Part shown: positions 1 through 64,000 of the stretch, piece by piece
Layout of the letters: each line of letters opens with the position of its first letter
How positions within the stretch are numbered: the stretch's first letter is position 1
Assembly: GCA_964647615.1 (NCBI GenBank)
Contig: CAZYIV010000008.1
Span: 910-64,909, forward strand
Length of the DNA stretch: 64,000 bases
Direction: 5' to 3'
From: an uncultured Gemmatimonadaceae bacterium
GTDB lineage: Bacteria; Gemmatimonadota; Gemmatimonadetes; Gemmatimonadales; GWC2-71-9
Notes under the pieces: generated by a model
Database searches by the model: none
Seen by the model: only the letters and a program-made list of their open reading frames with translations
What the model was told of the DNA's origin: nothing
Made by a program: the position numbers and the translations under genes

Positions 1-575
1 TCGCCGGCGTGAGTCTGGAGCTGGAGCGGCTGGGCCTGACGCAGGAGCTGCACACCAGCCGGATGCTCCGGGTGCTGACCGGTGCCCGCTCGGTGCCGGC
101 GCTGGAGCAGCTGCTGGCTGCCACCATGCCGGTGAGTTTCGGGCAGCGGAGCCGGCTGCAGCGCACCACGCAGCGGATGCCGCTCACCAACCTGGTGGAT
201 GCCGCGCGGCCCGATCCGTGGCTCCGGAGCCGGCTCCGCACCCGCGCCACCGAGGTGGTGGCGGGCGGGCCCGCCGCCGCCGCGGCCCGCACCGAACTCA
301 CGGCCGCCTTCGCATCGTGGCAGCCGCTGCCGGCCGCGGTGGCGGCGCTGGCCGACTCGGTGCCGCTTGCAGCCGACGGGCTGCCGGCCGCCCGCGCCCT
401 GGCCGAGCTGGGGGCGCTGGGGAAGGAGGCCCTGGACCGCCGCACCGCGGGGACCGTGGACAGCGCCTGGGCGGCCGCCACGCTGGCGCGGCTGGACACC
501 CTCGAGGCCCCGCAGGGCCTGCTGCGGCTGGCAACCATCGATGCGGTGCGGGTGCTGGTGCGGGGAGCGCGCTAG
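1..575 (+). CDS. C-terminal part of a probable GH20 beta-N-acetylhexosaminidase (5' end outside window)
   Basis: The frame is open from the window edge. SLELERLGL...PLTNLVDAARPD resembles the C-terminal domain of bacterial GH20 enzymes (recall). No catalytic domain is visible. Confidence 0.55.
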   Translation, partial: AGVSLELERLGLTQELHTSRMLRVLTGARSVPALEQLLAATMPVSFGQRSRLQRTTQRMPLTNLVDAARPDPWLRSRLRTRATEVVAGGPAAAAARTELTAAFASWQPLPAAVAALADSVPLAADGLPAARALAELGALGKEALDRRTAGTVDSAWAAATLARLDTLEAPQGLLRLATIDAVRVLVRGAR

Positions 576-1192
576 GCGAGGAGCCGGGCGGCGTACCAGA
601 GGAGCAGCAGGGCCAGCGTAACGTTGATGCCGCGCGCCCAGCGGCGATACCCCGCCTGCACCGGGTCGAGCGAGAAGCCGTACGCCAGGCCGCCGTACCA
701 CAGGAGGCACAGCACCAGCACCCCGCCGGCCGCCGCGAAGCGCAGCCATCCCGGCTCCGCCGGCGCTACCGTCACCCCGAGCAGGCTCAGGTAGAAGGGA
801 AGGGTGTTGGGATTGGTGAGGGCGGTGAGGAATCCCGCCCGGAAGGCGGAGCCGCCGGGCGGCGGCGCGCCTTCCACCCGGGTGAGCAGGTCCCCGCCCT
901 TGATCGCGGCCCGCAGCGCCCGGAGGCCCAGCCAGCCGAGGAATGCCGCCGCCACGTGGCGCAGGGTCACCGCCAGCGCGGGGAACCGCTCGAACAGGAA
1001 GTGCGCCCCCGCCACCGTCACGCCCAGCCAGACCAGGTTCCCGGTGGCGATGCCGAGCACCGCCACCAGCGCCGGCCGCCGTCCGGTCCCGAGCGCCAGG
1101 CGGGTGACGATGAAGGTGTTCGGCCCCGGGCTCGCCACGGCCGTCAGGTACACCCCGAAGATCGAGCCCAGCAGCGCGGCCGTCGGCGCCAT
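572..1192 (-). CDS. LysE/RhtB family exporter
   Basis: SPGPNT motif near the N-terminus, GF...LTNP motif and hydrophobic helices. Start placed at the ATG of MAPTAALL. Confidence 0.9.
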   Translation of the reverse strand: MAPTAALLGSIFGVYLTAVASPGPNTFIVTRLALGTGRRPALVAVLGIATGNLVWLGVTVAGAHFLFERFPALAVTLRHVAAAFLGWLGLRALRAAIKGGDLLTRVEGAPPPGGSAFRAGFLTALTNPNTLPFYLSLLGVTVAPAEPGWLRFAAAGGVLVLCLLWYGGLAYGFSLDPVQAGYRRWARGINVTLALLLLWYAARLLA

Positions 1193-1199
1193 GTGACGA

Positions 1200-2543
1200 T
1201 CAGGCCTCGACAATCGGCCAGGGCTGCCACCGCTGCCACCCGCCACGGCTGAAGTCGGGGACATCCTGCGGCTTGCCCCGCTCCGCCACCGAGCGGATGC
1301 TGAGCGCCACCATGCTGGAGATCGCCGCGGCGTCGTACACCGTGGTGTCGGTCGGTTCCCCGCGGCGCAGGCAGCGGATCAGCCGGTAGTCCTCCAGGAA
1401 GTCCATGCCGCCGTGGCCCCGGTCCATCTCGCGGATCGCCTCCGACTGCCACAGCGGGTGGTCGAACTCCGCGTAGTATGCCTCCGCCTCCTCCCACCGG
1501 TGCGCGGGGCTCCGGCCTTCCAGGTGCACCCGGTAGGGCCAGCCGCTCAGGATCCCCTTCGTCCCCTGCAGCAGCTGCAGCCGGCTGTAGGGCCGCGGAT
1601 TGTTGGTGTTGTGCGCCAGGTAAATCGTGCGGCCCCTCGCGGTCTGGATCAGGCTCACGTTCTGGTCGCCGAGCCGGTAGGTCTCGCGGCGTCGCGGGTC
1701 GTCCGGCGGGAGCTGCTCCGCCTGCCACGCCTGCAGCCCGCGCGAGGGGGAGCTCATCGAGGTGACCCGGAGGAACCGGTCGCCCCGGTTGATGTCCATG
1801 CAGTTGGCGATCGGCCCCAGCCCGTGGGTGGGATACAGGTTGCCGTTGTGGGTGATGGACCACGCCCGGCGCCACAGCCCCTCGCCGTCGGCGGAGAACT
1901 TCACCTCCCGCAGGTCGTGCAGGTAGGCCGCCTCGCCGTGCAGCACCTCGCCCAGCAGCCCCTCCCGCACCATCCGGAGCATCATCAGCTCGAACCGGTC
2001 GTAGTTGCAGTTCTCCATCATCACGCAATGCCGCCGGGCCTTCTCCGCCGCCTCCACCAGCGCCCAGCAGTCCTCCAGCGTCATCGCGGCCGGCACCTCG
2101 GTGGCCGCATGTTTCCCGTGCCGCAGCGCCGCCAGCAGGACCGGGACGTGCCATTCCCACGGCGTCGCGGTGTAGACCAGGTCCAGCTCCGCCTCGGCGC
2201 ACATCCGCTCGAAGTCGCGCGGGCCCCGGGTGTAGAGCGCCGGCGCCGGCTGGCCCGCGGCGACCGCCTTGTCGCTGGCGCGGCGGGCGTGCGCCTCCCG
2301 GATGTCGCACACGGCGCGCAGTTCCACCCCCTCCAGCGAGAGCAGGTTCTCGACATGCACCGTGCCCATCCCGCCGACGCCGACGAAGCCGACGCGCACC
2401 CGGTCGAGCGGGGGCGCCCGGAACGGCTCGCCCGGGCCCGCCGCGGGCGCGGGCCGGGGCGACGACAGCGGCGCCAGGGCGCCCCCGAGCGCGAAGGCGG
2501 CGCCGGCGCGCAGGAGATCGCGGCGGGTGGGATCGTGGGCCAT
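1200..2543 (-). CDS. Tat-exported Gfo/Idh/MocA oxidoreductase, GH109 (alpha-N-acetylgalactosaminidase)-like
   Basis: Twin-arginine signal TRRDLL, VGFVGVGGMG Rossmann motif, VYTATPWEWH, ATEVPAA, YPTHGLGP and GHGGMDF. It is the 3' part of track ORF 1200..4484. Confidence 0.85.
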   Translation of the reverse strand: MAHDPTRRDLLRAGAAFALGGALAPLSSPRPAPAAGPGEPFRAPPLDRVRVGFVGVGGMGTVHVENLLSLEGVELRAVCDIREAHARRASDKAVAAGQPAPALYTRGPRDFERMCAEAELDLVYTATPWEWHVPVLLAALRHGKHAATEVPAAMTLEDCWALVEAAEKARRHCVMMENCNYDRFELMMLRMVREGLLGEVLHGEAAYLHDLREVKFSADGEGLWRRAWSITHNGNLYPTHGLGPIANCMDINRGDRFLRVTSMSSPSRGLQAWQAEQLPPDDPRRRETYRLGDQNVSLIQTARGRTIYLAHNTNNPRPYSRLQLLQGTKGILSGWPYRVHLEGRSPAHRWEEAEAYYAEFDHPLWQSEAIREMDRGHGGMDFLEDYRLIRCLRRGEPTDTTVYDAAAISSMVALSIRSVAERGKPQDVPDFSRGGWQRWQPWPIVEA

Positions 2544-2694
2544 GGGCGGAATCCGGAGGCGAGAAGGTGGAGTAGTAAAGGAAGAGGCCGGGCACCGTCC
2601 GGCGTGCAGCTCGGGCGCTCTTCCGCGTCCGCGAGGAGACCGGTAACTCTGTGCAGTGCCCCGGACCGGGAAATGGCCCCACGCCCCCGGCCCT

Positions 2695-2703
2695 GCTAGT
2701 ATC
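2695..2703 (+). promoter_or_regulatory. Candidate extended -10 (TG-C-TAGTAT) for the kinase gene
   Basis: TGCTAGTAT lies about 56 nt upstream of the ATG at 2760, in a divergent intergenic region. Confidence 0.4.
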
Positions 2704-2759
2704 CCGCAACGCCCGGCGACCCGCGCCGGGCGGCTTGGTCTCCCCTCGCCCGGTGCCGG

Positions 2760-4685
2760 ATGTCCGTGACCACCGTCTGCCTCCGTTGCCACGCACCACT
2801 CGACCCGGGGGCCCGTTTCTGCCAGGCCTGCGGGCTCAGCGTGTCGGGGGAGCAGACCGCTCCCCTTCCCACGCTGACCCAGGTGCTGCAGCAGGCGACC
2901 CTGGGCGAGTATGAAGTGCTGCGGGAAATCGGGCAAGGCGGGATGGCGACGGTCTTCCTGGCGCACGAGATCGCGCTGTCCCGGAAGGTCGCCATCAAGG
3001 TGATGTCGCCCCAGCTGGTGCACGGGGCCGACATGATCGAGCGCTTCAAGCGCGAGGCCCGGACCGCGGCGGGCCTGGACCACCCGCACATCATCCCGAT
3101 CTACGCCGTGCGCGAGTCGCAGCACCTGCTCTACTTCGTGATGAAGTACGTGCAGGGCCGACCGCTCGATGCCATCCTCCGCGACGTGGGGCCCCTGCCC
3201 TTCCCCATGGTCCGCTCGATCCTCACCGACATCGGCACCGCGCTGGACTACGCCCACCGCCAGGGGGTGATCCACCGGGACGTGAAGCCCGGGAACATCC
3301 TCATTGACGAGGAAGGCTACGCGGTCATCACCGACTTCGGCATCGCCAAGGCCGCCGAGGGCGAGGCGCTGACCCGGAGCGGCACCACCGTCGGTACCCC
3401 GAGTTATCTCTCCCCCGAGGCCTGCTCCGGCGAGCCGACGGGCCCCGGCTCGGACCAGTATTCCCTGGGCATCGTGGGTTACGAGATGATCACCGGGCAG
3501 CTGCCGTTCAAGGCGGAGTCGAGCCTCGGCATGATGTACGCCCAGGTGCATTCGCCCCCGCGCCCCAGCGACCAGCTGCGGCCCGACTGCCCTGCCGACC
3601 TGCGCGAATCCATCATGCGGATGCTGGAGAAGGCGCCCGCCGACCGGTTCCCCACCATGAAGGAAGCGGTGGGCGCGATCGCCGGCGGGCGGCTCTCGGG
3701 CCGCACCGGCGAGGGGCTGGTCACCACCGACGAGCATGTGCGGAGCCACATCGGGCTGCTGGCGGTCGCGCGGCCCGGCCGCCCCGCGGGCGAGACCCGC
3801 GCCACCCCGGCCAGCCCCACGCCGCTGGGCAAGGTGCCGCGCAACTCCTCCACCGCGCGGCGCCAGCGGCGGGTGCGGCTCACCCGGATCCTGGCCGGCG
3901 TGTTCCTGGCGGGGCTCGGCGCCCTCGCGGCGATCTTCGCGGTGCGCGGCCAGCTGGGCCGGCCGCTCGAGGTGGTGGACACCCTGCCCCCGCCGCGCGA
4001 CACCCTCGCCGAGCGGCTCGACAGCCTGCTGATCATGGCCCGGGGGCGGGCCGAGTATGCCCGCGACCTCGCCGTGACCAGCGGGGCGGCGCCGGAGGCG
4101 ATGGCCACCGGCGACTCGCTCCGCGCCCTGGCGGAGTCGCTGGCGGCCGGCGGGCACAAGGCGGACGCCGCGGTGCTGCTCGAGCGCGCGGCGGCGCTCT
4201 GGGCCACCGCCACCCCGGCACCGCCCGCCACGGTGGAGACGGTCGCCGCACCGGTCACCCGCCCGCCACGGCCCACGCCGCCGGTGGCCCAGCGCCCGCC
4301 GGTCACCACCACGGCCGATTCCGGCCGTCCCGAGCCGGTCTCCGACTCGGTGGCGGTGGTGCAGTTCTATGTGGAGTTGCAGAAGGCGGTGCAGTCGCGG
4401 CAACTGGGCGAGGTGAGCCGGCTGCTGCCCAACCTCACCGACTCCGACGAGCGGGACTGGCGCAACCTGTTCGACGACGAGCATGTGCGACGCATCGAAG
4501 TGGTGTATGATGTCCAGAGCGTCAGCCGCCAGGAGGAGGACCTGTTCGCCCGGGTACGGGAGCGGCTGATCCTCACCCGCGATAACGGCAAGATCGAGAA
4601 GAAGCGCGACCGCGTGCTGTGGACCCGGCTCACCGTCGGCCCCAGCGGGTTGCGCGAGATCCGATCGGAAAAGGCACCCTCATGA
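2760..4685 (+). CDS. Membrane Ser/Thr protein kinase with N-terminal double zinc ribbon
   Basis: CLRC...FCQAC ribbon, intact kinase motifs ([27 protein letters not shown]), one TM helix, Pro-rich linker and a C-terminal domain. Confidence 0.92.
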
Positions 4686-5101
4686 GCATCCCCCCGTTCC
4701 ATCTGGCCTTCCCGGTGCACGACCTCACCGCCGCGCGGGCCTTCTACGGCGGCCTGCTGGGCTGTCCCGAGGGCCGCAGCTCCGAGGACTGGGTGGACTT
4801 CGACCTGCAGGGCCACCAGGTGGTGGCGCACCTCGCGCCGGCGGAGGCGGTCCGCTCCCCGACCAACCGGGTGGACGGCAAGGACGTGCCGGTGCGGCAC
4901 TTCGGCCTGATCCTGCCGTGGGAGGCGTGGCGGGTGCTCGCCGACCGGCTGCGCGCCGCGGGCGCGCCGTTCGTGATCGAGCCCGGCATCCGCTTCGCCG
5001 GTCAGGTGGGCGAGCAGGCGACGATGTTCCTCCTCGACCCCTCCGGCAACGCCCTGGAGTTCAAGGCCTTCCGCGACCCGTCGCGGATCTTCGCCCGCTA
5101 G
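4682..5101 (+). CDS. VOC/glyoxalase family protein
   Basis: [11 protein letters not shown] and [10 protein letters not shown] motifs. ATGA overlap with the kinase stop. Confidence 0.9.
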
Positions 5102-5123
5102 CCACCGCGCCGGACGCCCCGCC

Positions 5124-6857
5124 CTGGAGACCGCCGCCCTCACCCCGATCAGCGAGCTGCACGCCGCCCTGCTGCAGGCGGGGATCACGCTCGGCCTGGT
5201 CGCCGTCTGCCTGCTGCTCTACGCCCGGTTCCGGAAGCCCTACTTCTTCTGGTGGGCCATCGCGTGGAGCCTCTACGTCGTCCGGCTCGGCGCCATCCTG
5301 ATCTACATCCCGACCGGGCACCCCTTCTGGCTCTACGCCCACCAGGTGGCCACCGGCTGGACCGCAGTGGCGATCCTCTGGAGCGCGCTGGTCTTCTCCC
5401 GCGGGGCACGGGTGCGACCGGTGTTCTGGCTGGCGGTGCTGTTCCCCCCGCTCTGGTCCTACTACGCCATCTTCCACCTGGGTGTGCAGGAGCGGTTCCT
5501 CTACGCCGCGGTGCCCGCGGTGGCCTTCCTCAGCGGGGCGACGCTATGGACCGCCGGCGTGTTCTTCCGCTTCCGGCGCAAGACCGGGTCGCCGGGCGCG
5601 CTGATGCTCGGGTTCGCGTTCCTGTTCTGGGGGGTCCATCACCTCGACTACCCGGTGCTCCGCGCCCGCGGGGCGTGGAACCCGTGGGGCTACTACCTCG
5701 ATATCATCTTCGCCCTGCTGGTGGGCGGCGGGATCCTGATCCTGGTGATCGAGGATCTCGAGCGCGGGCTCCGCGCCCTCTCCACCCTCTCCGGCGACCT
5801 GCAGCCGCGCGAGGACAGCACCGACGAGGCGGGGTCGCTGCTGGCCCGCGCGCTCGACCTCCCCGGGGTCCGCGGCAGCGCGCTGTACGAGCGGGCCGCC
5901 GGCCAGGTGGTCCGCGGCCTTGGCGCGTGCGCCGCATGGGAGGGCCAGCCCCCATCGGCGGAGACGCGGGAGCACATCGAGGCGGTGCTCGCCACCGGTC
6001 GCCCCAGCTCCGGGACCAGCGGGCTGTTCGCCTACATCGCGGCGCTGCCGGTGGTGCGGCGCGGCGACGTCGCCAGCGCCATGGTGATCGTGGGCGACGC
6101 GCGCGACCCCTTCGCGGCGCTCGACGCGCGTTTCCTGCAGGCGCTGGGGCAGCAGGTGGGCGCGGCGCTGGAGAACGCCGACCTCGACCGCGGGTTGCGC
6201 CGGCGCACCGAGGAGCTGGAGCGGCTGGGCCTCCGCATGGTGGAACAGCACGAGGAGGAGCGCCGCCGGCTGTCGCTGGAACTGCACGACGAGACCGCCC
6301 AGGTCTTCTCCGCGGTGAAGCTGCAGCTCGGCATCGTGCGGGAGGAGGTGCCGCCGGCGCAGGCGGAGCGGCTGGCCCGGGTGACCGCGCTGGTGGACGA
6401 GGGGATGGCGAGCATCCGGAGCGTCACCGACCAGCTGCGCCCCTCGCTGCTCGACGACCTGGGCCTGCTGCCGGCGCTCCGCGCGCTGGTGGCCGACTTC
6501 GAGGGCCGCACCGGGATCAGCGTGCTGTACGATGCACCACCCGCCCTGCCGCCGCTCCCGCCCCTCGCCGAACTCGCCATCTTCCGGGCAGTCCAGGAAG
6601 GACTGTCCAATGTCGCCCGCCATGCGGACGCCGCCGCGGCGTGGGTGAGTCTCGAGGCCGGCGACGGCCGCCTCGCGATCCGCATCGAGGACGACGGCCG
6701 CGGGCTCTACGCCGACGGCCCGCGGGTGGAAGAGCACACCGGCCTCGCCGGCATGCGCGAGCGCTTCACGACCCTGGGCGGCACGGTGCGCCTGGGCCCC
6801 CGCCCCGACGGGGGCACGCGGCTCGCGCTGGCGCTGCCGCTGGGCCGGGAGGGCTGA
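5124..6857 (+). CDS. Sensor histidine kinase (HisKA_3 type) with multi-TM N-terminus and GAF-like region
   Basis: ERRRLSLELHDETAQ H-box, EGLSNVARHA N-box, DDGRG and GLAGMRER. The hydrophobic frame continues upstream of the track start 5346 to a CTG at 5124, so the start is uncertain. Confidence 0.85.
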   Translation: METAALTPISELHAALLQAGITLGLVAVCLLLYARFRKPYFFWWAIAWSLYVVRLGAILIYIPTGHPFWLYAHQVATGWTAVAILWSALVFSRGARVRPVFWLAVLFPPLWSYYAIFHLGVQERFLYAAVPAVAFLSGATLWTAGVFFRFRRKTGSPGALMLGFAFLFWGVHHLDYPVLRARGAWNPWGYYLDIIFALLVGGGILILVIEDLERGLRALSTLSGDLQPREDSTDEAGSLLARALDLPGVRGSALYERAAGQVVRGLGACAAWEGQPPSAETREHIEAVLATGRPSSGTSGLFAYIAALPVVRRGDVASAMVIVGDARDPFAALDARFLQALGQQVGAALENADLDRGLRRRTEELERLGLRMVEQHEEERRRLSLELHDETAQVFSAVKLQLGIVREEVPPAQAERLARVTALVDEGMASIRSVTDQLRPSLLDDLGLLPALRALVADFEGRTGISVLYDAPPALPPLPPLAELAIFRAVQEGLSNVARHADAAAAWVSLEAGDGRLAIRIEDDGRGLYADGPRVEEHTGLAGMRERFTTLGGTVRLGPRPDGGTRLALALPLGREG

Positions 6858-6858
6858 G

Positions 6859-7527
6859 ATGACGGGAACCACGCTCCGGGTGATGCTGGTGGATGACCAC
6901 GTGCTGGTGCGCGAGGGGCTGCGTCATGTGCTGGGCGCTACCCCCGGCGTCGAGGTGGTGGCGGAGGCCGGCGACGGCGAGATGGCGCTGACCCTGGCCC
7001 GCGAGGCGGCGCCCGACGTGGTCGTGCTCGACCTCTCGCTCCCCGGCGCCGGCGGGCTGGAGGTGACCACCCGCCTGCGCGAGGCCCTTCCCGCGGTCCG
7101 GGTCCTGATCCTCAGCGTGCACGACCACCCGGAGTACGTCCTCGGCGCGGTGCGCGCCGGCGCGCAGGGCTACCTGCGCAAGGACACCTCGCCCGCCGAG
7201 CTGCGCGAGGCGCTGCGCGCCGTGGCGCGGGGCGAGTCGTACTTCTCGCCGCCGGTGGCCCGGCACCTGAGCGCCGCCCTCCGGGGCGACACCCCCGCCG
7301 ATGATGCCGCCACCCGGCTGGCGCGGCTCACCCCGCGCGAGCGCGAGGTGCTGGCCGGCATCGCCAGCGGCGACACCAGCCGCGCCATCGCCACCCGGCT
7401 CGGGCTCTCCCCCCGGACGGTCGAGACCTACCGGGAAAACCTGGCCCGCAAGCTCGATATCAAGACGGTGGCGGGTCTCACCCGCTTCGCCATCGAGGCG
7501 GGCCTCGCGGCGCCGCCGGAGGAATAA
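6859..7527 (+). CDS. NarL/LuxR family response regulator
   Basis: VDDH, VVVLDLSLP and GYLRK receiver motifs, then LTPREREVL...TVETYR HTH. Directly follows the kinase. Confidence 0.95.
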   Translation: MTGTTLRVMLVDDHVLVREGLRHVLGATPGVEVVAEAGDGEMALTLAREAAPDVVVLDLSLPGAGGLEVTTRLREALPAVRVLILSVHDHPEYVLGAVRAGAQGYLRKDTSPAELREALRAVARGESYFSPPVARHLSAALRGDTPADDAATRLARLTPREREVLAGIASGDTSRAIATRLGLSPRTVETYRENLARKLDIKTVAGLTRFAIEAGLAAPPEE

Positions 7528-7651
7528 GCGGAAGAAGCCCCCGTCCCGCGGGTGAAGATCCACTCACGTTCGAACACGCCGGCCCCGGCCCCAGCCCCCG
7601 CGGCGACCGCCAAGCCATTCCCCTACAACGCGTTGCAAGCACCCCTCCGGT

Positions 7652-7675
7652 CCGCTCCGTAGTTCTACGGAGCGG
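7652..7675. promoter_or_regulatory. Perfect 11-2-11 inverted repeat CCGCTCCGTAG-TT-CTACGGAGCGG
   Basis: Read directly from the sequence, about 100 nt upstream of the TonB receptor ATG. The 2-nt spacer favours a protein-binding site over an RNA hairpin. Confidence 0.55.
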
Positions 7676-7774
7676 GAGCCCCGCAGCTTCACGAATTTCC
7701 CGTCATTCGTCTGATCGCTACCGTGGACGCGCACCACTCCCGGTGCGGAACCCCAACCGCGGCAGGACGACCTG

Positions 7775-9934
7775 ATGCAACGCCCGCTTTCAACCCTCGC
7801 ACTCGCAGTGCTCTTCGCTTCCTCCCTCAGCGCGCAGGCCCAGCCGCAACGCGCTGGCCGGGACACCGTCGTGGAACTGCAGGAGATGACGGTCACGGCC
7901 ACGCGGGACCTGCGCGAAGTCTTCCGCACCCCGGCGCCCGTGAGCGTGGTGGACTCCACCACGCTCGCCCGGCGTGCCCCGGGCAGCGTCACCGACCTCT
8001 TCTTCGAGCTCCCGGGGCTCGATGTCAACGGCATCGGCCCCAGCCAGTCGCGGCCCATCATCCGCGGCCTGCTGGGTCAGCGGATCCTCCTCCTCGAGGA
8101 CGGCATCCGCATGAACAACTCCCGGCGTGAATCGGACTTCGGCGAGATCCCCTCCCTGGTGGGCCTCGAGGCCCTCGGCCGGGTCGAGGTGGTCCGCGGT
8201 CCGAGCTCGGTGCTGTACGGCACCGATGCCATCGGCGGCGCCGTGAACCTCATCACCCGCCAGCCGCCGACCGGGCTGACGGGAAGCAGCATCCGCGGCA
8301 CCCTGGGCTACCGCTACCAGAGCGCCGGCGACCAGCAGCGCCCCTGGGGCTACCTGAGCGGGCACAACGGCCGCTTCAGCTGGATGGCCTTCGGCTCCTA
8401 CCGCGACGCCGGCAACTACACCGCGCCCTCCGGCACCTTCGGCCAGCTGCCGGTCACCAAGGACGTGAAGGTCCGGGACAGCGGCGTGCGGGACCAGAAC
8501 TACGCCGGGCAGGTGGGCTACAGCTTCTCCGAGACCTCGGGCGTGAACCTGCGCTACGAACGCTACACCGCCGACGACGCCGGCTTCGGCTACGTGGACC
8601 CGAACGACATCAACCGACCCAATGACCCGACGATCCAGATCCGCTACCCCACCCAGGGCGTGGACCGGCTCTCGCTCGGCTACAGCAACCGGCTGCTCGG
8701 CTTCGCCCTCGCGGACCGGCTGGACGTCACGACCTACTACAGCAGCAACGCCCGCAAGCTCGACTTCAACATCATCATCCCGATGGGCCCGGGCGCGCAG
8801 GGCACGATCAACAGCCGCAACTACACCGACGTGGACACCTACGGCTTCCGGCTGGAAATGGCCAAGGCGCTGGGCGGCAACGTGCTGCTGACCTACGGCG
8901 CCGACGGCTTCCACGACCGCTCCAACAACACCGACACCAGCACCACCACCGGCTTCGGGCCCACGACGGTGGACCCGGTGTCCAAGACCCCCAACGCCGC
9001 GTTCCGGAGCCTGGGCGGCTTCGTGCAGAGCGACTTCCACCTCACCGACCGCTTCAACGTGATCGCCGGCGCCCGGCTGCAGAACATCAAGGCCGAGACC
9101 CGCACCACGCCGGGCGTCAGCCTGCCGCTGGTCTCGCACCAGAACTCGACCGTGGTCGGCACGCTGAACGCCGAGTACCTGCTGAGCAACAACTTCAGCC
9201 TGGTTAGTTCGGTGGGCCGCGGCTTCCGCTCGCCCAACCTGATCGAGCGCTTCTTCGAGGGCCCGACGCCGGAGGGCTTCGGCTACGAGGTGCGGACCCC
9301 GGGGCTCAAGCCCGAGACCAGCATCAACGTGGACGTGGGCTTCCGCTACCGCGGCCCGCGGGTGACCCTCGAGACCTTCGGCTTCCGCAACGAGATCACC
9401 GATGGCATCGGGCTGGTCCCGACCGGCGACAGCATCCAGGTGGGCCCGGGCCAGTTCCTGCCGACCTACCAGAACGTGAACTTCGGCAAGCTGCGGGTGC
9501 TGGGCGTCGAGGCCAACGGCCGGGTGCAGCTGGGCTACGGCCTCTCCACCCTGGTCAACCTGACCGCGTTCGACTCGAAGGACGTGCGTGACCCGTCGAA
9601 CCCGGTGGCCCAGAGCTACGGCCTGCGCCTCGGCGGCGAGGCGCGCTATGACGCGCCCCAGGGCCGGTTCTGGCTGGCCTATGCGGTGCGCCACAATGGC
9701 GAGCAGAAGGACGTGAGCACCTCGCTGAGCCCGGTGGGCTCGCCGCTGCCGTCCTTCACCGTGATGCAGGCCCGCGCCGGCATGCGGCTCTTCACCGCCG
9801 GCCGCAGCACCCACTCGGTCTCGCTGATCGTGGACAACCTGACCAACAAGCTCTACAGCGAGGCCTCGAACTCGAACTTCTTCCGGCCCGCGCCGGGCCG
9901 GAACATCACCGCGGCCTACCGGGTGGACTTCTAG
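7775..9934 (+). CDS. TonB-dependent receptor
   Basis: Signal peptide, TonB-box-like EMTVTAT, plug (RPIIRGL...LLLEDG, RVEVVRGPSSVLYG..AIGG), GRGFRSPN, LKPETS, PAPGRN and terminal Phe. Substrate unknown. Confidence 0.95.
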   Translation: MQRPLSTLALAVLFASSLSAQAQPQRAGRDTVVELQEMTVTATRDLREVFRTPAPVSVVDSTTLARRAPGSVTDLFFELPGLDVNGIGPSQSRPIIRGLLGQRILLLEDGIRMNNSRRESDFGEIPSLVGLEALGRVEVVRGPSSVLYGTDAIGGAVNLITRQPPTGLTGSSIRGTLGYRYQSAGDQQRPWGYLSGHNGRFSWMAFGSYRDAGNYTAPSGTFGQLPVTKDVKVRDSGVRDQNYAGQVGYSFSETSGVNLRYERYTADDAGFGYVDPNDINRPNDPTIQIRYPTQGVDRLSLGYSNRLLGFALADRLDVTTYYSSNARKLDFNIIIPMGPGAQGTINSRNYTDVDTYGFRLEMAKALGGNVLLTYGADGFHDRSNNTDTSTTTGFGPTTVDPVSKTPNAAFRSLGGFVQSDFHLTDRFNVIAGARLQNIKAETRTTPGVSLPLVSHQNSTVVGTLNAEYLLSNNFSLVSSVGRGFRSPNLIERFFEGPTPEGFGYEVRTPGLKPETSINVDVGFRYRGPRVTLETFGFRNEITDGIGLVPTGDSIQVGPGQFLPTYQNVNFGKLRVLGVEANGRVQLGYGLSTLVNLTAFDSKDVRDPSNPVAQSYGLRLGGEARYDAPQGRFWLAYAVRHNGEQKDVSTSLSPVGSPLPSFTVMQARAGMRLFTAGRSTHSVSLIVDNLTNKLYSEASNSNFFRPAPGRNITAAYRVDF

Positions 9935-10001
9935 CCCCTCACCACGCGCCCCGCGGGGGCCGGCCCGGCGGCCGGCCCCCGCGAGGCGTCGGGACCCGAC
10001 C

Positions 10002-10724
10002 ATGACGCCCTCGCCCGTCCACTACATCCCGATCGCGACCACTGTCCTGGCCCTCGCCTTCGCGGTGGTGCTGTTCCGCCGCTACCAGGTGAAGGGCGGG
10101 CCGCACCTGCTCTGGTGGGGCATCGGGATGCTGACTTACGCGGCCGGCACCATCACCGAGTCGGCCACCACGCTCTTCGGCTGGCACGAGCCGGTGTTCC
10201 GGCTGTGGTACATCACCGGCGCGCTGCTCGGCGGCGCCCCCCTGGCGCAGGGCACGGTGTACCTGATGCTCTCCCGCAAGGCGGCCAACCGGCTCACGGT
10301 GGTGCTGGTGACGGCGATCGTGGTGGGGGCGGCGCTGGTGTGGGCCTCGCCCATCCGCCCGGAGCTGGTCGAGACCCACCGGCTCTCGGGCAAGGTGCTG
10401 GGCTGGCCCTGGGTCCGCCTGATCAGCCCCTTCATCAACACCTATGCGCTGGTCTTCCTGATGGGCGGGGCGATCGTCTCGGCAGTGCGCTACGCGCGGC
10501 GCACCGAGACCCGCCAGCGGGCGCTGGCCAACGTCTGCATCGCGGTGGGGGCGCTCCTGCCGGGGATCGGCGGGACCTTCACCCGGCTGGGGCACGTCGA
10601 GGTGCTCTACGTGACGGAGTTCCTCGGGCTGGTGCTGATCGCGATGGGCTACCGGCTGAGCATCACCTCGCCGGCGGCGGAGCGCAGCATCCACGCGGCC
10701 CAGCAGGCCGCGGCGACCGCCTGA
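10002..10724 (+). CDS. Conserved multi-pass (about 6-7 TM) membrane protein of unknown function
   Basis: 240 aa of alternating hydrophobic helices with GC-typical codon use. No motif recognised. Confidence 0.75.
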   Translation: MTPSPVHYIPIATTVLALAFAVVLFRRYQVKGGPHLLWWGIGMLTYAAGTITESATTLFGWHEPVFRLWYITGALLGGAPLAQGTVYLMLSRKAANRLTVVLVTAIVVGAALVWASPIRPELVETHRLSGKVLGWPWVRLISPFINTYALVFLMGGAIVSAVRYARRTETRQRALANVCIAVGALLPGIGGTFTRLGHVEVLYVTEFLGLVLIAMGYRLSITSPAAERSIHAAQQAAATA

Positions 10725-10734
10725 CCCGGGCGGG

Positions 10735-11412
10735 TCAGCCCATCAACCGGCGCCGCTCATCCTCGGTGAGCGGCGTCGCGCTTTCCGAGGTGAAGTAGAC
10801 CGGCACCTCGAAAGTGACCCCGAAGTCGATCCCCGGGACCACCGCCTTCGCCTCGAGGTCCCAGCGGACCACGTCGCTGGCGTGGCGATTGTCGGTGGGC
10901 GTGGCATCCTCCGGGATCGCGAACGCCACCGGGATCCGCACCCCCGCCCCCTCGCCCAGGGCCCCGGGAAGCTGGCGTTCCGCCTCCCACAGGACCGTGG
11001 TCGTGGTGCTCCGGCTCTTGCCCGAGCCGGTGGTGACCACCCGCACGCACTTGAGCCGGAGCCGGATGTCGGCCTCGGGCTCGAGGCCGCGCTCCACCCG
11101 GATCTCGCCGGCCAGCGCCCGCCCCACCACGCCGGGCCGGGTGGCCAGGACGAACACCGGCGAGCCGTAGCGCCGCCGCCGGAGCAGCACCCGCACCGTC
11201 AGCACCAGCAGCAGGAGGCCCACCAGCGGGAACAGCAGCACGAAGTACCGCCCCGCGCTGTCGTCCTGGAGGAAGACGATGGGGAACGCCACGCCCCAGC
11301 TGATGGCGTTCCACACCAGCGTGAGCCCCACCAGCACGCAGCCGGCGTTCTTGTTGTCCTCCTCGATCCGGCCGGAGGCCCACTTCTCCCCCGCCCACGG
11401 GTCACCCGTCAC
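10735..11412 (-). CDS. Hypothetical protein with two TM helices and an arrestin/Ig-like C-terminal region
   Basis: PW..EKWASGRI, two hydrophobic segments, then a beta-rich region (WDLEAKAVVPGIDFGVTFEVPV). The GTG start overlaps the sseA stop (GTGA). The fold assignment is inference. Confidence 0.65.
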   Translation of the reverse strand: MTGDPWAGEKWASGRIEEDNKNAGCVLVGLTLVWNAISWGVAFPIVFLQDDSAGRYFVLLFPLVGLLLLVLTVRVLLRRRRYGSPVFVLATRPGVVGRALAGEIRVERGLEPEADIRLRLKCVRVVTTGSGKSRSTTTTVLWEAERQLPGALGEGAGVRIPVAFAIPEDATPTDNRHASDVVRWDLEAKAVVPGIDFGVTFEVPVYFTSESATPLTEDERRRLMG

Positions 11413-12269
11413 CGGGCCGGCCCCGTGACCACCGGGCGGCCGCTGCCGGCCCACTCGGTCCACGACCCGTCGAACAGCGCCGCCGGCGCGGCGCCGAGCT
11501 GCTCCAGCGCCAGCAGCAGGCTGCAGGCGGAGGTACCCGAGCCGCAGCTCGCGATGACCGGCCGGGCCGGGTCAACGCCGGCCGCGAGGAGGCGCGCGCG
11601 CAGCGCCGCCGGCGGCAGCAGGGTTCCATCAGGGCCCACCAGGTCCGCATACGGCAGGTTGCGCGCGCCGGGCATGTGCCCGCTCGGGATGCCCTCGCGC
11701 GGCTCCGGGTCCCGACCCTCGAAGCGCCCCGCCGGCCGGCAGTCCACCACCTGCGCCGAGCCATCCGCCAGTGCGGCCGCCACCTCCGCGGCCGCGCGCA
11801 CCTGACCCCGGTCGAGCCGGGCCCCGAACCGCGCCGGCGCCACCACCGGCATCCCCGCCTCGAGCGGGCGGCCTTCCGCCTGCCAGCGGGGCAGCCCGCC
11901 ATCCAGCAGCGCCACGGCGGCGTGCCCATAGGCGCGGAACATCCACCACACCCGCGCCGCGCTCAGGTTGGTGCCGGAGCCGTCGTACACCACCACCGCG
12001 CTCGTGGCCCCCACGCCGAGTGCCCCGGCATAGGCGGCGAAGGCCGCCTCGGTCGGAAGCATGTGCGGCAGTGGCGTGTCGTGGTCGCTGGCGGCGTCGA
12101 GGTCGAAGAACCGTGCCCCGGGCAGGTGCCCGGCAGTGAACTCGGCTCGCGCGTCCCGGCCCGAGGTGGGCAGGTACCAGGAGGTGTCGAGGATCACCAG
12201 TGCCGGGTCGCCCAGGCGCCCGGCGAGCCAGGCAGTGCTGACCACGGCAGGAATTGAGAAGGGAGGCAT
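11409..12269 (-). CDS. sseA: 3-mercaptopyruvate/thiosulfate sulfurtransferase (tandem rhodanese)
   Basis: GHLPGARFFD, HMLP, ARVWWM, LDGGL, GHMPGA, active site CGSGTSAC and FDGSWTEW. Confidence 0.93.
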   Translation of the reverse strand: MPPFSIPAVVSTAWLAGRLGDPALVILDTSWYLPTSGRDARAEFTAGHLPGARFFDLDAASDHDTPLPHMLPTEAAFAAYAGALGVGATSAVVVYDGSGTNLSAARVWWMFRAYGHAAVALLDGGLPRWQAEGRPLEAGMPVVAPARFGARLDRGQVRAAAEVAAALADGSAQVVDCRPAGRFEGRDPEPREGIPSGHMPGARNLPYADLVGPDGTLLPPAALRARLLAAGVDPARPVIASCGSGTSACSLLLALEQLGAAPAALFDGSWTEWAGSGRPVVTGPAR

Positions 12270-12321
12270 GCTGGGGCCGTATCATAGCTGGAACCCGGAC
12301 CCCGAGCGAGAGGAGCCACCG

Positions 12322-12903
12322 ATGTCACCCCGGACCGCCCTGCTGGCCGCAGCCCTCGGCCTGAGCTTGCCGCTCGCCGCGCAGCAGCGGCACGTCGTGG
12401 TGAACCGCGTGGCGCTCACCGATGCCCAGGTCCGTGACATCGAGACCCGCTGGACGGTGCAGGTACGCGATGGACGCTACTGGTACGACCGCCTCTCCGG
12501 GGCGTGGGGGATGGACGGCGGGCCAACTGCGGGATGGATCCTGCCCGGCCTCGAGGTCGGTGGCCCCCTCCCCGCCGACGCCTCGGCCGGCAACACCGGC
12601 GTGTTCATCAACGGCCGCCAGCTGCCCGTGGCCGACGTGGCGGCGCTGATGCAGATCACCCCGGTCTACCGCGGCCGCTGGTGGGTGGACGGGCAGGGGA
12701 ACTTCGGCGCCGAGGGCGGCCCGGTGCTGGGCAACCTCATCGCGCTGGTGCGGCAGCGGACCGGCCGGGCGGGCGGCCCCTGGTCGGTGTACGCCAACAA
12801 GGGGAACGACTTCATCGCCGGCGACGGCAACGGGTGCACCTACTTCAACAGCCGGGACAACGGCACTGGCAGCAGCACCTCCTGGGCGTCGCCCGGCTGC
12901 TGA
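12322..12903 (+). CDS. Secreted hypothetical protein with internal two-fold repeat; resembles the plant XLG/EDR4 domain
   Basis: It reads on the + strand in the sequence (ATG 12322 after a GAGGAG RBS, TGA 12901-12903). Signal peptide MSPRTALLAAALGLSLPLAA. Motifs GRYWYD..SG.WG and GNTGVFINGR. Confidence 0.8.
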   Translation: MSPRTALLAAALGLSLPLAAQQRHVVVNRVALTDAQVRDIETRWTVQVRDGRYWYDRLSGAWGMDGGPTAGWILPGLEVGGPLPADASAGNTGVFINGRQLPVADVAALMQITPVYRGRWWVDGQGNFGAEGGPVLGNLIALVRQRTGRAGGPWSVYANKGNDFIAGDGNGCTYFNSRDNGTGSSTSWASPGC

Positions 12904-12925
12904 AGACTTCTCCCCCGTGCGCCAG

Positions 12926-12957
12926 GGGCCCTGCCACCCGACGGTGACAGGGCCCCT
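12926..12957. terminator. Hairpin between convergent genes
   Basis: GGGGCCCTG...CAGGGCCCC inverted repeat between the stops at 12903 and 12982. Coordinates are approximate. Confidence 0.45.
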
Positions 12958-12981
12958 CGTGCCACTGGCAACCCGCCGCCG

Positions 12982-14358
12982 CTAGTCCCGGCCCAGCCCC
13001 TCGGCCGCGGCCCGCCGGATCTCGGCGTCCCCGTCCTTGAGCGCCCGGACCAGGAAGGGCCTGGCCACCTCACCGTCGAGGCTGCCCAGCGCCTCCACGA
13101 CCGCCAGCCGGACCTGCTTGACCGGATCGTCCATCGCCGCGCCGAGGGCCTGGGCGGTGGCCCGGTCCCCGATCGAGCCGAGCGCCTCCGCCGCCATCGC
13201 CCGGACGTCCGGGTCCTTGTCCCGCAGTGCGTCGGTGAGCCCCGCCGGCGCGCGCTCCAGCTCATCGAGCGAACCGAGAGCCTCGATCGCCTGCACCCGG
13301 ACCCGCTGGTCGGGGTCCTTGAGCAGCCGGGCGAGCGGCCCCGCCGCGGCGGGATCCTCGAGGCTGCCCAACGCACCGGCCGCCGCGGCCCGTACCGCGG
13401 CCTCACTGTCACCCAGCGCGCGGATGAGGCCGGGCACCGCGCGTCGGTCCTCGATGCTGCCGAGGGCCTCCGCCGCCGCGACGCGCACGGCGGGCACCGG
13501 GTCGTTCAGCAGCGCCACCAGGGCCATCGTGGCGTCCGGGTCCTCGATGGAGCCCAGCGCACCGGCCGCCTCCTCCCGCACGCCGGCGTCGCGGTCGCGC
13601 AGCGCGCCGACCAGCGGCTGCGTCGCCTTCCGGTCCTCGATGCTGCCGAGCGCACTCGCCGCGGTGCGGCGGAGCAGCGGATCGGAGCCGCGGAGCAGGT
13701 CCACCAGCGTGCCCACCGCCCGGGCATCCTCGTATTCGCCGAGCGCCCACGCGGCGAGCCGCACCACGCCGCCGTCGCGGTCGTCGGCCGCGCGCAGCAC
13801 GTCGGCAAACGCCTCCGGCCATTCCCCGATCCCCAGTCCAAGCAGCGCGGCCTCACGCACCCGGACATCCGTGCTCTTGAGGGCACCGCGCAGCCCGCTC
13901 AGGGCCTCCGGCAACTGACTGCCGCCCAGCAGCTGCGCCGCCGCCCGGCGCGGACACGGCTCGGTGCCGGCGAGCGCCGCGAGCAACGGCGGGACGGCAT
14001 GCGGGTCGCGCAGCCGGCCCTGGAAGGCCAGGCGCCGATCGTCGGCGGCGGTGTTCTGGTCGCGGAGCGCGGAGTACTCCCTCCCGCCCCGCCACCAGCC
14101 ATTGCCCACCATGTCCACCGCGAGGGCGCAGACCGCCGGCTCCGTGGTACGGAGTGCGGCGAGCAGTCCCACCACCGCCGCCGAGTCCGGCCCGGGGCGA
14201 TCGTCGTCATGCATCAGGGCTCCCCGGAAGTGCATCGCCCGGGGGGGCCGCGGCGGGCGCGGGGCGGCCAGGACCGCCATCGGCGGGTGGGGCGCGCGCG
14301 GCGGCGCCGGCGTCACCACTGCCACCTGCAGCGCGGCGAGGGTCAGGGTAACGATCAT
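12982..14358 (-). CDS. HEAT-repeat protein, probably exported
   Basis: About 9 repeats of D.D..VR.AAA.ALG.IED..A...L and a hydrophobic N-terminus. ATGA overlap with the upstream M56 gene. Confidence 0.9.
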   Translation of the reverse strand: MIVTLTLAALQVAVVTPAPPRAPHPPMAVLAAPRPPRPPRAMHFRGALMHDDDRPGPDSAAVVGLLAALRTTEPAVCALAVDMVGNGWWRGGREYSALRDQNTAADDRRLAFQGRLRDPHAVPPLLAALAGTEPCPRRAAAQLLGGSQLPEALSGLRGALKSTDVRVREAALLGLGIGEWPEAFADVLRAADDRDGGVVRLAAWALGEYEDARAVGTLVDLLRGSDPLLRRTAASALGSIEDRKATQPLVGALRDRDAGVREEAAGALGSIEDPDATMALVALLNDPVPAVRVAAAEALGSIEDRRAVPGLIRALGDSEAAVRAAAAGALGSLEDPAAAGPLARLLKDPDQRVRVQAIEALGSLDELERAPAGLTDALRDKDPDVRAMAAEALGSIGDRATAQALGAAMDDPVKQVRLAVVEALGSLDGEVARPFLVRALKDGDAEIRRAAAEGLGRD

Positions 14359-16613
14359 TGCCAGTCCTCATCGCGCTGGCCCAGGGCCTCGGCCGCCTGC
14401 CGCCGGACCACCGGGTCGGTGGAGCGAAGCGCGCCCACCAGGGTCTCGAGCGCCGCCTGGTCGCGGATCTCGCCCAGGGCGGACACCGCCGACTCGCGCA
14501 CGTCCGCGTTGCTGTCACCGAGGAGCGCCTTCAGCGTAGCGACACCGGCGGGGTCACCGATCTCGCCCAGCGCGTTGGCCAGGGCCTGGCGCACATCGGC
14601 GCTCCGGTCGGTGCGGAGTTCGAGCAGGCGGGGCGGAATCTTCTTGAGGTGCATGCTCGCCACGCCCTCGATCGCGAGCTGCCGCATCTCGGCGGAGGAG
14701 TCGCCCAGCAGGCCCACGAAGGTGGACTCCAATTTCGGGTCGGGGGCGGCATTCTCGTCCCGATCGTTGGCCCGGGAGAGCGCCAGCGACAGGCCGGCCA
14801 GCCGGACCTCAGGATCGGCGTCGGCAATCGCCGCGTAGATCGCCTCCGGGGGCACGCCCCCCTCGAAGTTGGAGAGCGCGCCGAGCGCCTGGCGCCGCAC
14901 CTCGGGCGACTTGTCCTTCAGGAGGCCCACGAGGCCCGGCACCGCGCGGCGGTCCTCCAGCTCACCCAGCGCCTCCGCCGCCGAGGCCCGCACCTCGGTG
15001 TCGGTGTCGCCGAGCGCGGTGATCAGCGCCGGCACGGCCCGCACGTCCGAGAGGTTGGCGAGACTCGCCGCGGCGGCCCGGCGCACCTCCACCACCGGGT
15101 CCTTGAGCGCCGCGATCAGCGCCGGCACCGCGATGTTGGTGGTGTCCCGGCGCCGCTCCGGCCGGGGCCAGTCGCGCGCCCGCCAGGCATCCAGCCGGGC
15201 CGCCACCGCGGCCATGCCCGGCGGCGGTGTCGGGGCCCGCGGGGCCTCCGGCGCGCGCGGAGCCACCACCGCGATATCCGGCATCGGTGCAATGGCCGGC
15301 ATCGGGGCGCGCGGCGGCCGGGGTGGGCGCATCCGGGCAAGGGCCCGCTCGGCGTCGAGCTGGGCGCGGACGCTGCTGCTCCGCATCCGGCTGAGCAGGC
15401 GCCGATAGGCGGAGGTCATCGGACTCCGTGCCTCCACCATCACCGTGTCCTGCCGTTCGGCGGCCACGCTGTCGGGCCGCACCGGCTGCTGCGCCTCGGC
15501 GGTCACGGTGGGAACAGCGAGGGCGGTCACGCCGAGCAGCAGCAGCGCGCCCCCGGCGAGCCAGATCGAGCGGGGCGAAGCGGACATCGTACGACCCTCC
15601 AGGAGGCGGTGAATGCGGGTGACGAGCTGCGAGCGGCGCTCGGCCATGCCGGCAAGCGGCAGCGGCTGCGGCGCGGCGGTGACCCATTCCGCCACCTTGA
15701 GCAGGCAGGTCGCGAGGGACATCCCCGAGCCGGTGCGATGCACCGCCCAGTCGTCGCAGAGATATTCGGCCGCTTCCTGCAGCCGGATGCGGGCCAGCCG
15801 GTTGAGCGGCTGGAAGAAGAAGGCGCGCTCCATCACGCAGCCGAGCGCCAGCCACAGCGGGTCAAGCCGGACCAGGTGCGCCAGCTCGTGCGCCAGCAGG
15901 CCGCGCTGCTGCGCCGGATCCAGCTCGGTGAGCGCCGCGTCCGGCAGCGCAATCTCCCGCCAGCCCAGCGCCACAGGGCTGGCGAGCCCCGGCGCCCGGG
16001 TCAGTCGGATGGGGCGCCGCACCCCGGCGTCGGCGCGGAGGCCGTCGAGCATGGCGAGCAGCGCGGGGTCGGTGACCGGCACCCGCGGCCCCATGCCGCG
16101 GAATGTGTGGAACCGCTGCCCGGCGTAGGCCAGGAGCAGCGCCCCGCCGATGACGCCCCACCCGATCAGCGCGAGCGCCATCCCGGACAGCGGCGCGCGC
16201 GCCGGGGCCGGTGGCTCCGGCGTGGTCGCCTCGAGCCCGGAGACCGGCGCCGATGGAGGCACCGACCTGGCCGGCTCCGCTGCGACAGCGGCGAGCCTCC
16301 GGCTCGCCTCGAGCGCCGGGACCAGTCCCCGCCACGACTCGGCCCCGCCATCCGGGGCCGTGACCGCCGCGTCGGAGGCAGGTGTCGAGCGGGCCAGCGA
16401 GACCACGCCGCCCATCGGTTCGAGGTCGAGCACCGCCTGGGCGCTGGCGGTGATGAGGCCCCCGACCAGCGCGGCCTTCCACAGCCATTCCCGACGCGGC
16501 GCCGTCTCGGGCCGCCACCGGGTGAGCACCCAGGCGAGCCCCAGCAGCAGCGTGCTGTGGAGGGTGTAGGTCAGCAGCCAGCTGCCGGCGAGAAGTTCGA
16601 GGTCAGTCCGCAT
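14355..16613 (-). CDS. BlaR1-like M56 metallopeptidase with C-terminal HEAT repeats
   Basis: LAHELAHL zinc motif, FFQPL, AEYLCDD, TM helices, then HEAT repeats. Start at the ATG of MRTDLELL. Confidence 0.92.
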   Translation of the reverse strand: MRTDLELLAGSWLLTYTLHSTLLLGLAWVLTRWRPETAPRREWLWKAALVGGLITASAQAVLDLEPMGGVVSLARSTPASDAAVTAPDGGAESWRGLVPALEASRRLAAVAAEPARSVPPSAPVSGLEATTPEPPAPARAPLSGMALALIGWGVIGGALLLAYAGQRFHTFRGMGPRVPVTDPALLAMLDGLRADAGVRRPIRLTRAPGLASPVALGWREIALPDAALTELDPAQQRGLLAHELAHLVRLDPLWLALGCVMERAFFFQPLNRLARIRLQEAAEYLCDDWAVHRTGSGMSLATCLLKVAEWVTAAPQPLPLAGMAERRSQLVTRIHRLLEGRTMSASPRSIWLAGGALLLLGVTALAVPTVTAEAQQPVRPDSVAAERQDTVMVEARSPMTSAYRRLLSRMRSSSVRAQLDAERALARMRPPRPPRAPMPAIAPMPDIAVVAPRAPEAPRAPTPPPGMAAVAARLDAWRARDWPRPERRRDTTNIAVPALIAALKDPVVEVRRAAAASLANLSDVRAVPALITALGDTDTEVRASAAEALGELEDRRAVPGLVGLLKDKSPEVRRQALGALSNFEGGVPPEAIYAAIADADPEVRLAGLSLALSRANDRDENAAPDPKLESTFVGLLGDSSAEMRQLAIEGVASMHLKKIPPRLLELRTDRSADVRQALANALGEIGDPAGVATLKALLGDSNADVRESAVSALGEIRDQAALETLVGALRSTDPVVRRQAAEALGQRDEDWQ

Positions 16614-17004
16614 GGTTGGTCCTCCGCCGGGCCTGCTCGGCCCGTTCGACGATCGCCCGCAGCTGGGCGAGGTCACCGGGAGAGACTTCCTCGGTGCTCA
16701 CGAGGTGGGACATCAGGGCGGTCACGTCGCCGCCGAACAGCTGCTCGGTCAGCTCGCTCACCATCGAGTGGCGGACGTCCGCCTCGGTGACCAGGGCCTG
16801 GTACACGTACTGGCGGCTCCGGGTCTCATGGCGGACGACGCCGCGCTTCTCCAGCCGGGAGAGCAGCGTCGCCACCGTGGTGAGGGCCAGCCCGCGCTCG
16901 TCGCGCAGCGCCTCGCAGATCTCGGCCACGGTGGCCTGGCCCCGCTCCCATAACACCCGGAGGAGGGCGATCTGGAGCTCGGTCAATTGATGGATGTCGG
17001 ACAC
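16603..17004 (-). CDS. BlaI/MecI/CopY family repressor
   Basis: LTELQIALLRVLW..GQATV, TTVATLLSRLEKRG and Y.Y.ALVTE. GTG start with a GAGGGAG RBS. Confidence 0.95.
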   Translation of the reverse strand: MSDIHQLTELQIALLRVLWERGQATVAEICEALRDERGLALTTVATLLSRLEKRGVVRHETRSRQYVYQALVTEADVRHSMVSELTEQLFGGDVTALMSHLVSTEEVSPGDLAQLRAIVERAEQARRRTNHAD

Positions 17005-17064
17005 GGCACTCCCTCGGTCCGGGACAGCCAGCCCCCGTCGGGGGGGCCGGCGCGATCGGTTTAA

Positions 17065-17092
17065 ACTACACCTGTAATATTACGCTTGTAGT
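17065..17092. promoter_or_regulatory. Tandem BlaI/CopY-type operator (ACTACA-CC-TGTAAT / ATTACG-CT-TGTAGT)
   Basis: Two adjacent TACA-NN-TGTA boxes (the second with one mismatch) about 60 nt upstream of the repressor start. TACA-NN-TGTA is the established BlaI/MecI/CopY core. Confidence 0.85.
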
Positions 17093-17214
17093 GGTTTGGT
17101 CAAGACGGGACCTGCCGGACCGGGGTTTCAGGGGGCACCGGGGGGGCCGTGGCCGGGCGATTCGTGAAGGGTCTGCGGCGTGGACGCTCGGTCTTGCCGG
17201 ATGGATATTCCGGC

Positions 17215-17694
17215 ATGGCCAACTCACTCGAATCCCCCGGCGCCCGGCTCGCCGCACTCTGGGCCCGGCTCTCCCCGCTCCCCGGCGGCCAGTGGCTGTT
17301 CAGCCGCGTCCTCGGCTGGCTGGTGCCCTACACCGGTTCGATGGGCGCGACCGTGCGGGTGCTGGAGCCGGGCCATGCCCGGGTCGAGCTCCGCGACCAC
17401 CGGTCGGTGCGCAACCATCTCCGCTCGGTCCACGCGGTGGCGCTGGTGAACCTGGCCGAGGTCACCAGCGGCCTGGCGATGCTGGTGGGGCTGCCGCCGG
17501 GGGTGCGCGGCATCGTGGTGGAGCTCACGGTGGAGTACCTCAAGAAGGCCCGCGGCACGCTGGTGGGGGAATCACGGGTGACCATTCCGGTCGTCACCGA
17601 GCCGACCGAGTACCTGGTCACCGCGGACATCACCGACACCGCCGGCGAGGTGGTGGCGCGGGGCCGGATCCGCTGGAAGCTCGCGCCGGTATGA
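17215..17694 (+). CDS. Hotdog-fold thioesterase (PaaI/DUF4442-like)
   Basis: PYTGSM, NHLRSVHAVAL.NLAE and YLKKARG motifs. Confidence 0.85.
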   Translation: MANSLESPGARLAALWARLSPLPGGQWLFSRVLGWLVPYTGSMGATVRVLEPGHARVELRDHRSVRNHLRSVHAVALVNLAEVTSGLAMLVGLPPGVRGIVVELTVEYLKKARGTLVGESRVTIPVVTEPTEYLVTADITDTAGEVVARGRIRWKLAPV

Positions 17695-18671
17695 GCACCC
17701 CGCTCGAGACGCCCCTCACCCGGCATGCGGGGATCGAGTTGCCGGTGATCTGTGGCGCGATGTACCCGTGCAGCAATCCGGAGCTGGTGGCGGCCGTCTC
17801 GGAAGCCGGCGGGATCGGGATCATCCAGCCGATCTCCCTGACCTACGTCCACGGGCACGACTTCCGCGAGGGGATCCGGCTGATGCGCCGGCTCACCACG
17901 AAGCCGATCGGCATGAACGCGCTGATCGAGCAGTCCTCGCGCGCCTACCACGAGCGCATGACCCGCTGGATCGACATCGCGCTGGAGGAGGGGGTGCGGT
18001 TCTTCATCACCTCGCTCGGCAACCCGCGCTGGGTGGTGGACCGGGTCGCCTCGGTCGGCGGGATCGTCTATCACGATGTCACCGAGCGGAAGTGGGCGGA
18101 GAAGGGGCTGGCGGGCGGGGTGCACGGGCTCATCGCGGTGAACCGCCGGGCCGGCGGCCACGCCGGGAGCCGGAGCCAGGAGGAGCTGCTCACCGACCTG
18201 GGCGATCTCGGGGTGCCGGTGGTGTGCGCCGGCGGGATCGGCGATGCGGCGGGATTCGTGGCGGCGCTGCGGCAGGGCTACGCGGGGGTGCAACTCGGCA
18301 CCCGGTTCATCGCCACCACCGAATGCCGGGCCAGCGAGGCCTACAAGCGGGCGATCGTCGCCGCGGGCGAGGCGGACATCGTCCACAGCGAGCGGATCAC
18401 CGGCGTGCCGGTCGCCGTGATCCGGACGCCCTACATCGACCGCATGGGGCTCAAGGCTGGGCCGGCCGCCCGGTGGATGCTGCGCCACCGGCGGACCAAG
18501 CACCTGATGCGGACCATCTATGCCCTGCGCTCGCTGTGGCAGCTCAAGCGGGCCTCGCTGGACGAGCGGGGCGACAAGGACTACTGGCAGGCGGGGAAGA
18601 GCGTGGCCGCCATCCAGCGGGTGGAGCCGGTGGCGGAGATCCTGGGGCGCTTCGCCGCAGCGGCGCGCTAG
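17691..18671 (+). CDS. Nitronate monooxygenase / FabK-like flavoprotein
   Basis: ICGAM, AVSEAGGIG, AGGHAG, AGGIGD, GVQLGTRFIAT.E and AGKSV. ATGA overlap with the thioesterase. Confidence 0.88.
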   Translation: MSTPLETPLTRHAGIELPVICGAMYPCSNPELVAAVSEAGGIGIIQPISLTYVHGHDFREGIRLMRRLTTKPIGMNALIEQSSRAYHERMTRWIDIALEEGVRFFITSLGNPRWVVDRVASVGGIVYHDVTERKWAEKGLAGGVHGLIAVNRRAGGHAGSRSQEELLTDLGDLGVPVVCAGGIGDAAGFVAALRQGYAGVQLGTRFIATTECRASEAYKRAIVAAGEADIVHSERITGVPVAVIRTPYIDRMGLKAGPAARWMLRHRRTKHLMRTIYALRSLWQLKRASLDERGDKDYWQAGKSVAAIQRVEPVAEILGRFAAAAR

Positions 18672-18680
18672 CGCCTCGCG

Positions 18681-19829
18681 TCAGGCGGGCGGGCGGCCCA
18701 CGACCCGCGCCCACCCCGCCGGGTCGGTGGCCCCCTCGGTGCTCAACAGCAGCACGCGGGCACCGGGCCGGACGCCGAGCCGCTCCCGCACGGCCGGCGC
18801 CGCCTCCACCAGCTCCAGCAACCCCGCCAGCCCCGCCGCCCCCGACTCTCCCGCCGTCACTCCCAGCGCCGCCAGTGCCCGCATCGCCTCCTCGGCCCGG
18901 CCGTCGTCCACCGCCACGTAGGCATCAATGCCATGGCGGAGGTCGGGCCACGCGGCGCTGGAGGGTGTGCCGCAGTTGAGTCCAGCCATGATGGAGGCGT
19001 GGGCCCCGACCTCGAGCATCACCGGCGCCCCCACCGCGATGGACCGGAGGGCGCAGGCGGCACCCGTCGGCTCCACCCCGGCCAGGCAGGGTGGCCGCTC
19101 CAGCCCGGGCCGCCGGTAGTGCCGCACCGCAGCGCTGGCCAGCGTCCCCACCCCGATCTGCACCAGCACCAGATCGGGTCCCGGCTCGGCCGTGGCCGCC
19201 AGCGCCTCGTCCACCTCGGCGAAGATGGTCTCGTAGCCCTCCGCCACCCACTCCGGGACCTGCTCGTAGCCCTCCCAGCCGTGATCCTGCAGCAGCAGCG
19301 TGCCCGGCGCCTCTGCCGCCCGGGCCGCCACGGTCACCGCCTCGTCGTAAGTGCCGTCCACTTCGATCACCTGCGCGCCCTCGCTTCGGATCCCCGCCAG
19401 CCGCGCCGCAGCTGACCCGCCCGGCAGGTACACCTCCGCCGGCCAGCCGAGCCAGTGGGCCATCCGCGCCACGCCGCGGCCGTGGTTGCCATCGGTGGCG
19501 GTCACCAGCCGGAGCGGCGGGTGCCCCGCCAGCCGGGCCCGCAGCTCGGCGAGGTCCCGCCACGCACCCAGCGGGCCGTACCGCTGCTCCAGCACCCGGC
19601 AGGTGGCCCACGCCGCCCCGAGGACCTTGTACGCCGGGAGCCCAAGGCGCTGCGATTCATCCTTGAGCCACACCCGACCGAGACCCAACCGAGCCGCGAG
19701 GGGCGCGAGCTCGCGCAGCGGCGTCGGCGCATAGCCCGGCAGGCGGCGATGCACGGAGCGGGGATCGGCAGGGGCTTGGGTGGTCCGGTACTCCGGCCGA
19801 TACCAGGGGTTGAGCAGGAGTTCAGGCAA
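18681..19829 (-). CDS. Diaminopropionate ammonia-lyase family PLP enzyme
   Basis: PGYAPTPL, KDESQRLGLPAYKVLG (PLP Lys), ATDGNHGRG, SIMAGLNCG and GESGAAGL. Confidence 0.85.
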   Translation of the reverse strand: MPELLLNPWYRPEYRTTQAPADPRSVHRRLPGYAPTPLRELAPLAARLGLGRVWLKDESQRLGLPAYKVLGAAWATCRVLEQRYGPLGAWRDLAELRARLAGHPPLRLVTATDGNHGRGVARMAHWLGWPAEVYLPGGSAAARLAGIRSEGAQVIEVDGTYDEAVTVAARAAEAPGTLLLQDHGWEGYEQVPEWVAEGYETIFAEVDEALAATAEPGPDLVLVQIGVGTLASAAVRHYRRPGLERPPCLAGVEPTGAACALRSIAVGAPVMLEVGAHASIMAGLNCGTPSSAAWPDLRHGIDAYVAVDDGRAEEAMRALAALGVTAGESGAAGLAGLLELVEAAPAVRERLGVRPGARVLLLSTEGATDPAGWARVVGRPPA

Positions 19830-20048
19830 GGGCTTTCCTCCGGCCGGCTAGATCCGAGACGCTGAACCGAGGGCACATCCCGGCGCACATCCTCCGCAGA
19901 ATACCGCAGTTACCCCCGCGGCTCGGCACCGGGCCAAAAGTCACAAATTCATGTTGTACAACGAGATACAATATGGGCCCGAGTGTTGCATTAATCTGGC
20001 ACGTCAAGCCAAAGCCCTCACGACTCGCGGCCTGCGGAGGCGAGTGCC

Positions 20049-22187
20049 ATGTATAGGATCCGGTCAGCTTCGGGCGCCGAAGCGGTCTACAACTCCCTGG
20101 AGGAGTTCCACGCGGCTGTGCGCCGCGGGGAAGTCCACCAGGAGGACGAGATCTTTCACACCCGGGCCAATCGCTGGCTGGATGTGAAGAGTCATCCGCA
20201 CTACCGGAGCGCGGTGGGCTGGAATGGTGGCGGAGAGCACCACCCCCTTCCGCCGGCCGCCCCGCCGGCCACGACCGTCCGTCCCGCCAGTGCAGCCCCG
20301 GCGCGGGCCGAGTCCTCGCACGCCGTGCCGCAGCAGACCGTGGTCCGCCCGCAGTTGGTGGCCGATCGTCCGGCTCCGCGCCCCGCAGCCCAGGCGCCCG
20401 CAGCGCCCCAGGCCGCCGCGCCGGCGCCGGCCCCGGCGGGGCCGCCGCGGAAGTCGCGCGAGCTGGTCTTCGTGGACCTGGGCGACCCGAAGCCGGCCGC
20501 CCCGCCCAAGCAGAATGTGACCATCATCGAGGCCCAGAAGCCAGCCGCGGTCACGGTGCAGAAGCCGGCCCCCCCGCAGCCGCTGGCCACGGGAAACACC
20601 GATCGGGGCACCGAGCTGGGGTTCCTGGTGATGGACGGCGGGATCGAGTCCCCGGTGCGGAACTCCGCCGGGCACCGCATCGTGCCCGAGGACCTGAACC
20701 TGCTGTTCGACGCGCCGATGCCGGCTGGTAAGGCGCCGGCGGGCGGCGTGGCCACCGCCGCGCCTCCGGCGCCGCCCGCACCGCCCAAGACCAGCAGCCC
20801 CGCTCGGCCCGCCACGCCGGCCCCGGAGCCGCCCCCGGCCCCGCGGACGCCTGCACCCGCGCCCGCGCCGGTGGCGAAGGTCTCCTCGCCCAGCGTCGAG
20901 CCCGTGAAGCCGGCGGCACCTGCGCCGGCCGTGACGGAGGCCCGGCCCGCGGCGGCGAAGGTCGCGCCCCCCGTGGCCCCGCCGGCCCCGGCGCCGATCC
21001 CGGCCGCTGTTCCTGAGCCGGTGCAGCCCGTCGCCGCGCAGGCAGCACCTGCACCTGCACCTGCACCCGTGGCTCCCGCCCCCGCACCCGCACCGGTCGC
21101 CGCGGTGATCCCGCCGGCACCGGTGGTGGAAGACCTCGATATCCCGGGCGAGGAACTCGTGGCCGCCCACGCCGCGCCGATCGAGGCGCCGGCACTGGAA
21201 GCCGCCCTGCCGGCCCGGCCCTCCGCACCCCGCAGCGCGCGGAAGGGGATGCTGGTCGGCGCGGGCGCCTTCATCATCGTGATGGGCGTGGCGGTCGCGG
21301 CCTGGAAGCCGTGGCTGCGCCGCGCGCCGACGCCGGCGCTCGCCGCACAGCCCGCCGCCGAGTCCGCCGCCCCCGCGCCGGTCAGCGGCGGCCCCGCGCC
21401 GAGCGAGTCCACGCCGCCGGTGACCCGGGGCGGCGCCGCGACGCCGGCCCCCGGTGGCAGCACCCGCCCGACCGAGACCGCCGCCGCGCGCGAGGATTCG
21501 GTGAAGCCTCCGCGGGACGAGATCATCGCCGCGGCCAGGCCGACTTTCCAGGGCGGGGTGGACGTCAACGCCGCGAGCCTGTCCATCGGCGCCGACATTC
21601 CCGGCGTGCCCTCGACCTCGCCGGCCCCGACGGAACTGATCCGCCGGCTGGAGCAGGCGGAGCGGCAGGCGCAACGGGACCTCACCGCGCGCCTGGGCAG
21701 CTTCCGGGCGGTGCTGAGCCCCGAGCTGATCAGCAATTCGGATGGCGCCGGCCGGGCCCGCAGTGCGTGGTCCGGCGGGGCCGAGGCGATCCGGCAGTAC
21801 CGGGCCCGCATCGCCCGGCTGGAGCAGGCCTACCAGGACAGCGTCCTCGCCTCGCAGCGGGCGGAGCGCTGGCCGACGGAGGAGCTCCGCGCCTGGAGCG
21901 CCCGCACCTCGGCCGTGGAGCCGGCGGAGACCACCCAGCTCGCCGACTTGATGATCGCCCAGGTGAACGAGGGCCTGGACCTGCTCGCCGGCCTGGGGGG
22001 CGGCTACAGCATCAAGGGCGCACGGATCAGCTTCAGCAATGCGGGCTCCGCGCCGCGTTACCTGAGCATCCGCAGCTGGGTGGACCAGCGCATGAGCGCC
22101 TGGCGTGCGACGCCCGAGAGCGCGCGGCCGCTCACGCTCTCGCTGCTGCTCACCGCGCTCGGCGACGGGTTCCCCGCGGTGCAGTAG
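20049..22187 (+). CDS. Bitopic membrane protein: GYF-like N-terminal domain, long Pro/Ala linker, TM helix, helical C-terminal domain
   Basis: N-terminal 52 aa ...EEF..AV.RGEV...DEIFH....WL....HP.Y, AP-rich low complexity and TM segment GMLVGAGAFIIVMGVAVAAW. Confidence 0.75.
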   Translation: MYRIRSASGAEAVYNSLEEFHAAVRRGEVHQEDEIFHTRANRWLDVKSHPHYRSAVGWNGGGEHHPLPPAAPPATTVRPASAAPARAESSHAVPQQTVVRPQLVADRPAPRPAAQAPAAPQAAAPAPAPAGPPRKSRELVFVDLGDPKPAAPPKQNVTIIEAQKPAAVTVQKPAPPQPLATGNTDRGTELGFLVMDGGIESPVRNSAGHRIVPEDLNLLFDAPMPAGKAPAGGVATAAPPAPPAPPKTSSPARPATPAPEPPPAPRTPAPAPAPVAKVSSPSVEPVKPAAPAPAVTEARPAAAKVAPPVAPPAPAPIPAAVPEPVQPVAAQAAPAPAPAPVAPAPAPAPVAAVIPPAPVVEDLDIPGEELVAAHAAPIEAPALEAALPARPSAPRSARKGMLVGAGAFIIVMGVAVAAWKPWLRRAPTPALAAQPAAESAAPAPVSGGPAPSESTPPVTRGGAATPAPGGSTRPTETAAAREDSVKPPRDEIIAAARPTFQGGVDVNAASLSIGADIPGVPSTSPAPTELIRRLEQAERQAQRDLTARLGSFRAVLSPELISNSDGAGRARSAWSGGAEAIRQYRARIARLEQAYQDSVLASQRAERWPTEELRAWSARTSAVEPAETTQLADLMIAQVNEGLDLLAGLGGGYSIKGARISFSNAGSAPRYLSIRSWVDQRMSAWRATPESARPLTLSLLLTALGDGFPAVQ

Positions 22188-22194
22188 CGCCGCC

Positions 22195-22232
22195 TTATCC
22201 ACACGTTTCCACAGCGCTCCACAGAGTCCACA
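22195..22232 (+). repeat. Four phased TCCACA units, the first a perfect DnaA box (TTATCCACA)
   Basis: TTATCCACA at 22195, GTTTCCACA at 22205, CGCTCCACA at 22215 and GAGTCCACA at 22224. Spacing is 10, 10 and 9 bp. Confidence 0.6.
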
Positions 22233-22238
22233 ATTCCG

Positions 22239-22280
22239 CTCCGTCAAGCCGCGCCTCCGCGGCTTGACGGAGTTTCCTTT
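22239..22280 (+). terminator. Perfect 15-bp inverted repeat followed by TTTCCTTT
   Basis: CTCCGTCAAGCCGCG-CCTC-CGCGGCTTGACGGAG then a T-rich tail. It also carries TTGACG (-35-like) on both strands. Confidence 0.6.
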
Positions 22281-22341
22281 GCGCGACAAGTTGGGCCCTC
22301 GCTTCGCCGCTGGCCTTCCTCACCGCTCTACCTCGCGAGAC

Positions 22342-22809
22342 ATGCCCGAGTCGCTCGAAGACCTCATCGCCGCCTTCCGCTGCACGTTCTTCCCGGTGCA
22401 GGTGCTCGTCGTGGACGACGACGTCACCAGCCGGGCGGCGATGCGCCGGGTGCTGGAGCGCGCGGGGTTCACCGTCATCGTGGCCGAGGACGGCGAGGAC
22501 GCGCTGCGATTGCTGGAGCGGACCCACGTGCCGGTGGACCTGCTGCTCACCGACGTGACCATGCCCGGCATGAACGGGGACCAGCTCGCGGCTCGCGTCC
22601 GCGAGCGCTGGAGCGAGCTCCCGGTGCTCTTCGTCTCGGGCGAGCCGGCCAACAGCCGACTGGCCACCGCCCTGCCGGGCCGCACCGCCTTCCTCGGCAA
22701 GCCCTTCCTCCCCACGGAGCTGCTCTCGGTGGTGCAGGCGGTGCTCGATCTGCCGCCGTTCGACGCCGAGCAGCTGCTGCCGCACCGGGCGCTGGGCCTG
22801 ACGGTCTAG
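22342..22809 (+). CDS. Stand-alone CheY-like response regulator
   Basis: VLVVDDD, DLLLTDVTMPGMNG, LFVSG and FLGKPF. Confidence 0.9.
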   Translation: MPESLEDLIAAFRCTFFPVQVLVVDDDVTSRAAMRRVLERAGFTVIVAEDGEDALRLLERTHVPVDLLLTDVTMPGMNGDQLAARVRERWSELPVLFVSGEPANSRLATALPGRTAFLGKPFLPTELLSVVQAVLDLPPFDAEQLLPHRALGLTV

Positions 22810-22832
22810 GCCGCCCCGTCGACCCGGATGCG

Positions 22833-22864
22833 ACGAGGGGCACCCCGGACGGGGTGCCCCTCGT
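22833..22864. terminator. 14-bp perfect hairpin between convergent genes
   Basis: ACGAGGGGCACCCC-GGAC-GGGGTGCCCCTCGT. Confidence 0.7.
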
Positions 22865-22885
22865 GCGTTGCGGGAGCGGCGTGGC

Positions 22886-25264
22886 TCAGGGCTTCACGAA
22901 CAGCGTGGCCCAGTCGCGGTCCGCCATCACCACCAGCTTGAGGTGCAGCTGCCCCTGGGCCGCGTCATAGAAGAACTTGTCGCCGGTGGAGGCGGTGAAC
23001 TCCGCCAGGGAGGCGGCGGGGCCCATCGGGTTGCCGGCCCAGTAGTCGCGGACGATCTGGCTGGGACTGGCGGCATAGGGAAGCGTGAGCGTCACCTGGT
23101 CGCCCGGCTGGGCGCTGTTCAGGTAGAAGCGCGGCTGGGTCGGGGTCGCGGCGGTCCAGGTCACCCCGTAGGCGCGCCCGGGCAGGACGGTGAGGGCGGC
23201 GTGGCTGGTGTTGTTGCCGGTGCCGGCCAGGTCCAGCGCCACCTGGTCGTCCCGGGTCATGGTGAGCGGGGCGATGGCCTCGCCCGCCCCGCTGTTCACC
23301 GCGAGGGTGGCGAAGCGGGTGGTGCAGACGTGCGCGTTCCATGCCGCCTGGTAGCTGCACCCCGGCGTCACGAGGATCGGGGTGTTGGCGACCACCCAGC
23401 GGCCGGCGTGGCCGGTGACCGTCCCGTTCTCGTCGAGGAACACCGCCGACTTGTCGCCGTCCTTGTCGGTGTGGGCGTCCTCGAGGTACACCGGGGTCGC
23501 ATTCACGAAGGTGAGGCGTCCGGCGTAGTTCAGCGGGTCGATGGGGAAGGCGTTGGTGCGGTTGTATCCCAGGGCGCTGGCCGGCACCGTGGTGGTGGCG
23601 GTGTAGTTGATGAAGGTCACCCCGTCGGCCCACACCTTCCCGTCGTAGAACTCGAACCCGCGCAGCACCGTCCCCGAGGGGAGCGCGCTGATCGCCCCGG
23701 TCTGGCCGATCAGGGTGCTGTTGAGGATCGAGGTCTCGTCGGCGGCGAAGGTCGCCCCGATGGCGTTGTCGGCCAGCAGGGCGTGCGACAGCACCAGGCT
23801 GCGCCCCCGGAGCCACACCGCGCGGCCATAGTGCTTGTAGGCGGTAAAGCGGGTGAAGTCCGCCGGGACCGGCGCCGAGTTGTTGTCGGCCGGGTCGGCA
23901 CGGGGGGTGTAGTTGGTCACTTCCGTCGTGCCGTCGGGCGTCGGCCCGTTGTCCACGAACAGCCCGCCGTTGTGGTTGGAATGCGCCACGTTGCCCGAGA
24001 ACTCGCGCAGCGGGGTGCTGCGCGGCAGGTCGGGCTGGCCGGTGGACAGTCCGGTCGGAGCCGCGGGGAACGCGCACCAGAACCCGAACCCGGCGGAGCC
24101 GGCCGCGACGTTGTCGCGGATGGTGTTGTCCGGGTTGGTGATCCAGAAGGTGGCGGGGGTGCCGTCGGAGGCGAGCAACCGGTCGCTGCCCTGCGGCACC
24201 CGGCTGGTGAGGCCCAGGTTGTCCTGCACCAGGTTGCCGGTCTCGCCGCCATCCTCCATGAAGTAGCCGTGCCCGGTGTGGTCGTAGCAGACGTTGTCCC
24301 GCACCACGCTGTTGTCGGTGCCGTGGATCGTCACGCAGCGGTTGAACGTCCGCCAGACGCTGTTGTTGCGGAAATACTGGCCGGTGACGTCGCCCGCCAT
24401 GTGCCAGTGCATCGGGTAGCGCGCCAGCTGGCCCCGCTGCCCCATCTGGAACAGTTCCACCCCCTCGATGTGCGCCGTGGCGCCCGCGAGGATGATGATG
24501 TGCCCGCCGTACCCCGGGGTGGTGCCGGTGTCGCCCTGGATGGTGATGTTGCGGGTGAGCAGCGCCACCTCCGCCCGCTCGTCCACGTCCACCCCGCCGG
24601 CGTGGGCCACCTCCCCGAAGTGCTCCCGCTTGAGCCCCGCCTCGAGGGTGAGGGTGCGCCCGCTCACCCCGGTGACCACCGCCTCCTCCGACCGCGACTG
24701 GTTGTAGTCGCTGGAGGCGAGCACGATCCGGTCGCCCACCCGCCAGCCCGGGTTCCGGGCCAGCGTGATGCTGGTGGCACCCTGCGGCGCGGTGCCGTCG
24801 AGGTGGGTCCAGCCCGCCCGCGACTGGCCATGCAGTTCCAGCGTACCACTCACCCCGAGGAGCTTGTTACCGATCCCCGCCACGTCCGGATTCCCGGCCG
24901 TTCCCGTCAGGGTAATGAGCGCCCGGCGGGTGTAGGGGTGGTTCTCAGTCCCCGCCTGCAGGGTGCCCTCGACCAGAATCCAGCCGGTGGTGAGGGTGAT
25001 GTCATTGTCGCCGAAGACCAGGCTGCCCTGGACCGTGAGGCTCTGCAGTGCCGGCGGGCTCAGGTCGAGCCGGACGCTGGTCCCGGCCGGGATCACGACC
25101 GAATCGCCCGGCGCGGGCACCTGCCCACCGGGCCAGGTGGCGGGATCGGACCACGGGCGGGCATTGGACGGGCCGCCGCCGCTGGCGGGGCCGGTGGTTT
25201 CGGCGGTACAGCCCAGCAGGCCGAGCGCGAAGGCGATGGCCAGGCGACCGGGGGCGTGTCGCAT
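22886..25264 (-). CDS. G8-domain / right-handed beta-helix lipoprotein, TMEM2/CEMIP-like
   Basis: Lipobox LLGC, G8 hallmarks (WSDPATWPGG.VP..GDSVVIPAG, LQAGTE..PY...ALITL), DERAEVALLTRNI, RYPMHWH, NRCVTIHGT and GHGYFMEDG.E. Confidence 0.85.
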   Translation of the reverse strand: MRHAPGRLAIAFALGLLGCTAETTGPASGGGPSNARPWSDPATWPGGQVPAPGDSVVIPAGTSVRLDLSPPALQSLTVQGSLVFGDNDITLTTGWILVEGTLQAGTENHPYTRRALITLTGTAGNPDVAGIGNKLLGVSGTLELHGQSRAGWTHLDGTAPQGATSITLARNPGWRVGDRIVLASSDYNQSRSEEAVVTGVSGRTLTLEAGLKREHFGEVAHAGGVDVDERAEVALLTRNITIQGDTGTTPGYGGHIIILAGATAHIEGVELFQMGQRGQLARYPMHWHMAGDVTGQYFRNNSVWRTFNRCVTIHGTDNSVVRDNVCYDHTGHGYFMEDGGETGNLVQDNLGLTSRVPQGSDRLLASDGTPATFWITNPDNTIRDNVAAGSAGFGFWCAFPAAPTGLSTGQPDLPRSTPLREFSGNVAHSNHNGGLFVDNGPTPDGTTEVTNYTPRADPADNNSAPVPADFTRFTAYKHYGRAVWLRGRSLVLSHALLADNAIGATFAADETSILNSTLIGQTGAISALPSGTVLRGFEFYDGKVWADGVTFINYTATTTVPASALGYNRTNAFPIDPLNYAGRLTFVNATPVYLEDAHTDKDGDKSAVFLDENGTVTGHAGRWVVANTPILVTPGCSYQAAWNAHVCTTRFATLAVNSGAGEAIAPLTMTRDDQVALDLAGTGNNTSHAALTVLPGRAYGVTWTAATPTQPRFYLNSAQPGDQVTLTLPYAASPSQIVRDYWAGNPMGPAASLAEFTASTGDKFFYDAAQGQLHLKLVVMADRDWATLFVKP

Positions 25265-25384
25265 GGAGGGGTGCCTCTGGATCGAGTGAGGAACGGGAAT
25301 GCCGGAGTCGAGCCCAATGTTCCGGACCGGAGCGCGCCACACAATTGCGAGAATCTGGACGGTGTGCGATCCCTCGACGCTTCC

Positions 25385-25393
25385 TGATACAAT
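25385..25393 (+). promoter_or_regulatory. Candidate extended -10 (TG-A-TACAAT)
   Basis: TGATACAAT upstream of the pseudokinase-AlaX pair. Confidence 0.45.
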
Positions 25394-25551
25394 GCGGTAC
25401 GGGCCCCGGGGCCGGGGTGACGCCGGTCACCGGGCGGCGCCGGAACGTCCCCCGGCCCCTGGGCGATGGCCCGCCGGTTGCCCCTTCTCCCGCAGAGCCC
25501 GGAATGCGCCGGTACCCTCCCGCGCATCCCGCGTCGCTCACGGGAGAATGC

Positions 25552-26406
25552 ATGGTGTCGCAGACGTTCCACAGCCAGCCGGTCGCGTTTGCCACGGGGA
25601 CGCTGCTCTCCGGCCGGTATCGCCTGTTGCGCGAAATCGGGCGTGGCCCGGCCGCCACGGTCTACCTGGCCCTCGATACCCGGCAGGGGATCGAGGTGGC
25701 GCTCCGGGTGGTGCGGCTGGGGGCGCAGGACCAGGCCCGCCTGCGGCGGGAGGTCTTTGCCGCCTGGGACATCGAGCACGACCACGTGGTGCGGGTGCAG
25801 GGGTGCTTCGAGGAGGGCGAGTTCAGCTGCCTGGTGCTGGACTTCATCCCCGGCCCCGACCTGGGCCGCCGGGTGGCGGAGACGGGCCCGCTCTCCCCCG
25901 ACGAGGCGGCGGCGGTGGGCCGGGGGATCGGGCTCGCGCTCCGGGCGGCGCATCGCCGCGGGATCCTGCACCGCCAGGTCACGCCGGGCAACATCCTGAT
26001 CGCCCCGGAGACCCGCGCCCTGCTGGCCGACTTCGGCGCCGCCGGCCTCGGGGCTCGGCGCGCGAGCAGCCGGGACTTCGCGGCGCCCGAGGTCCTGTCC
26101 GGCCAGCCGGCCGACGCCCGTTCCGACGTCTACAGCCTGGGGCTCTGCCTCTACTTCGCCCTGACCGGCCGGCTGCCCGCACGGCAGCTGCCCGACCGCC
26201 CGCCGCTCCCCGCCGCCGACGGCCACCGTCCGGCGCGGCTGGTGCCTGGGCTGCCCGACTGGCTGGACGAGGCCGTAGCCGCCGCGACGGCGGCCCTCCC
26301 CGCCGACCGCTACCCCTCCGCGGGGCGCTTCGCCGAGGTGCTGACGCCGGTCCGTGGCTCCGGACCTTTCAGGATCGACCCGGCGCCGGTTATCGTCCGG
26401 TCGTGA
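25552..26406 (+). CDS. Ser/Thr kinase-fold protein with degenerate catalytic motifs (pseudokinase)
   Basis: Kinase fold motifs (GRY, DFG, APE, DVYSLG) are present, but VAIK is VALR and HRDxKPxN is HRQVTPGN, checked in the DNA. GGGAG RBS before the ATG at 25552. Confidence 0.8.
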   Translation: MVSQTFHSQPVAFATGTLLSGRYRLLREIGRGPAATVYLALDTRQGIEVALRVVRLGAQDQARLRREVFAAWDIEHDHVVRVQGCFEEGEFSCLVLDFIPGPDLGRRVAETGPLSPDEAAAVGRGIGLALRAAHRRGILHRQVTPGNILIAPETRALLADFGAAGLGARRASSRDFAAPEVLSGQPADARSDVYSLGLCLYFALTGRLPARQLPDRPPLPAADGHRPARLVPGLPDWLDEAVAAATAALPADRYPSAGRFAEVLTPVRGSGPFRIDPAPVIVRS

Positions 26407-27569
26407 CGACCGAACGCCTCTACTACTCCGACAGCTACCGCCTGAAGTTCAGCAGCCCCGTCGTCCGCACCGCGGACGAGGGGCGCGCCGTGGTGCTGGC
26501 CCGGACCGCCTTCTACCCCACCTCGGGCGGCCAGCCGCACGACACCGGGACGCTCGGCGGGATCCCCGTGCTGGACGTGACCGACGAGGGCGACGAGGTG
26601 GTGCACCACCTCGCCGCCCCGCTCCGCGGCACCGAGGCCGAGGGCGAGGTGGACTGGGGCCGCCGCTTCGACCACATGCAGCAGCACACCGCGCAGCACC
26701 TGCTGTCGGCGGTGCTCGAGGATCTCTTCGGCTTTCACACCGTGAGCGTGCACTTCGGGGCCGCCAGCTCCACCCTCGACCTGGACACCGGGGAGGTCAC
26801 GCCGGAACAGGTGCGGGAGGCGGAGGCGCGCGCCAACCGGACCGTCACCGAGAACCGTCCGGTGACCGTGGGCTTCGAGGACGCGGCCACGGCGGAGGGG
26901 CTCCGCAAGGCCAGCGCCCGCGCGGGCGAGCTCCGCATCGTGACCATCGCGGCGCTCGACCGCAGCGCCTGCGGCGGGACCCACGTCCGCGCCACCGGTG
27001 AGATCGGGTCCCTCCTGCTCCGCGGGGTGGAGCGGGTGAAGAAGCAGGTGCGGATCGAGTTCCTGGCCGGCGGGCGGGCGGTGGGGCGGGCGCGGGCGGA
27101 CTATGACCTCCTCGCCGGGCTGGCGGCGCAGTACACCGCGGGGCTCGAGGAGCTGCCGCGGGTCCTGGAGAAGCAGCGGGCGGAGCTGGGCAGCGCGCTG
27201 GCCGACCGGCGGGCGGTGGAGGAGGAGGTGCACGCGTATCGCGCCCGGGAGCTCTACGGCGCGGCGGTGCCCGATGCCCGCGGCCGGCGGCTCATCGTGC
27301 TCTCGGGCCCCAGCCGCTCCTCCGAGCGGCTGCGCGGGCTGGCCCAGGCGCTGATCGCGATGCCCGGCGCGGTGGTGATCGGGACGCTCTCCGACCCGCC
27401 GACGGTGCTCTTCGCCGCCGCCCCCGACACCGGGGTGGATGCCGGCGCCCGGCTCAAGCCGCTGCTCGCCGGGGTGGGGGGACGCGGCGGGGGCAGTGCC
27501 CGGCTTGCCCAGGGCACTGCCCCCTCGGCCGACCTGCTGGCGCAGGTCGTCGCGGCGCTGTCCGCCTAG
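26403..27569 (+). CDS. alaX: Alanyl-tRNA editing protein (AlaX-like) with DHHA1 domain
   Basis: TAFYPTSGGQPHDTG, HMQQHTAQH, CGGTH and GGRGGG...AQG. The GTG overlaps the pseudokinase stop. Confidence 0.9.
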   Translation: MTTERLYYSDSYRLKFSSPVVRTADEGRAVVLARTAFYPTSGGQPHDTGTLGGIPVLDVTDEGDEVVHHLAAPLRGTEAEGEVDWGRRFDHMQQHTAQHLLSAVLEDLFGFHTVSVHFGAASSTLDLDTGEVTPEQVREAEARANRTVTENRPVTVGFEDAATAEGLRKASARAGELRIVTIAALDRSACGGTHVRATGEIGSLLLRGVERVKKQVRIEFLAGGRAVGRARADYDLLAGLAAQYTAGLEELPRVLEKQRAELGSALADRRAVEEEVHAYRARELYGAAVPDARGRRLIVLSGPSRSSERLRGLAQALIAMPGAVVIGTLSDPPTVLFAAAPDTGVDAGARLKPLLAGVGGRGGGSARLAQGTAPSADLLAQVVAALSA

Positions 27570-28225
27570 TTCCGGACCGCCTCCACCGAGACCTCCAGCT
27601 CCACGTCGTCACCCAGCAGGTTGCCGTTGTCCAGCGCCTGGTTCCAGGTGATGCCGAAGTCCCGCCGGTTGATGATCGCGGTGCCGTCGAAGGCGATCCG
27701 CTCCTTCCCGTTCATGTCCGCGCCGATCCCCAGGTACTCCCCCTTGAACACCACCGGGTGGGTGTTGCCCTTGATGGTGAGCAGCCCGCTCATCTCGAAG
27801 CGATTGTTCTCGGCCACGATCCCGGTGCTCTCGAAGGTGATCTCCGGGAAGCTGTCCGCCGAGAAGAACCGGGGGGAGCGCAGGTCGGCGTCGCGCCCGG
27901 AGTTGTTGGTGGTGATGCTGCCGCTCTTGATCTGGATGTTGACGGTCCCCCGGGCCCAGTCCTCGCCCCGGGTCACGATGGTCCCCCGCCACTCGGTGAA
28001 CTGGCCCCGCACCCGGCCCAGCAGGTGGCGGATCCGGAACCCGACCTCGGAGTGGGTGGGATCCACCCGCCAGGCGGTGCCCACCGGCTCGCGGGTGAAG
28101 GTGCGCCCCTGGGTCTTCCCAGCGGCGTTGGCCCGCATCTGGTCCGGCGACTGGGCCAGGACCGCAGCGGGGAGGGCAACGGCCAGGGCGGCCACCAGCA
28201 GGAAGCGGGAACGGGCGCGCATCAT
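27566..28225 (-). CDS. yceI: YceI family periplasmic lipid/quinone-binding protein
   Basis: Signal peptide, WRVDPTHSEVGF, RDADLRS..FF....FPEITF, G.LTIKG.T and INRRDFGI. Confidence 0.92.
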   Translation of the reverse strand: MMRARSRFLLVAALAVALPAAVLAQSPDQMRANAAGKTQGRTFTREPVGTAWRVDPTHSEVGFRIRHLLGRVRGQFTEWRGTIVTRGEDWARGTVNIQIKSGSITTNNSGRDADLRSPRFFSADSFPEITFESTGIVAENNRFEMSGLLTIKGNTHPVVFKGEYLGIGADMNGKERIAFDGTAIINRRDFGITWNQALDNGNLLGDDVELEVSVEAVRN

Positions 28226-28310
28226 CAGGCTCCGGGGCAGTCGAGGGAAATGTCCATCACGTCACCGGGGAATCTGCCGGACCCCCTCGCAAGCCTTCAT
28301 GGACGCCGTA

Positions 28311-28326
28311 TGTGATCCGCCTCACG
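28311..28326. promoter_or_regulatory. CRP/FNR-family-like box TGTGA-N6-TCACG
   Basis: One mismatch to TGTGA-N6-TCACA, in a divergent intergenic region, flanked by two GCCTTCATGGA direct repeats (28293 and 28329). Confidence 0.5.
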
Positions 28327-28591
28327 CCGCCTTCATGGAATCTTGTCATGGAGCCGACGGGCTCCTGTAATCGAATTCGTCAGCCGGCGCCACGTCGGCC
28401 TCCTATGGTGGCGGTGACCCCTTCGCGGAGCACCGCCCCATGCGCTTCCGGTTCCCGCCGGCCACCGGCCCGCCTCCCGCCCCGCCCCATGCGGCGTCCC
28501 TCCCCCGCGGCCCCGAGCCGCCGGGCACCACGCCGGGAAGCGATCGACACCTCGGGCAAGCCCAGCGATTCCACCGAAAGCGAGTACCCCC

Positions 28592-29482
28592 ATGCGTGCC
28601 ATCTACGGCCCCACCACGGGCGGCGCGTGGCTCCTGACCGCGGTCCTGGCCGCGAGCGCCTGCCACCCCACCCCCTCGACCGTCCGCTCCCCCGGCCTCG
28701 ACCGCCAGCTCGAGGCCCTCACCCTCGCGGCCGAGCGCGACAGCCTGATCATGGAAGTGGCGGCGAACGGCCGGCTGCTCAACGACCTCGAGGCGGAGCT
28801 GCGCAAGGCCGCGCCCCGCCCCGCCGCCGGCCAGCCGGAGTCGCCCGAACTGCAGGTGACCACCGACCAGCGGACCTTTGTCCTGGAGCAGGTGCGGAGC
28901 GTCACCAGCCGGCTCAAGGGCGCCGAGCTGCGGCTGTCCCAGAGCGAGCGCCGTGCCCGGCGGCTGGTGCACCAGGTGGACAGTCTCTCCACCGGCCTTA
29001 CCGACGCCCAGGCCAGCCTCGCCGACCTGGTGGCGATTGTCGGGCAGCAGCGGGAGCAGGTGGCCGCGCTCACCCTGCAGCTGGGCGAGCTGACCGGCCT
29101 CACCGAGACCCTGGGCGACAGCGTCCACCAGCTCACCGACGACCGCAACACCGCCTACTTCGTGGTCGGGACCCGGGACGAGCTGATCCGCCAGGGCGTC
29201 CTGGTGCCGGAGGGGCCGCGCAACGTGCCGCTGGTGGGGAAGCGCCAGGCGGTGCCGGCGCGGGCCCTGCCGCTGCAGGCCTTCACCAGCATTGACCGCA
29301 GCGCGATCCACGAGATCCCGCTGCCCGACACCACCCGGCGCTACCGAATCGTGTCGCGGCAGAACCTGGCCTACCTGGCCTCGACCGCGGACCGGAAGGG
29401 AACGGTGCAGGAGCGGATCGCGATCGCGGATGCGGAGGGGTTCTGGGAGCCGAGCAAGTACCTGATCGTCGTGGAGCAGTAG
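28592..29482 (+). CDS. Coiled-coil lipoprotein, similar to Bacteroidota Cbp1-type adhesins
   Basis: Lipobox LAASAC, long heptad region, then NTAYFVVGTRDEL...GV and FWEPSKYLIV. The family resemblance is from recall. Confidence 0.7.
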   Translation: MRAIYGPTTGGAWLLTAVLAASACHPTPSTVRSPGLDRQLEALTLAAERDSLIMEVAANGRLLNDLEAELRKAAPRPAAGQPESPELQVTTDQRTFVLEQVRSVTSRLKGAELRLSQSERRARRLVHQVDSLSTGLTDAQASLADLVAIVGQQREQVAALTLQLGELTGLTETLGDSVHQLTDDRNTAYFVVGTRDELIRQGVLVPEGPRNVPLVGKRQAVPARALPLQAFTSIDRSAIHEIPLPDTTRRYRIVSRQNLAYLASTADRKGTVQERIAIADAEGFWEPSKYLIVVEQ

Positions 29483-29488
29483 GGTGGA

Positions 29489-29577
29489 GACGGTAGGACG
29501 GTAGGACGGTAAGACGGTAGGACGGTCGGGCGGTGGGCGAGCTGCCTACCGTCCGACCGTCTGTCCGTCCTACCGTC
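29489..29577. repeat. Inverted array of 8-bp GACGGTAG units
   Basis: Six forward units (29489-29536, last two degenerate), an 8-nt spacer, then four reverse-complement units (29545-29577), between convergent genes. Confidence 0.85.
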
Positions 29578-32071
29578 GCTTGGCCTTCCGGGTCGGCTCC
29601 GCCACCAGCGGGTCATCCGGCCAGTGATGCTTCGGGTAGCGCCCCTTCATCTCCTTCTGCACATCGAAGTAGCTGGTGCGCCAGAAGCCGGCCAGGTCCC
29701 GGGTGACCTGCACCGGCCGCTGGGCCGGTGAGAGGAGGTGCATCGTCACCGGCACCCGGCCACCGGCCACCCGCGGCGTCTCGGTGAGGCCGAAGACCTC
29801 CTGCAGTCGCACCGCGAGCACCGGCGCAGCGGGGTCGGTGTAGTCCACCCGGATGCGGGAGCCGGTCGGCACGCCAAGGTGCGTCGGCGCCAGGTCGTCG
29901 AGCTTTGCGCGGAGGTCCCACGGCAGCAGCCGGAGCAGCGCCCCGGCCAGCGGCAGCCGGTCGAGGTCGGCGCGGCGGCGGACGCCGGCGAGGTCGGGAC
30001 CGAGCCACGCCTCCAGCCGCTCGAGCAGCACCGCATCGTCCATCGCGGGCCAGGGGTCACCGAGGTGGTGGCGGCAGAAGGCCAGCCGGGCGCGGAGCGC
30101 AGACGCGCCGTCGTCCCAGGGGAGCCGCGAGAGACTCTCGCGCCGGAGCTGCGCCGCCACCGCCGCCGCAAGCCCGGCGGGATCGGGGTCGCGCAGCGGC
30201 TTCTCCTCCAGGATGATCGCGCCGAGCATCCGCCGCCGCGCGGCGCGGAGCAGATCGGCCTGGGCATCCCAGGCCACCACTTCCTCGGTGGTGACCTGGT
30301 CGTCGAACAGCGCCTCGACTTCCTCGCGGGTAAGCGGCGCGCCCAGCCAGATCCGGCTCTCGCGCGGGTCGCCGTCCAGCTCCGCCGCCACCACGAACTC
30401 GCTCAGCGCCAGCGAGGCCGCCCCGGTGAACGCGCCCTGCCCGTTCCGGAGCAGGAAGCGCCCGCCCTGCCCCGCGCGCCGCAGCCCGACACGGTCGGGG
30501 TACGCCAGCGCCAGCAGTGCCCCGGGGGACGGTGCCTCGCCGGCCGTCTCACGCACTGCGCGCTGCCACGCCCGCGCCGCCTCCCGAGCCCGCTGCAGGC
30601 CACCTCGATCCACCGTGAGCCCCTGGTGCACCGGCGGCGTGTCGCGCCGGGCGAGCAGGTCGAGCCGCAGGCCCAGGTCGGGATCGCCCTCGCCCGCGGG
30701 CGCGCGGAGGAAATCCCGCTCCTCGAGCAGCGCCGCCAGCCGGGCCGCCCCCGCGGCGCCGCCGCGCTCCGCTCCCGCCAGCAGCAGGTGCGCCAGCCGC
30801 GGATGGGTTCCCAGCTCCGCCATCCGGCGGCCGTGGGGGGTGATGGCGCCCGTTGCATCGAGGGCACCGAGTTCCGCGAGCAGCGTCCGCCCGGTGGCGA
30901 GCGCCGCGGCGGGCGGCGCATCGAGCCAGGCGAGGCTGCCGGGCTCGGGGATGCCCGCCGCCGCCAGCTCCAGCGCCAGCGGGGCGAGGTCCGCTTCCAG
31001 GATCTCCGGCGTGGCCCGGGGCAGCAGTGCCGCGGTCTCCGCCTCGGCCCAGAGCCGATAGCAGCGGCCCGGCGCGGTGCGGCCCGCCCGCCCGGCGCGC
31101 TGGTCGGCGCCGGCGCGCGAGACCCGCCCCGTCACCAGCCGGGTCATCCCCGAGCGAGGCACATACCGCGGCACCCGGGCGAGCCCGCTGTCCACCACCA
31201 CCCGCACCCCCTCGATGGTCAGGCTGGTCTCCGCGATGGACGTGGCCAGCACCACCTTGCGCCGGCCGGGCGGTGCCGGGCGGATGGCCGCGTCCTGGGC
31301 CTCGGCGGCGAGCATGCCGTGCAGCGGGTGGACCTCGCAGCCAGCGGGGAGCGGCACCCCCTCGGCAAGCAGGTCGGCGGTGCGGCGGATCTCTCCCTGC
31401 CCCGGGAGGAAGGCGAGGATATCGCCGTCCGACTCCGTGAGTGCCTGCCGGATCGCGGCGGCGGTGGCGCCTTCCACCCGAACCTCGGTCCGGCGCGGCA
31501 GGTAGCGCAGCTCCACCGGATGCGCCCGTCCCTCGCTGGTGAGCACGGGGGCGCCGTCCAGCAGCGCCGCCACCGCGGCCCCGTCCAGCGTGGCGGACAT
31601 CACCAGCAGCCGCAGGTCGGGGCGGAGCACCGCGCGCGACTGCAGCACCAGCGCCAGCCCCAGGTCGGCGTGCAGGCTCCGCTCGTGGAACTCGTCGAAG
31701 ACCACGATCCCGACGCCGGGGAGGTCGGGGTCGTGCTGCACCATGCGGGTGAGGATGCCCTCGGTGACGACCTCGATGCGGGTGCGCGGGCCCACCACTG
31801 AGTCCCGCCGGATGCGGTAGCCCACCGTCTCCCCCACCCGTTCCCCGAGGAGCGAGGCCATCCGGCGGGCGGCGGCCCGGGCGGCCAGGCGGCGCGGCTC
31901 CAGCAGCAGCAGCTTGCGCCCCGCGAGCCACGGTACATCGAGCAGTGCCAGCGGCACCAGGGTCGTCTTGCCGGCCCCGGGCGGCGCCTGGAGCACCGCC
32001 CGCCCGGCCGTGTCCAGGGTCCGGGCCAGCTCCGGGAGGAGCGGCGTGATGGGAAGGGAAGGCAGGCTCAC
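29570..32071 (-). CDS. hrpB: ATP-dependent RNA helicase HrpB
   Basis: APPGAGKTT, EPRRLAARA, DEFHERS, MSAT, ATSIAETSLTI, QRAGRAGR, and C-terminal LAVRLQEVFG...LLSPAQRPVQVT.DLAGFW...Y..V.KEMKGRYPKH.WP. Confidence 0.97.
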   Translation of the reverse strand: MSLPSLPITPLLPELARTLDTAGRAVLQAPPGAGKTTLVPLALLDVPWLAGRKLLLLEPRRLAARAAARRMASLLGERVGETVGYRIRRDSVVGPRTRIEVVTEGILTRMVQHDPDLPGVGIVVFDEFHERSLHADLGLALVLQSRAVLRPDLRLLVMSATLDGAAVAALLDGAPVLTSEGRAHPVELRYLPRRTEVRVEGATAAAIRQALTESDGDILAFLPGQGEIRRTADLLAEGVPLPAGCEVHPLHGMLAAEAQDAAIRPAPPGRRKVVLATSIAETSLTIEGVRVVVDSGLARVPRYVPRSGMTRLVTGRVSRAGADQRAGRAGRTAPGRCYRLWAEAETAALLPRATPEILEADLAPLALELAAAGIPEPGSLAWLDAPPAAALATGRTLLAELGALDATGAITPHGRRMAELGTHPRLAHLLLAGAERGGAAGAARLAALLEERDFLRAPAGEGDPDLGLRLDLLARRDTPPVHQGLTVDRGGLQRAREAARAWQRAVRETAGEAPSPGALLALAYPDRVGLRRAGQGGRFLLRNGQGAFTGAASLALSEFVVAAELDGDPRESRIWLGAPLTREEVEALFDDQVTTEEVVAWDAQADLLRAARRRMLGAIILEEKPLRDPDPAGLAAAVAAQLRRESLSRLPWDDGASALRARLAFCRHHLGDPWPAMDDAVLLERLEAWLGPDLAGVRRRADLDRLPLAGALLRLLPWDLRAKLDDLAPTHLGVPTGSRIRVDYTDPAAPVLAVRLQEVFGLTETPRVAGGRVPVTMHLLSPAQRPVQVTRDLAGFWRTSYFDVQKEMKGRYPKHHWPDDPLVAEPTRKAKRR

Positions 32072-32163
32072 GCGTTGAAGGATAGCCCCGGCCGCCGTGA
32101 TGCGGCCCCGGCCCGGGGTGGGTAGCTTCCTTCCACCCCCGACCCGACCACCGGGAGAACCAC

Positions 32164-33030
32164 GTGACCGCAGGACCGGCACCGGAGCGTCCCCAGGGCG
32201 ACCAGATCGACGTGTTCGGTCTCACCCATCAGGGGAACGTCCGCACCGAGAACCAGGACCACTTCCTGGTGGGCAGCATCCACAAGTCCATGAGCATCCG
32301 GCAGACCAGCCTGCCGGAGGAATCGCTCGGCGACCTGCGGAGCCCCAGCCGCGGCTACGTCTTCCTGGTGGCGGACGGCGTCGGCGGCGTCCCCGGCGGG
32401 CGCGAGGCCAGCCGCACGGCGCTCGGCGCGATCGTGGACTACGTGCTGCAGACCATGGATCTCTACGTCCAGATGGATCCGGACGTGGAGCCGGTTTTCC
32501 TGGCGGACCTGGTCCGCTCGGTCGAGCGGAGCCACGAGGCGGTGCGCGCGGCGGGATTGATCGACGAGGAACACGCCGGGATGGCCACCACCCTCACGAT
32601 GGTGTGCATCCGCTGGCCCCGCGGGTACCTGGTCCACGTGGGCGACAGCCGCTGCTACCGGCTGCGCCAGGGAAAGCTGGAGCTGCTCACCCGGGACCAG
32701 ACCATGGCCCAGGCCATGATCGACGCCGGGGCGCTCTCCGCCGACCAGGCCGAGCGCTCCAGCCTCAAGCATGTGCTCTACAGCGCGCTGGGCGCCACCC
32801 GGGCCGAGCCGTTCACGCTCTCCACCGACGTGCGGTGGGACGACGTGATGCTGCTCTGCAGCGACGGCCTGACCAAGCATGTCTCCGACGACGAGATCCG
32901 CGAGGCGCTGCTGATCCAGGAGAGCGCCGAGGATACCGCGCGCCGGCTGCTGGCGCTGGCGCTGGCGCGCGGGGGCAGCGACAACACCACCCTGATCGTG
33001 GGGCGGCTCCGCCGCCCCGCCGGCGCCTAG
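32164..33030 (+). CDS. PP2C/PPM family Ser/Thr phosphatase
   Basis: GLTHQG.VR..NQD, VADGVGG, HVGDSRCY, LLCSDGL and GGSDNTT. Confidence 0.95.
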   Translation: MTAGPAPERPQGDQIDVFGLTHQGNVRTENQDHFLVGSIHKSMSIRQTSLPEESLGDLRSPSRGYVFLVADGVGGVPGGREASRTALGAIVDYVLQTMDLYVQMDPDVEPVFLADLVRSVERSHEAVRAAGLIDEEHAGMATTLTMVCIRWPRGYLVHVGDSRCYRLRQGKLELLTRDQTMAQAMIDAGALSADQAERSSLKHVLYSALGATRAEPFTLSTDVRWDDVMLLCSDGLTKHVSDDEIREALLIQESAEDTARRLLALALARGGSDNTTLIVGRLRRPAGA

Positions 33031-33071
33031 CGGGGGCACCGCGGCCCGGATCCCGGCACCGCCGACCGACC

Positions 33072-34496
33072 ATGCGCACCGTCACCATCCTGCGGGAACT
33101 GCTCCCCCTCACCCTCAGCCTCATCCGCGACCAGCGCCGCTGGCTCTGGTTCGGCGGCCCGGTCCGGCGCACTCCTGCCTTCCACGCGCGCCGGGCGGAA
33201 CGGATGGTGGCGGCGCTGGGACGCCTCGGCCCCACGTTCGTGAAGATGGGACAGGTCTTCGCCGGTCGGAACGACCTGCTGCCCGAGCCCTACGCGAAGG
33301 CCTTCGCCACCCTGACCGACCAGGTGCCGCCGATCCCGCTGGCCGAGATCGAGCGGGTAATCCTCGAGAGCTACGGCAGGCCGGCGGTGGAGCTGTTCGA
33401 GCAGTTCGACCCGGTGCCGATCGCCGCCGCCTCGCTGGGCCAGGTGCACCGGGCCCGGTACAAGGACCAGGACGTGGTGGTGAAGGTGCTGCGCCCCGGC
33501 GTGCCGGCCCTGGTGGACGAGGACATCGTCTCCGCACGGAGCATCCTGCGCGTGGCGACGAAGTGGTTCGACCACCCCCACATCCGCGGGCTGCGCACGG
33601 CGGTGGAGGAGTTCGCGCTCCGGATCCACGAGGAGATGGATTTCCGGCTCGAGGGCGCGAACGCCACCGAGTTCGGGCGCCGGTTCTCCGGCCTCCGCGG
33701 CATCCGGATCCCGACGGTGGTGGAGGAGATGACCCGGGAGCAGGTGCTGGTGCTGGAGTACTGTCCCGGGACCCGGGTGGACCAGCTGGACGACCGGATC
33801 GCGCGTGGGGAACTGCAGCCCGACACGGTGGTGCGCCGGGTGCTCGAGCTCTACATGCGCATGATGCTCATGGACGGGTTGTTCCACGCCGACCCGCACG
33901 CCGGCAACCTGCTGCTGGCCCCGGACGGCGCGCTGGTACTGGTGGACTTCGGCATGGTGGTGAAGGTGAGCCGGGAGCGACGGCGCCAGATCCTCGACAC
34001 GGCGCTGGCCTCCATCCGGCGCGACCCGGAGGGCGTGGTGGACGGGTTCTTCGCGCTCGGCATGGTGGAACCGGGCACCGACCGGATAAAGATCCGCGCC
34101 CTCGCCGACGCGATGCTCGCGCTGGCCGACCAGCGCACCACCAGCATCGAGCGGCTGGAATACCTCAGCTCCCAGCTCATGGCGGCGATGTACGACTGGC
34201 CGATCGTCCTCCCCGGCGACCTGGTCTACTTCGCCCGCACCGCCGCGCTGATCGAAGGGCTCGGCGTCCGCTACGATGCCCGCTTCAACCCGCTCCTGGT
34301 CGCCACGCCGATCCTGTTCGAGCTCCGGCCCCAGATCCTCGCCGCCCTCTCCGACGGGGAGGCACCGGCCCCCGCCGACTGGACGCGCGAGGTCCTCGAT
34401 TTCGTCAGCCGGGCCGGCGGCATCCTGCGCAAGGCGGGCGAGGAACTGAAGCTGCTCATCGGCGAGAAGGTCTTCCTCGGCATGAAGCAGCGCTGA
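33072..34496 (+). CDS. ABC1/UbiB (AarF) family atypical kinase
   Basis: LGPTFVKMGQ, PIAAASLGQVHRA, VVVKV.RP, FHADPHAGN and VDFGM. Confidence 0.93.
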   Translation: MRTVTILRELLPLTLSLIRDQRRWLWFGGPVRRTPAFHARRAERMVAALGRLGPTFVKMGQVFAGRNDLLPEPYAKAFATLTDQVPPIPLAEIERVILESYGRPAVELFEQFDPVPIAAASLGQVHRARYKDQDVVVKVLRPGVPALVDEDIVSARSILRVATKWFDHPHIRGLRTAVEEFALRIHEEMDFRLEGANATEFGRRFSGLRGIRIPTVVEEMTREQVLVLEYCPGTRVDQLDDRIARGELQPDTVVRRVLELYMRMMLMDGLFHADPHAGNLLLAPDGALVLVDFGMVVKVSRERRRQILDTALASIRRDPEGVVDGFFALGMVEPGTDRIKIRALADAMLALADQRTTSIERLEYLSSQLMAAMYDWPIVLPGDLVYFARTAALIEGLGVRYDARFNPLLVATPILFELRPQILAALSDGEAPAPADWTREVLDFVSRAGGILRKAGEELKLLIGEKVFLGMKQR

Positions 34497-34538
34497 AGAA
34501 ACTCTCAGGGTCGCTCCACCCTCCAGTCAGGTGGCCGG

Positions 34539-34547
34539 TGGTATGCT
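34539..34547 (+). promoter_or_regulatory. Candidate extended -10 (TG-G-TATGCT)
   Basis: About 26 nt upstream of the tonB ATG, which has a GGAGG RBS. Confidence 0.45.
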
Positions 34548-34573
34548 GCGGCCGGAACCCGCTGGAGGGCGCC

Positions 34574-35338
34574 ATGCTGGATCTGCTGGTCGCCTCGAAC
34601 CCCCGCCGGCACGCCACCTGGGCTGAATTCAGCACCTCGGCCACCATGCACGTGGGGCTCTTCTTCCTCGTCGTCCTCGCCACCCGCACCACCGTGGAAG
34701 CCGTCCGGCCGATCGTGGCGGACACCACCCTGGTCTTCCTGCCGCGCCTCGCGGCCCCGGCGGTAGACCGTCCGGCGCCGGTCCACGCCGGCGGCGGGGG
34801 CGGCGGCGACGGGGGCGCGCTGATCATCTCGGCCAATCCCCCGCCGCGGGGCTTCCAGGTGATCAACGCCATCGCCTCGATCCCGACCGAGATCCCGCCG
34901 GTGGACCTCTCGATGAAGTCGCTCGACCCGCGCGACTTCACCGGCCGCGGCGTCGAGGGCGGCGTCGGGTGGGGGATCGAAGGCGGGACTGGGCCGGCCG
35001 ACCAGCCGCCGGGCGAGATCAAGGAGATGCTGTACCGGGCCGAGACGGTGGACGCGCGCTTCACCCCGGCGGTACTGGTGGTGCGGCCGGTCTTCACCTA
35101 TCCGGAGCTGCAGCTCGCCGCCGGGGTGCCGGGGAAGGTGGTGCTCCAGTTCGTCATCGATACGGTGGGCCGGATCGAGCCCACCACGATCGAGGTCCTG
35201 GAGCGGACCAACGAGGCCTTCGCCAACTCGGCGAAGCGCGGGGTGCTCGACGCCCGGTTCGAGCCGGCCACCTTCGGCGGCCACCGGGTGCGCCAGCTGA
35301 GCAAGTGGCCGGTGAAGTTCGAGCTCGCCACCCGCTGA
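34574..35338 (+). CDS. tonB: Energy transducer TonB family protein
   Basis: S..MHVG TM anchor, Pro/Gly linker and C-terminal YP.....G..GKVVLQFVIDT.GRIE...F.PA. Confidence 0.85.
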   Translation: MLDLLVASNPRRHATWAEFSTSATMHVGLFFLVVLATRTTVEAVRPIVADTTLVFLPRLAAPAVDRPAPVHAGGGGGGDGGALIISANPPPRGFQVINAIASIPTEIPPVDLSMKSLDPRDFTGRGVEGGVGWGIEGGTGPADQPPGEIKEMLYRAETVDARFTPAVLVVRPVFTYPELQLAAGVPGKVVLQFVIDTVGRIEPTTIEVLERTNEAFANSAKRGVLDARFEPATFGGHRVRQLSKWPVKFELATR

Positions 35339-35357
35339 CCCGCCCGCCCCGGAGACG

Positions 35358-35387
35358 CGACGGCCCGCACCGAGGTGCGGGCCGTCG
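35358..35387. terminator. 13-bp hairpin between convergent genes
   Basis: CGACGGCCCGCAC-CGAG-GTGCGGGCCGTCG. Confidence 0.65.
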
Positions 35388-35413
35388 TGCTTCGCTCAGG
35401 GGGGAGGGTTCGC

Positions 35414-36319
35414 TCAGCTGCGCTCCACCCGCACCCGCTCCGGCTGGCCGTCCACCTTCCAGCGGAACTCGCGGTTCCGCTCCGGGGCGGTCCAGGTGAT
35501 GGTCATCTTCTTCTGCTTCCGCATGATCTCCAGCCTGGCGGTGTCGCCCTTGTCGTAGGTGCCGAGGATCCGGCGCGCCTGGTCCACCGACGAGGGGTGG
35601 CGGCCATCGATGCTCAGGATCACGTCGCCGGCCCGGAGGTCGCTGCCGTCGCGCTTCTCGGCCTTGAGCACCAGCAGCCCGTCCTTGGTCCCGAAGTACT
35701 CGCCGAGGTCGGGGGAGAGTTCCGTCAGCTGCAGGCCGTCGGGCGCGGCCGAGAAGAGCCGGAAGGTGTTACCGTCGCCCTCGATCATCGGCATGCGGGG
35801 CATGCCCTCCGGCCCGGTCCGCATGCGCGGCATGTCGGGCATCGAGAACTGGAAGCCCCGGCCCATGCTCATCCCCCCGAGATTGGCGGCGACCAGGGTG
35901 GCGGTCCGGGTGGCGCCATCTCGCCGGTATTCGAGCTTGACGGTGTCGCCGGCGGACAGCTCGCCGGCCAGCTTCACCAGCTTCTGCGCCGGGCCGGAGG
36001 TGTCGTCGTCGTCCGCGTCCTCCGGCTTGGCGCCGCCGAGGGCCGTGCCGTTGAAGCGGGTGATGATGTCGCCCGCCTGGATCCCCGCCTTGTCGGCGGG
36101 ACCGTCGGGGGTGACGCTGTTGACGCGGGCGCCGACCTTGTCTTTCTCCGCGTCGGCGCGGTAGTCCACCACCACCCCGATGCGGGGGCGGTTGGTGTTG
36201 AAGGAGAAGACGCGCATCGGGCCGTCCTCCTTCATCTCCTGCGCCTGCAGCGCCACCGGCACGGCGGCCGGGGCGAGGGTGCAGAGCAGGGCCAGTGTTC
36301 CAGACCAGCGGCGTGACAT
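35414..36319 (-). CDS. Secreted tandem PDZ-domain protein without a protease domain
   Basis: Signal peptide, two PDZ units (RIGV...VNSV.PDGPADKAGIQAGDIIT; LRAGDVILSIDG) and a Met/Pro-rich linker. Confidence 0.85.
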   Translation of the reverse strand: MSRRWSGTLALLCTLAPAAVPVALQAQEMKEDGPMRVFSFNTNRPRIGVVVDYRADAEKDKVGARVNSVTPDGPADKAGIQAGDIITRFNGTALGGAKPEDADDDDTSGPAQKLVKLAGELSAGDTVKLEYRRDGATRTATLVAANLGGMSMGRGFQFSMPDMPRMRTGPEGMPRMPMIEGDGNTFRLFSAAPDGLQLTELSPDLGEYFGTKDGLLVLKAEKRDGSDLRAGDVILSIDGRHPSSVDQARRILGTYDKGDTARLEIMRKQKKMTITWTAPERNREFRWKVDGQPERVRVERS

Positions 36320-36456
36320 GATGGCTCCGAGGCGTTGGGGGTCACCGGCATGGATGCCCGGTGCCCCCGGGAGGGTCGCACGGGGACGCCCGGCGGTTCC
36401 CCCCTCCCGCCGTGGGCCGTACCTTCCGGGCGCCCCTCTCGCCACCCCGGGAACGC

Positions 36457-37443
36457 ATGCTCAACTACATCTGGGCCGGGCTCATCATCCTGAGTCTCGG
36501 CTTCGCGCTGGTGACCGACATCGGCGCCCTCTCCCGCGACACCTACCGCAACGGGCAGCCGGTGCCGGTGACGCTCGCCTTCGAGCACGGCTACGACCCC
36601 GCCGCCGGCAGCGCGCCGGTGGCCGTGCGCCTGGACAGCGCCGCCTGGGCCGGGCACTACGGCCAGCCGCTGGCGCTGGCGCCGGCCTACACCGGCGAGC
36701 TGGTCCAGGCGCGCGACGGACGCGAGCTGCACTTCGCGAAGGACGTGGACCTGCCGGAGCCGCTGGCCACGGTACGGGCCATGACCTCCACCCGCGACAA
36801 CGACCTCCGCGGCCCGCTCACGCTCGGCCCGCTGGCCGCGGGGGACACCGTGGCCCCGGGGACGGTCACCTTCGCGCCGGTGCGGTTCGTGAAGCTGGTG
36901 GCCATCAGCCAGGCGGCGATCGATTTCGCCAAGACCGCGGTGACGCTGGCGCTGGGCCTGATCGGGGTGATGGCGCTGTGGCTCGGGATGCTGCGCATCG
37001 CGGAGAAGGCCGGGCTCATCGGCGTGATCGTCCGGGTGGCGGAGCCGGTGCTCCGGCCGCTCTTCCCCGAGATCCCGAAGGGGCACCCGGCGCTGGGGCA
37101 CATCGTGCTCAACCTCTCCGCCAACGTGCTGGGGCTGGGCAACGCCGCGACGCCGATGGGCATCAAGGCGATGGAGGAGCTGCAGAAGCTCAACCCCCGC
37201 CCCGACACCGCCACCAATTCCATGGTCATGCTGCTGGCGCTCAACACCGCGAGCGTGCAGGTGGTGCCGCCGGTGCTGCTGGTGGCGATCATGGGGCTGC
37301 AGATCAACCAGCTCTTCTTCTCCATCCTGATCTGCACCGCCCTCTCGCTGGTGGTGGGGATCGCCTCGGCCAAGCTGCTGGGCCGGCTCCGGACCTACCG
37401 GGAGTCGGACCCGATGCAGGCCGGCGCGCCGGTGGAGGGCTGA
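36457..37443 (+). CDS. spmA: SpmA-like nucleoside-recognition (Gate) membrane protein with an extra periplasmic insert
   Basis: MLNYIW, MALWLGM, NLSANVLGLGNAATPMGIKAM.ELQ and LALNTAS. Confidence 0.88.
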   Translation: MLNYIWAGLIILSLGFALVTDIGALSRDTYRNGQPVPVTLAFEHGYDPAAGSAPVAVRLDSAAWAGHYGQPLALAPAYTGELVQARDGRELHFAKDVDLPEPLATVRAMTSTRDNDLRGPLTLGPLAAGDTVAPGTVTFAPVRFVKLVAISQAAIDFAKTAVTLALGLIGVMALWLGMLRIAEKAGLIGVIVRVAEPVLRPLFPEIPKGHPALGHIVLNLSANVLGLGNAATPMGIKAMEELQKLNPRPDTATNSMVMLLALNTASVQVVPPVLLVAIMGLQINQLFFSILICTALSLVVGIASAKLLGRLRTYRESDPMQAGAPVEG

Positions 37444-37446
37444 GCC

Positions 37447-37989
37447 ATGGAATCGCTGCGCACGGGGCTCGATCTGCTGGCGGTGTTCGTGGTGCCGGCC
37501 ATCATCATCGGCTTCCCGCTGGTGGGCCTCCTCAAGCGGGTGCCGGTGTACGAGGAGTTCGTGGCGGGCGCGAAGGAAGGCTTCCAGGTGGCGGTGAACA
37601 TCATCCCCTACCTGGTCGCAATCCTCTTCGCGGTGGGGATGTTCCGCGCCTCGGGGGCGATGGACTTCCTGGTGGAGGGGCTGCGGCCGCTGCTGGCGCC
37701 GCTCGGCGTGCCTCCGGAGACCCTGCCGATGTGGATCGTCCGGCCGCTCACCGGTTCCGGCTCGGCGGGGATCATGCTGGACCTGATCCGGCAGTACGGC
37801 CCCGACTCGATCATCGTCAAGATCGCGGCGACGATGTTCGGCTCGACGGAGACCACGTTCTATGTGGTGGCGGTGTACTTCGGGGCGGTGAACATCAAGA
37901 AGACCCGGCACGCGGTGCCCGCCGGGCTCATCGCCGACATCTCGGCGATGTTCTTCGCGGTGTACGTGGTGCGGTGGCTGTTCGGCTGA
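37447..37989 (+). CDS. spmB: SpmB-like membrane protein
   Basis: VYEEFV.GAKEGF, PYLVAIL, RPLTGSG and GSTETTFYV..VYFG. Confidence 0.92.
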   Translation: MESLRTGLDLLAVFVVPAIIIGFPLVGLLKRVPVYEEFVAGAKEGFQVAVNIIPYLVAILFAVGMFRASGAMDFLVEGLRPLLAPLGVPPETLPMWIVRPLTGSGSAGIMLDLIRQYGPDSIIVKIAATMFGSTETTFYVVAVYFGAVNIKKTRHAVPAGLIADISAMFFAVYVVRWLFG

Positions 37990-37992
37990 GCC

Positions 37993-39717
37993 CTACACGC
38001 CGGCCACCTCGGCGGGCAGCACGAACCAGCGCAGCCGCTCGGCCGCAGCGGGCAGCTCCTCCCCCCCCGGGCCCGGCGGTTCCCGGGTCGCGACCCCGAG
38101 CAGGTGCCGCGCCTCCTCCAGGTAGTCCGCCAGCCGCTCGATCGGCTCCCGGTGGTGCCGCCCCTCGAAGCGGAGCCGCCCCTCGGCGTAGCTGATCCCC
38201 GCCAGGGACATCGGCGGCTCCGGCGTGACGCTCGCATGGCGCCACACGCCGGTGACCGGATCGAAGCGGTACTGCGGCAGCAGCCGCCACCCCTCCCGGG
38301 CCACCAGGTCCACCGCCTCCAGCAGGAAGCGGAACTCCTCCTCCGCCACGAAGTAGTTGAAGCTCACCCGCACCCAGCCGGGCTTGATCCCCTCGCATCC
38401 CTGGGTGATCACCGCCTCGAACTGGTGGCTGGTGGCGAGGTCGATCCCCAGCAGCCGGTGGCCGTAGGGGCCGGCGCAGGAACACCCGCCCCGCGCCTGG
38501 ATGCCGAAGAGATCGTTGAGCAGCGCCACCACGAAGTTGTGGTGCAGGTAGCGGGCGGAACCGCTGGCCAGCTCCGGCGGGGCATGCACCACGAACGAGA
38601 CGATCGACAGCCGCTCCGCCTCCGGGTGCCCCAGGATCTGCATCCGCGGGTTGCCCTGCCACGCGGCGATCGCGCGGCGGATGAAGCCCTCCTCCCGCCG
38701 CCGGATCTCCTCGATCCCCACCGCCTCCTTGAGCTGGAACACCAGCCCCGCACGGATGGACTCGACGATCGCCGGCGTGCCGCCCTCCTCCCGGTGCTCC
38801 GGCTCCTCCACGTAGCGGTGCCCCTCGGGGTTCACGTAGCTCACGGTGCCGCCGCCCGGCACGCCGGGCACCCGGTTCCGCAGGATGTCGCGCCGGAGCA
38901 CCAGGATCCCCGGTGTGCCGGGCCCGCCGATGAACTTGTGGGGGGAGAGGAACACCGCGTCCTTGTAGTCCTCGCCCTCGGTGGCCGGGGAGCGCACCTC
39001 GATCTGCACGTACGGCGCGGAAGCCGCGAAGTCCCAGAACGAGAGCGCGCCGTGCCGGTGCAGCAGCGCGGAGATGGCCGAGGTGTCCGAGATGATCCCG
39101 GTGACGTTGGAGGCGGCGGAGAAACTGCCGATGCGGAGCGGCCGGTCCCGGAACTCGACCAGCCGCCGCTCCAGCTCGGCCAGGTCGATGGCGCCGTTGG
39201 CGTCCTCGCCGATCTCCACCACGTCGGCGATGGACTCGCGCCAGGGCAGCTCGTTGGAGTGGTGTTCGTACGGGCCCACGAACACCACCGGCCGCTCCGC
39301 CCGGGGAATCCGTGCCAGCAGGTCGTGCCGCTCGGCCAGCTCGGCGGGCAGCCGGAGGCCCAGGATGTTCACCAGCCGGTCCACCGCCCCGGTGGAGCCG
39401 GATCCCACGAAGATCACCGCATGTTCCGCCCGGGTGGCACCCACCGCGGCGCGGATGATCTCCCGCGACTCCTCGCGGAAGCGGGAGGTCTGCCGCCCGG
39501 TGCCGGAGGTCTCGGTGTGGGTGTTGGCGTAGAGCGGGAGGACGTGCTCCCGGAGGAAGTCCTCGACGAAGCCGAGCGCCCGGCCCGACGCGGTGTAATC
39601 GGCGTAGGTCACCCGGCGGAGGCCGAACGGCGTCTGGACGGCGGTGTCCGCACCGACCACGGAGGCCCGGATGGTGTCGATGAGGGGGTGGGGCGGCAGG
39701 GGGGCGGTCCGGGGCAC
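37993..39717 (-). CDS. Class V PLP aminotransferase / cysteine desulfurase-like protein
   Basis: YADYTASGR, YANTHT, EHHSNELPW, SAASNVTG, SPHKF.GGPG, GGTP and GIQARGGCSCAGPYGH. It is the 3' part of track ORF 37993..42564. Confidence 0.9.
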   Translation of the reverse strand: MPRTAPLPPHPLIDTIRASVVGADTAVQTPFGLRRVTYADYTASGRALGFVEDFLREHVLPLYANTHTETSGTGRQTSRFREESREIIRAAVGATRAEHAVIFVGSGSTGAVDRLVNILGLRLPAELAERHDLLARIPRAERPVVFVGPYEHHSNELPWRESIADVVEIGEDANGAIDLAELERRLVEFRDRPLRIGSFSAASNVTGIISDTSAISALLHRHGALSFWDFAASAPYVQIEVRSPATEGEDYKDAVFLSPHKFIGGPGTPGILVLRRDILRNRVPGVPGGGTVSYVNPEGHRYVEEPEHREEGGTPAIVESIRAGLVFQLKEAVGIEEIRRREEGFIRRAIAAWQGNPRMQILGHPEAERLSIVSFVVHAPPELASGSARYLHHNFVVALLNDLFGIQARGGCSCAGPYGHRLLGIDLATSHQFEAVITQGCEGIKPGWVRVSFNYFVAEEEFRFLLEAVDLVAREGWRLLPQYRFDPVTGVWRHASVTPEPPMSLAGISYAEGRLRFEGRHHREPIERLADYLEEARHLLGVATREPPGPGGEELPAAAERLRWFVLPAEVAGV

Positions 39718-39815
39718 GAGGCGTCCGTTCGTCGGGGTGTGCCGAAGGTACCGACGGGGCCCCCGGGGCAGAAGTGCGGTGCCGGGGGCTGCTGGCCCCG
39801 CCTTCCGGCGTGACC

Positions 39816-39821
39816 TATAAT
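39816..39821 (+). promoter_or_regulatory. Consensus -10 TATAAT
   Basis: About 46 nt upstream of the kinase GTG in GC-rich DNA. The -35 match is weak. Confidence 0.5.
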
Positions 39822-39867
39822 TGGGCTGCTTTTCGCCGGCCCTCACCCCCCACGCCCTCGTGGTGCC

Positions 39868-42426
<2,559 letters not shown>

Positions 42427-42540
42427 GCGACCTGCCGGGCGCTCGCCCCCCCTGCTGTGGCGCCGCAGCAGGTCCCTCGCCCACCCGGCCGAATGTCCAG
42501 CCCGGGTGCAATGCCGTAAATCAATACCAAACAACATGTT

Positions 42541-42585
42541 GGGTGACGGACCGAATTCCGTCACCCGGTTGTGATTTTGCGCACA
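42541..42585. promoter_or_regulatory. 10-bp inverted repeat plus CRP-like box
   Basis: GGGTGACGGA-N6-TCCGTCACCC (42541-42566), then TGTGA-N6-GCACA (42570-42585). Confidence 0.45.
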
Positions 42586-42635
42586 TATCCTGCAGCGAGC
42601 TGGGATTCCTTCCTTCTATAGCTGAGGCCCCTCGG

Positions 42636-43829
42636 ATGCGCCCCCTCGCCCTATCGGCGGCCACTGGCCTGTTGCTGGTGCTTGCCTGTTCCTCTGACGC
42701 CCCGACCGCCCAGGCGCCCACCGCGCCGATGGCGAGTGTCTCCGCCGACGCCTGCCCGACAGTGGACGGCCTGCGGGACCAGATCACTGCCCTCTTTCCC
42801 GCCGGGCTCTACCAGCGCGAGGCCACCAGCGCACTGGTCGCAATGCGGAATTTCGTGAAGGCCGGCGACTTCGCCTCGGCCCAGGCGGTGATGTTCAAGC
42901 TGGTGAACTACACCCTGACGGGCTACTACGGCCACCAGCTGGTGGGCGACCAGTCGGCCAGCACCCAGCAGGCGGTGGTGACGCTGATCAACGGTCTCTA
43001 CTGCTACGTCGGGCTCGCGGCGCCCAACATTCCGCTCGGCGCCCTGGGCGATGACGGTGTCGTCGCGGTCATTGATCCCACCATGGGGCAGACCACCGTG
43101 GTGACCCCGAGCGCGCAGGCCGGCGTGGACATCCCCGCCGCCGCCACGCCGACCACGACGGTGCTCGCGGTCTACCGCCTGCCCGACACGCCCCACCCGC
43201 TCAACACCGCCCTGGACCAGTATCCGGCGTTCTACGAGTTCCAGGTCTCGCCGGTGGTGACCTTCAACCAGAATGTGCTGGTGGGTGCCTGCCAGCTGGG
43301 GAGCTTTGCCCCGGCCGACTACGGCCGGCTCAAGATCGGCCACAACCTTGGTGGCACCGGGTTCGAGCTGCTGCCGAAGCAGTCGCCGGCCTTCCTCGAC
43401 TGCACCGGGCTCGCCTCGATCACCGCCGACCCGTCCATCAACAGCACCTGCTGCCTCGGCGGGACCACCAAGAGCTTCAGCCCCTTCGGCGCGGTGGATA
43501 CCAGCACCACGATGGACGCCGCCTCGCTGCGGCGCATCACCGGCGCCGCCAACAGCCCGGTGCCCTCGAACCTGCTCCCGGCGGTCCAGATCCTCACCCC
43601 GCAGGGGCACCCGGTGCCGGGCATCACGGTGACCTTCAGCGTCCCGCAGGGCAGCGAGGGGAGCATCACCGGCGCCACCCAGGTGACCGATCAGAATGGC
43701 ATCGCCCGGGTCGGGTCCTGGACCCTCGGGTCGGGCCAGCTGTCGGACAAGGTGATCGCGACCGGCGTGCCGTTCCCCGGCAGCGGCCTCGAGCGCAACG
43801 GGCTCGACTTCACCGCCACGGTGCAGTAG
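42636..43829 (+). CDS. Lipoprotein with ZU5-like and bacterial Ig-like (Big_1-like) regions
   Basis: Lipobox VLAC, C-terminal P.VQIL...G.PVPGITVTF.....GSITG....TD.NGIA....WTLG. The middle domain assignment is tentative. Confidence 0.75.
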   Translation: MRPLALSAATGLLLVLACSSDAPTAQAPTAPMASVSADACPTVDGLRDQITALFPAGLYQREATSALVAMRNFVKAGDFASAQAVMFKLVNYTLTGYYGHQLVGDQSASTQQAVVTLINGLYCYVGLAAPNIPLGALGDDGVVAVIDPTMGQTTVVTPSAQAGVDIPAAATPTTTVLAVYRLPDTPHPLNTALDQYPAFYEFQVSPVVTFNQNVLVGACQLGSFAPADYGRLKIGHNLGGTGFELLPKQSPAFLDCTGLASITADPSINSTCCLGGTTKSFSPFGAVDTSTTMDAASLRRITGAANSPVPSNLLPAVQILTPQGHPVPGITVTFSVPQGSEGSITGATQVTDQNGIARVGSWTLGSGQLSDKVIATGVPFPGSGLERNGLDFTATVQ

Positions 43830-43940
43830 CGCCGCCCGCACACGCCACCGCCCCCGGCACCTCGACCTCGAGGCGTCGGGGGCGGTGCGCGTTCCGGCCC
43901 CCGGCCGGGCCCCGGCCCGGGGTGGCGGCGGTGCGGGCGC

Positions 43941-44282
43941 CTAGTCCCGCGGCTGGAGGCGGCGCAGTACCTCCCAGACCTCGTGGTACGTGGCGGCGCG
44001 GTCGTGGCCCCGCACCCGGGCCACCTCCGCCTTGAAATTCTGGTAGTCGATCCCGCGCGCCATCGCCGCCAGGGCCACCGCCACCGCCTCGCGCGGGGCC
44101 TGGGCCCGGAAGCGATAGTCGGCACCGGGATCCTCACTGATGGGGCCCATCGTGGGCAGGAAGCGGTCGCGGAGCCCCTCGAGATCCTCACGCCTGCGCG
44201 CGCGGACCGTCAGGGTCTTTCCGTCACGGTCCCAGGGCTTCTCGACCACGCTGAAGAACCCGACTGCACTCACCACCCACAT
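43941..44282 (-). CDS. Small conserved hypothetical protein
   Basis: Strong RBS GGAGGAG before MWVVSAVGFFSVV. Motifs VRARRREDL, DYRFRA and IDYQNFK recall a widespread uncharacterised family. Confidence 0.7.
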   Translation of the reverse strand: MWVVSAVGFFSVVEKPWDRDGKTLTVRARRREDLEGLRDRFLPTMGPISEDPGADYRFRAQAPREAVAVALAAMARGIDYQNFKAEVARVRGHDRAATYHEVWEVLRRLQPRD

Positions 44283-44518
44283 CCACCCCTCCTCCCCGGC
44301 GGCGAGGGGGGTCATCGCCGCGCCTGACACATCGGTGTATCGCATCCTTCGGGAGCGGTGTCAACTACCGGCCCGGCCTCGAGCGCGTGGCGAATTGCGA
44401 GGCGCGGGCTGCCGCACTCTGCAAGGGCCCGTCCGGGACTCAAGTCCGAGTGGATCCCGACCGATGGTGCCTGAACGGGGCCATGGAGGGCCCGACACCG
44501 TATGCATGGGAGCAGGCC

Positions 44519-45220
44519 ATGACCTTCTCAGGGATTTCCTTCAGCAACACCCGCTTCGCCGTCTCGGTGCGGGGGGACGAGGGCCAGCATCGCGGGCGGC
44601 AGCACGGCCTGCGCGGGCTGGCGAATGCGCTCGAGTCGGGGGACCTGGAGGCGGCGACCCGCCGCTTCACCGAACTCGCGGCACGGGGCCCGGGCCGCCG
44701 GCTGCAGGGCACCGACGCCGTGTCCACCGACCTGGCGAGCAAGTTCGCCGCGGTCGGGACCGCGCTCGCCTCCGGCGACGTGGCCGCGGCCAAGGACGCC
44801 TTCGTGGCGTTCCGGACCGCGCTCCGCTCCGCGGGCGAGGGCCCGGGCAGCTCCGACGTGAGCACCCAGCCGGTCCCGGGTGACTCGTCCGGGCTCCTGC
44901 CGGTGGACAGCCCGGTGGTGGTGACGCCGCCGAGCCTCCAGCCGGTGAACGGCACGGCCCCGGTCGTGCCGCAGATCGGCGCGCCGGCCGCCGCCCCCAC
45001 CGGGGGCACGGCGGTGCCGCAGATCGGTGCCCCGGCCACGCCGGTGCCCGCGGGCTCCGTCCCCGGGGCGGACCCGGCAACCACCCCCGCGGCCGCGCCC
45101 GCCGGCTCCACGCCCGCCAGCTACAGCCTGACCTACACCTACGTGCAGCTCAGCTGGAGCTACGGGCCGAACAGCGGCAGCCTTACCCAGACCGGCCTCA
45201 CGCTCAACGTGACCGGCTGA
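44519..45220 (+). CDS. Hypothetical protein with repeated AL.SGD..AA...F helices and a Pro/Ala tail
   Basis: Two AL(E/A)SGD(L/V)xAA units, a duplicated VPQIGAP and no Sec signal. Confidence 0.65.
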   Translation: MTFSGISFSNTRFAVSVRGDEGQHRGRQHGLRGLANALESGDLEAATRRFTELAARGPGRRLQGTDAVSTDLASKFAAVGTALASGDVAAAKDAFVAFRTALRSAGEGPGSSDVSTQPVPGDSSGLLPVDSPVVVTPPSLQPVNGTAPVVPQIGAPAAAPTGGTAVPQIGAPATPVPAGSVPGADPATTPAAAPAGSTPASYSLTYTYVQLSWSYGPNSGSLTQTGLTLNVTG

Positions 45221-45480
45221 GCCGCCCCGGCGGCACCCGCGCGCCCCGGCCCCTGGGCCGGGGCGCGCCGTGCGTCCGGCAGTGTGATCTCACCTCTTGC
45301 GGGAACCCGGCAATCGCCCAAGTGCCAATTCTGCTGCTGCGTCGCCACAACAAACGGGCCGGATCGAGCCGGGTTCCGGGCACCAGAAAACACCGCAAGT
45401 CGTTATTTGACAACATTGTACGCATCTGGCCCATCGGTTGCCATATTCGGCGGCACCCAGACCCCAAGGGCCGCAGACCG

Positions 45481-45921
45481 ATGCTTCCAATCCTGCTCCG
45501 GACCCCTGCCGGCGAGCGCCACTCCTACCCCACCCGGGAGGAGTTTGCGCTGGCCGTGCTCAAGGGCGACGTGCGGGATTTCTGGGAGGTCTATCACGCG
45601 GCCGGCGACTGCTGGCTGCCGGTCACCGAGCACCCGGTCTTCCGCATGCCCCGGCCCAGCGGCCGGAAACGGGTCTCGGACGCCGAGCGGACCCAGGACC
45701 TGGTGCTGGTTCATCCGGACGGCAGCGTGACGGTCGAGCCCTGGGCCCCGTCCGAGGAGCCCGAGCCGATCCCGCCCGCCCCGGCGGCGCGCCGCACCTC
45801 CGGCCCCCAGCGCCAGCCCGGCGCCCGGCCCTCGAATCCGTTGCTCGAGTCGGCCATCCGCGCCGTCCCGACCTTCTCCCGCGCCATCCTCGGCGCCGCC
45901 GCGCTGGTCCACCAGCGCTGA
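45481..45921 (+). CDS. Small protein with the same N-terminal domain as 20049..22187
   Basis: RT..G....Y.T.EEF..AV..G.V....E.YH.....WL.V..HP.F aligns by eye with the N-terminus of the 712-aa protein. Confidence 0.7.
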   Translation: MLPILLRTPAGERHSYPTREEFALAVLKGDVRDFWEVYHAAGDCWLPVTEHPVFRMPRPSGRKRVSDAERTQDLVLVHPDGSVTVEPWAPSEEPEPIPPAPAARRTSGPQRQPGARPSNPLLESAIRAVPTFSRAILGAAALVHQR

Positions 45922-46025
45922 ATCCCCCGGGGCCACCGCCCCGTCCGCTCCAGTTGCCCCGCCCGTCCGGACCGCGCACCTTCCCTGCGTCCTGGTCCAC
46001 CCCTGGCCCTCCTGGAGCCTTCCGC

Positions 46026-47675
46026 ATGCGTGCCCGCCTGTTCGCGGTCCTCTCATTCGCCTTGCTCGCCACCCCGCTCGCCGGCCAGGCCGATGCCGCC
46101 CAGCAGCGCGCCGACAGCCTGCGGGGCTTCATCACCCCCGAGCGGGCCTGGTGGGACGTGGCGTTCTATGACCTCGCGGTGCGGATCCAGCCGGCCGACA
46201 GCTCCATCCGGGGCGTGAACCGGATCACCTACCGGGTGCTCGCCGCGGGGCAGGTGCTGCAGGTGGACCTGCAGGAGCCGCTCGCGGCCGACAGCTTCGT
46301 CCAGGACGGGCGGGTGCTTCCCGCCCGGCGCGACGGCAACGCCTACTTCGTGACCCTGCCGGCCCCGCTCGCCGCCGGTGCCACCGCCACGCTCGCGGTG
46401 TACTACGGCGGCAAGCCCCACGTCGCCAAGCGGGCGCCGTGGGACGGCGGCTTCGTGTGGACGGCGGACAGCCTGGGCCGCACCGTCATCGCCACCGCCT
46501 GCCAGGGCACCGGCGCGAGCATCTGGTGGCCCAACAAGGACACCCAGGCCGACGAGCCGGACAGCCAACGGGTCGCGATCACCCTGCCGGACCCGATCAC
46601 GAACGTCTCCAACGGCCGGCTCCGGAGCCGCACCGCCAACCCGGACGGCACCACCACCTGGACCTGGTTCGTCAGCGAGCCGATCAACAACTACGATATC
46701 GCCGTCAACGCCGCGAACTACGCCCACTTCGAGGACACCTACGCGGGTGAGGCCGGCACCCTGACGCTCAACTACTGGCCGCTCGACTATCACCTCGAGG
46801 CGGCGAAGCGCCAGTTCACCCAGGTCAAGCCGATGCTGGCCTGCTTCGAGCACTGGTTCGGGCCCTACCCCTGGTACGCCGACGGCTACCAGCTGGTCGA
46901 GACCCCGCACCTGGGGATGGAGCACCAGAGCGGCATCGCGTACGGCAACCACTACGGCAACGGCTACCTGGGCCGCGACCTGAGCGGCACCGGCCGGGGC
47001 CTGAGCTGGGACTTCATCATCGTGCACGAGAGTGCCCACGAGTGGTTCGGCAACAACCTGACCACCGCCGACCTCGCGGACATGTGGGTGCACGAGAGCT
47101 TCGCCAACTATGCCGAGGGGCTGTTCGTCGAGTGCCAGCAGGGGAAGGAGGCGGGGGCCGAGTACAATCGCGGCAACCGGAAGGGCATCCGCAATGACCG
47201 GCCGATCGTGCCGGTGTTCGGCCGGAACCAGGAGGGCTCGGGCGACATGTACCCGAAGGGCGGGAACATGCTGCACACCATCCGGCAGGTGATCGGGGAC
47301 GACGACGCCTGGCGCCGCATCCTCCGCGGACTGAACCAGACCTACCGGCACCAGATCGTGACCGGCAAGCTGGTGCAGGACTACATCAGCTGGCAGTCAG
47401 GGCACGACTTCAGCCGCGTCTTCGCCCAGTACCTCACCACCACGAAGATTCCCGCCTTCGAGTACCGCCTCGCGGGCGACAAACTGTGGTACCGCTGGGC
47501 CGACGTGGTGCCGGGCTTCGACCTGCCGCTGCCGGTGCGGCTGGGCGCCGCGGGGTACACCACGCTGCGCCCCACCGAGGCGTGGCAGGTGACCCGCACC
47601 GACTTCACCACCGCCGACAGCATCGCCGTCAACCCGGACTACTACGTCCGCGCGGTGGCGGTCCCCGCGGAGTAG
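46026..47675 (+). CDS. Secreted M1 family aminopeptidase
   Basis: Signal peptide, GMEHQS, HESAHEWFGN, WVHESFANY and MYPKG. Confidence 0.93.
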   Translation: MRARLFAVLSFALLATPLAGQADAAQQRADSLRGFITPERAWWDVAFYDLAVRIQPADSSIRGVNRITYRVLAAGQVLQVDLQEPLAADSFVQDGRVLPARRDGNAYFVTLPAPLAAGATATLAVYYGGKPHVAKRAPWDGGFVWTADSLGRTVIATACQGTGASIWWPNKDTQADEPDSQRVAITLPDPITNVSNGRLRSRTANPDGTTTWTWFVSEPINNYDIAVNAANYAHFEDTYAGEAGTLTLNYWPLDYHLEAAKRQFTQVKPMLACFEHWFGPYPWYADGYQLVETPHLGMEHQSGIAYGNHYGNGYLGRDLSGTGRGLSWDFIIVHESAHEWFGNNLTTADLADMWVHESFANYAEGLFVECQQGKEAGAEYNRGNRKGIRNDRPIVPVFGRNQEGSGDMYPKGGNMLHTIRQVIGDDDAWRRILRGLNQTYRHQIVTGKLVQDYISWQSGHDFSRVFAQYLTTTKIPAFEYRLAGDKLWYRWADVVPGFDLPLPVRLGAAGYTTLRPTEAWQVTRTDFTTADSIAVNPDYYVRAVAVPAE

Positions 47676-47781
47676 GCCCGCCGCAACCCGCGCCCCCGGC
47701 GCCGCGTAGGGCGGCAGAGCCGGGGCCGCGGGGGTCGCCGGGATTCCACCGCCGCCCGGGAGCCGGTTTCTTTCCACTGCC

Positions 47782-49074
47782 ATGACCACGCCCGCGCTCC
47801 CCGCCACCCCCGCCCCGCCGGCGCTCCCGCCGCGCAAGGACGACGCCACCCGGCGCGCCGACCTGGCACGCATGAAGCGCATCGCCACCGGGTTCCTGGT
47901 GGTGGCGGCGGCCGTCTTCGTGGTGACCCGCTGGTTCGAGCCGGCGTACCCCTGGCTCGGCTTCGTCCGCGCGACGGCGGAGGCGGCACTGGTGGGCGGT
48001 CTCGCCGACTGGTTCGCCGTGACGGCGCTGTTCCGCCGGCCCCTCGGCCTCCCCATCCCACACACCGCCATCATCCAGACCCAGCAGGCGCGCATCGGCC
48101 GGGTGCTGGGGAACTTCGTGCAGAATCACTTCCTCTCCCACGACGTGCTGGCCGAGCGGCTCGCCAGCATGCGGGTGGCGGAGCGGGCCGCGCGCTGGCT
48201 GGGGGAGGAGGAGAACAGCCGCCGGCTGGCGCGGCACCTGGCGGTGGGCGTCGCGCAGGCCATGCAGACCGTGGAGGAGGAGCAGGCCCGGGCGCTGATC
48301 CAGGAGAGCGCCGTGGCCCGGCTCCGCACCATGCAGCTGGCGCCGCTGCTCGGCAGCGTGCTCTCGGTGGTGGCCACCGACCAGCGGCACCAGGTGCTGC
48401 TGGACGAGGCGCTCCGGCTGGCGGGCGAGACGCTGGAGAAGAACCGGGATGAACTGGCCCGGCGCATCAAGGAGGAAAGCCCATGGTGGGTGCCCACCGC
48501 GGTGGACCAGGCCTTCCAGAAAAAGATCGAGACCGCGAGCCTGCGGCTGATCCAGGAGGTCCGCGCCGACCCGTTCCACCCGCTCCGGCTCAAGTTCGAC
48601 ATCGCGGTGCGGCAGTTCATCGAGCGGCTGCGCTCCTCGGAGGAGGTGCAGCAGCGGGCCGAGACGATGAAGGCGGAGCTGCTGGAGCACCCGGCGGTGG
48701 GGGAGTTCGCCGCGTCGCTGTGGGACCGGGCCCGCGGGGCGGCCGAGCGGTTCAGCGCGGACGCGAGCGACGAGACGCTCGCGCCGCTCTCCCGCGGCAT
48801 CGGCGCGGTGGGCCGGTCGCTGCTGGACAAGCCGGAACGGCTGTCGGAGCTGGACCAGGTGCTCACCGCCTTCGCCGCCTCGGTGGTGGAGCGGCACCGG
48901 CACGAGGTGGCGGACCTCATTGCCGAGACGGTCCGGCGCTGGGACCCGGACTACGCCGTGGAGCGGCTGGAGCTGGCCGTGGGACAGGACCTGCAGTTCA
49001 TCCGGCTCAACGGCACCCTGGTGGGCGGGCTGGCCGGGCTCATCATCTACAGCCTCTCGCTGCTCTTCCGCTGA
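47782..49074 (+). CDS. DUF445 family membrane protein
   Basis: MKRIATG, AEAALVGGLADWFAVTALFR.PLGLPIPHTAII and DLQFIRLNGTLVGG. Confidence 0.93.
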   Translation: MTTPALPATPAPPALPPRKDDATRRADLARMKRIATGFLVVAAAVFVVTRWFEPAYPWLGFVRATAEAALVGGLADWFAVTALFRRPLGLPIPHTAIIQTQQARIGRVLGNFVQNHFLSHDVLAERLASMRVAERAARWLGEEENSRRLARHLAVGVAQAMQTVEEEQARALIQESAVARLRTMQLAPLLGSVLSVVATDQRHQVLLDEALRLAGETLEKNRDELARRIKEESPWWVPTAVDQAFQKKIETASLRLIQEVRADPFHPLRLKFDIAVRQFIERLRSSEEVQQRAETMKAELLEHPAVGEFAASLWDRARGAAERFSADASDETLAPLSRGIGAVGRSLLDKPERLSELDQVLTAFAASVVERHRHEVADLIAETVRRWDPDYAVERLELAVGQDLQFIRLNGTLVGGLAGLIIYSLSLLFR

Positions 49075-49089
49075 CCCCGGCAGGCGCGG

Positions 49090-49125
49090 CACGGCCCCCG
49101 CACGCCGATGCGTGCGGGGGCCGTG
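49090..49125. terminator. 16-bp hairpin after lipoprotein paralog A (convergent with DUF445)
   Basis: CACGGCCCCCGCACGC-CGAT-GCGTGCGGGGGCCGTG. Homologous to the hairpin at 54548. Confidence 0.7.
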
Positions 49126-49139
49126 TGGCGTCCCCGGCA

Positions 49140-51578
49140 TCAGTTGATCGTGATCAGCTGGACCCGGGCATTGTTGAGCAGGTTGCTGTCGGCCTGGATG
49201 GAGCTCAGGCTGAAGGTCGTGGAGTAGCTCCCCGCCGCGACAGCCACCAGGGTCACGGTGAAGTCGGTCTTGCCACCGTTCACCAGGCTCGGCAGCTGGC
49301 AGCTGGTGCCCGTCACCGCGTCGTAGCTGCAGCCCAGGGTCCCGGTGTTCGCGGCGTAGGTGAAGCCCGCACTCGCCGGGATGGTGAAGGTCGCGCCGGG
49401 TGAGTCGTCGGGACCGAGATTCTCGTTCTGCAGCGTGACGGTGAAGGTATCGCCCACCGCCACGACCGGCGCGGCACTGAAGACGTGCAGCTCCAGGTTG
49501 GCGCTGCCGTCGTTGTCGATGATCGTCACCGTCACCGACGCCGGGGTGGCGCCGCTGTAGGCGGGGTCAGTGCTGCTGACGGTGTGGGTGATGGTCGCCG
49601 TCTGCGGCGGCGGTTCGAGCAGGGCGTCGTCCACCGCGCTCACCGGCACCGACAGGGGCAGGGCCCACGCCGCCGTGGTGAAGCTCACGGGCGCCAGGGC
49701 CGCGAGCTGACCGCCGGCGGAGGCGGGCGTCACGTCCACGGTGGCGGTGGGGGCGCTCCGCAGGCAGACATCATAACTGGCACCGGCCCCGCCTTCGGTG
49801 ACGGTCAGTGACGAGCGGTACACGCTGACGGGCGCCAGGGGACTGTACCCGACCAGCTCCAGAGCCCCGCTGGGATTGTAGGTGCGCCAGGCGCGGCTGG
49901 GCGCCGGCACCAGCCCGGTGACGGTCGCGAAGCTGCCGCGGTTGAGGGTGCCGGAACCGTCGGTGATGACCGGAATGACCTCACCGCAATGCCCACCCAG
50001 ATACAGCGGTCCCGGGAGTACTCGCAGCGTCCCGCCGTACACCACGAGTCCACTCACCGCCAGCAGGTCGTGACGGCCGGCGGCGCTGCCCGTCAGGTCG
50101 ATCACCACCGTGCTCGCCGGGTCGAGGTAGAGCCCGGTCGCGCTGAGGGTGCCCACGCCGGGGAGCACCGGAATGCTGGACACGGGTCCGGGCGCAATGG
50201 TGCCACCGGCCGAGAGCACCCCGCCGACCTGTCCCGTGCCACTCAGGGTCCCGCCCGACAGCCCGAGCAGTCCCGACTGCACACTTCCGGAATCGGCCTG
50301 GAAGTCTGCGCTGCCGAGGGAAAGGGTCTGGCCCGCGGCCACGGTGATCGTGCCGGCATTCTCCACATTCGAAAGCCAGGGAAGACTGGCCGGCCCGGCG
50401 AACGTGACCGTGCCGGTGTTCACCAGGCTGTCGAGCTTCAGGCTCAGCGTGCCCGTTCCCGCGTTGACCAGCAGGGTGCCGCTGTTGTGGACCACGGCCA
50501 GGGAGCCCCCGGAGAACTCAACGGTGACCACGTCCGTGGCTGCGGTATCCTGGGGCGTGACGCTGAGGGTGCCGCGACTGTCACTGGGCAGGTGCACCAG
50601 TCCGGCCCCGATGACGTTCACCCGGACGCCGGCCGGCAGCCCACCTGCAGGGGCCCCCACCCAGGGCTGGTCATACGGGTGGTACCAGCTGGCGAGCTGG
50701 TACAGGTCGAGTTCGATCGTCCCCGTCAGCGTGGAGTCGAGAACGTCGATCGAGACACCCTGGACCCGGACGCGGGCCGTGGTCGTCCCGAGCCGTGCCG
50801 GCAGGTCGCCACCCGTCCAGACGAACCTGGGGACGATGTACGGCTGCGTCGGCGGCGGGTACATCAGTGGAGGGACGATGGGCCAGAACTCCACCGCCCC
50901 GGCGCCCAGCACCGTGCCACCCTCCATCCGGAAGTCGACCGCCTCGACGGCATACTGCCGCAGCCGGCCCTCGGCGCCGGTGACCTGCAGCGTTCCCGCG
51001 TTCCGGAAGTACTGCGCGGGGTAGAGGTCCAGGGTGTCGCGCTGGGCCTCGAGGTAGCCGAGGTTGACGATCGAATCCGCCCCGATGTAGCCGGAGCGCC
51101 CGGGGTAGGCGGCGACCAGGCTGCCCTCGTTCACCACCCACGCGGCGGTGACGCTGAGTGCGGTGGTCATGGAGACGGTGCCGCCCGACTTCACGTACAG
51201 CCCGCCGGTCATGGACCAGGGGGCGTTGGCGGTGGTGGCGGAGACCGTGAGGGTCGGATTCGCACCGGCGCCACCGACCACCAGGAAGTCCACCGTGTCC
51301 GGGTTGGACAGGGTCACGGTGTACGTCCCGGCGGCATCGAGGCACACCGTCGCCAGTCTCCGCGGCACGCCGGTGGGGATCCAGTTGGTGCCCACCGACC
51401 AGTCGCCGCTCACCCCGGTCTTCCAGCGCTTGGTGCACGCCGGCGTCGTGACCAGTGCGGCCGGGGCACGGGGGGCGCTGACCGCCGGGCCGACATCGGC
51501 CGGGGCGGTGGGGTCGTCGGTGCAGGCAGCCAGGGAGAGCGCCGCCAGCGCCAGGAGGGGGAGCGTCGGGCACCGCAT
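49140..51578 (-). CDS. Surface lipoprotein paralog A (812 aa): beta-rich passenger-like region, Calx-beta/cadherin-like domain, C-terminal DUF11
   Basis: Lipobox LAAC, W..G..GDWS...NW.P.GVP, G.HD.L.VSG....GGTL, VTEGG....Y.VCL.S.P...AVDD and NLGPDDS...D.N..NN. Confidence 0.85.
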   Translation of the reverse strand: MRCPTLPLLALAALSLAACTDDPTAPADVGPAVSAPRAPAALVTTPACTKRWKTGVSGDWSVGTNWIPTGVPRRLATVCLDAAGTYTVTLSNPDTVDFLVVGGAGANPTLTVSATTANAPWSMTGGLYVKSGGTVSMTTALSVTAAWVVNEGSLVAAYPGRSGYIGADSIVNLGYLEAQRDTLDLYPAQYFRNAGTLQVTGAEGRLRQYAVEAVDFRMEGGTVLGAGAVEFWPIVPPLMYPPPTQPYIVPRFVWTGGDLPARLGTTTARVRVQGVSIDVLDSTLTGTIELDLYQLASWYHPYDQPWVGAPAGGLPAGVRVNVIGAGLVHLPSDSRGTLSVTPQDTAATDVVTVEFSGGSLAVVHNSGTLLVNAGTGTLSLKLDSLVNTGTVTFAGPASLPWLSNVENAGTITVAAGQTLSLGSADFQADSGSVQSGLLGLSGGTLSGTGQVGGVLSAGGTIAPGPVSSIPVLPGVGTLSATGLYLDPASTVVIDLTGSAAGRHDLLAVSGLVVYGGTLRVLPGPLYLGGHCGEVIPVITDGSGTLNRGSFATVTGLVPAPSRAWRTYNPSGALELVGYSPLAPVSVYRSSLTVTEGGAGASYDVCLRSAPTATVDVTPASAGGQLAALAPVSFTTAAWALPLSVPVSAVDDALLEPPPQTATITHTVSSTDPAYSGATPASVTVTIIDNDGSANLELHVFSAAPVVAVGDTFTVTLQNENLGPDDSPGATFTIPASAGFTYAANTGTLGCSYDAVTGTSCQLPSLVNGGKTDFTVTLVAVAAGSYSTTFSLSSIQADSNLLNNARVQLITIN

Positions 51579-51606
51579 GAACGGTCTCCAGAGAGGGTCA
51601 TCTTCC

Positions 51607-51636
51607 ATGGCGTCGAACCCCCGCCGGCCGGGACAT
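51607..51636 (-). promoter_or_regulatory. Putative ECF promoter ATGTCC-N18-CGCCAT (copy 1)
   Basis: On the + strand, ATGGCG at 51607-51612 and GGACAT at 51631-51636. It lies 28 nt from the paralog A ATG. Confidence 0.7.
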
Positions 51637-51650
51637 CCTGCGGAGCGCAC

Positions 51651-51688
51651 CACGCCCCCGGCGGCCGGGCCGGCCACCGGGGGCGTGT
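51651..51688. terminator. Hairpin after the GT2 gene
   Basis: CACGCCCCCGG...CCGGGGGCGTG. Confidence 0.55.
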
Positions 51689-51702
51689 GCCCGCCTGCCC
51701 TC

Positions 51703-53475
51703 CTAGAAGTGGAATCCGTAGCCGAAGAACACCGGCTGCATGCCCAGCAGCCCCAGCCCGCCGATCGCCAGCCCGCCCAGGATCAGCACGAACGGCAGGT
51801 ACACCAGGCGCTGCACCAGCGGATGCTCCCACGGCACGTGGTGCAGCAGCGGCAGCATCACGAACGCCACCGCCAGGCCCAGGAAGCTGAGCTGCACCAG
51901 CTGCAGGCAGGCCACCCCGAAGACCAGCCCGCAGGCCATCTCGAATCCCTGCACCAGCGGGTGATCCGGGTGGCTGCCGGCGATGGCCCGGCGCACCGAG
52001 GCCCACGCCCGCCCCCACGGCGTCCCGCTCGTGCGTTCGGCGACCGCCCGGCTCTTGTCGCCGGTGACGAGGAAGGTGGCCTTGCCGGTCAACAGGTAGC
52101 CCACCACCCCGAGGGATGACATCGGCCCCAGCGCGGCATACATCACCGTGCTCTGGCACAGGAAGCGGAACAGCTGGCGGGGTTTCCCCAGGAGCTCGAT
52201 CACGAAGCACAGGATCGGCGCGATGAACGTGAGCAGGGTGATCAGGAAGAAGTCCCAGCTCTGCACCACCGCGAAGCGCGGGTCCAGCGCGCGGGTCGGC
52301 AGCACCAGCGCGGTGCCGCCCAGTTCCAGCGTCATCGGGTGCGGCTGGGTGAACAGGAAGCCGAACACCAGGTTGGCATCCACCACGAACAGGAAGTACA
52401 CCAGCGCGAGCGGCAGGCTGAGCGCCGGGAAGAGCACGTCCAGCTTCTCCACCAGCGGGATGCGCCGGGCCCGCAGGGCAGGCCACATCTCCCGGGCGAA
52501 GAACTCGCAGGTGCCGCGGGTCCACTTCATGTGCCGCACCCGGAAGGCGCGGATGGTCTCCGGGAACTCCTCGTAGCAGATGACGTCCTCGGCGAAGCGG
52601 CCATGCCAGCCGTGCTGCCGGGCCCGGAGCGAGAAGGCCAGGTCCTCGGAGACGATCTCGGGGAAGCCGCCGATCTCCTGCCACACCTGCCGCCGGATGA
52701 CTGCCCCGTGACCCAGCAGCATCACGAAGCCCCAGCGGTTGCGGAGCGGGTGGTACCAGCGCCAGTGGATATCAATGCCGACCCCCACCGCCGACTGCAG
52801 TGCCCCCCGGCCCTCGGGGTTGGCCCGGTGGTTGGCCTGGACGAAGCCGCAGCGATCGTCCGCCAGCAGCATCGGCACCATCCGCCGCAGGAAGTTGGGC
52901 GGCAGGATCTCGTCGGCGTCCACCAGGGCGAACAGCGGCTCCGTCACGGCCGCGGTGCGGAGGCCGTGATTGGTGTTCCCCGCCTTGAAGCCGGACCGGT
53001 CGGGGCGCCGCACCACCCGCACCCGCTCGCCGTGCCGCGCCGCGAAGGCGTCCACCCGGGCCCGCGCCTCGGGATCGCTGCTGTCGTCGAGCAGGTACAG
53101 GGTCCAGTGCGGGTAGTCCTGGTGGAGGCAGGAGACCGCGCTCTCCTCCACGAAGTCGTTGCAGGTGAGGTAGAGCAGCGCCACCGCCGGCGGGTCCGCC
53201 GGAAGCGGCGGGGGCAGCCGCACTCCATGCACCCGGCGCCGCCGCTGGTGCACCCAGGCGAAGAGCACCACGCCGACGTTGTAGAACCCGTACAGCCACG
53301 CCAGTTCCGTGAACAGGATGAAGAACAGCACCGCACCGGTGGCGAACGCGCCGTGAGCCAGGCCCAGCAGGCTGAGCAGCCGGGGATGGAACCAGGCGAG
53401 GCTCGCGCCCCACGCCGCGAAGATCGCGAGGTACAGCGTGGGCCGGGCGCCCGGAGAAGGAGTGGCGGTGGTCAT
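51703..53475 (-). CDS. Processive membrane GT2 glycosyltransferase (cellulose-synthase-like)
   Basis: N- and C-terminal TM helices, LLDDS, GFKAGN, VDADE, VSED and RHMKW (QxxRW variant). No PilZ domain visible. Confidence 0.92.
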   Translation of the reverse strand: MTTATPSPGARPTLYLAIFAAWGASLAWFHPRLLSLLGLAHGAFATGAVLFFILFTELAWLYGFYNVGVVLFAWVHQRRRRVHGVRLPPPLPADPPAVALLYLTCNDFVEESAVSCLHQDYPHWTLYLLDDSSDPEARARVDAFAARHGERVRVVRRPDRSGFKAGNTNHGLRTAAVTEPLFALVDADEILPPNFLRRMVPMLLADDRCGFVQANHRANPEGRGALQSAVGVGIDIHWRWYHPLRNRWGFVMLLGHGAVIRRQVWQEIGGFPEIVSEDLAFSLRARQHGWHGRFAEDVICYEEFPETIRAFRVRHMKWTRGTCEFFAREMWPALRARRIPLVEKLDVLFPALSLPLALVYFLFVVDANLVFGFLFTQPHPMTLELGGTALVLPTRALDPRFAVVQSWDFFLITLLTFIAPILCFVIELLGKPRQLFRFLCQSTVMYAALGPMSSLGVVGYLLTGKATFLVTGDKSRAVAERTSGTPWGRAWASVRRAIAGSHPDHPLVQGFEMACGLVFGVACLQLVQLSFLGLAVAFVMLPLLHHVPWEHPLVQRLVYLPFVLILGGLAIGGLGLLGMQPVFFGYGFHF

Positions 53476-54314
53476 GGCTGGCGCACCTGCAGGGCCAGCC
53501 CCGCGGCCACAGAGGTGAGGTCGCTGGTGCCCGGCGCCCGCTCGTGCCGCACCATGAAGTGGACCTGCTGCGCGGCACCGAGGCCCAGCGTCAACCGGCC
53601 GTAGGCATCCCACACCGTGCCGTCGAACCCGGCAGGCGACCCGGAGATCCGCCCGGTGGCGACGCCGCCACCCACCCCGATGCCGGCCCCGGGATGCAGC
53701 TCCGCCGCCAGCAGCACCCGCCACTGGGCTTCCTGGCCCACACCGCTCCGGGCGTAGAACACAATCGGCTCCACCCGGAGCGCCGGGCCCACCGGCGTGT
53801 TGAACCCGGCGTGCGCCACCCACTCGGTGCGGTGGTCGGCCCGCGGGCCGGCTTCGACCCCTGCCTTGAGTGCTGTCGCACCGCGGTAGACCACCTGCTC
53901 CGCGCCGAGCAGCGTCTGCCCGATGCCGCCGGGGAGGGTCCGCCGGCCCGCCTGCAGCACCGTGGTGTAGTGCCCGCCCCAGTTGAGCAGCGCGCCGCCG
54001 CTCCAGGTCGGCACCCGCCGCCCGGCGCGAAGCAGCGTGAGGTTGTCGAGGCTCAGGCTGTTGTCGTACCGCCCGAAGAGGCGCATGGCCCCGGACGGCC
54101 AGACCGCCACTTCCAGGGAGCGGAGCCCGAGCCCGGTGGCCTTGTCACCGGCCGGCGTGGTGGGCGCGTTCGCAAAGCTCGAGTACGCGCCCCAGGCCGA
54201 GAGCTCGAGCACGGGGCGGGACGGCGCGGACTGGGCGGCGACCGGGACCCCCGCGGCGAGGGACAGTGTTGCCAGCAGGGCAGGAGCGCGGAGAGGTCGT
54301 GGGGGGAGTGGCAT
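53472..54314 (-). CDS. YaiO-like outer-membrane beta-barrel protein
   Basis: Signal peptide and alternating amphipathic beta-strands, about 280 aa. ATGA overlap with the GT2 start. The family call is from recall and context. Confidence 0.7.
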   Translation of the reverse strand: MPLPPRPLRAPALLATLSLAAGVPVAAQSAPSRPVLELSAWGAYSSFANAPTTPAGDKATGLGLRSLEVAVWPSGAMRLFGRYDNSLSLDNLTLLRAGRRVPTWSGGALLNWGGHYTTVLQAGRRTLPGGIGQTLLGAEQVVYRGATALKAGVEAGPRADHRTEWVAHAGFNTPVGPALRVEPIVFYARSGVGQEAQWRVLLAAELHPGAGIGVGGGVATGRISGSPAGFDGTVWDAYGRLTLGLGAAQQVHFMVRHERAPGTSDLTSVAAGLALQVRQP

Positions 54315-54547
54315 GGCTCGCTCCGGGACAGGGACGCCCGCAGCCACCATGGTGCGGGGATGCCCCGGAGAAGGCAGATGATGCGCCACACCACCGCCGC
54401 TCCGCGTGAGGCGTGCAGCGCGTTGTCCGGCAACGAGATGCGGCGCGGACCCGGAGGCCGCGCGGCGGCGGCGCACTCGACCGAATCGGCGCAGCCTCGC
54501 TCGAATCGGGACAGTGCACCGGATGGGCGGCCGGCCGCGCACGACAT

Positions 54548-54579
54548 GGCCCCCCGCACGCAGCCGCGTGCGGGGGGCC
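54548..54579. terminator. 14-bp hairpin after lipoprotein paralog B
   Basis: GGCCCCCCGCACGC-AGCC-GCGTGCGGGGGGCC. Confidence 0.7.
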
Positions 54580-54596
54580 GTCTCGCCTCCCCGGCT

Positions 54597-56918
54597 TCAG
54601 TTGACCGTGATCAGCTGGACCCGCGCGTTGTTGAGCGGGTTGCTGTCGGGCTGGGTGGAACTCAGGCTGTAGGTCGTCGAGTAACTCCCCGTCGCGACGG
54701 CCACCAGGGTCACGGTGAAGTCGGTCTTGCCACCGTTCACCAGGCTCGGCAGCTGGCAGGTGGTGCCCGTCACCGCGTCGTAGCTGCAGCCGAGGGTCCC
54801 GGTGTTCGCGGCGTAGCTGAAGCCCGTGCTCGCCGGGATGGTGAAGGTCGCGCCGGGCGAGTCGTCGGGACCCAGGTTCTCGTTCTGCAGCGTGATGGTG
54901 AAGCTGTCGCCCACCGCCACTACCGGCGGCGCGCTGACCACGTGCAGCTCCAGGTTGGCGCTGCCGTCGTTGTCCACGATCGTCACCGTGATGCTGCCGA
55001 GCGGGGCGTTCAGGTACGGCGGCGTGGTGCTGGTCACCGTGTGCTGGAGGTCCTCGAGCTGCGGCGGCGGCTCCCGCACGGAGTCATCCACCGCCCCGAC
55101 GGTGAGGGTGCGGGGGAGCCCCCAGTCGGTGCTGGTGAACGTGACGGCAGCGGGCGGTACCAGCTGGCCCAGGGGCGAGCTGGCACTCACGGTGACCGGC
55201 GTGACCGGCTGGCTCCGGAGACACACGCTGTAGCTGGCCCCGGCCCCGCCCTCCGTGACCGTCAGCGAATCCGGCGCGCGGGTCACGGCGAGCAACGGGT
55301 TGTGGCCGACGAGGTAGAGCGAGTCGGCCGGGTTGTGGAGGCGCCAGCCCCGGCCCGGGCCCGGCGTCAGGCCCAGGAACTTGGTGAACGCCCCGCGCGG
55401 CCCGGAGCTGTGGTCCCGGATGATGGGGATCGCCTGGCCGCATACCGCGCTCACGAACGGCGCAATCTCGGTGACCGAGAGGGTCCCGGCGTACGTCACC
55501 CCCCAGGAGACGAACACCTGGTCGTACTCCCCCTTCGCGGTGCCGGCGACGTCGATATCCACGCTGCTGGAGCCATCCATCACCAGGCTGGCCAGGCCGA
55601 GCTGGCCGATCGGCAGCCCCGGCTGGACCTGCGTCCCCGTGAGGACCACGTCGCCGACGCTGCCCACGCCGATGAGGCGGCCGCCGGTCATGTTGAGCCT
55701 CCCGTTATGGTAGGACCCCGCTTCCGCGATGAAGTCGGCGTAGGTGGTGGTCAGGGACGCACCGTAGGCCATCAGCTTGCCCCGATTCCGGACCAGCATG
55801 CCCGCCCGCCCGAACGTGGCCGAGTCCCCGACGGTCGTCACGCTGTCATTCACCAGGCTGTCGGCGAGGAGCACCATGCCGGGCCGGCCAATGAGCGCGA
55901 ACACACCGGCATTCATCACGGCGGTGGCGGACACGGTGTCTTCCATGCTGTCCCCGACTTCGCCGGCGATGGTCAGGTACCCGTCGTTGACGAAGGGCCG
56001 GCTGCCGACCCCGTGGAGCTGCAGGGACCCCCGCACGGTGGCGACGATGGCGGCGCCCGCCGGGAGGTGACCGATGATGCTCGACGGGCGGGTCAGGTAG
56101 AGGACCCCGCTGTCGGCGCCCGAGACCTTGATGGTCTGGGCATAGGCCGAGAATCCGAGCGAACTCACGCTGCCACCCGCCCACACCAACGTGCCGGCCT
56201 GAGCTCCCCCATACCCCGTGAAGGACAGGTACCCGCTCCCCGTCACGGCGCCGCCCTCCATCCGCAACTCGCCCGGGACGACGGCAATGTCCTGCATGCT
56301 GAGGTGCGAGGCCCCGTTGACTTCGATGGTCCCCGTGTTCCGGAAGCCGACGGGGCCGAGAGAACTGACCAGGACGGTGCCCGAGTCGGTCCGCAGCGTC
56401 CCGTAGTTCACCAGGGAATCGAGCACGAGGTCGCTCGGCGCCTGCCAGTGGAGCGTGCCACTCACCTCGACGTAGCCGGTCGAGACCGTCACCGTCTTGG
56501 CGGCGTTGAGGATGAGCCTGCCGCTCTGGACATCGATGCCGGTCGGCACCCGCCAGGTCCCCGCGGCCGCGGGCACGAAGCGGAGCGTGGGTGTGGCACT
56601 GCCGCCGCCGATCACGATCGCCTCCACCGTATCCAGCTTGGCCAGGGTGACGGTATAGCTGCCGGCCGCGTCGAGGCAGGCGATGTCGGTGGCCGTCGGC
56701 ACCCCGGAGGGTGTCCAGCTGGCGGCCGCGCCCCACTGCCCGTTGCTGCCGTTCTTCCAGTGCTTGGTGCAGGCGGGAAAGGCGGCGGTGGAGGTGTGCA
56801 CCGCGGGGCGCACGGCCGCCGAGTCAACCAGCGGCTGCCGTGGAGAGGTGGCGTCCTCGCCGCAGGCGGCCAGGGTCAGGGCCGCCAGCGCCAGGAGGGG
56901 GAGAGTCGGGCAGCGCAT
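54597..56918 (-). CDS. Surface lipoprotein paralog B (773 aa), same architecture as A
   Basis: Near-identical signal peptide (MRCPTLPLLALAAL.LAAC) and DUF11 tail, with a divergent middle. Confidence 0.85.
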   Translation of the reverse strand: MRCPTLPLLALAALTLAACGEDATSPRQPLVDSAAVRPAVHTSTAAFPACTKHWKNGSNGQWGAAASWTPSGVPTATDIACLDAAGSYTVTLAKLDTVEAIVIGGGSATPTLRFVPAAAGTWRVPTGIDVQSGRLILNAAKTVTVSTGYVEVSGTLHWQAPSDLVLDSLVNYGTLRTDSGTVLVSSLGPVGFRNTGTIEVNGASHLSMQDIAVVPGELRMEGGAVTGSGYLSFTGYGGAQAGTLVWAGGSVSSLGFSAYAQTIKVSGADSGVLYLTRPSSIIGHLPAGAAIVATVRGSLQLHGVGSRPFVNDGYLTIAGEVGDSMEDTVSATAVMNAGVFALIGRPGMVLLADSLVNDSVTTVGDSATFGRAGMLVRNRGKLMAYGASLTTTYADFIAEAGSYHNGRLNMTGGRLIGVGSVGDVVLTGTQVQPGLPIGQLGLASLVMDGSSSVDIDVAGTAKGEYDQVFVSWGVTYAGTLSVTEIAPFVSAVCGQAIPIIRDHSSGPRGAFTKFLGLTPGPGRGWRLHNPADSLYLVGHNPLLAVTRAPDSLTVTEGGAGASYSVCLRSQPVTPVTVSASSPLGQLVPPAAVTFTSTDWGLPRTLTVGAVDDSVREPPPQLEDLQHTVTSTTPPYLNAPLGSITVTIVDNDGSANLELHVVSAPPVVAVGDSFTITLQNENLGPDDSPGATFTIPASTGFSYAANTGTLGCSYDAVTGTTCQLPSLVNGGKTDFTVTLVAVATGSYSTTYSLSSTQPDSNPLNNARVQLITVN

Positions 56919-56946
56919 CGAAGGGCTCCAGGTGTGGTCACCTTCA

Positions 56947-56976
56947 ATGGCGATGGACCTGCGTCGCGCGGGACAT
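56947..56976 (-). promoter_or_regulatory. Putative ECF promoter ATGTCC-N18-CGCCAT (copy 2)
   Basis: On the + strand, ATGGCG at 56947-56952 and GGACAT at 56971-56976. It lies 28 nt from the paralog B ATG. Confidence 0.7.
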
Positions 56977-57036
56977 GCTGGAGATTGCCCCACGCCCCCG
57001 GCGGCCGGGGCGGCGGGCGGGACCGGTCGGAGCCCT

Positions 57037-59766
57037 TCAGGGATGGGCGAGTCGCTGGCGCGCCTCGCGGCCCCACTTGAGGATGAGCGGGTCGGCGAGG
57101 CCCCAGGCTTCCATCGCGTTGCAGCCTTCGTCCAGCTGCAGCCGGGCCTCCGCGGTGCGTCCGGCCCCGGCGAGGGCCACCCCGAGCAGGCACTCGAGCT
57201 GGGCGCTCGCGAAGCGGATCGGCGCGCCGGGCTGGCGCGTTCCCTCATACGCGGCGCTCGCGCGGATGACCGCGGCGTCGAATCGCCGCTGCGCGATGGC
57301 CACCATGGCGCCCCAGCGATCCAGGTCGTTGTGCTTGGGCGAGCCCGGCGGGTGCACCGTCGGCAGGACGCTGTCGGCGAACGCCAGCGAGGTCACCGCC
57401 TCGGGCAGCCGGCCCTGCCTGAGCAGCAGCGGGATCCGCTGCCCTCCCAGGTAGGCGAGGTAGGGCGGCGACACGGGGGTGGCCCGCCGGACCATGCGCA
57501 TCGCGGAGTCGAGCAGCGCGAGCCCCTCGTCGGTCCGTCCCCGTGCGGCCCGGAGCAGCGCGAGGTTCCGCACCGCGCTCGCCACCAGCCCGTGGTTCGG
57601 GGCGAGTCCCTCGGCGTAGTACGAGACGGCCAGGGCCTCCAGCGAATCCGCCTCCGCGAGCTTGCCCAGGGCGGCGATGGTGAGCGCCAGCCGCTCATAG
57701 ACCCCGGCCCGGTCCGCGGCGCCGACCGGCTTGCCGGTGACCGCCGCCAGCGTGGCCCGCTGCAGCGACTCCGCGGCAGCGAGCTGCCCGGACTGCCCCA
57801 GGGCAACGCTCAGGTTGTTGGTGATGGTCTGGAGCACCGGATTGTCAGGCGGCAGCTGTTCGCCCAGCATGGTGAGCGTCTGCTCGAACAGTGCCGCGGC
57901 TTCCAGCGACCGCCCCTGCCCCAGCAGCTCGATCGCCTGGGTATGCATCCGGTTGGCGATCGACAGCGTGTCGAGGCCGGAATCGGCGGACTCCAGCGCG
58001 ACCAGCTCCGCGAAGAGGGCCTGCCGCCGGCGCCGGTCCGGGGTGACGGCCGCCAGGTCGTTGATCGCGACCCGCAGGTCCGGGGCGCCGGGCGGTTCGA
58101 TCCGCCGGAGGGTCGCCAGGGACGAGTCGAACATGGGGCGCGCCGCCTCGGCGCCGCGGTAGCTGAGCACCGCCACCGCCAGCTCGTGGTACATGATCGC
58201 CGCCTGCTCGTCGTCGGCGCCGGCCAGGGCCACCCGCAGGTCCACTGCCCGCCGCAGCAGCGACTCGGCGCGGGCGTACTCGCCCCGCGCTCCGCGCATC
58301 TCACCCACGGTCTTGAGCAGCGCCGCCTGCCGGGCCGAGTCCTCCGCCAGCTGCGCGATCCGCTGCTCCGCCTCGTCCAGCAGGGCCACCACCCGCACGG
58401 TGTCGCCCCCGGCCACCTTGCGCGGGTTGGCCCGGTCGAACAGGCCGGTGAGGATCTGCACCATGTCGGTGGCGACGGCGCGCTCCTGCTCGGCCCGGTC
58501 CCGCTCCCGCGCGGCGCGGCGGGCCTGCAGCGTGGCGGTGACGGCGGTGCCCACCAGCAGGGCACCCGTGACCACGCCCGCCACCACCAGCGCACGGTTG
58601 CGGGCCAGGAACTTTTCCGCCCGGTACCCGAACCGGTCCGGCTGGGCCCGCACCGGCAGCCCCGCGAGGTACCGTTCCACGTCGTCGGCCAGGGCGGTGG
58701 CGGAGCCGTAGCGCCGGTCCGGTTCCTTGCGCAGCGCCGCTTGCACGATCACATCCAGGTCGCCTCGCAGCCGCCGGGCCAGCGCCCGGTCGGTCACGCT
58801 GGCGCTCGCGAGCGGCGCCGGCGCCTCGAGGATGGCGCGCTCCAGCTCCAGCAGGGTGCGGTGTGCCGCGGGGAACGGCGTGCGTTCGGTCAGCAGCTGG
58901 AAGAGCAGCACCCCGAGCCCGTACACATCGGTGCGGGTGTCGCACGGCTCGCCGCGGAGCTGTTCCGGGGCGGCATGCTCCGGGGTGAGCAGGCGGCTCT
59001 CCGGCCGGGTGGGATGCACCAGCGAGGCATCGGCATCGGGGTCGAGCAGCCGCGCGATGCCGAAGTCGAGCAGCCGCGGCGTGCCGTCGGCCTCGACCAG
59101 GATGTTGGACGGCTTGAGGTCCCGGTGGATCACCAGCTGCGCGTGGGCGAACTCCACCACCCGCGCCACCCGCACGAACAGCCGGAGCCGCGCCTCGAGG
59201 TCGAGCCCCCGGTCCCGCACGAACCGGGTGATCGGGCTCCCATCCACATACTGCAGCACCAGGTAGGGCCGCCCGTCGGCGAGCGAGCCGCCGTCCACGA
59301 TGGCCGCGATCCCCGGGTGCACCAGCCGCGCCAGCGCCTGCCGCTCCACCCGGAATCGGCGCACCGTCTCCGCGGTGCGGTACCCTGGCCGGAGCACCTT
59401 GAGCGCCACCACCTGGCGGTAGGCACCGTCCACCCGCTCCGCCCGGTAGACCTCGCCCATGCCGCCCTGCCCGACCAGCGCCTCGACCCGCCACGGCCCC
59501 ACCCGGCTGCCCGCAGGGAGGTCGTGCGCCCGGAGCAGCGGATCCGAGGGCCGCAGCCGGCGTTCCTCCTCGAACAGCAGCGGGGTGCCGTCCTCGTGGG
59601 CGGCGAGCATGGCCAGCAGCTCGCGCAGGAGCTCAGGGTCGTTGGGGGTGGCGTGCAGCAGGTAGGGACGGCGGTCGGGTCCGGGCAGCTCCAGCGCCGC
59701 CGCGAACAAGTCCGACAGCCGGCTCCAGCGTTCCTGGGGGCTCGAGGGGCGGGGATCCGGGGACAT
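57037..59766 (-). CDS. Membrane Ser/Thr kinase with TPR region, cognate of the ECF sigma factor
   Basis: N-terminal W.RL..LF.AALEL....R..YL helix typical of TIGR02999-linked kinases, GQGGMGEVY, VALK, HRDLKPSN, DFG, APEQ, RRLRGDLD.I...AL.KEPDRRY, TM helix and TPRs. Confidence 0.93.
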   Translation of the reverse strand: MSPDPRPSSPQERWSRLSDLFAAALELPGPDRRPYLLHATPNDPELLRELLAMLAAHEDGTPLLFEEERRLRPSDPLLRAHDLPAGSRVGPWRVEALVGQGGMGEVYRAERVDGAYRQVVALKVLRPGYRTAETVRRFRVERQALARLVHPGIAAIVDGGSLADGRPYLVLQYVDGSPITRFVRDRGLDLEARLRLFVRVARVVEFAHAQLVIHRDLKPSNILVEADGTPRLLDFGIARLLDPDADASLVHPTRPESRLLTPEHAAPEQLRGEPCDTRTDVYGLGVLLFQLLTERTPFPAAHRTLLELERAILEAPAPLASASVTDRALARRLRGDLDVIVQAALRKEPDRRYGSATALADDVERYLAGLPVRAQPDRFGYRAEKFLARNRALVVAGVVTGALLVGTAVTATLQARRAARERDRAEQERAVATDMVQILTGLFDRANPRKVAGGDTVRVVALLDEAEQRIAQLAEDSARQAALLKTVGEMRGARGEYARAESLLRRAVDLRVALAGADDEQAAIMYHELAVAVLSYRGAEAARPMFDSSLATLRRIEPPGAPDLRVAINDLAAVTPDRRRRQALFAELVALESADSGLDTLSIANRMHTQAIELLGQGRSLEAAALFEQTLTMLGEQLPPDNPVLQTITNNLSVALGQSGQLAAAESLQRATLAAVTGKPVGAADRAGVYERLALTIAALGKLAEADSLEALAVSYYAEGLAPNHGLVASAVRNLALLRAARGRTDEGLALLDSAMRMVRRATPVSPPYLAYLGGQRIPLLLRQGRLPEAVTSLAFADSVLPTVHPPGSPKHNDLDRWGAMVAIAQRRFDAAVIRASAAYEGTRQPGAPIRFASAQLECLLGVALAGAGRTAEARLQLDEGCNAMEAWGLADPLILKWGREARQRLAHP

Positions 59767-59777
59767 TCTGCTCCTGA

Positions 59778-59807
59778 ATGGCGACGGTCGCCGCCCCGGC
59801 CGGACAT
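59778..59807 (-). promoter_or_regulatory. Putative ECF promoter ATGTCC-N18-CGCCAT (copy 3)
   Basis: On the + strand, ATGGCG at 59778-59783 and GGACAT at 59802-59807, in the 58-nt gap between the sigma and kinase genes. Confidence 0.7.
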
Positions 59808-59824
59808 CCCCGGCCGGCGGAGGG

Positions 59825-60355
59825 CTACTCCGGCAGGTCGAGCGCCTGGGCGACTTCCTTCCGCAGCCAGGCCCGGGCGGCGAGCCAGTCGCGCTGGACG
59901 GTCTTGCCGGAGACGCCCAGCAGGTCGCCGGTCTCCTCCAGCGACAATCCCCCGAAGAACCGGTACCGCACCACCTCGGCGCCGCGGGGACTCACCTCCT
60001 CCAGCCGCTCCAGCGCCTCGTCCAGCACCACGAGGTGGTCGGCCTCCTCGGTGGTGAGGAGCATCTCCGCGTCCTCCAGCGGGACCGGCGTCGCGCCGCC
60101 TCCGCGCTTCTGCCGCAACCGGGTCCGGGCGTAGTCCACCAGGATCCGGCGCATGGTGGTGACCGCGATGGCGAAGAACCGGGGCCGCTCCGGCTCGTCC
60201 AGGCCGCTCTGCGCCGCGAGCCGAAGCCAGGCCTCGTTCACCAGCCCGCTGGTATCGAGGGTGTGGCCCACCCGCTCCCGGCGCAGCAGCCCCCGCGCGA
60301 TCTGGCGCAGTTCGTCGTAGTGCTGGGCAATCAGGTCGGCAGCGGTATCGGGCAT
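59825..60355 (-). CDS. ECF sigma factor, TIGR02999/Sigma70_ECF (ECF43/EcfK-like)
   Basis: Y.ELRQIAR.LL.RER.GHTL...LV.EAWLRL, FFAIA...MRRILVDYAR...QKRGG and FFGGLS.EE....L.VS..TV.RDW..ARAWL. Confidence 0.93.
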   Translation of the reverse strand: MPDTAADLIAQHYDELRQIARGLLRRERVGHTLDTSGLVNEAWLRLAAQSGLDEPERPRFFAIAVTTMRRILVDYARTRLRQKRGGGATPVPLEDAEMLLTTEEADHLVVLDEALERLEEVSPRGAEVVRYRFFGGLSLEETGDLLGVSGKTVQRDWLAARAWLRKEVAQALDLPE

Positions 60356-60474
60356 GTCGCCAAGATGCAGGGCGGGTCGCGAGGGCGGAAGGCGGCCCCC
60401 GGAGACCCGAAGTCAGAGTGACGTGGATCACGGGCGGTGCTATCCTACGACCGACCCGTCACAGTGATAAGACG

Positions 60475-62211
60475 ATGGAATTCCGGTTCCTGCTCACTCT
60501 CGCCCTGCCCACCGCGCTGCTGGCCCAGCGCCCCGCCGAGTGGGCCCTCCACGGGCACGACCTGGGCGGGCAGCGCTACTCCCCGCTCCGGACGATCGAC
60601 ACCCTGACCGTGGCGCGTCTCGCCCCCGCGTGGACCTGGCACAGCGGGATCAAGGCCACCTTCCAGGCCACGCCCATCGTGGTGGACGGCGTGATGTATG
60701 TGTCGCTGCCGAGGAGCGGGGTCGCCGCCCTCGACGCGGCGACCGGCCGCGAACGGTGGCGCTACACCCACCAGTCGCGCAGCGAGCAGCTGTGCTGCGG
60801 ACCGGCCAACCGGGGCGTCGCGGTGGCGGGCGGCCTGGTGTATGTCGGCACGGTGGACGGTCGCCTGCTGGCCCTCGATGCCCGCACCGGCGCGGTGCGC
60901 TGGGACGTCACGGTGGCGGAGTATGCCGGCACCACCGAGGCCACCGGCCAGCTCACGGCGGACGATCCGCTCTCGCGGGTCGGCAAGGTCGGCTCGACCG
61001 GCGTCGGCATCAGCGCCGCGCCCCTGGTGCACGATGGCCGGGTCTTCGTCGGCATCGCGGGGGTGGGCTACGGCCTCCACCCCGACACCGGCCTCGCGGT
61101 GGTGGGGGTCGCGGGCCAGTACGGCCGGCCGGGACTGATGGCGGCCTTCGACGCGCGGACCGGCAAGCGGCTCTGGGGCTTCAACGTCACGGGGCCCGGC
61201 TGGGAGGGCGAGATCCGGGACAGCACCGCGTACGGCGTGCCGATGCACCGCGACGTCGGGGCGGAGCGCGCGGCGGTGGCGGAACATCGCGCGGCGTGGC
61301 GCTACGGCGGCGGATCGATCTACACCACGCCGGTGGTGGATGCCGCGCGGCACCTGCTCATCTTCGGGACCGGCAACCCCTCACCCCAGATGGCCGACGC
61401 CTCCCGCCCCGGCGACAACCTGCACACTTCCTCGCTGGTGGCGCTGGACGAACGCACCGGGCGCCTGGTCTGGGCCTACCAGCAGACGCCGCACGACCAG
61501 TGGGGCTACGACGTCGCGAGCTCCCCGGTGCTGCTCGACCTCACGCTCGACGGGCGCACCGTCCCCGCGGTGGCGCAGGCGAGCAAGCTCGGCTGGGTCT
61601 TCGTCCACGACCGGCGCGACGGCCGGCTGCTCTTCCGCTCCGACGCCTTCGTGCCGCAGCGCAACCTCTTCACCCCGCCGCAGCCGGGGGAAGGTGTGGT
61701 GATCGCGCCCGGAATCGGCGGCGGGGCCAACTGGTCACCCTCCGCGTACGATCCGGGCCGGGCACTCTTCCTGGTGGGAGCGCTGCACCTCCCCACCCGC
61801 TATATCGCGCACGAGGCACCCCGCCCCGACGGCACCGTGCTGCAGTATGCCTCCACCCAGAACACCGGCGAGGCCTGGGGCACGCTCACCGCGCTGGACC
61901 TGGCGCGGGGCGGCCGCATCGCCTGGCAGGTACGGACCGAGCAGCCGCTGCTCGGCGGGGTGCTGGCGACGGCGGGCGGCCTGCTGTTCGCCGGCGCGGG
62001 CCATGAGCGCCTGGCGGCGTTCGACGTGGCCAGCGGAAAGGAACTCTGGTCCTGGCAGGCGGAAGCGGGCGTGAACGCGCCGCCAGTCACCTACGCGGTG
62101 CGGGGGCGGCAGTACGTGGCGGTGGCGGCAGGCGGGAACTCGCTGTTCGGGTTCCCGGTGGGCGATGCGGTGGTGGCCTTCACGCTCGACGGGGCCGGCG
62201 CGCAACGCTAG
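60475..62211 (+). CDS. PQQ-dependent dehydrogenase-like beta-propeller protein
   Basis: Signal peptide, G...QRYSPL..ID, QATPIV.DG.MY, vicinal CC (LCCGPANRG), GGG..Y, GTGNP, PG..GGANW and G.NA.PVTY...GRQYVAV..GG. Confidence 0.88.
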   Translation: MEFRFLLTLALPTALLAQRPAEWALHGHDLGGQRYSPLRTIDTLTVARLAPAWTWHSGIKATFQATPIVVDGVMYVSLPRSGVAALDAATGRERWRYTHQSRSEQLCCGPANRGVAVAGGLVYVGTVDGRLLALDARTGAVRWDVTVAEYAGTTEATGQLTADDPLSRVGKVGSTGVGISAAPLVHDGRVFVGIAGVGYGLHPDTGLAVVGVAGQYGRPGLMAAFDARTGKRLWGFNVTGPGWEGEIRDSTAYGVPMHRDVGAERAAVAEHRAAWRYGGGSIYTTPVVDAARHLLIFGTGNPSPQMADASRPGDNLHTSSLVALDERTGRLVWAYQQTPHDQWGYDVASSPVLLDLTLDGRTVPAVAQASKLGWVFVHDRRDGRLLFRSDAFVPQRNLFTPPQPGEGVVIAPGIGGGANWSPSAYDPGRALFLVGALHLPTRYIAHEAPRPDGTVLQYASTQNTGEAWGTLTALDLARGGRIAWQVRTEQPLLGGVLATAGGLLFAGAGHERLAAFDVASGKELWSWQAEAGVNAPPVTYAVRGRQYVAVAAGGNSLFGFPVGDAVVAFTLDGAGAQR

Positions 62212-62270
62212 CCGGCGCCCCGGAACGGCCGATCGCGGGTCACTCCAGTGACGGTCGCCGGGCCGGAGCG

Positions 62271-62858
62271 TCAGCCGCGGAGGGCGACGGGCGTCGCCGG
62301 CCCATGATCCACGACCTGCGAGCGTGCCAGCTCGGCGACCTCTTCCGCCAGCCGGTCCACGGCCTCCCAGTCGGTGCAGTCCCAGTCCCGGCTGGTGTCG
62401 GTCGGCCCGCCCTTCCGCCAGTTGATCAGCTTCATCACCCAGCGCGTGATCCAGTCGTACCGGGTGTAGACGATTGCCCCCGGCAAGGAGCGGTTGAGGC
62501 TCGGGTTCCACCCGGTCTCGCGGGCGAACAGCGCCTCGTACTTGTGCGCCTCCGCCCGGCCCAGCGGCGTGTCCCCGATCATCGCGCCGCAGACCGACAC
62601 GAAGACGCCGGGCATCGCATTGAGCCGGTCCGCGTTGGCCCGGGCAAACGCCACCAGTCGCCGGTGGTACTTTCCGAAGCGCACCGACCCCGCGAGGAGG
62701 TACCCGTCGTAGCCGGCGAGCACCGGGCGCGGCGGCAGGTGGGTCGCCGACCACACCGTGACCTGGTGCCCCGCCACCCGCAGGCGGTCGGCCAGGCGAA
62801 CGACGATCCGCTCGGTCTGGCCGTGGGTGCTGGCATACACGAAGAGCAGGCTGGACAT
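62271..62858 (-). CDS. Flavodoxin-domain protein (HemG-like)
   Basis: YASTHGQT..I, GSVRFGKY, FVSVC, GAIVYTRY and TDWEAV. Confidence 0.85.
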   Translation of the reverse strand: MSSLLFVYASTHGQTERIVVRLADRLRVAGHQVTVWSATHLPPRPVLAGYDGYLLAGSVRFGKYHRRLVAFARANADRLNAMPGVFVSVCGAMIGDTPLGRAEAHKYEALFARETGWNPSLNRSLPGAIVYTRYDWITRWVMKLINWRKGGPTDTSRDWDCTDWEAVDRLAEEVAELARSQVVDHGPATPVALRG

Positions 62859-62927
62859 CGGTTCCTCCCGGTGCTGGACCCGTGTCGAAGCCTAACCCGG
62901 TGGCGGTGAAGGGAGGTAGAAGCGGCC

Positions 62928-64000
62928 ATGACAGTCGGGAAACCTGCCGTGGCGGGATTCATGACCCTCGCGGTGGGGATGCTGCTGCTGCCGCCGGGTA
63001 CCGCCCGGTCCGGGGCCTGGTTCGCCCTGGGACACCGACTGGTGGCCCGGATCGCGGAGGCACGCCTCACCCCGGCCGCCCGCGCCGCGGTGGCAGACCT
63101 GCTGGGCGGGCAGTCGCTGGCGGACGCCTCCAATTGGGCCGACCAGGTGCGCGGCAGCCGCCCCGCGACGGCGCCCTACCACTTCGTGAACATCCCGCTC
63201 GACGCCTCCCGCTACGACCCGGCGCGCGACTGCGGCCCTTCCGGCTGCCTCCTCTCCGCCCTGGCGGAGTTCCGCGCCACGCTCGCCGACCCCGACGCCC
63301 CGGCCCCCGCCCGGGAAGAGGCGCTGCGGTTCCTGGTGCACCTCGTGGCGGACCTCTCGCAGCCGCTCCATGTCTCCGACCACAACGACAAGGGCGGCAA
63401 CCAGACCGCCGTGCGCCTGCTCGGCCGTGCCATGAACCTGCACCAGGCGTGGGACGGGGGACTGCTCGAAGCGGCGGGGGCCGAGGAGGGGTCCTACCTG
63501 AAGCACCTCGAGAAGGTCATGGCCGGGATGGAGCTGGAACGGCTCACCGAGGGCACGATCGAGGACTGGGCGCTGGAAGCACACCGGATCGCGGCGGAAC
63601 ACGCCTATGACTTCCCCGCCTCGGGCGAGCTGGGGCGGCCCTACCTCGACGAGAACCTCCCCCGGGTGGACCGGCAGCTGATCGCGGCGGGCGTCCACCT
63701 GGCCCGGGTGCTCAACGAGGCGCTGGCCGGCTATCGCCCCGGGCGCGCCGCCGAGGGAGCGCTGCCTCCCGGCGCCATCAGCGATCGGGAGGCCGCCGCG
63801 CACGTCGGCGAGCAGGCCACCGTCGCGGGCACCGTGGTCACCGTGCACCGCTCGCGGGCGGGCAACATCTTCCTCAACTTCGGCGCCGACTATCCGCAGC
63901 AGCGCTTCACCGGCGCCGTCCGCACCACCACCGGCGGCTGGACCGATGGACTCGAGTCACTCGCCGGGCGGCGCGTGGCGATCACCGGCCTGATCCGGAC
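62928..64000 (+). CDS. S1/P1 nuclease fused to a C-terminal OB-fold-like domain (runs off the window end; absent from the ORF track)
   Basis: Translated by hand from the ATG at 62928: signal peptide, W...GH, WAD.VR, HFVNIP, FLVH.VADL.QPLH, DKGGN, NLH.AWD, then HVGEQATVAG.V..V..S..GNIFLNFG..YP. Confidence 0.88.
   Translation, partial: MTVGKPAVAGFMTLAVGMLLLPPGTARSGAWFALGHRLVARIAEARLTPAARAAVADLLGGQSLADASNWADQVRGSRPATAPYHFVNIPLDASRYDPARDCGPSGCLLSALAEFRATLADPDAPAPAREEALRFLVHLVADLSQPLHVSDHNDKGGNQTAVRLLGRAMNLHQAWDGGLLEAAGAEEGSYLKHLEKVMAGMELERLTEGTIEDWALEAHRIAAEHAYDFPASGELGRPYLDENLPRVDRQLIAAGVHLARVLNEALAGYRPGRAAEGALPPGAISDREAAAHVGEQATVAGTVVTVHRSRAGNIFLNFGADYPQQRFTGAVRTTTGGWTDGLESLAGRRVAITGLIR

What the first reader, a model, noticed from the sequence alone, without database searches (positions are those of the whole stretch)
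51607..59807. Three exact copies of ATGTCC-N18-CGCCAT, a likely ECF -35/-10 promoter
Seen: minus-strand copies at 51607-51636, 56947-56976 and 59778-59807. Both hexamers and the 18-nt spacing are identical while the spacers differ. Copies 1 and 2 could come from the gene duplication, but copy 3 precedes an unrelated gene (the kinase), which gives independent support and would imply positive feedback. A weaker variant (CTGTCC-N17-CGCCGAT, 54485-54514) lies upstream of the YaiO gene. Caveat: copy 3 ends only 11 nt from the ATG, so its 5' leader would be very short.
Basis: partly seen in the sequence, partly recalled or inferred. Interest (0 to 1): 0.8.

Follow-up and report, generated by a model that had tools for sequence, protein, structure and literature searches.

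The report
Promoters of a kinase-linked ECF sigma factor
Three identical two-part DNA signals beside an alternative sigma factor gene in a Gemmatimonadales genome are very probably the promoters this sigma factor reads, switching on its partner kinase and two surface lipoproteins; this is a new example of a well-known kind of switch.

Summary
ATGTCC-N18-CGCCAT occurs three times, all on the minus strand, against 0.03 expected. Each copy lies just upstream of a gene next to a TIGR02999 ECF sigma gene: the Ser/Thr kinase (11 nt before its ATG) and two paralogous DUF11 lipoproteins (28 nt).

Comparative data support a promoter. In all 8 orthologous Gemmatimonadales loci, TGTCC-N18-CGCCA fills the sigma-kinase gap while the spacer varies. 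It also precedes every DUF11 lipoprotein gene (4/4) and every SBP56-like lipoprotein gene (5/5), wherever those genes sit.

Across 96 related loci the first block co-varies with the sigma 4.2 helix. KTVQRDW sigmas go with TGTCC (18/19). SPGTVMRDW sigmas go with TTAGAGG-N-CGCGTTA (12/13). There are no crossovers.

The geometry equals the 5'RACE-validated ECF41 promoter TGTCACA-n16-CGTC. No RNA family, stable fold, small ORF or repeat element explains the sites.

The 9-11 nt gap to the kinase ATG is conserved, which predicts a nearly leaderless kinase mRNA. The sigma gene has a different, housekeeping-like promoter, so any feedback runs through the kinase.

The weak variant at 54485-54514 and the 'YaiO' label are not supported. 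No start site or sigma dependence has been measured. Verdict: a new member of a known kind.

The parts
59778..59807 (-). Copy 3: predicted sigma-dependent promoter of the kinase gene (GATGTCC-N18-CGCCAT). It lies between the sigma stop codon (59825) and the kinase ATG (59766).
   Evidence: Exact match, 24.2 bits. The same motif fills the sigma-kinase gap in all 8 orthologous loci, with a variable spacer and a 9-11 nt gap to the ATG.
56947..56976 (-). Copy 2: predicted promoter of DUF11 lipoprotein A, 28 nt upstream of its ATG. GGAG lies 7 nt before the ATG.
   Evidence: The DUF11 orthologues in L001 and L003 carry the motif in otherwise unrelated upstream sequence.
51607..51636 (-). Copy 1: predicted promoter of DUF11 lipoprotein B, 28 nt upstream of its ATG. 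It follows a strong hairpin that ends the GT2 gene.
59825..60355 (-). ECF sigma factor gene (176 aa) of the TIGR02999 / PF07638 family. Its 4.2 helix reads VSGKTVQRDW and its region 2.2 reads HTLDTSG.
   Evidence: TIGR02999 at 176.4 bits against a cut-off of 126.15. PF07638 at E=2e-44. Orthologue alignment.
57037..59766 (-). Hanks-type Ser/Thr kinase (909 aa). It has one transmembrane segment at about residues 392-411 and a C-terminal TPR region. It is the predicted activator of the sigma factor.
   Evidence: Pkinase at E=8e-38 and TPR_12. Hydrophobic segment. It is syntenic with the sigma gene in 7 of the 8 close loci; L004 keeps only about 14 kinase codons.
54597..56918 (-). DUF11 lipoprotein A (773 aa; signal peptide MRCPTLPLLALAALTLAAC). 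Predicted target gene.
   Evidence: PF01345. ATG position. 45% identical to paralogue B.
49140..51578 (-). DUF11 lipoprotein B (812 aa). Predicted target gene. It is the closer orthologue of the single DUF11 gene in L001 and L003 (54%).
60362..60390 (-). Housekeeping-like promoter of the sigma gene itself: TTCCGC-N17-CATCTT, followed 6 nt later by the sigma ATG. It is not the ECF motif.
   Evidence: CTTGAr-N17-CATCTT(A/G)GC, followed 6-7 nt later by ATG or GTG, is conserved in all 8 orthologous loci. The generic sigma-70 consensus scan did not flag it.
51651..51687 (-). 17-bp GC hairpin after the GT2 stop codon, just upstream of copy 1. It looks like a terminator but has no U tract.
   Evidence: -53 kcal/mol, z=-4.0.
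54543..54582 (-). Strong hairpin after the stop codon of DUF11 lipoprotein A. It probably ends the transcript that starts at copy 2.
   Evidence: -54.1 kcal/mol, z=-5.35, and 0 of 200 shuffles fold as well.

Best explanation
The three sites are promoters read by RNA polymerase carrying the adjacent TIGR02999-family ECF sigma factor. The sigma-4 domain would contact GATGTCC (-35) and the sigma-2 domain would contact CGCCAT (-10), 18 nt apart.

The sigma gene is transcribed from its own housekeeping-like promoter. The membrane Ser/Thr kinase next to it has a TPR domain after its transmembrane segment and presumably activates the sigma factor, as shown for ECF43 relatives. Active sigma then transcribes three units: (i) the kinase gene, from a start only a few nucleotides before its ATG, giving a leaderless or nearly leaderless mRNA and positive feedback through the kinase; (ii) and (iii) the two DUF11 surface lipoprotein genes, with Shine-Dalgarno leaders of about 20 nt.

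Shown here: the motif, its conservation, its positions, its co-variation with the sigma 4.2 helix, and its geometry.

Inferred, not shown: sigma dependence, the start sites, activation by the kinase, and the envelope signal.
For: 1. There are three exact copies against 0.03 expected, and no other site of 14 bits or more in 64 kb.
2. All 8 loci whose sigma is 80-89% identical carry TGTCC-N18-CGCCA between sigma and kinase. Their kinases are only about 63% identical. The flanking G and A before TGTCC and the T after CGCCA were not part of the search pattern, yet they are present in 15, 14 and 16 of 18 sites. Most spacer positions carry little information.
3. Every orthologue of each target family in the loci has the motif: DUF11 4/4 and SBP56-like 5/5. 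This holds although the SBP56 gene lies downstream of the kinase in L002 and divergently upstream of sigma in L005-L008.
4. No weight-matrix hit precedes the sigma, PQQ dehydrogenase, flavodoxin, DUF445 or GT2 genes.
5. Orientation always matches the downstream gene, while the distance to the ATG ranges from 9 to 45 nt.
6. Among 96 related loci, sigmas with a K[TS][VI]QR[DET]W helix have the TGTCC motif in 18/19. Sigmas with SPGT[VI][MA]R[DE]W have TTAGR-N17/18-CGCGT in 12/13. There are no crossovers. Fisher p=4e-8, not corrected for phylogeny.
7. The geometry equals the ECF41 promoter TGTCACA-n16-CGTC, which was validated by 5'RACE and reporter assays (PMC3426412).
8. The 9th base after CGCCAT is a purine in 18/18 sites, which makes it a candidate start site.
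9. A strong hairpin precedes copy 1. There is no Rfam match, and the sites fold no better than shuffled sequence.
Against: - There are no transcription start or expression data.
- The -35 block lacks the AAC typical of most ECF promoters, and the -10 block is CGCC rather than CGTC.
- The kinase site leaves no room for a Shine-Dalgarno leader. In this window an AGGAG sits between CGCCAT and the ATG, and the predicted transcript would not contain it.
- One-mismatch versions of the motif are at background frequency.
- Only about 20 kb around each sigma gene could be examined, so genome-wide specificity is unknown.
- The residue aligned with the EcfP phospho-threonine is Ser, Gly or Ala among the orthologues, so the mode of activation may differ from EcfP.
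- The co-variation statistic ignores shared ancestry.
Confidence: 0.8

Rival explanations
1. The sites are ECF-type promoters, but a different sigma factor reads them. One candidate is the paralogous TIGR02999 sigma that lies about 7 kb away in L001 and L003. The neighbouring sigma would then be only a bystander.
For: TIGR02999 sigmas occur in several copies per genome. L001 and L003 hold a second sigma-kinase pair. Recognition has not been tested directly.
Against: The motif follows this sigma gene in L002 and L004-L008, where no second sigma lies within 10 kb. The -35 block co-varies with the 4.2 helix of the adjacent sigma across 32 loci. The paralogue has a different helix (VTPRTVTRDW) and no such motif beside it.
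Confidence: 0.08
2. The conserved bipartite element is the operator of a DNA-binding regulator, either repressor or activator, and not a promoter.
For: It is a conserved cis element close to gene starts. The outer bases form a weak palindrome (ATG...CAT).
Against: The two blocks are neither direct nor inverted repeats of each other. Orientation is strictly the same as the downstream gene. No regulator gene other than the sigma and kinase is conserved in the loci. The 23-bp offset between the starts of the two blocks, and the CGC core of the second, fit -35/-10 geometry. The co-variation is with a sigma helix.
Confidence: 0.06
3. The matches are leftovers of duplication, a short repeat or mobile element, a small ORF (ATG TCC x6 CGC CAT), or an RNA structure in the intercistronic transcript.
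For: Copies 1 and 2 lie in a duplicated block of about 150 nt. N18 equals six codons. Copy 3 can form a local hairpin.
Against: Copy 3 and the 15 sites in other genomes share no flanking similarity. The base before TGTCC is G or C in four of 18 sites, which removes the ATG (GTG remains in three of them). The spacer shows no conserved coding pattern. Folding z-scores are -1.8, +1.2 and -0.05. Rfam gives no match.
Confidence: 0.03

Closest known systems
ECF41-dependent promoter TGTCACA-n16(+/-1)-CGTC (Wecke et al. 2012, PMC3426412)
   Same: It is bipartite. Its -35 block starts with TGTC, and its -10 block has a CG-C core. Counted from the 5-mer, the spacing is identical (TGTCA-N18-CGTC against TGTCC-N18-CGCC). 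It sits in front of genes next to the sigma gene, and often the target gene carries it rather than the sigma gene. It was validated by 5'RACE and reporter assays.
   Different: The sigma here is not ECF41: it has 176 aa and no C-terminal regulatory extension, and it belongs to TIGR02999/PF07638. The -35 block is TGTCC rather than TGTCACA, and the -10 block is CGCCAT rather than CGTC. The targets are a kinase and lipoproteins, not carboxymuconolactone decarboxylase, oxidoreductase or epimerase genes.
ECF43 sigma factors activated by Ser/Thr kinases (EcfP/PknT of Vibrio parahaemolyticus; EcfK/PknS of Xanthomonas citri)
   Same: An ECF sigma gene lies next to a transmembrane Hanks-type kinase gene. 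No anti-sigma gene is present. The acidic DAED patch of region 2.2 is largely replaced (DT[S/G/A]G here). Ser/Thr residues in the sigma2-sigma4 linker are conserved (LLTTEEAD), as with the linker phosphosites of EcfK.
   Different: The residue aligned with the EcfP phospho-threonine is not conserved (Ser, Gly or Ala), and the first Asp is kept. I found no published promoter motif for ECF43 in the papers I could read. I could not classify the sigma with ECF Hub models. The phylum is Gemmatimonadota, and the regulon is different.
Canonical autoregulated ECF promoters (GGAAC-N16/17-CGTC type, such as sigma-E and sigma-W)
   Same: It has the two-block architecture, a C/G-rich -10 core that begins with CG, and a location within the sigma locus.
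   Different: The -35 block has no AAC. The motif lies downstream of the sigma gene, not upstream. Searches for autoregulatory motifs upstream of ECF genes, as described in PMC7826278, would therefore miss it. Feedback would act through the activator kinase and not through sigma synthesis.

Membership tests
ECF sigma-dependent promoter | Two conserved blocks separated by a spacer of fixed length and free sequence, about 16-18 nt | tested here: met
   The spacer is N18 in all 18 sites of the close group. The blocks are invariant, and most spacer positions carry little information. Weight-matrix hits with N17 or N19 score 17.7 bits or less, and those inspected lie inside coding sequence.
ECF sigma-dependent promoter | -10 block with a CGT-type core | tested here: inconclusive
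   The core is CGCC (close group) or CGCG (more distant groups) rather than CGTC. It shares CG-C with the ECF41 and general ECF consensus.
ECF sigma-dependent promoter | -35 block containing AAC | tested here: not met
   The -35 block is GATGTCC. Group-specific exceptions exist, for example the validated ECF41 block TGTCACA, so this feature is typical but not obligatory.
ECF sigma-dependent promoter | Lies upstream of genes, in their orientation, in or near the locus of the cognate sigma | tested here: met
   All 18 sites lie 9-45 nt upstream of a start codon on the same strand and within about 3.5 kb of the sigma-kinase pair. The one exception is window copy 1, which lies about 8 kb away.
ECF sigma-dependent promoter | Promoter sequence co-varies with the DNA-contacting regions of the sigma | tested here: met
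   18/19 KTVQR-type sigmas go with TGTCC and 12/13 SPGTVM-type sigmas go with TTAGR, with no crossovers. The statistic is not corrected for phylogeny.
ECF sigma-dependent promoter | Transcription starts about 6-9 nt downstream of the -10 block and depends on the sigma | not testable with these tools
   The only indirect hint is that the 9th base after CGCCAT is a purine in 18/18 sites.
TIGR02999 / PF07638 ECF sigma family | Score above the curated model cut-off | tested here: met
   TIGR02999 scores 176.4 bits against a cut-off of 126.15. PF07638 scores 152 bits against 21.1.
ECF43-type kinase-activated sigma | Adjacent Hanks-type Ser/Thr kinase gene and no anti-sigma gene | tested here: met
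   The kinase lies immediately downstream in the window and in 7 of the 8 close orthologous loci; L004 retains only the first ~14 kinase codons. The window's other neighbours are a PQQ dehydrogenase and lipoproteins; neighbours in the loci were located by tblastn only.
ECF43-type kinase-activated sigma | The DAED patch of region 2.2 is replaced by uncharged residues, with a conserved Thr at the phospho-acceptor position | tested here: inconclusive
   The region reads D-T-[S/G/A]-G. Two of the three acidic residues are lost. The position aligned with the EcfP/EcfK phospho-Thr varies, while the preceding Thr is invariant (literature).
ECF43-type kinase-activated sigma | Assignment by ECF Hub group models, and phosphorylation by the kinase | not testable with these tools
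Housekeeping sigma-70 promoter | TTGACA-N16-18-TATAAT-like hexamers | tested here: not met
   The consensus scan of 49000-61000 found no sites, and ATGTCC/CGCCAT do not resemble these hexamers.
Known structured RNA (Rfam) | Match to a covariance model, or a fold more stable than shuffled sequence | tested here: not met
   No Rfam match at E<=1 in 48000-62000. Folding z-scores are -1.8, +1.2 and -0.05.

The most novel reading that the evidence does not exclude
TIGR02999-family sigma/kinase modules share a wiring that searches upstream of sigma genes would miss. The sigma gene is made constitutively from a housekeeping-type promoter as a leaderless mRNA. A sigma-dependent promoter is wedged between the sigma stop codon and the kinase start; in some genomes it overlaps the stop codon. 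The activating kinase is therefore produced from a leaderless or nearly leaderless transcript, and positive feedback runs through the kinase and not through the sigma. Each sub-lineage has evolved its own -35 block (TGTCC or TTAGAGG) together with its 4.2 helix, while keeping N18 and a CGC -10 core. That would give a natural set of mutually orthogonal sigma/promoter pairs.
Probability: 0.45. Interest if true: 0.6.

Novelty: new member of a known kind. Interest (0 to 1): 0.45.

Why it matters
Kinase-activated ECF sigma factors are widespread, for example in Gemmatimonadota (this work) and Planctomycetes (literature). Only a few proteobacterial members have been studied, and I found no published target promoters for them in the literature available here.

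A precise and conserved promoter, GATGTCC-N18-CGCCAT, with defined target genes gives the templates needed to test phosphorylation-dependent transcription in vitro or in a heterologous host. It points to a small envelope-related regulon of surface lipoproteins. It also suggests that feedback goes through the kinase.

The co-variation between -35 blocks and 4.2 helices offers candidate orthogonal sigma/promoter pairs, and a rule for predicting regulons in uncultured lineages.

It is still an ECF promoter of familiar architecture. The result is useful but not surprising.

Tried and rejected
- Weak variant at 54485-54514 (CTGTCC-N17-CGCCGAT): it scores 0 bits or less on the weight matrix, I saw no counterpart on reading the L001 region, and no site was found in front of the same operon in L004. 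Rejected as chance.
- 'YaiO' identity of the 282-aa secreted protein: no Pfam or NCBIfam support even at E<=10.
- Small ORF reading (M-S-x6-R-H): the ATG is absent in four of 18 sites (GTG remains in three of them), and nothing peptide-like is conserved.
- RNA element: no Rfam match and no excess folding stability.
- Repeat or mobile element: only copies 1 and 2 share flanks.
- Autoregulation of the sigma gene by the same motif: no site lies upstream of sigma on its own strand in any locus.
- Published promoter motif for ECF43/TIGR02999: none found in the literature I could reach. Iyer et al. 2020 is not held, the supplements of PMC7826278 are not held, and 'TIGR02999' returns no papers.
- L004: the kinase gene breaks off after about 14 codons, so that locus gives no information on the kinase.
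Full report
**Observation.** ATGTCC-N18-CGCCAT occurs exactly three times in the window, at 51607-51636, 56947-56976 and 59778-59807, always on the minus strand. Dinucleotide-preserving shuffles give 0.03 matches on average, and none of 100 gave three. A weight matrix built from the conserved blocks, allowing spacers of 17-19 nt, finds only these three sites at 14 bits or more in 64 kb. They score 22-24 bits, and simulated sequence gives 0.03 hits at 18 bits or more. One-mismatch versions of the pattern are at background (14 observed, 10.2 expected).

**Gene context.** All genes below are on the minus strand.
- Sigma factor, 60355-59825. It scores 176 bits on TIGR02999 (cut-off 126) and matches PF07638.
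- Copy 3.
- Hanks-type kinase, 59766-57037. It has one transmembrane segment near residues 392-411 and C-terminal TPR repeats.
- Copy 2.
- DUF11 lipoprotein A, 56918-54597, followed by a strong hairpin.
- An unassigned secreted protein, about 54320-53472.
- A PgaC/CelA-like GT2 glycosyltransferase, about 53481-51703, followed by a strong hairpin.
- Copy 1.
- DUF11 lipoprotein B, 51578-49140.

Copy 3 ends 11 nt before the kinase ATG. Copies 1 and 2 each end 28 nt before an ATG, with GGAG 7 nt upstream of that ATG. Copies 1 and 2 belong to a duplicated block of about 150 nt that runs from half a hairpin through the signal peptide. They count as one observation, although their spacers share only 10 of 18 bases. 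Copy 3 shares only the motif.

**Orthologous loci.** A scan of one genome per species returned eight Gemmatimonadales MAG loci whose sigma is 80-89% identical (L001-L008) and a few more distant ones. Their kinases are only about 63% identical, so neutral intergenic sequence should have diverged.

All eight loci nevertheless have TGTCC-N18-CGCCA in the sigma-kinase gap. The spacers are unrelated, and the kinase ATG follows 9-11 nt later. In L005-L008 the sigma stop codon TGA overlaps the motif (TGATGTCC).

Bases that were not part of the search pattern are conserved as well: G and A before TGTCC (15 and 14 of 18 sites) and T after CGCCA (16 of 18). Most spacer positions carry little information. 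The consensus is GATGTCC-N18-CGCCAT.

**The motif travels with its target genes.**
- The single DUF11 lipoprotein genes of L001 and L003 carry it, about 40-45 nt before the ATG, in upstream sequence unrelated to that of the window.
- An SBP56-like lipoprotein gene (PF05694) carries it in L002, where the gene lies downstream of the kinase.
- The same gene carries it in L005-L008, where it is transcribed divergently from the region upstream of sigma.

Every member of each target family in these loci has a site: kinase 9/9, DUF11 4/4, SBP56-like 5/5. No weight-matrix hit precedes the sigma, PQQ dehydrogenase, flavodoxin, DUF445 or GT2 genes. Real sites score 18.8-24.2 bits and all have N18. The remaining hits score 17.7 bits or less, and those inspected lie inside coding sequence.

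**Co-variation with the sigma factor.** A metagenome scan with a sigma alignment gave 80 more distant loci, 45-65% identical. Sigmas at 55% identity (L009-L012), together with L016, L018, L019, L025, L032 and L074, have TGTCC-N18-CGC(C/G)A right after sigma, on the opposite strand just upstream of it, or both.

A separate, lower-GC sub-lineage has TTAGAGGTT...CGCGTTA at the same two positions, with the same overall spacing.

I sorted loci by the sigma 4.2 recognition helix:

| Sigma 4.2 helix | Loci with TGTCC motif | Loci with TTAGR motif |
|---|---|---|
| K[TS][VI]QR[DET]W | 18 of 19 | 0 |
| SPGT[VI][MA]R[DE]W | 0 | 12 of 13 |

Fisher's test gives p=4e-8, not corrected for shared ancestry. 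This is the pattern expected if the adjacent sigma reads the first block as its -35 element.

**Alternatives.**
- The two blocks are not repeats of each other, which argues against a dimeric regulator.
- Orientation is fixed but the distance to the start codon varies from 9 to 45 nt, which argues against a translational element.
- Rfam finds nothing, and the sites fold no better than shuffled sequence (z -1.8, +1.2, -0.05).
- The ATG that a small ORF would need is absent in four of 18 sites, although three of these keep GTG.
- A strong hairpin ends the upstream GT2 gene before copy 1 (z -4.0), and another follows DUF11 A (z -5.35). This fits separate transcription units that each need their own promoter.

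**Comparison with known promoters.** The ECF41 promoter TGTCACA-n16(+/-1)-CGTC was mapped by 5'RACE and confirmed with reporters (PMC3426412). Counted from the 5-mer it is TGTCA-N18-CGTC, the same geometry and partly the same bases as TGTCC-N18-CGCC. The absence of the usual AAC in the -35 block therefore has precedent.

The sigma itself is not ECF41, because it has no C-terminal extension. It resembles the kinase-activated ECF43 type. It has a neighbouring Hanks kinase and no anti-sigma gene, and its region 2.2 reads D-T-[S/G/A]-G in place of the acidic DAED patch (PMC13147305 and PMC8999054). However, the residue aligned with the EcfP phospho-threonine is not conserved here, while the preceding Thr and a linker TT are. 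The phosphosite therefore remains open.

I found no published promoter motif for this family. The large ECF reclassification looked for motifs through autoregulation of the ECF genes themselves, an approach that would miss a motif downstream of the sigma gene.

**The short leader.** The 9th base after CGCCAT is a purine in 18/18 sites. If that base is the start, the kinase mRNA has a 1-3 nt leader.

The sigma gene shows a similar pattern. All eight orthologous loci have CTTGAr-N17-CATCTT(A/G)GC, followed 6-7 nt later by the sigma start codon. In the window this is 60390-60362. It looks like a housekeeping-type promoter that gives a leaderless sigma mRNA.

The sigma gene is therefore not preceded by its own motif. 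Any positive feedback acts on the kinase.

In this window an AGGAG lies between CGCCAT and the kinase ATG. It is not conserved in the orthologues, and it would serve only read-through transcripts from the sigma promoter.

- The weak variant at 54485-54514 scores 0 bits or less. I saw no counterpart on reading the equivalent L001 region, and L004 has no site before the same operon.
- The 'YaiO' name has no HMM support.

**Verdict.** The promoter interpretation is well supported by comparative evidence (confidence about 0.8) but has not been tested experimentally. It is a new member of the ECF promoter class. The one less usual feature is its wiring: the promoter sits between the sigma and kinase genes, and the kinase message is predicted to be nearly leaderless.

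Noticed in passing
window 60362-60390 (minus strand); L001-L008 just upstream of the sigma gene: A conserved CTTGAr-N17-CATCTT(A/G)GC is followed 6-7 nt later by the sigma start codon in all 8 orthologous loci. It looks like a housekeeping-type promoter that gives a leaderless sigma mRNA. In the window the -35 block is weaker (TTCCGC).
   Followed up: partly
L024, L028, L034, L037, L040, L052, L055, L060, L062, L064, L067, L090 (metagenome loci): A second sigma sub-lineage (GC 0.52-0.63) has TTAGAGGTT...CGCGTTA, about 18 nt between blocks. The sites lie just after the sigma gene, on the opposite strand upstream of it, or both. These sigmas have the 4.2 helix SPGTVMRDW in place of KTVQRDW.
   Followed up: partly
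window 49140-51578 and 54597-56918 (minus strand): The two DUF11 lipoprotein paralogues are mosaic. The promoter, leader and signal peptide are about 80% identical at DNA level. The first 100 residues are about 55% identical, the middle 22-40%, and the last 130 residues or so 83-92%. This suggests gene conversion at the ends or diversification of the middle.
   Followed up: partly
window 51651-51687 and 56990-57010 (minus strand): The duplicated block upstream of DUF11 A begins inside the 3' arm of the hairpin that is complete upstream of DUF11 B. Copy 2 therefore has only half a hairpin and no stable fold (z +1.0 against -4.0).
   Followed up: partly
L004 10573-11500: The promoter and the first 14 or so kinase codons are present, then unrelated sequence follows. 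This is either a real deletion or a chimeric MAG contig. In this locus the secreted protein and GT2 genes lie upstream of sigma.
   Followed up: partly
L001 2864-6106 and L003 2785-about 6050: A second TIGR02999 sigma (47-49% identical) with its own 909-aa kinase lies about 7 kb upstream. Its region 2.2 reads STTA, exactly as in EcfP. Its kinase gene starts 8 nt after the sigma stop codon, with no intervening motif.
   Followed up: partly
It is always paired with the GT2 synthase (window, L001, L004), so a role in polysaccharide export is plausible but unproven.
   Followed up: partly
window 59590-59766 (kinase N-terminus) and all kinase orthologues: A conserved segment of about 60-85 residues (..ERW..I.ELF..AL........FL......D..L..E...LL) precedes the kinase domain in every sigma-linked kinase seen, from Gemmatimonadota to the distant metagenome loci. 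It could be the part that docks the sigma factor.
   Followed up: no
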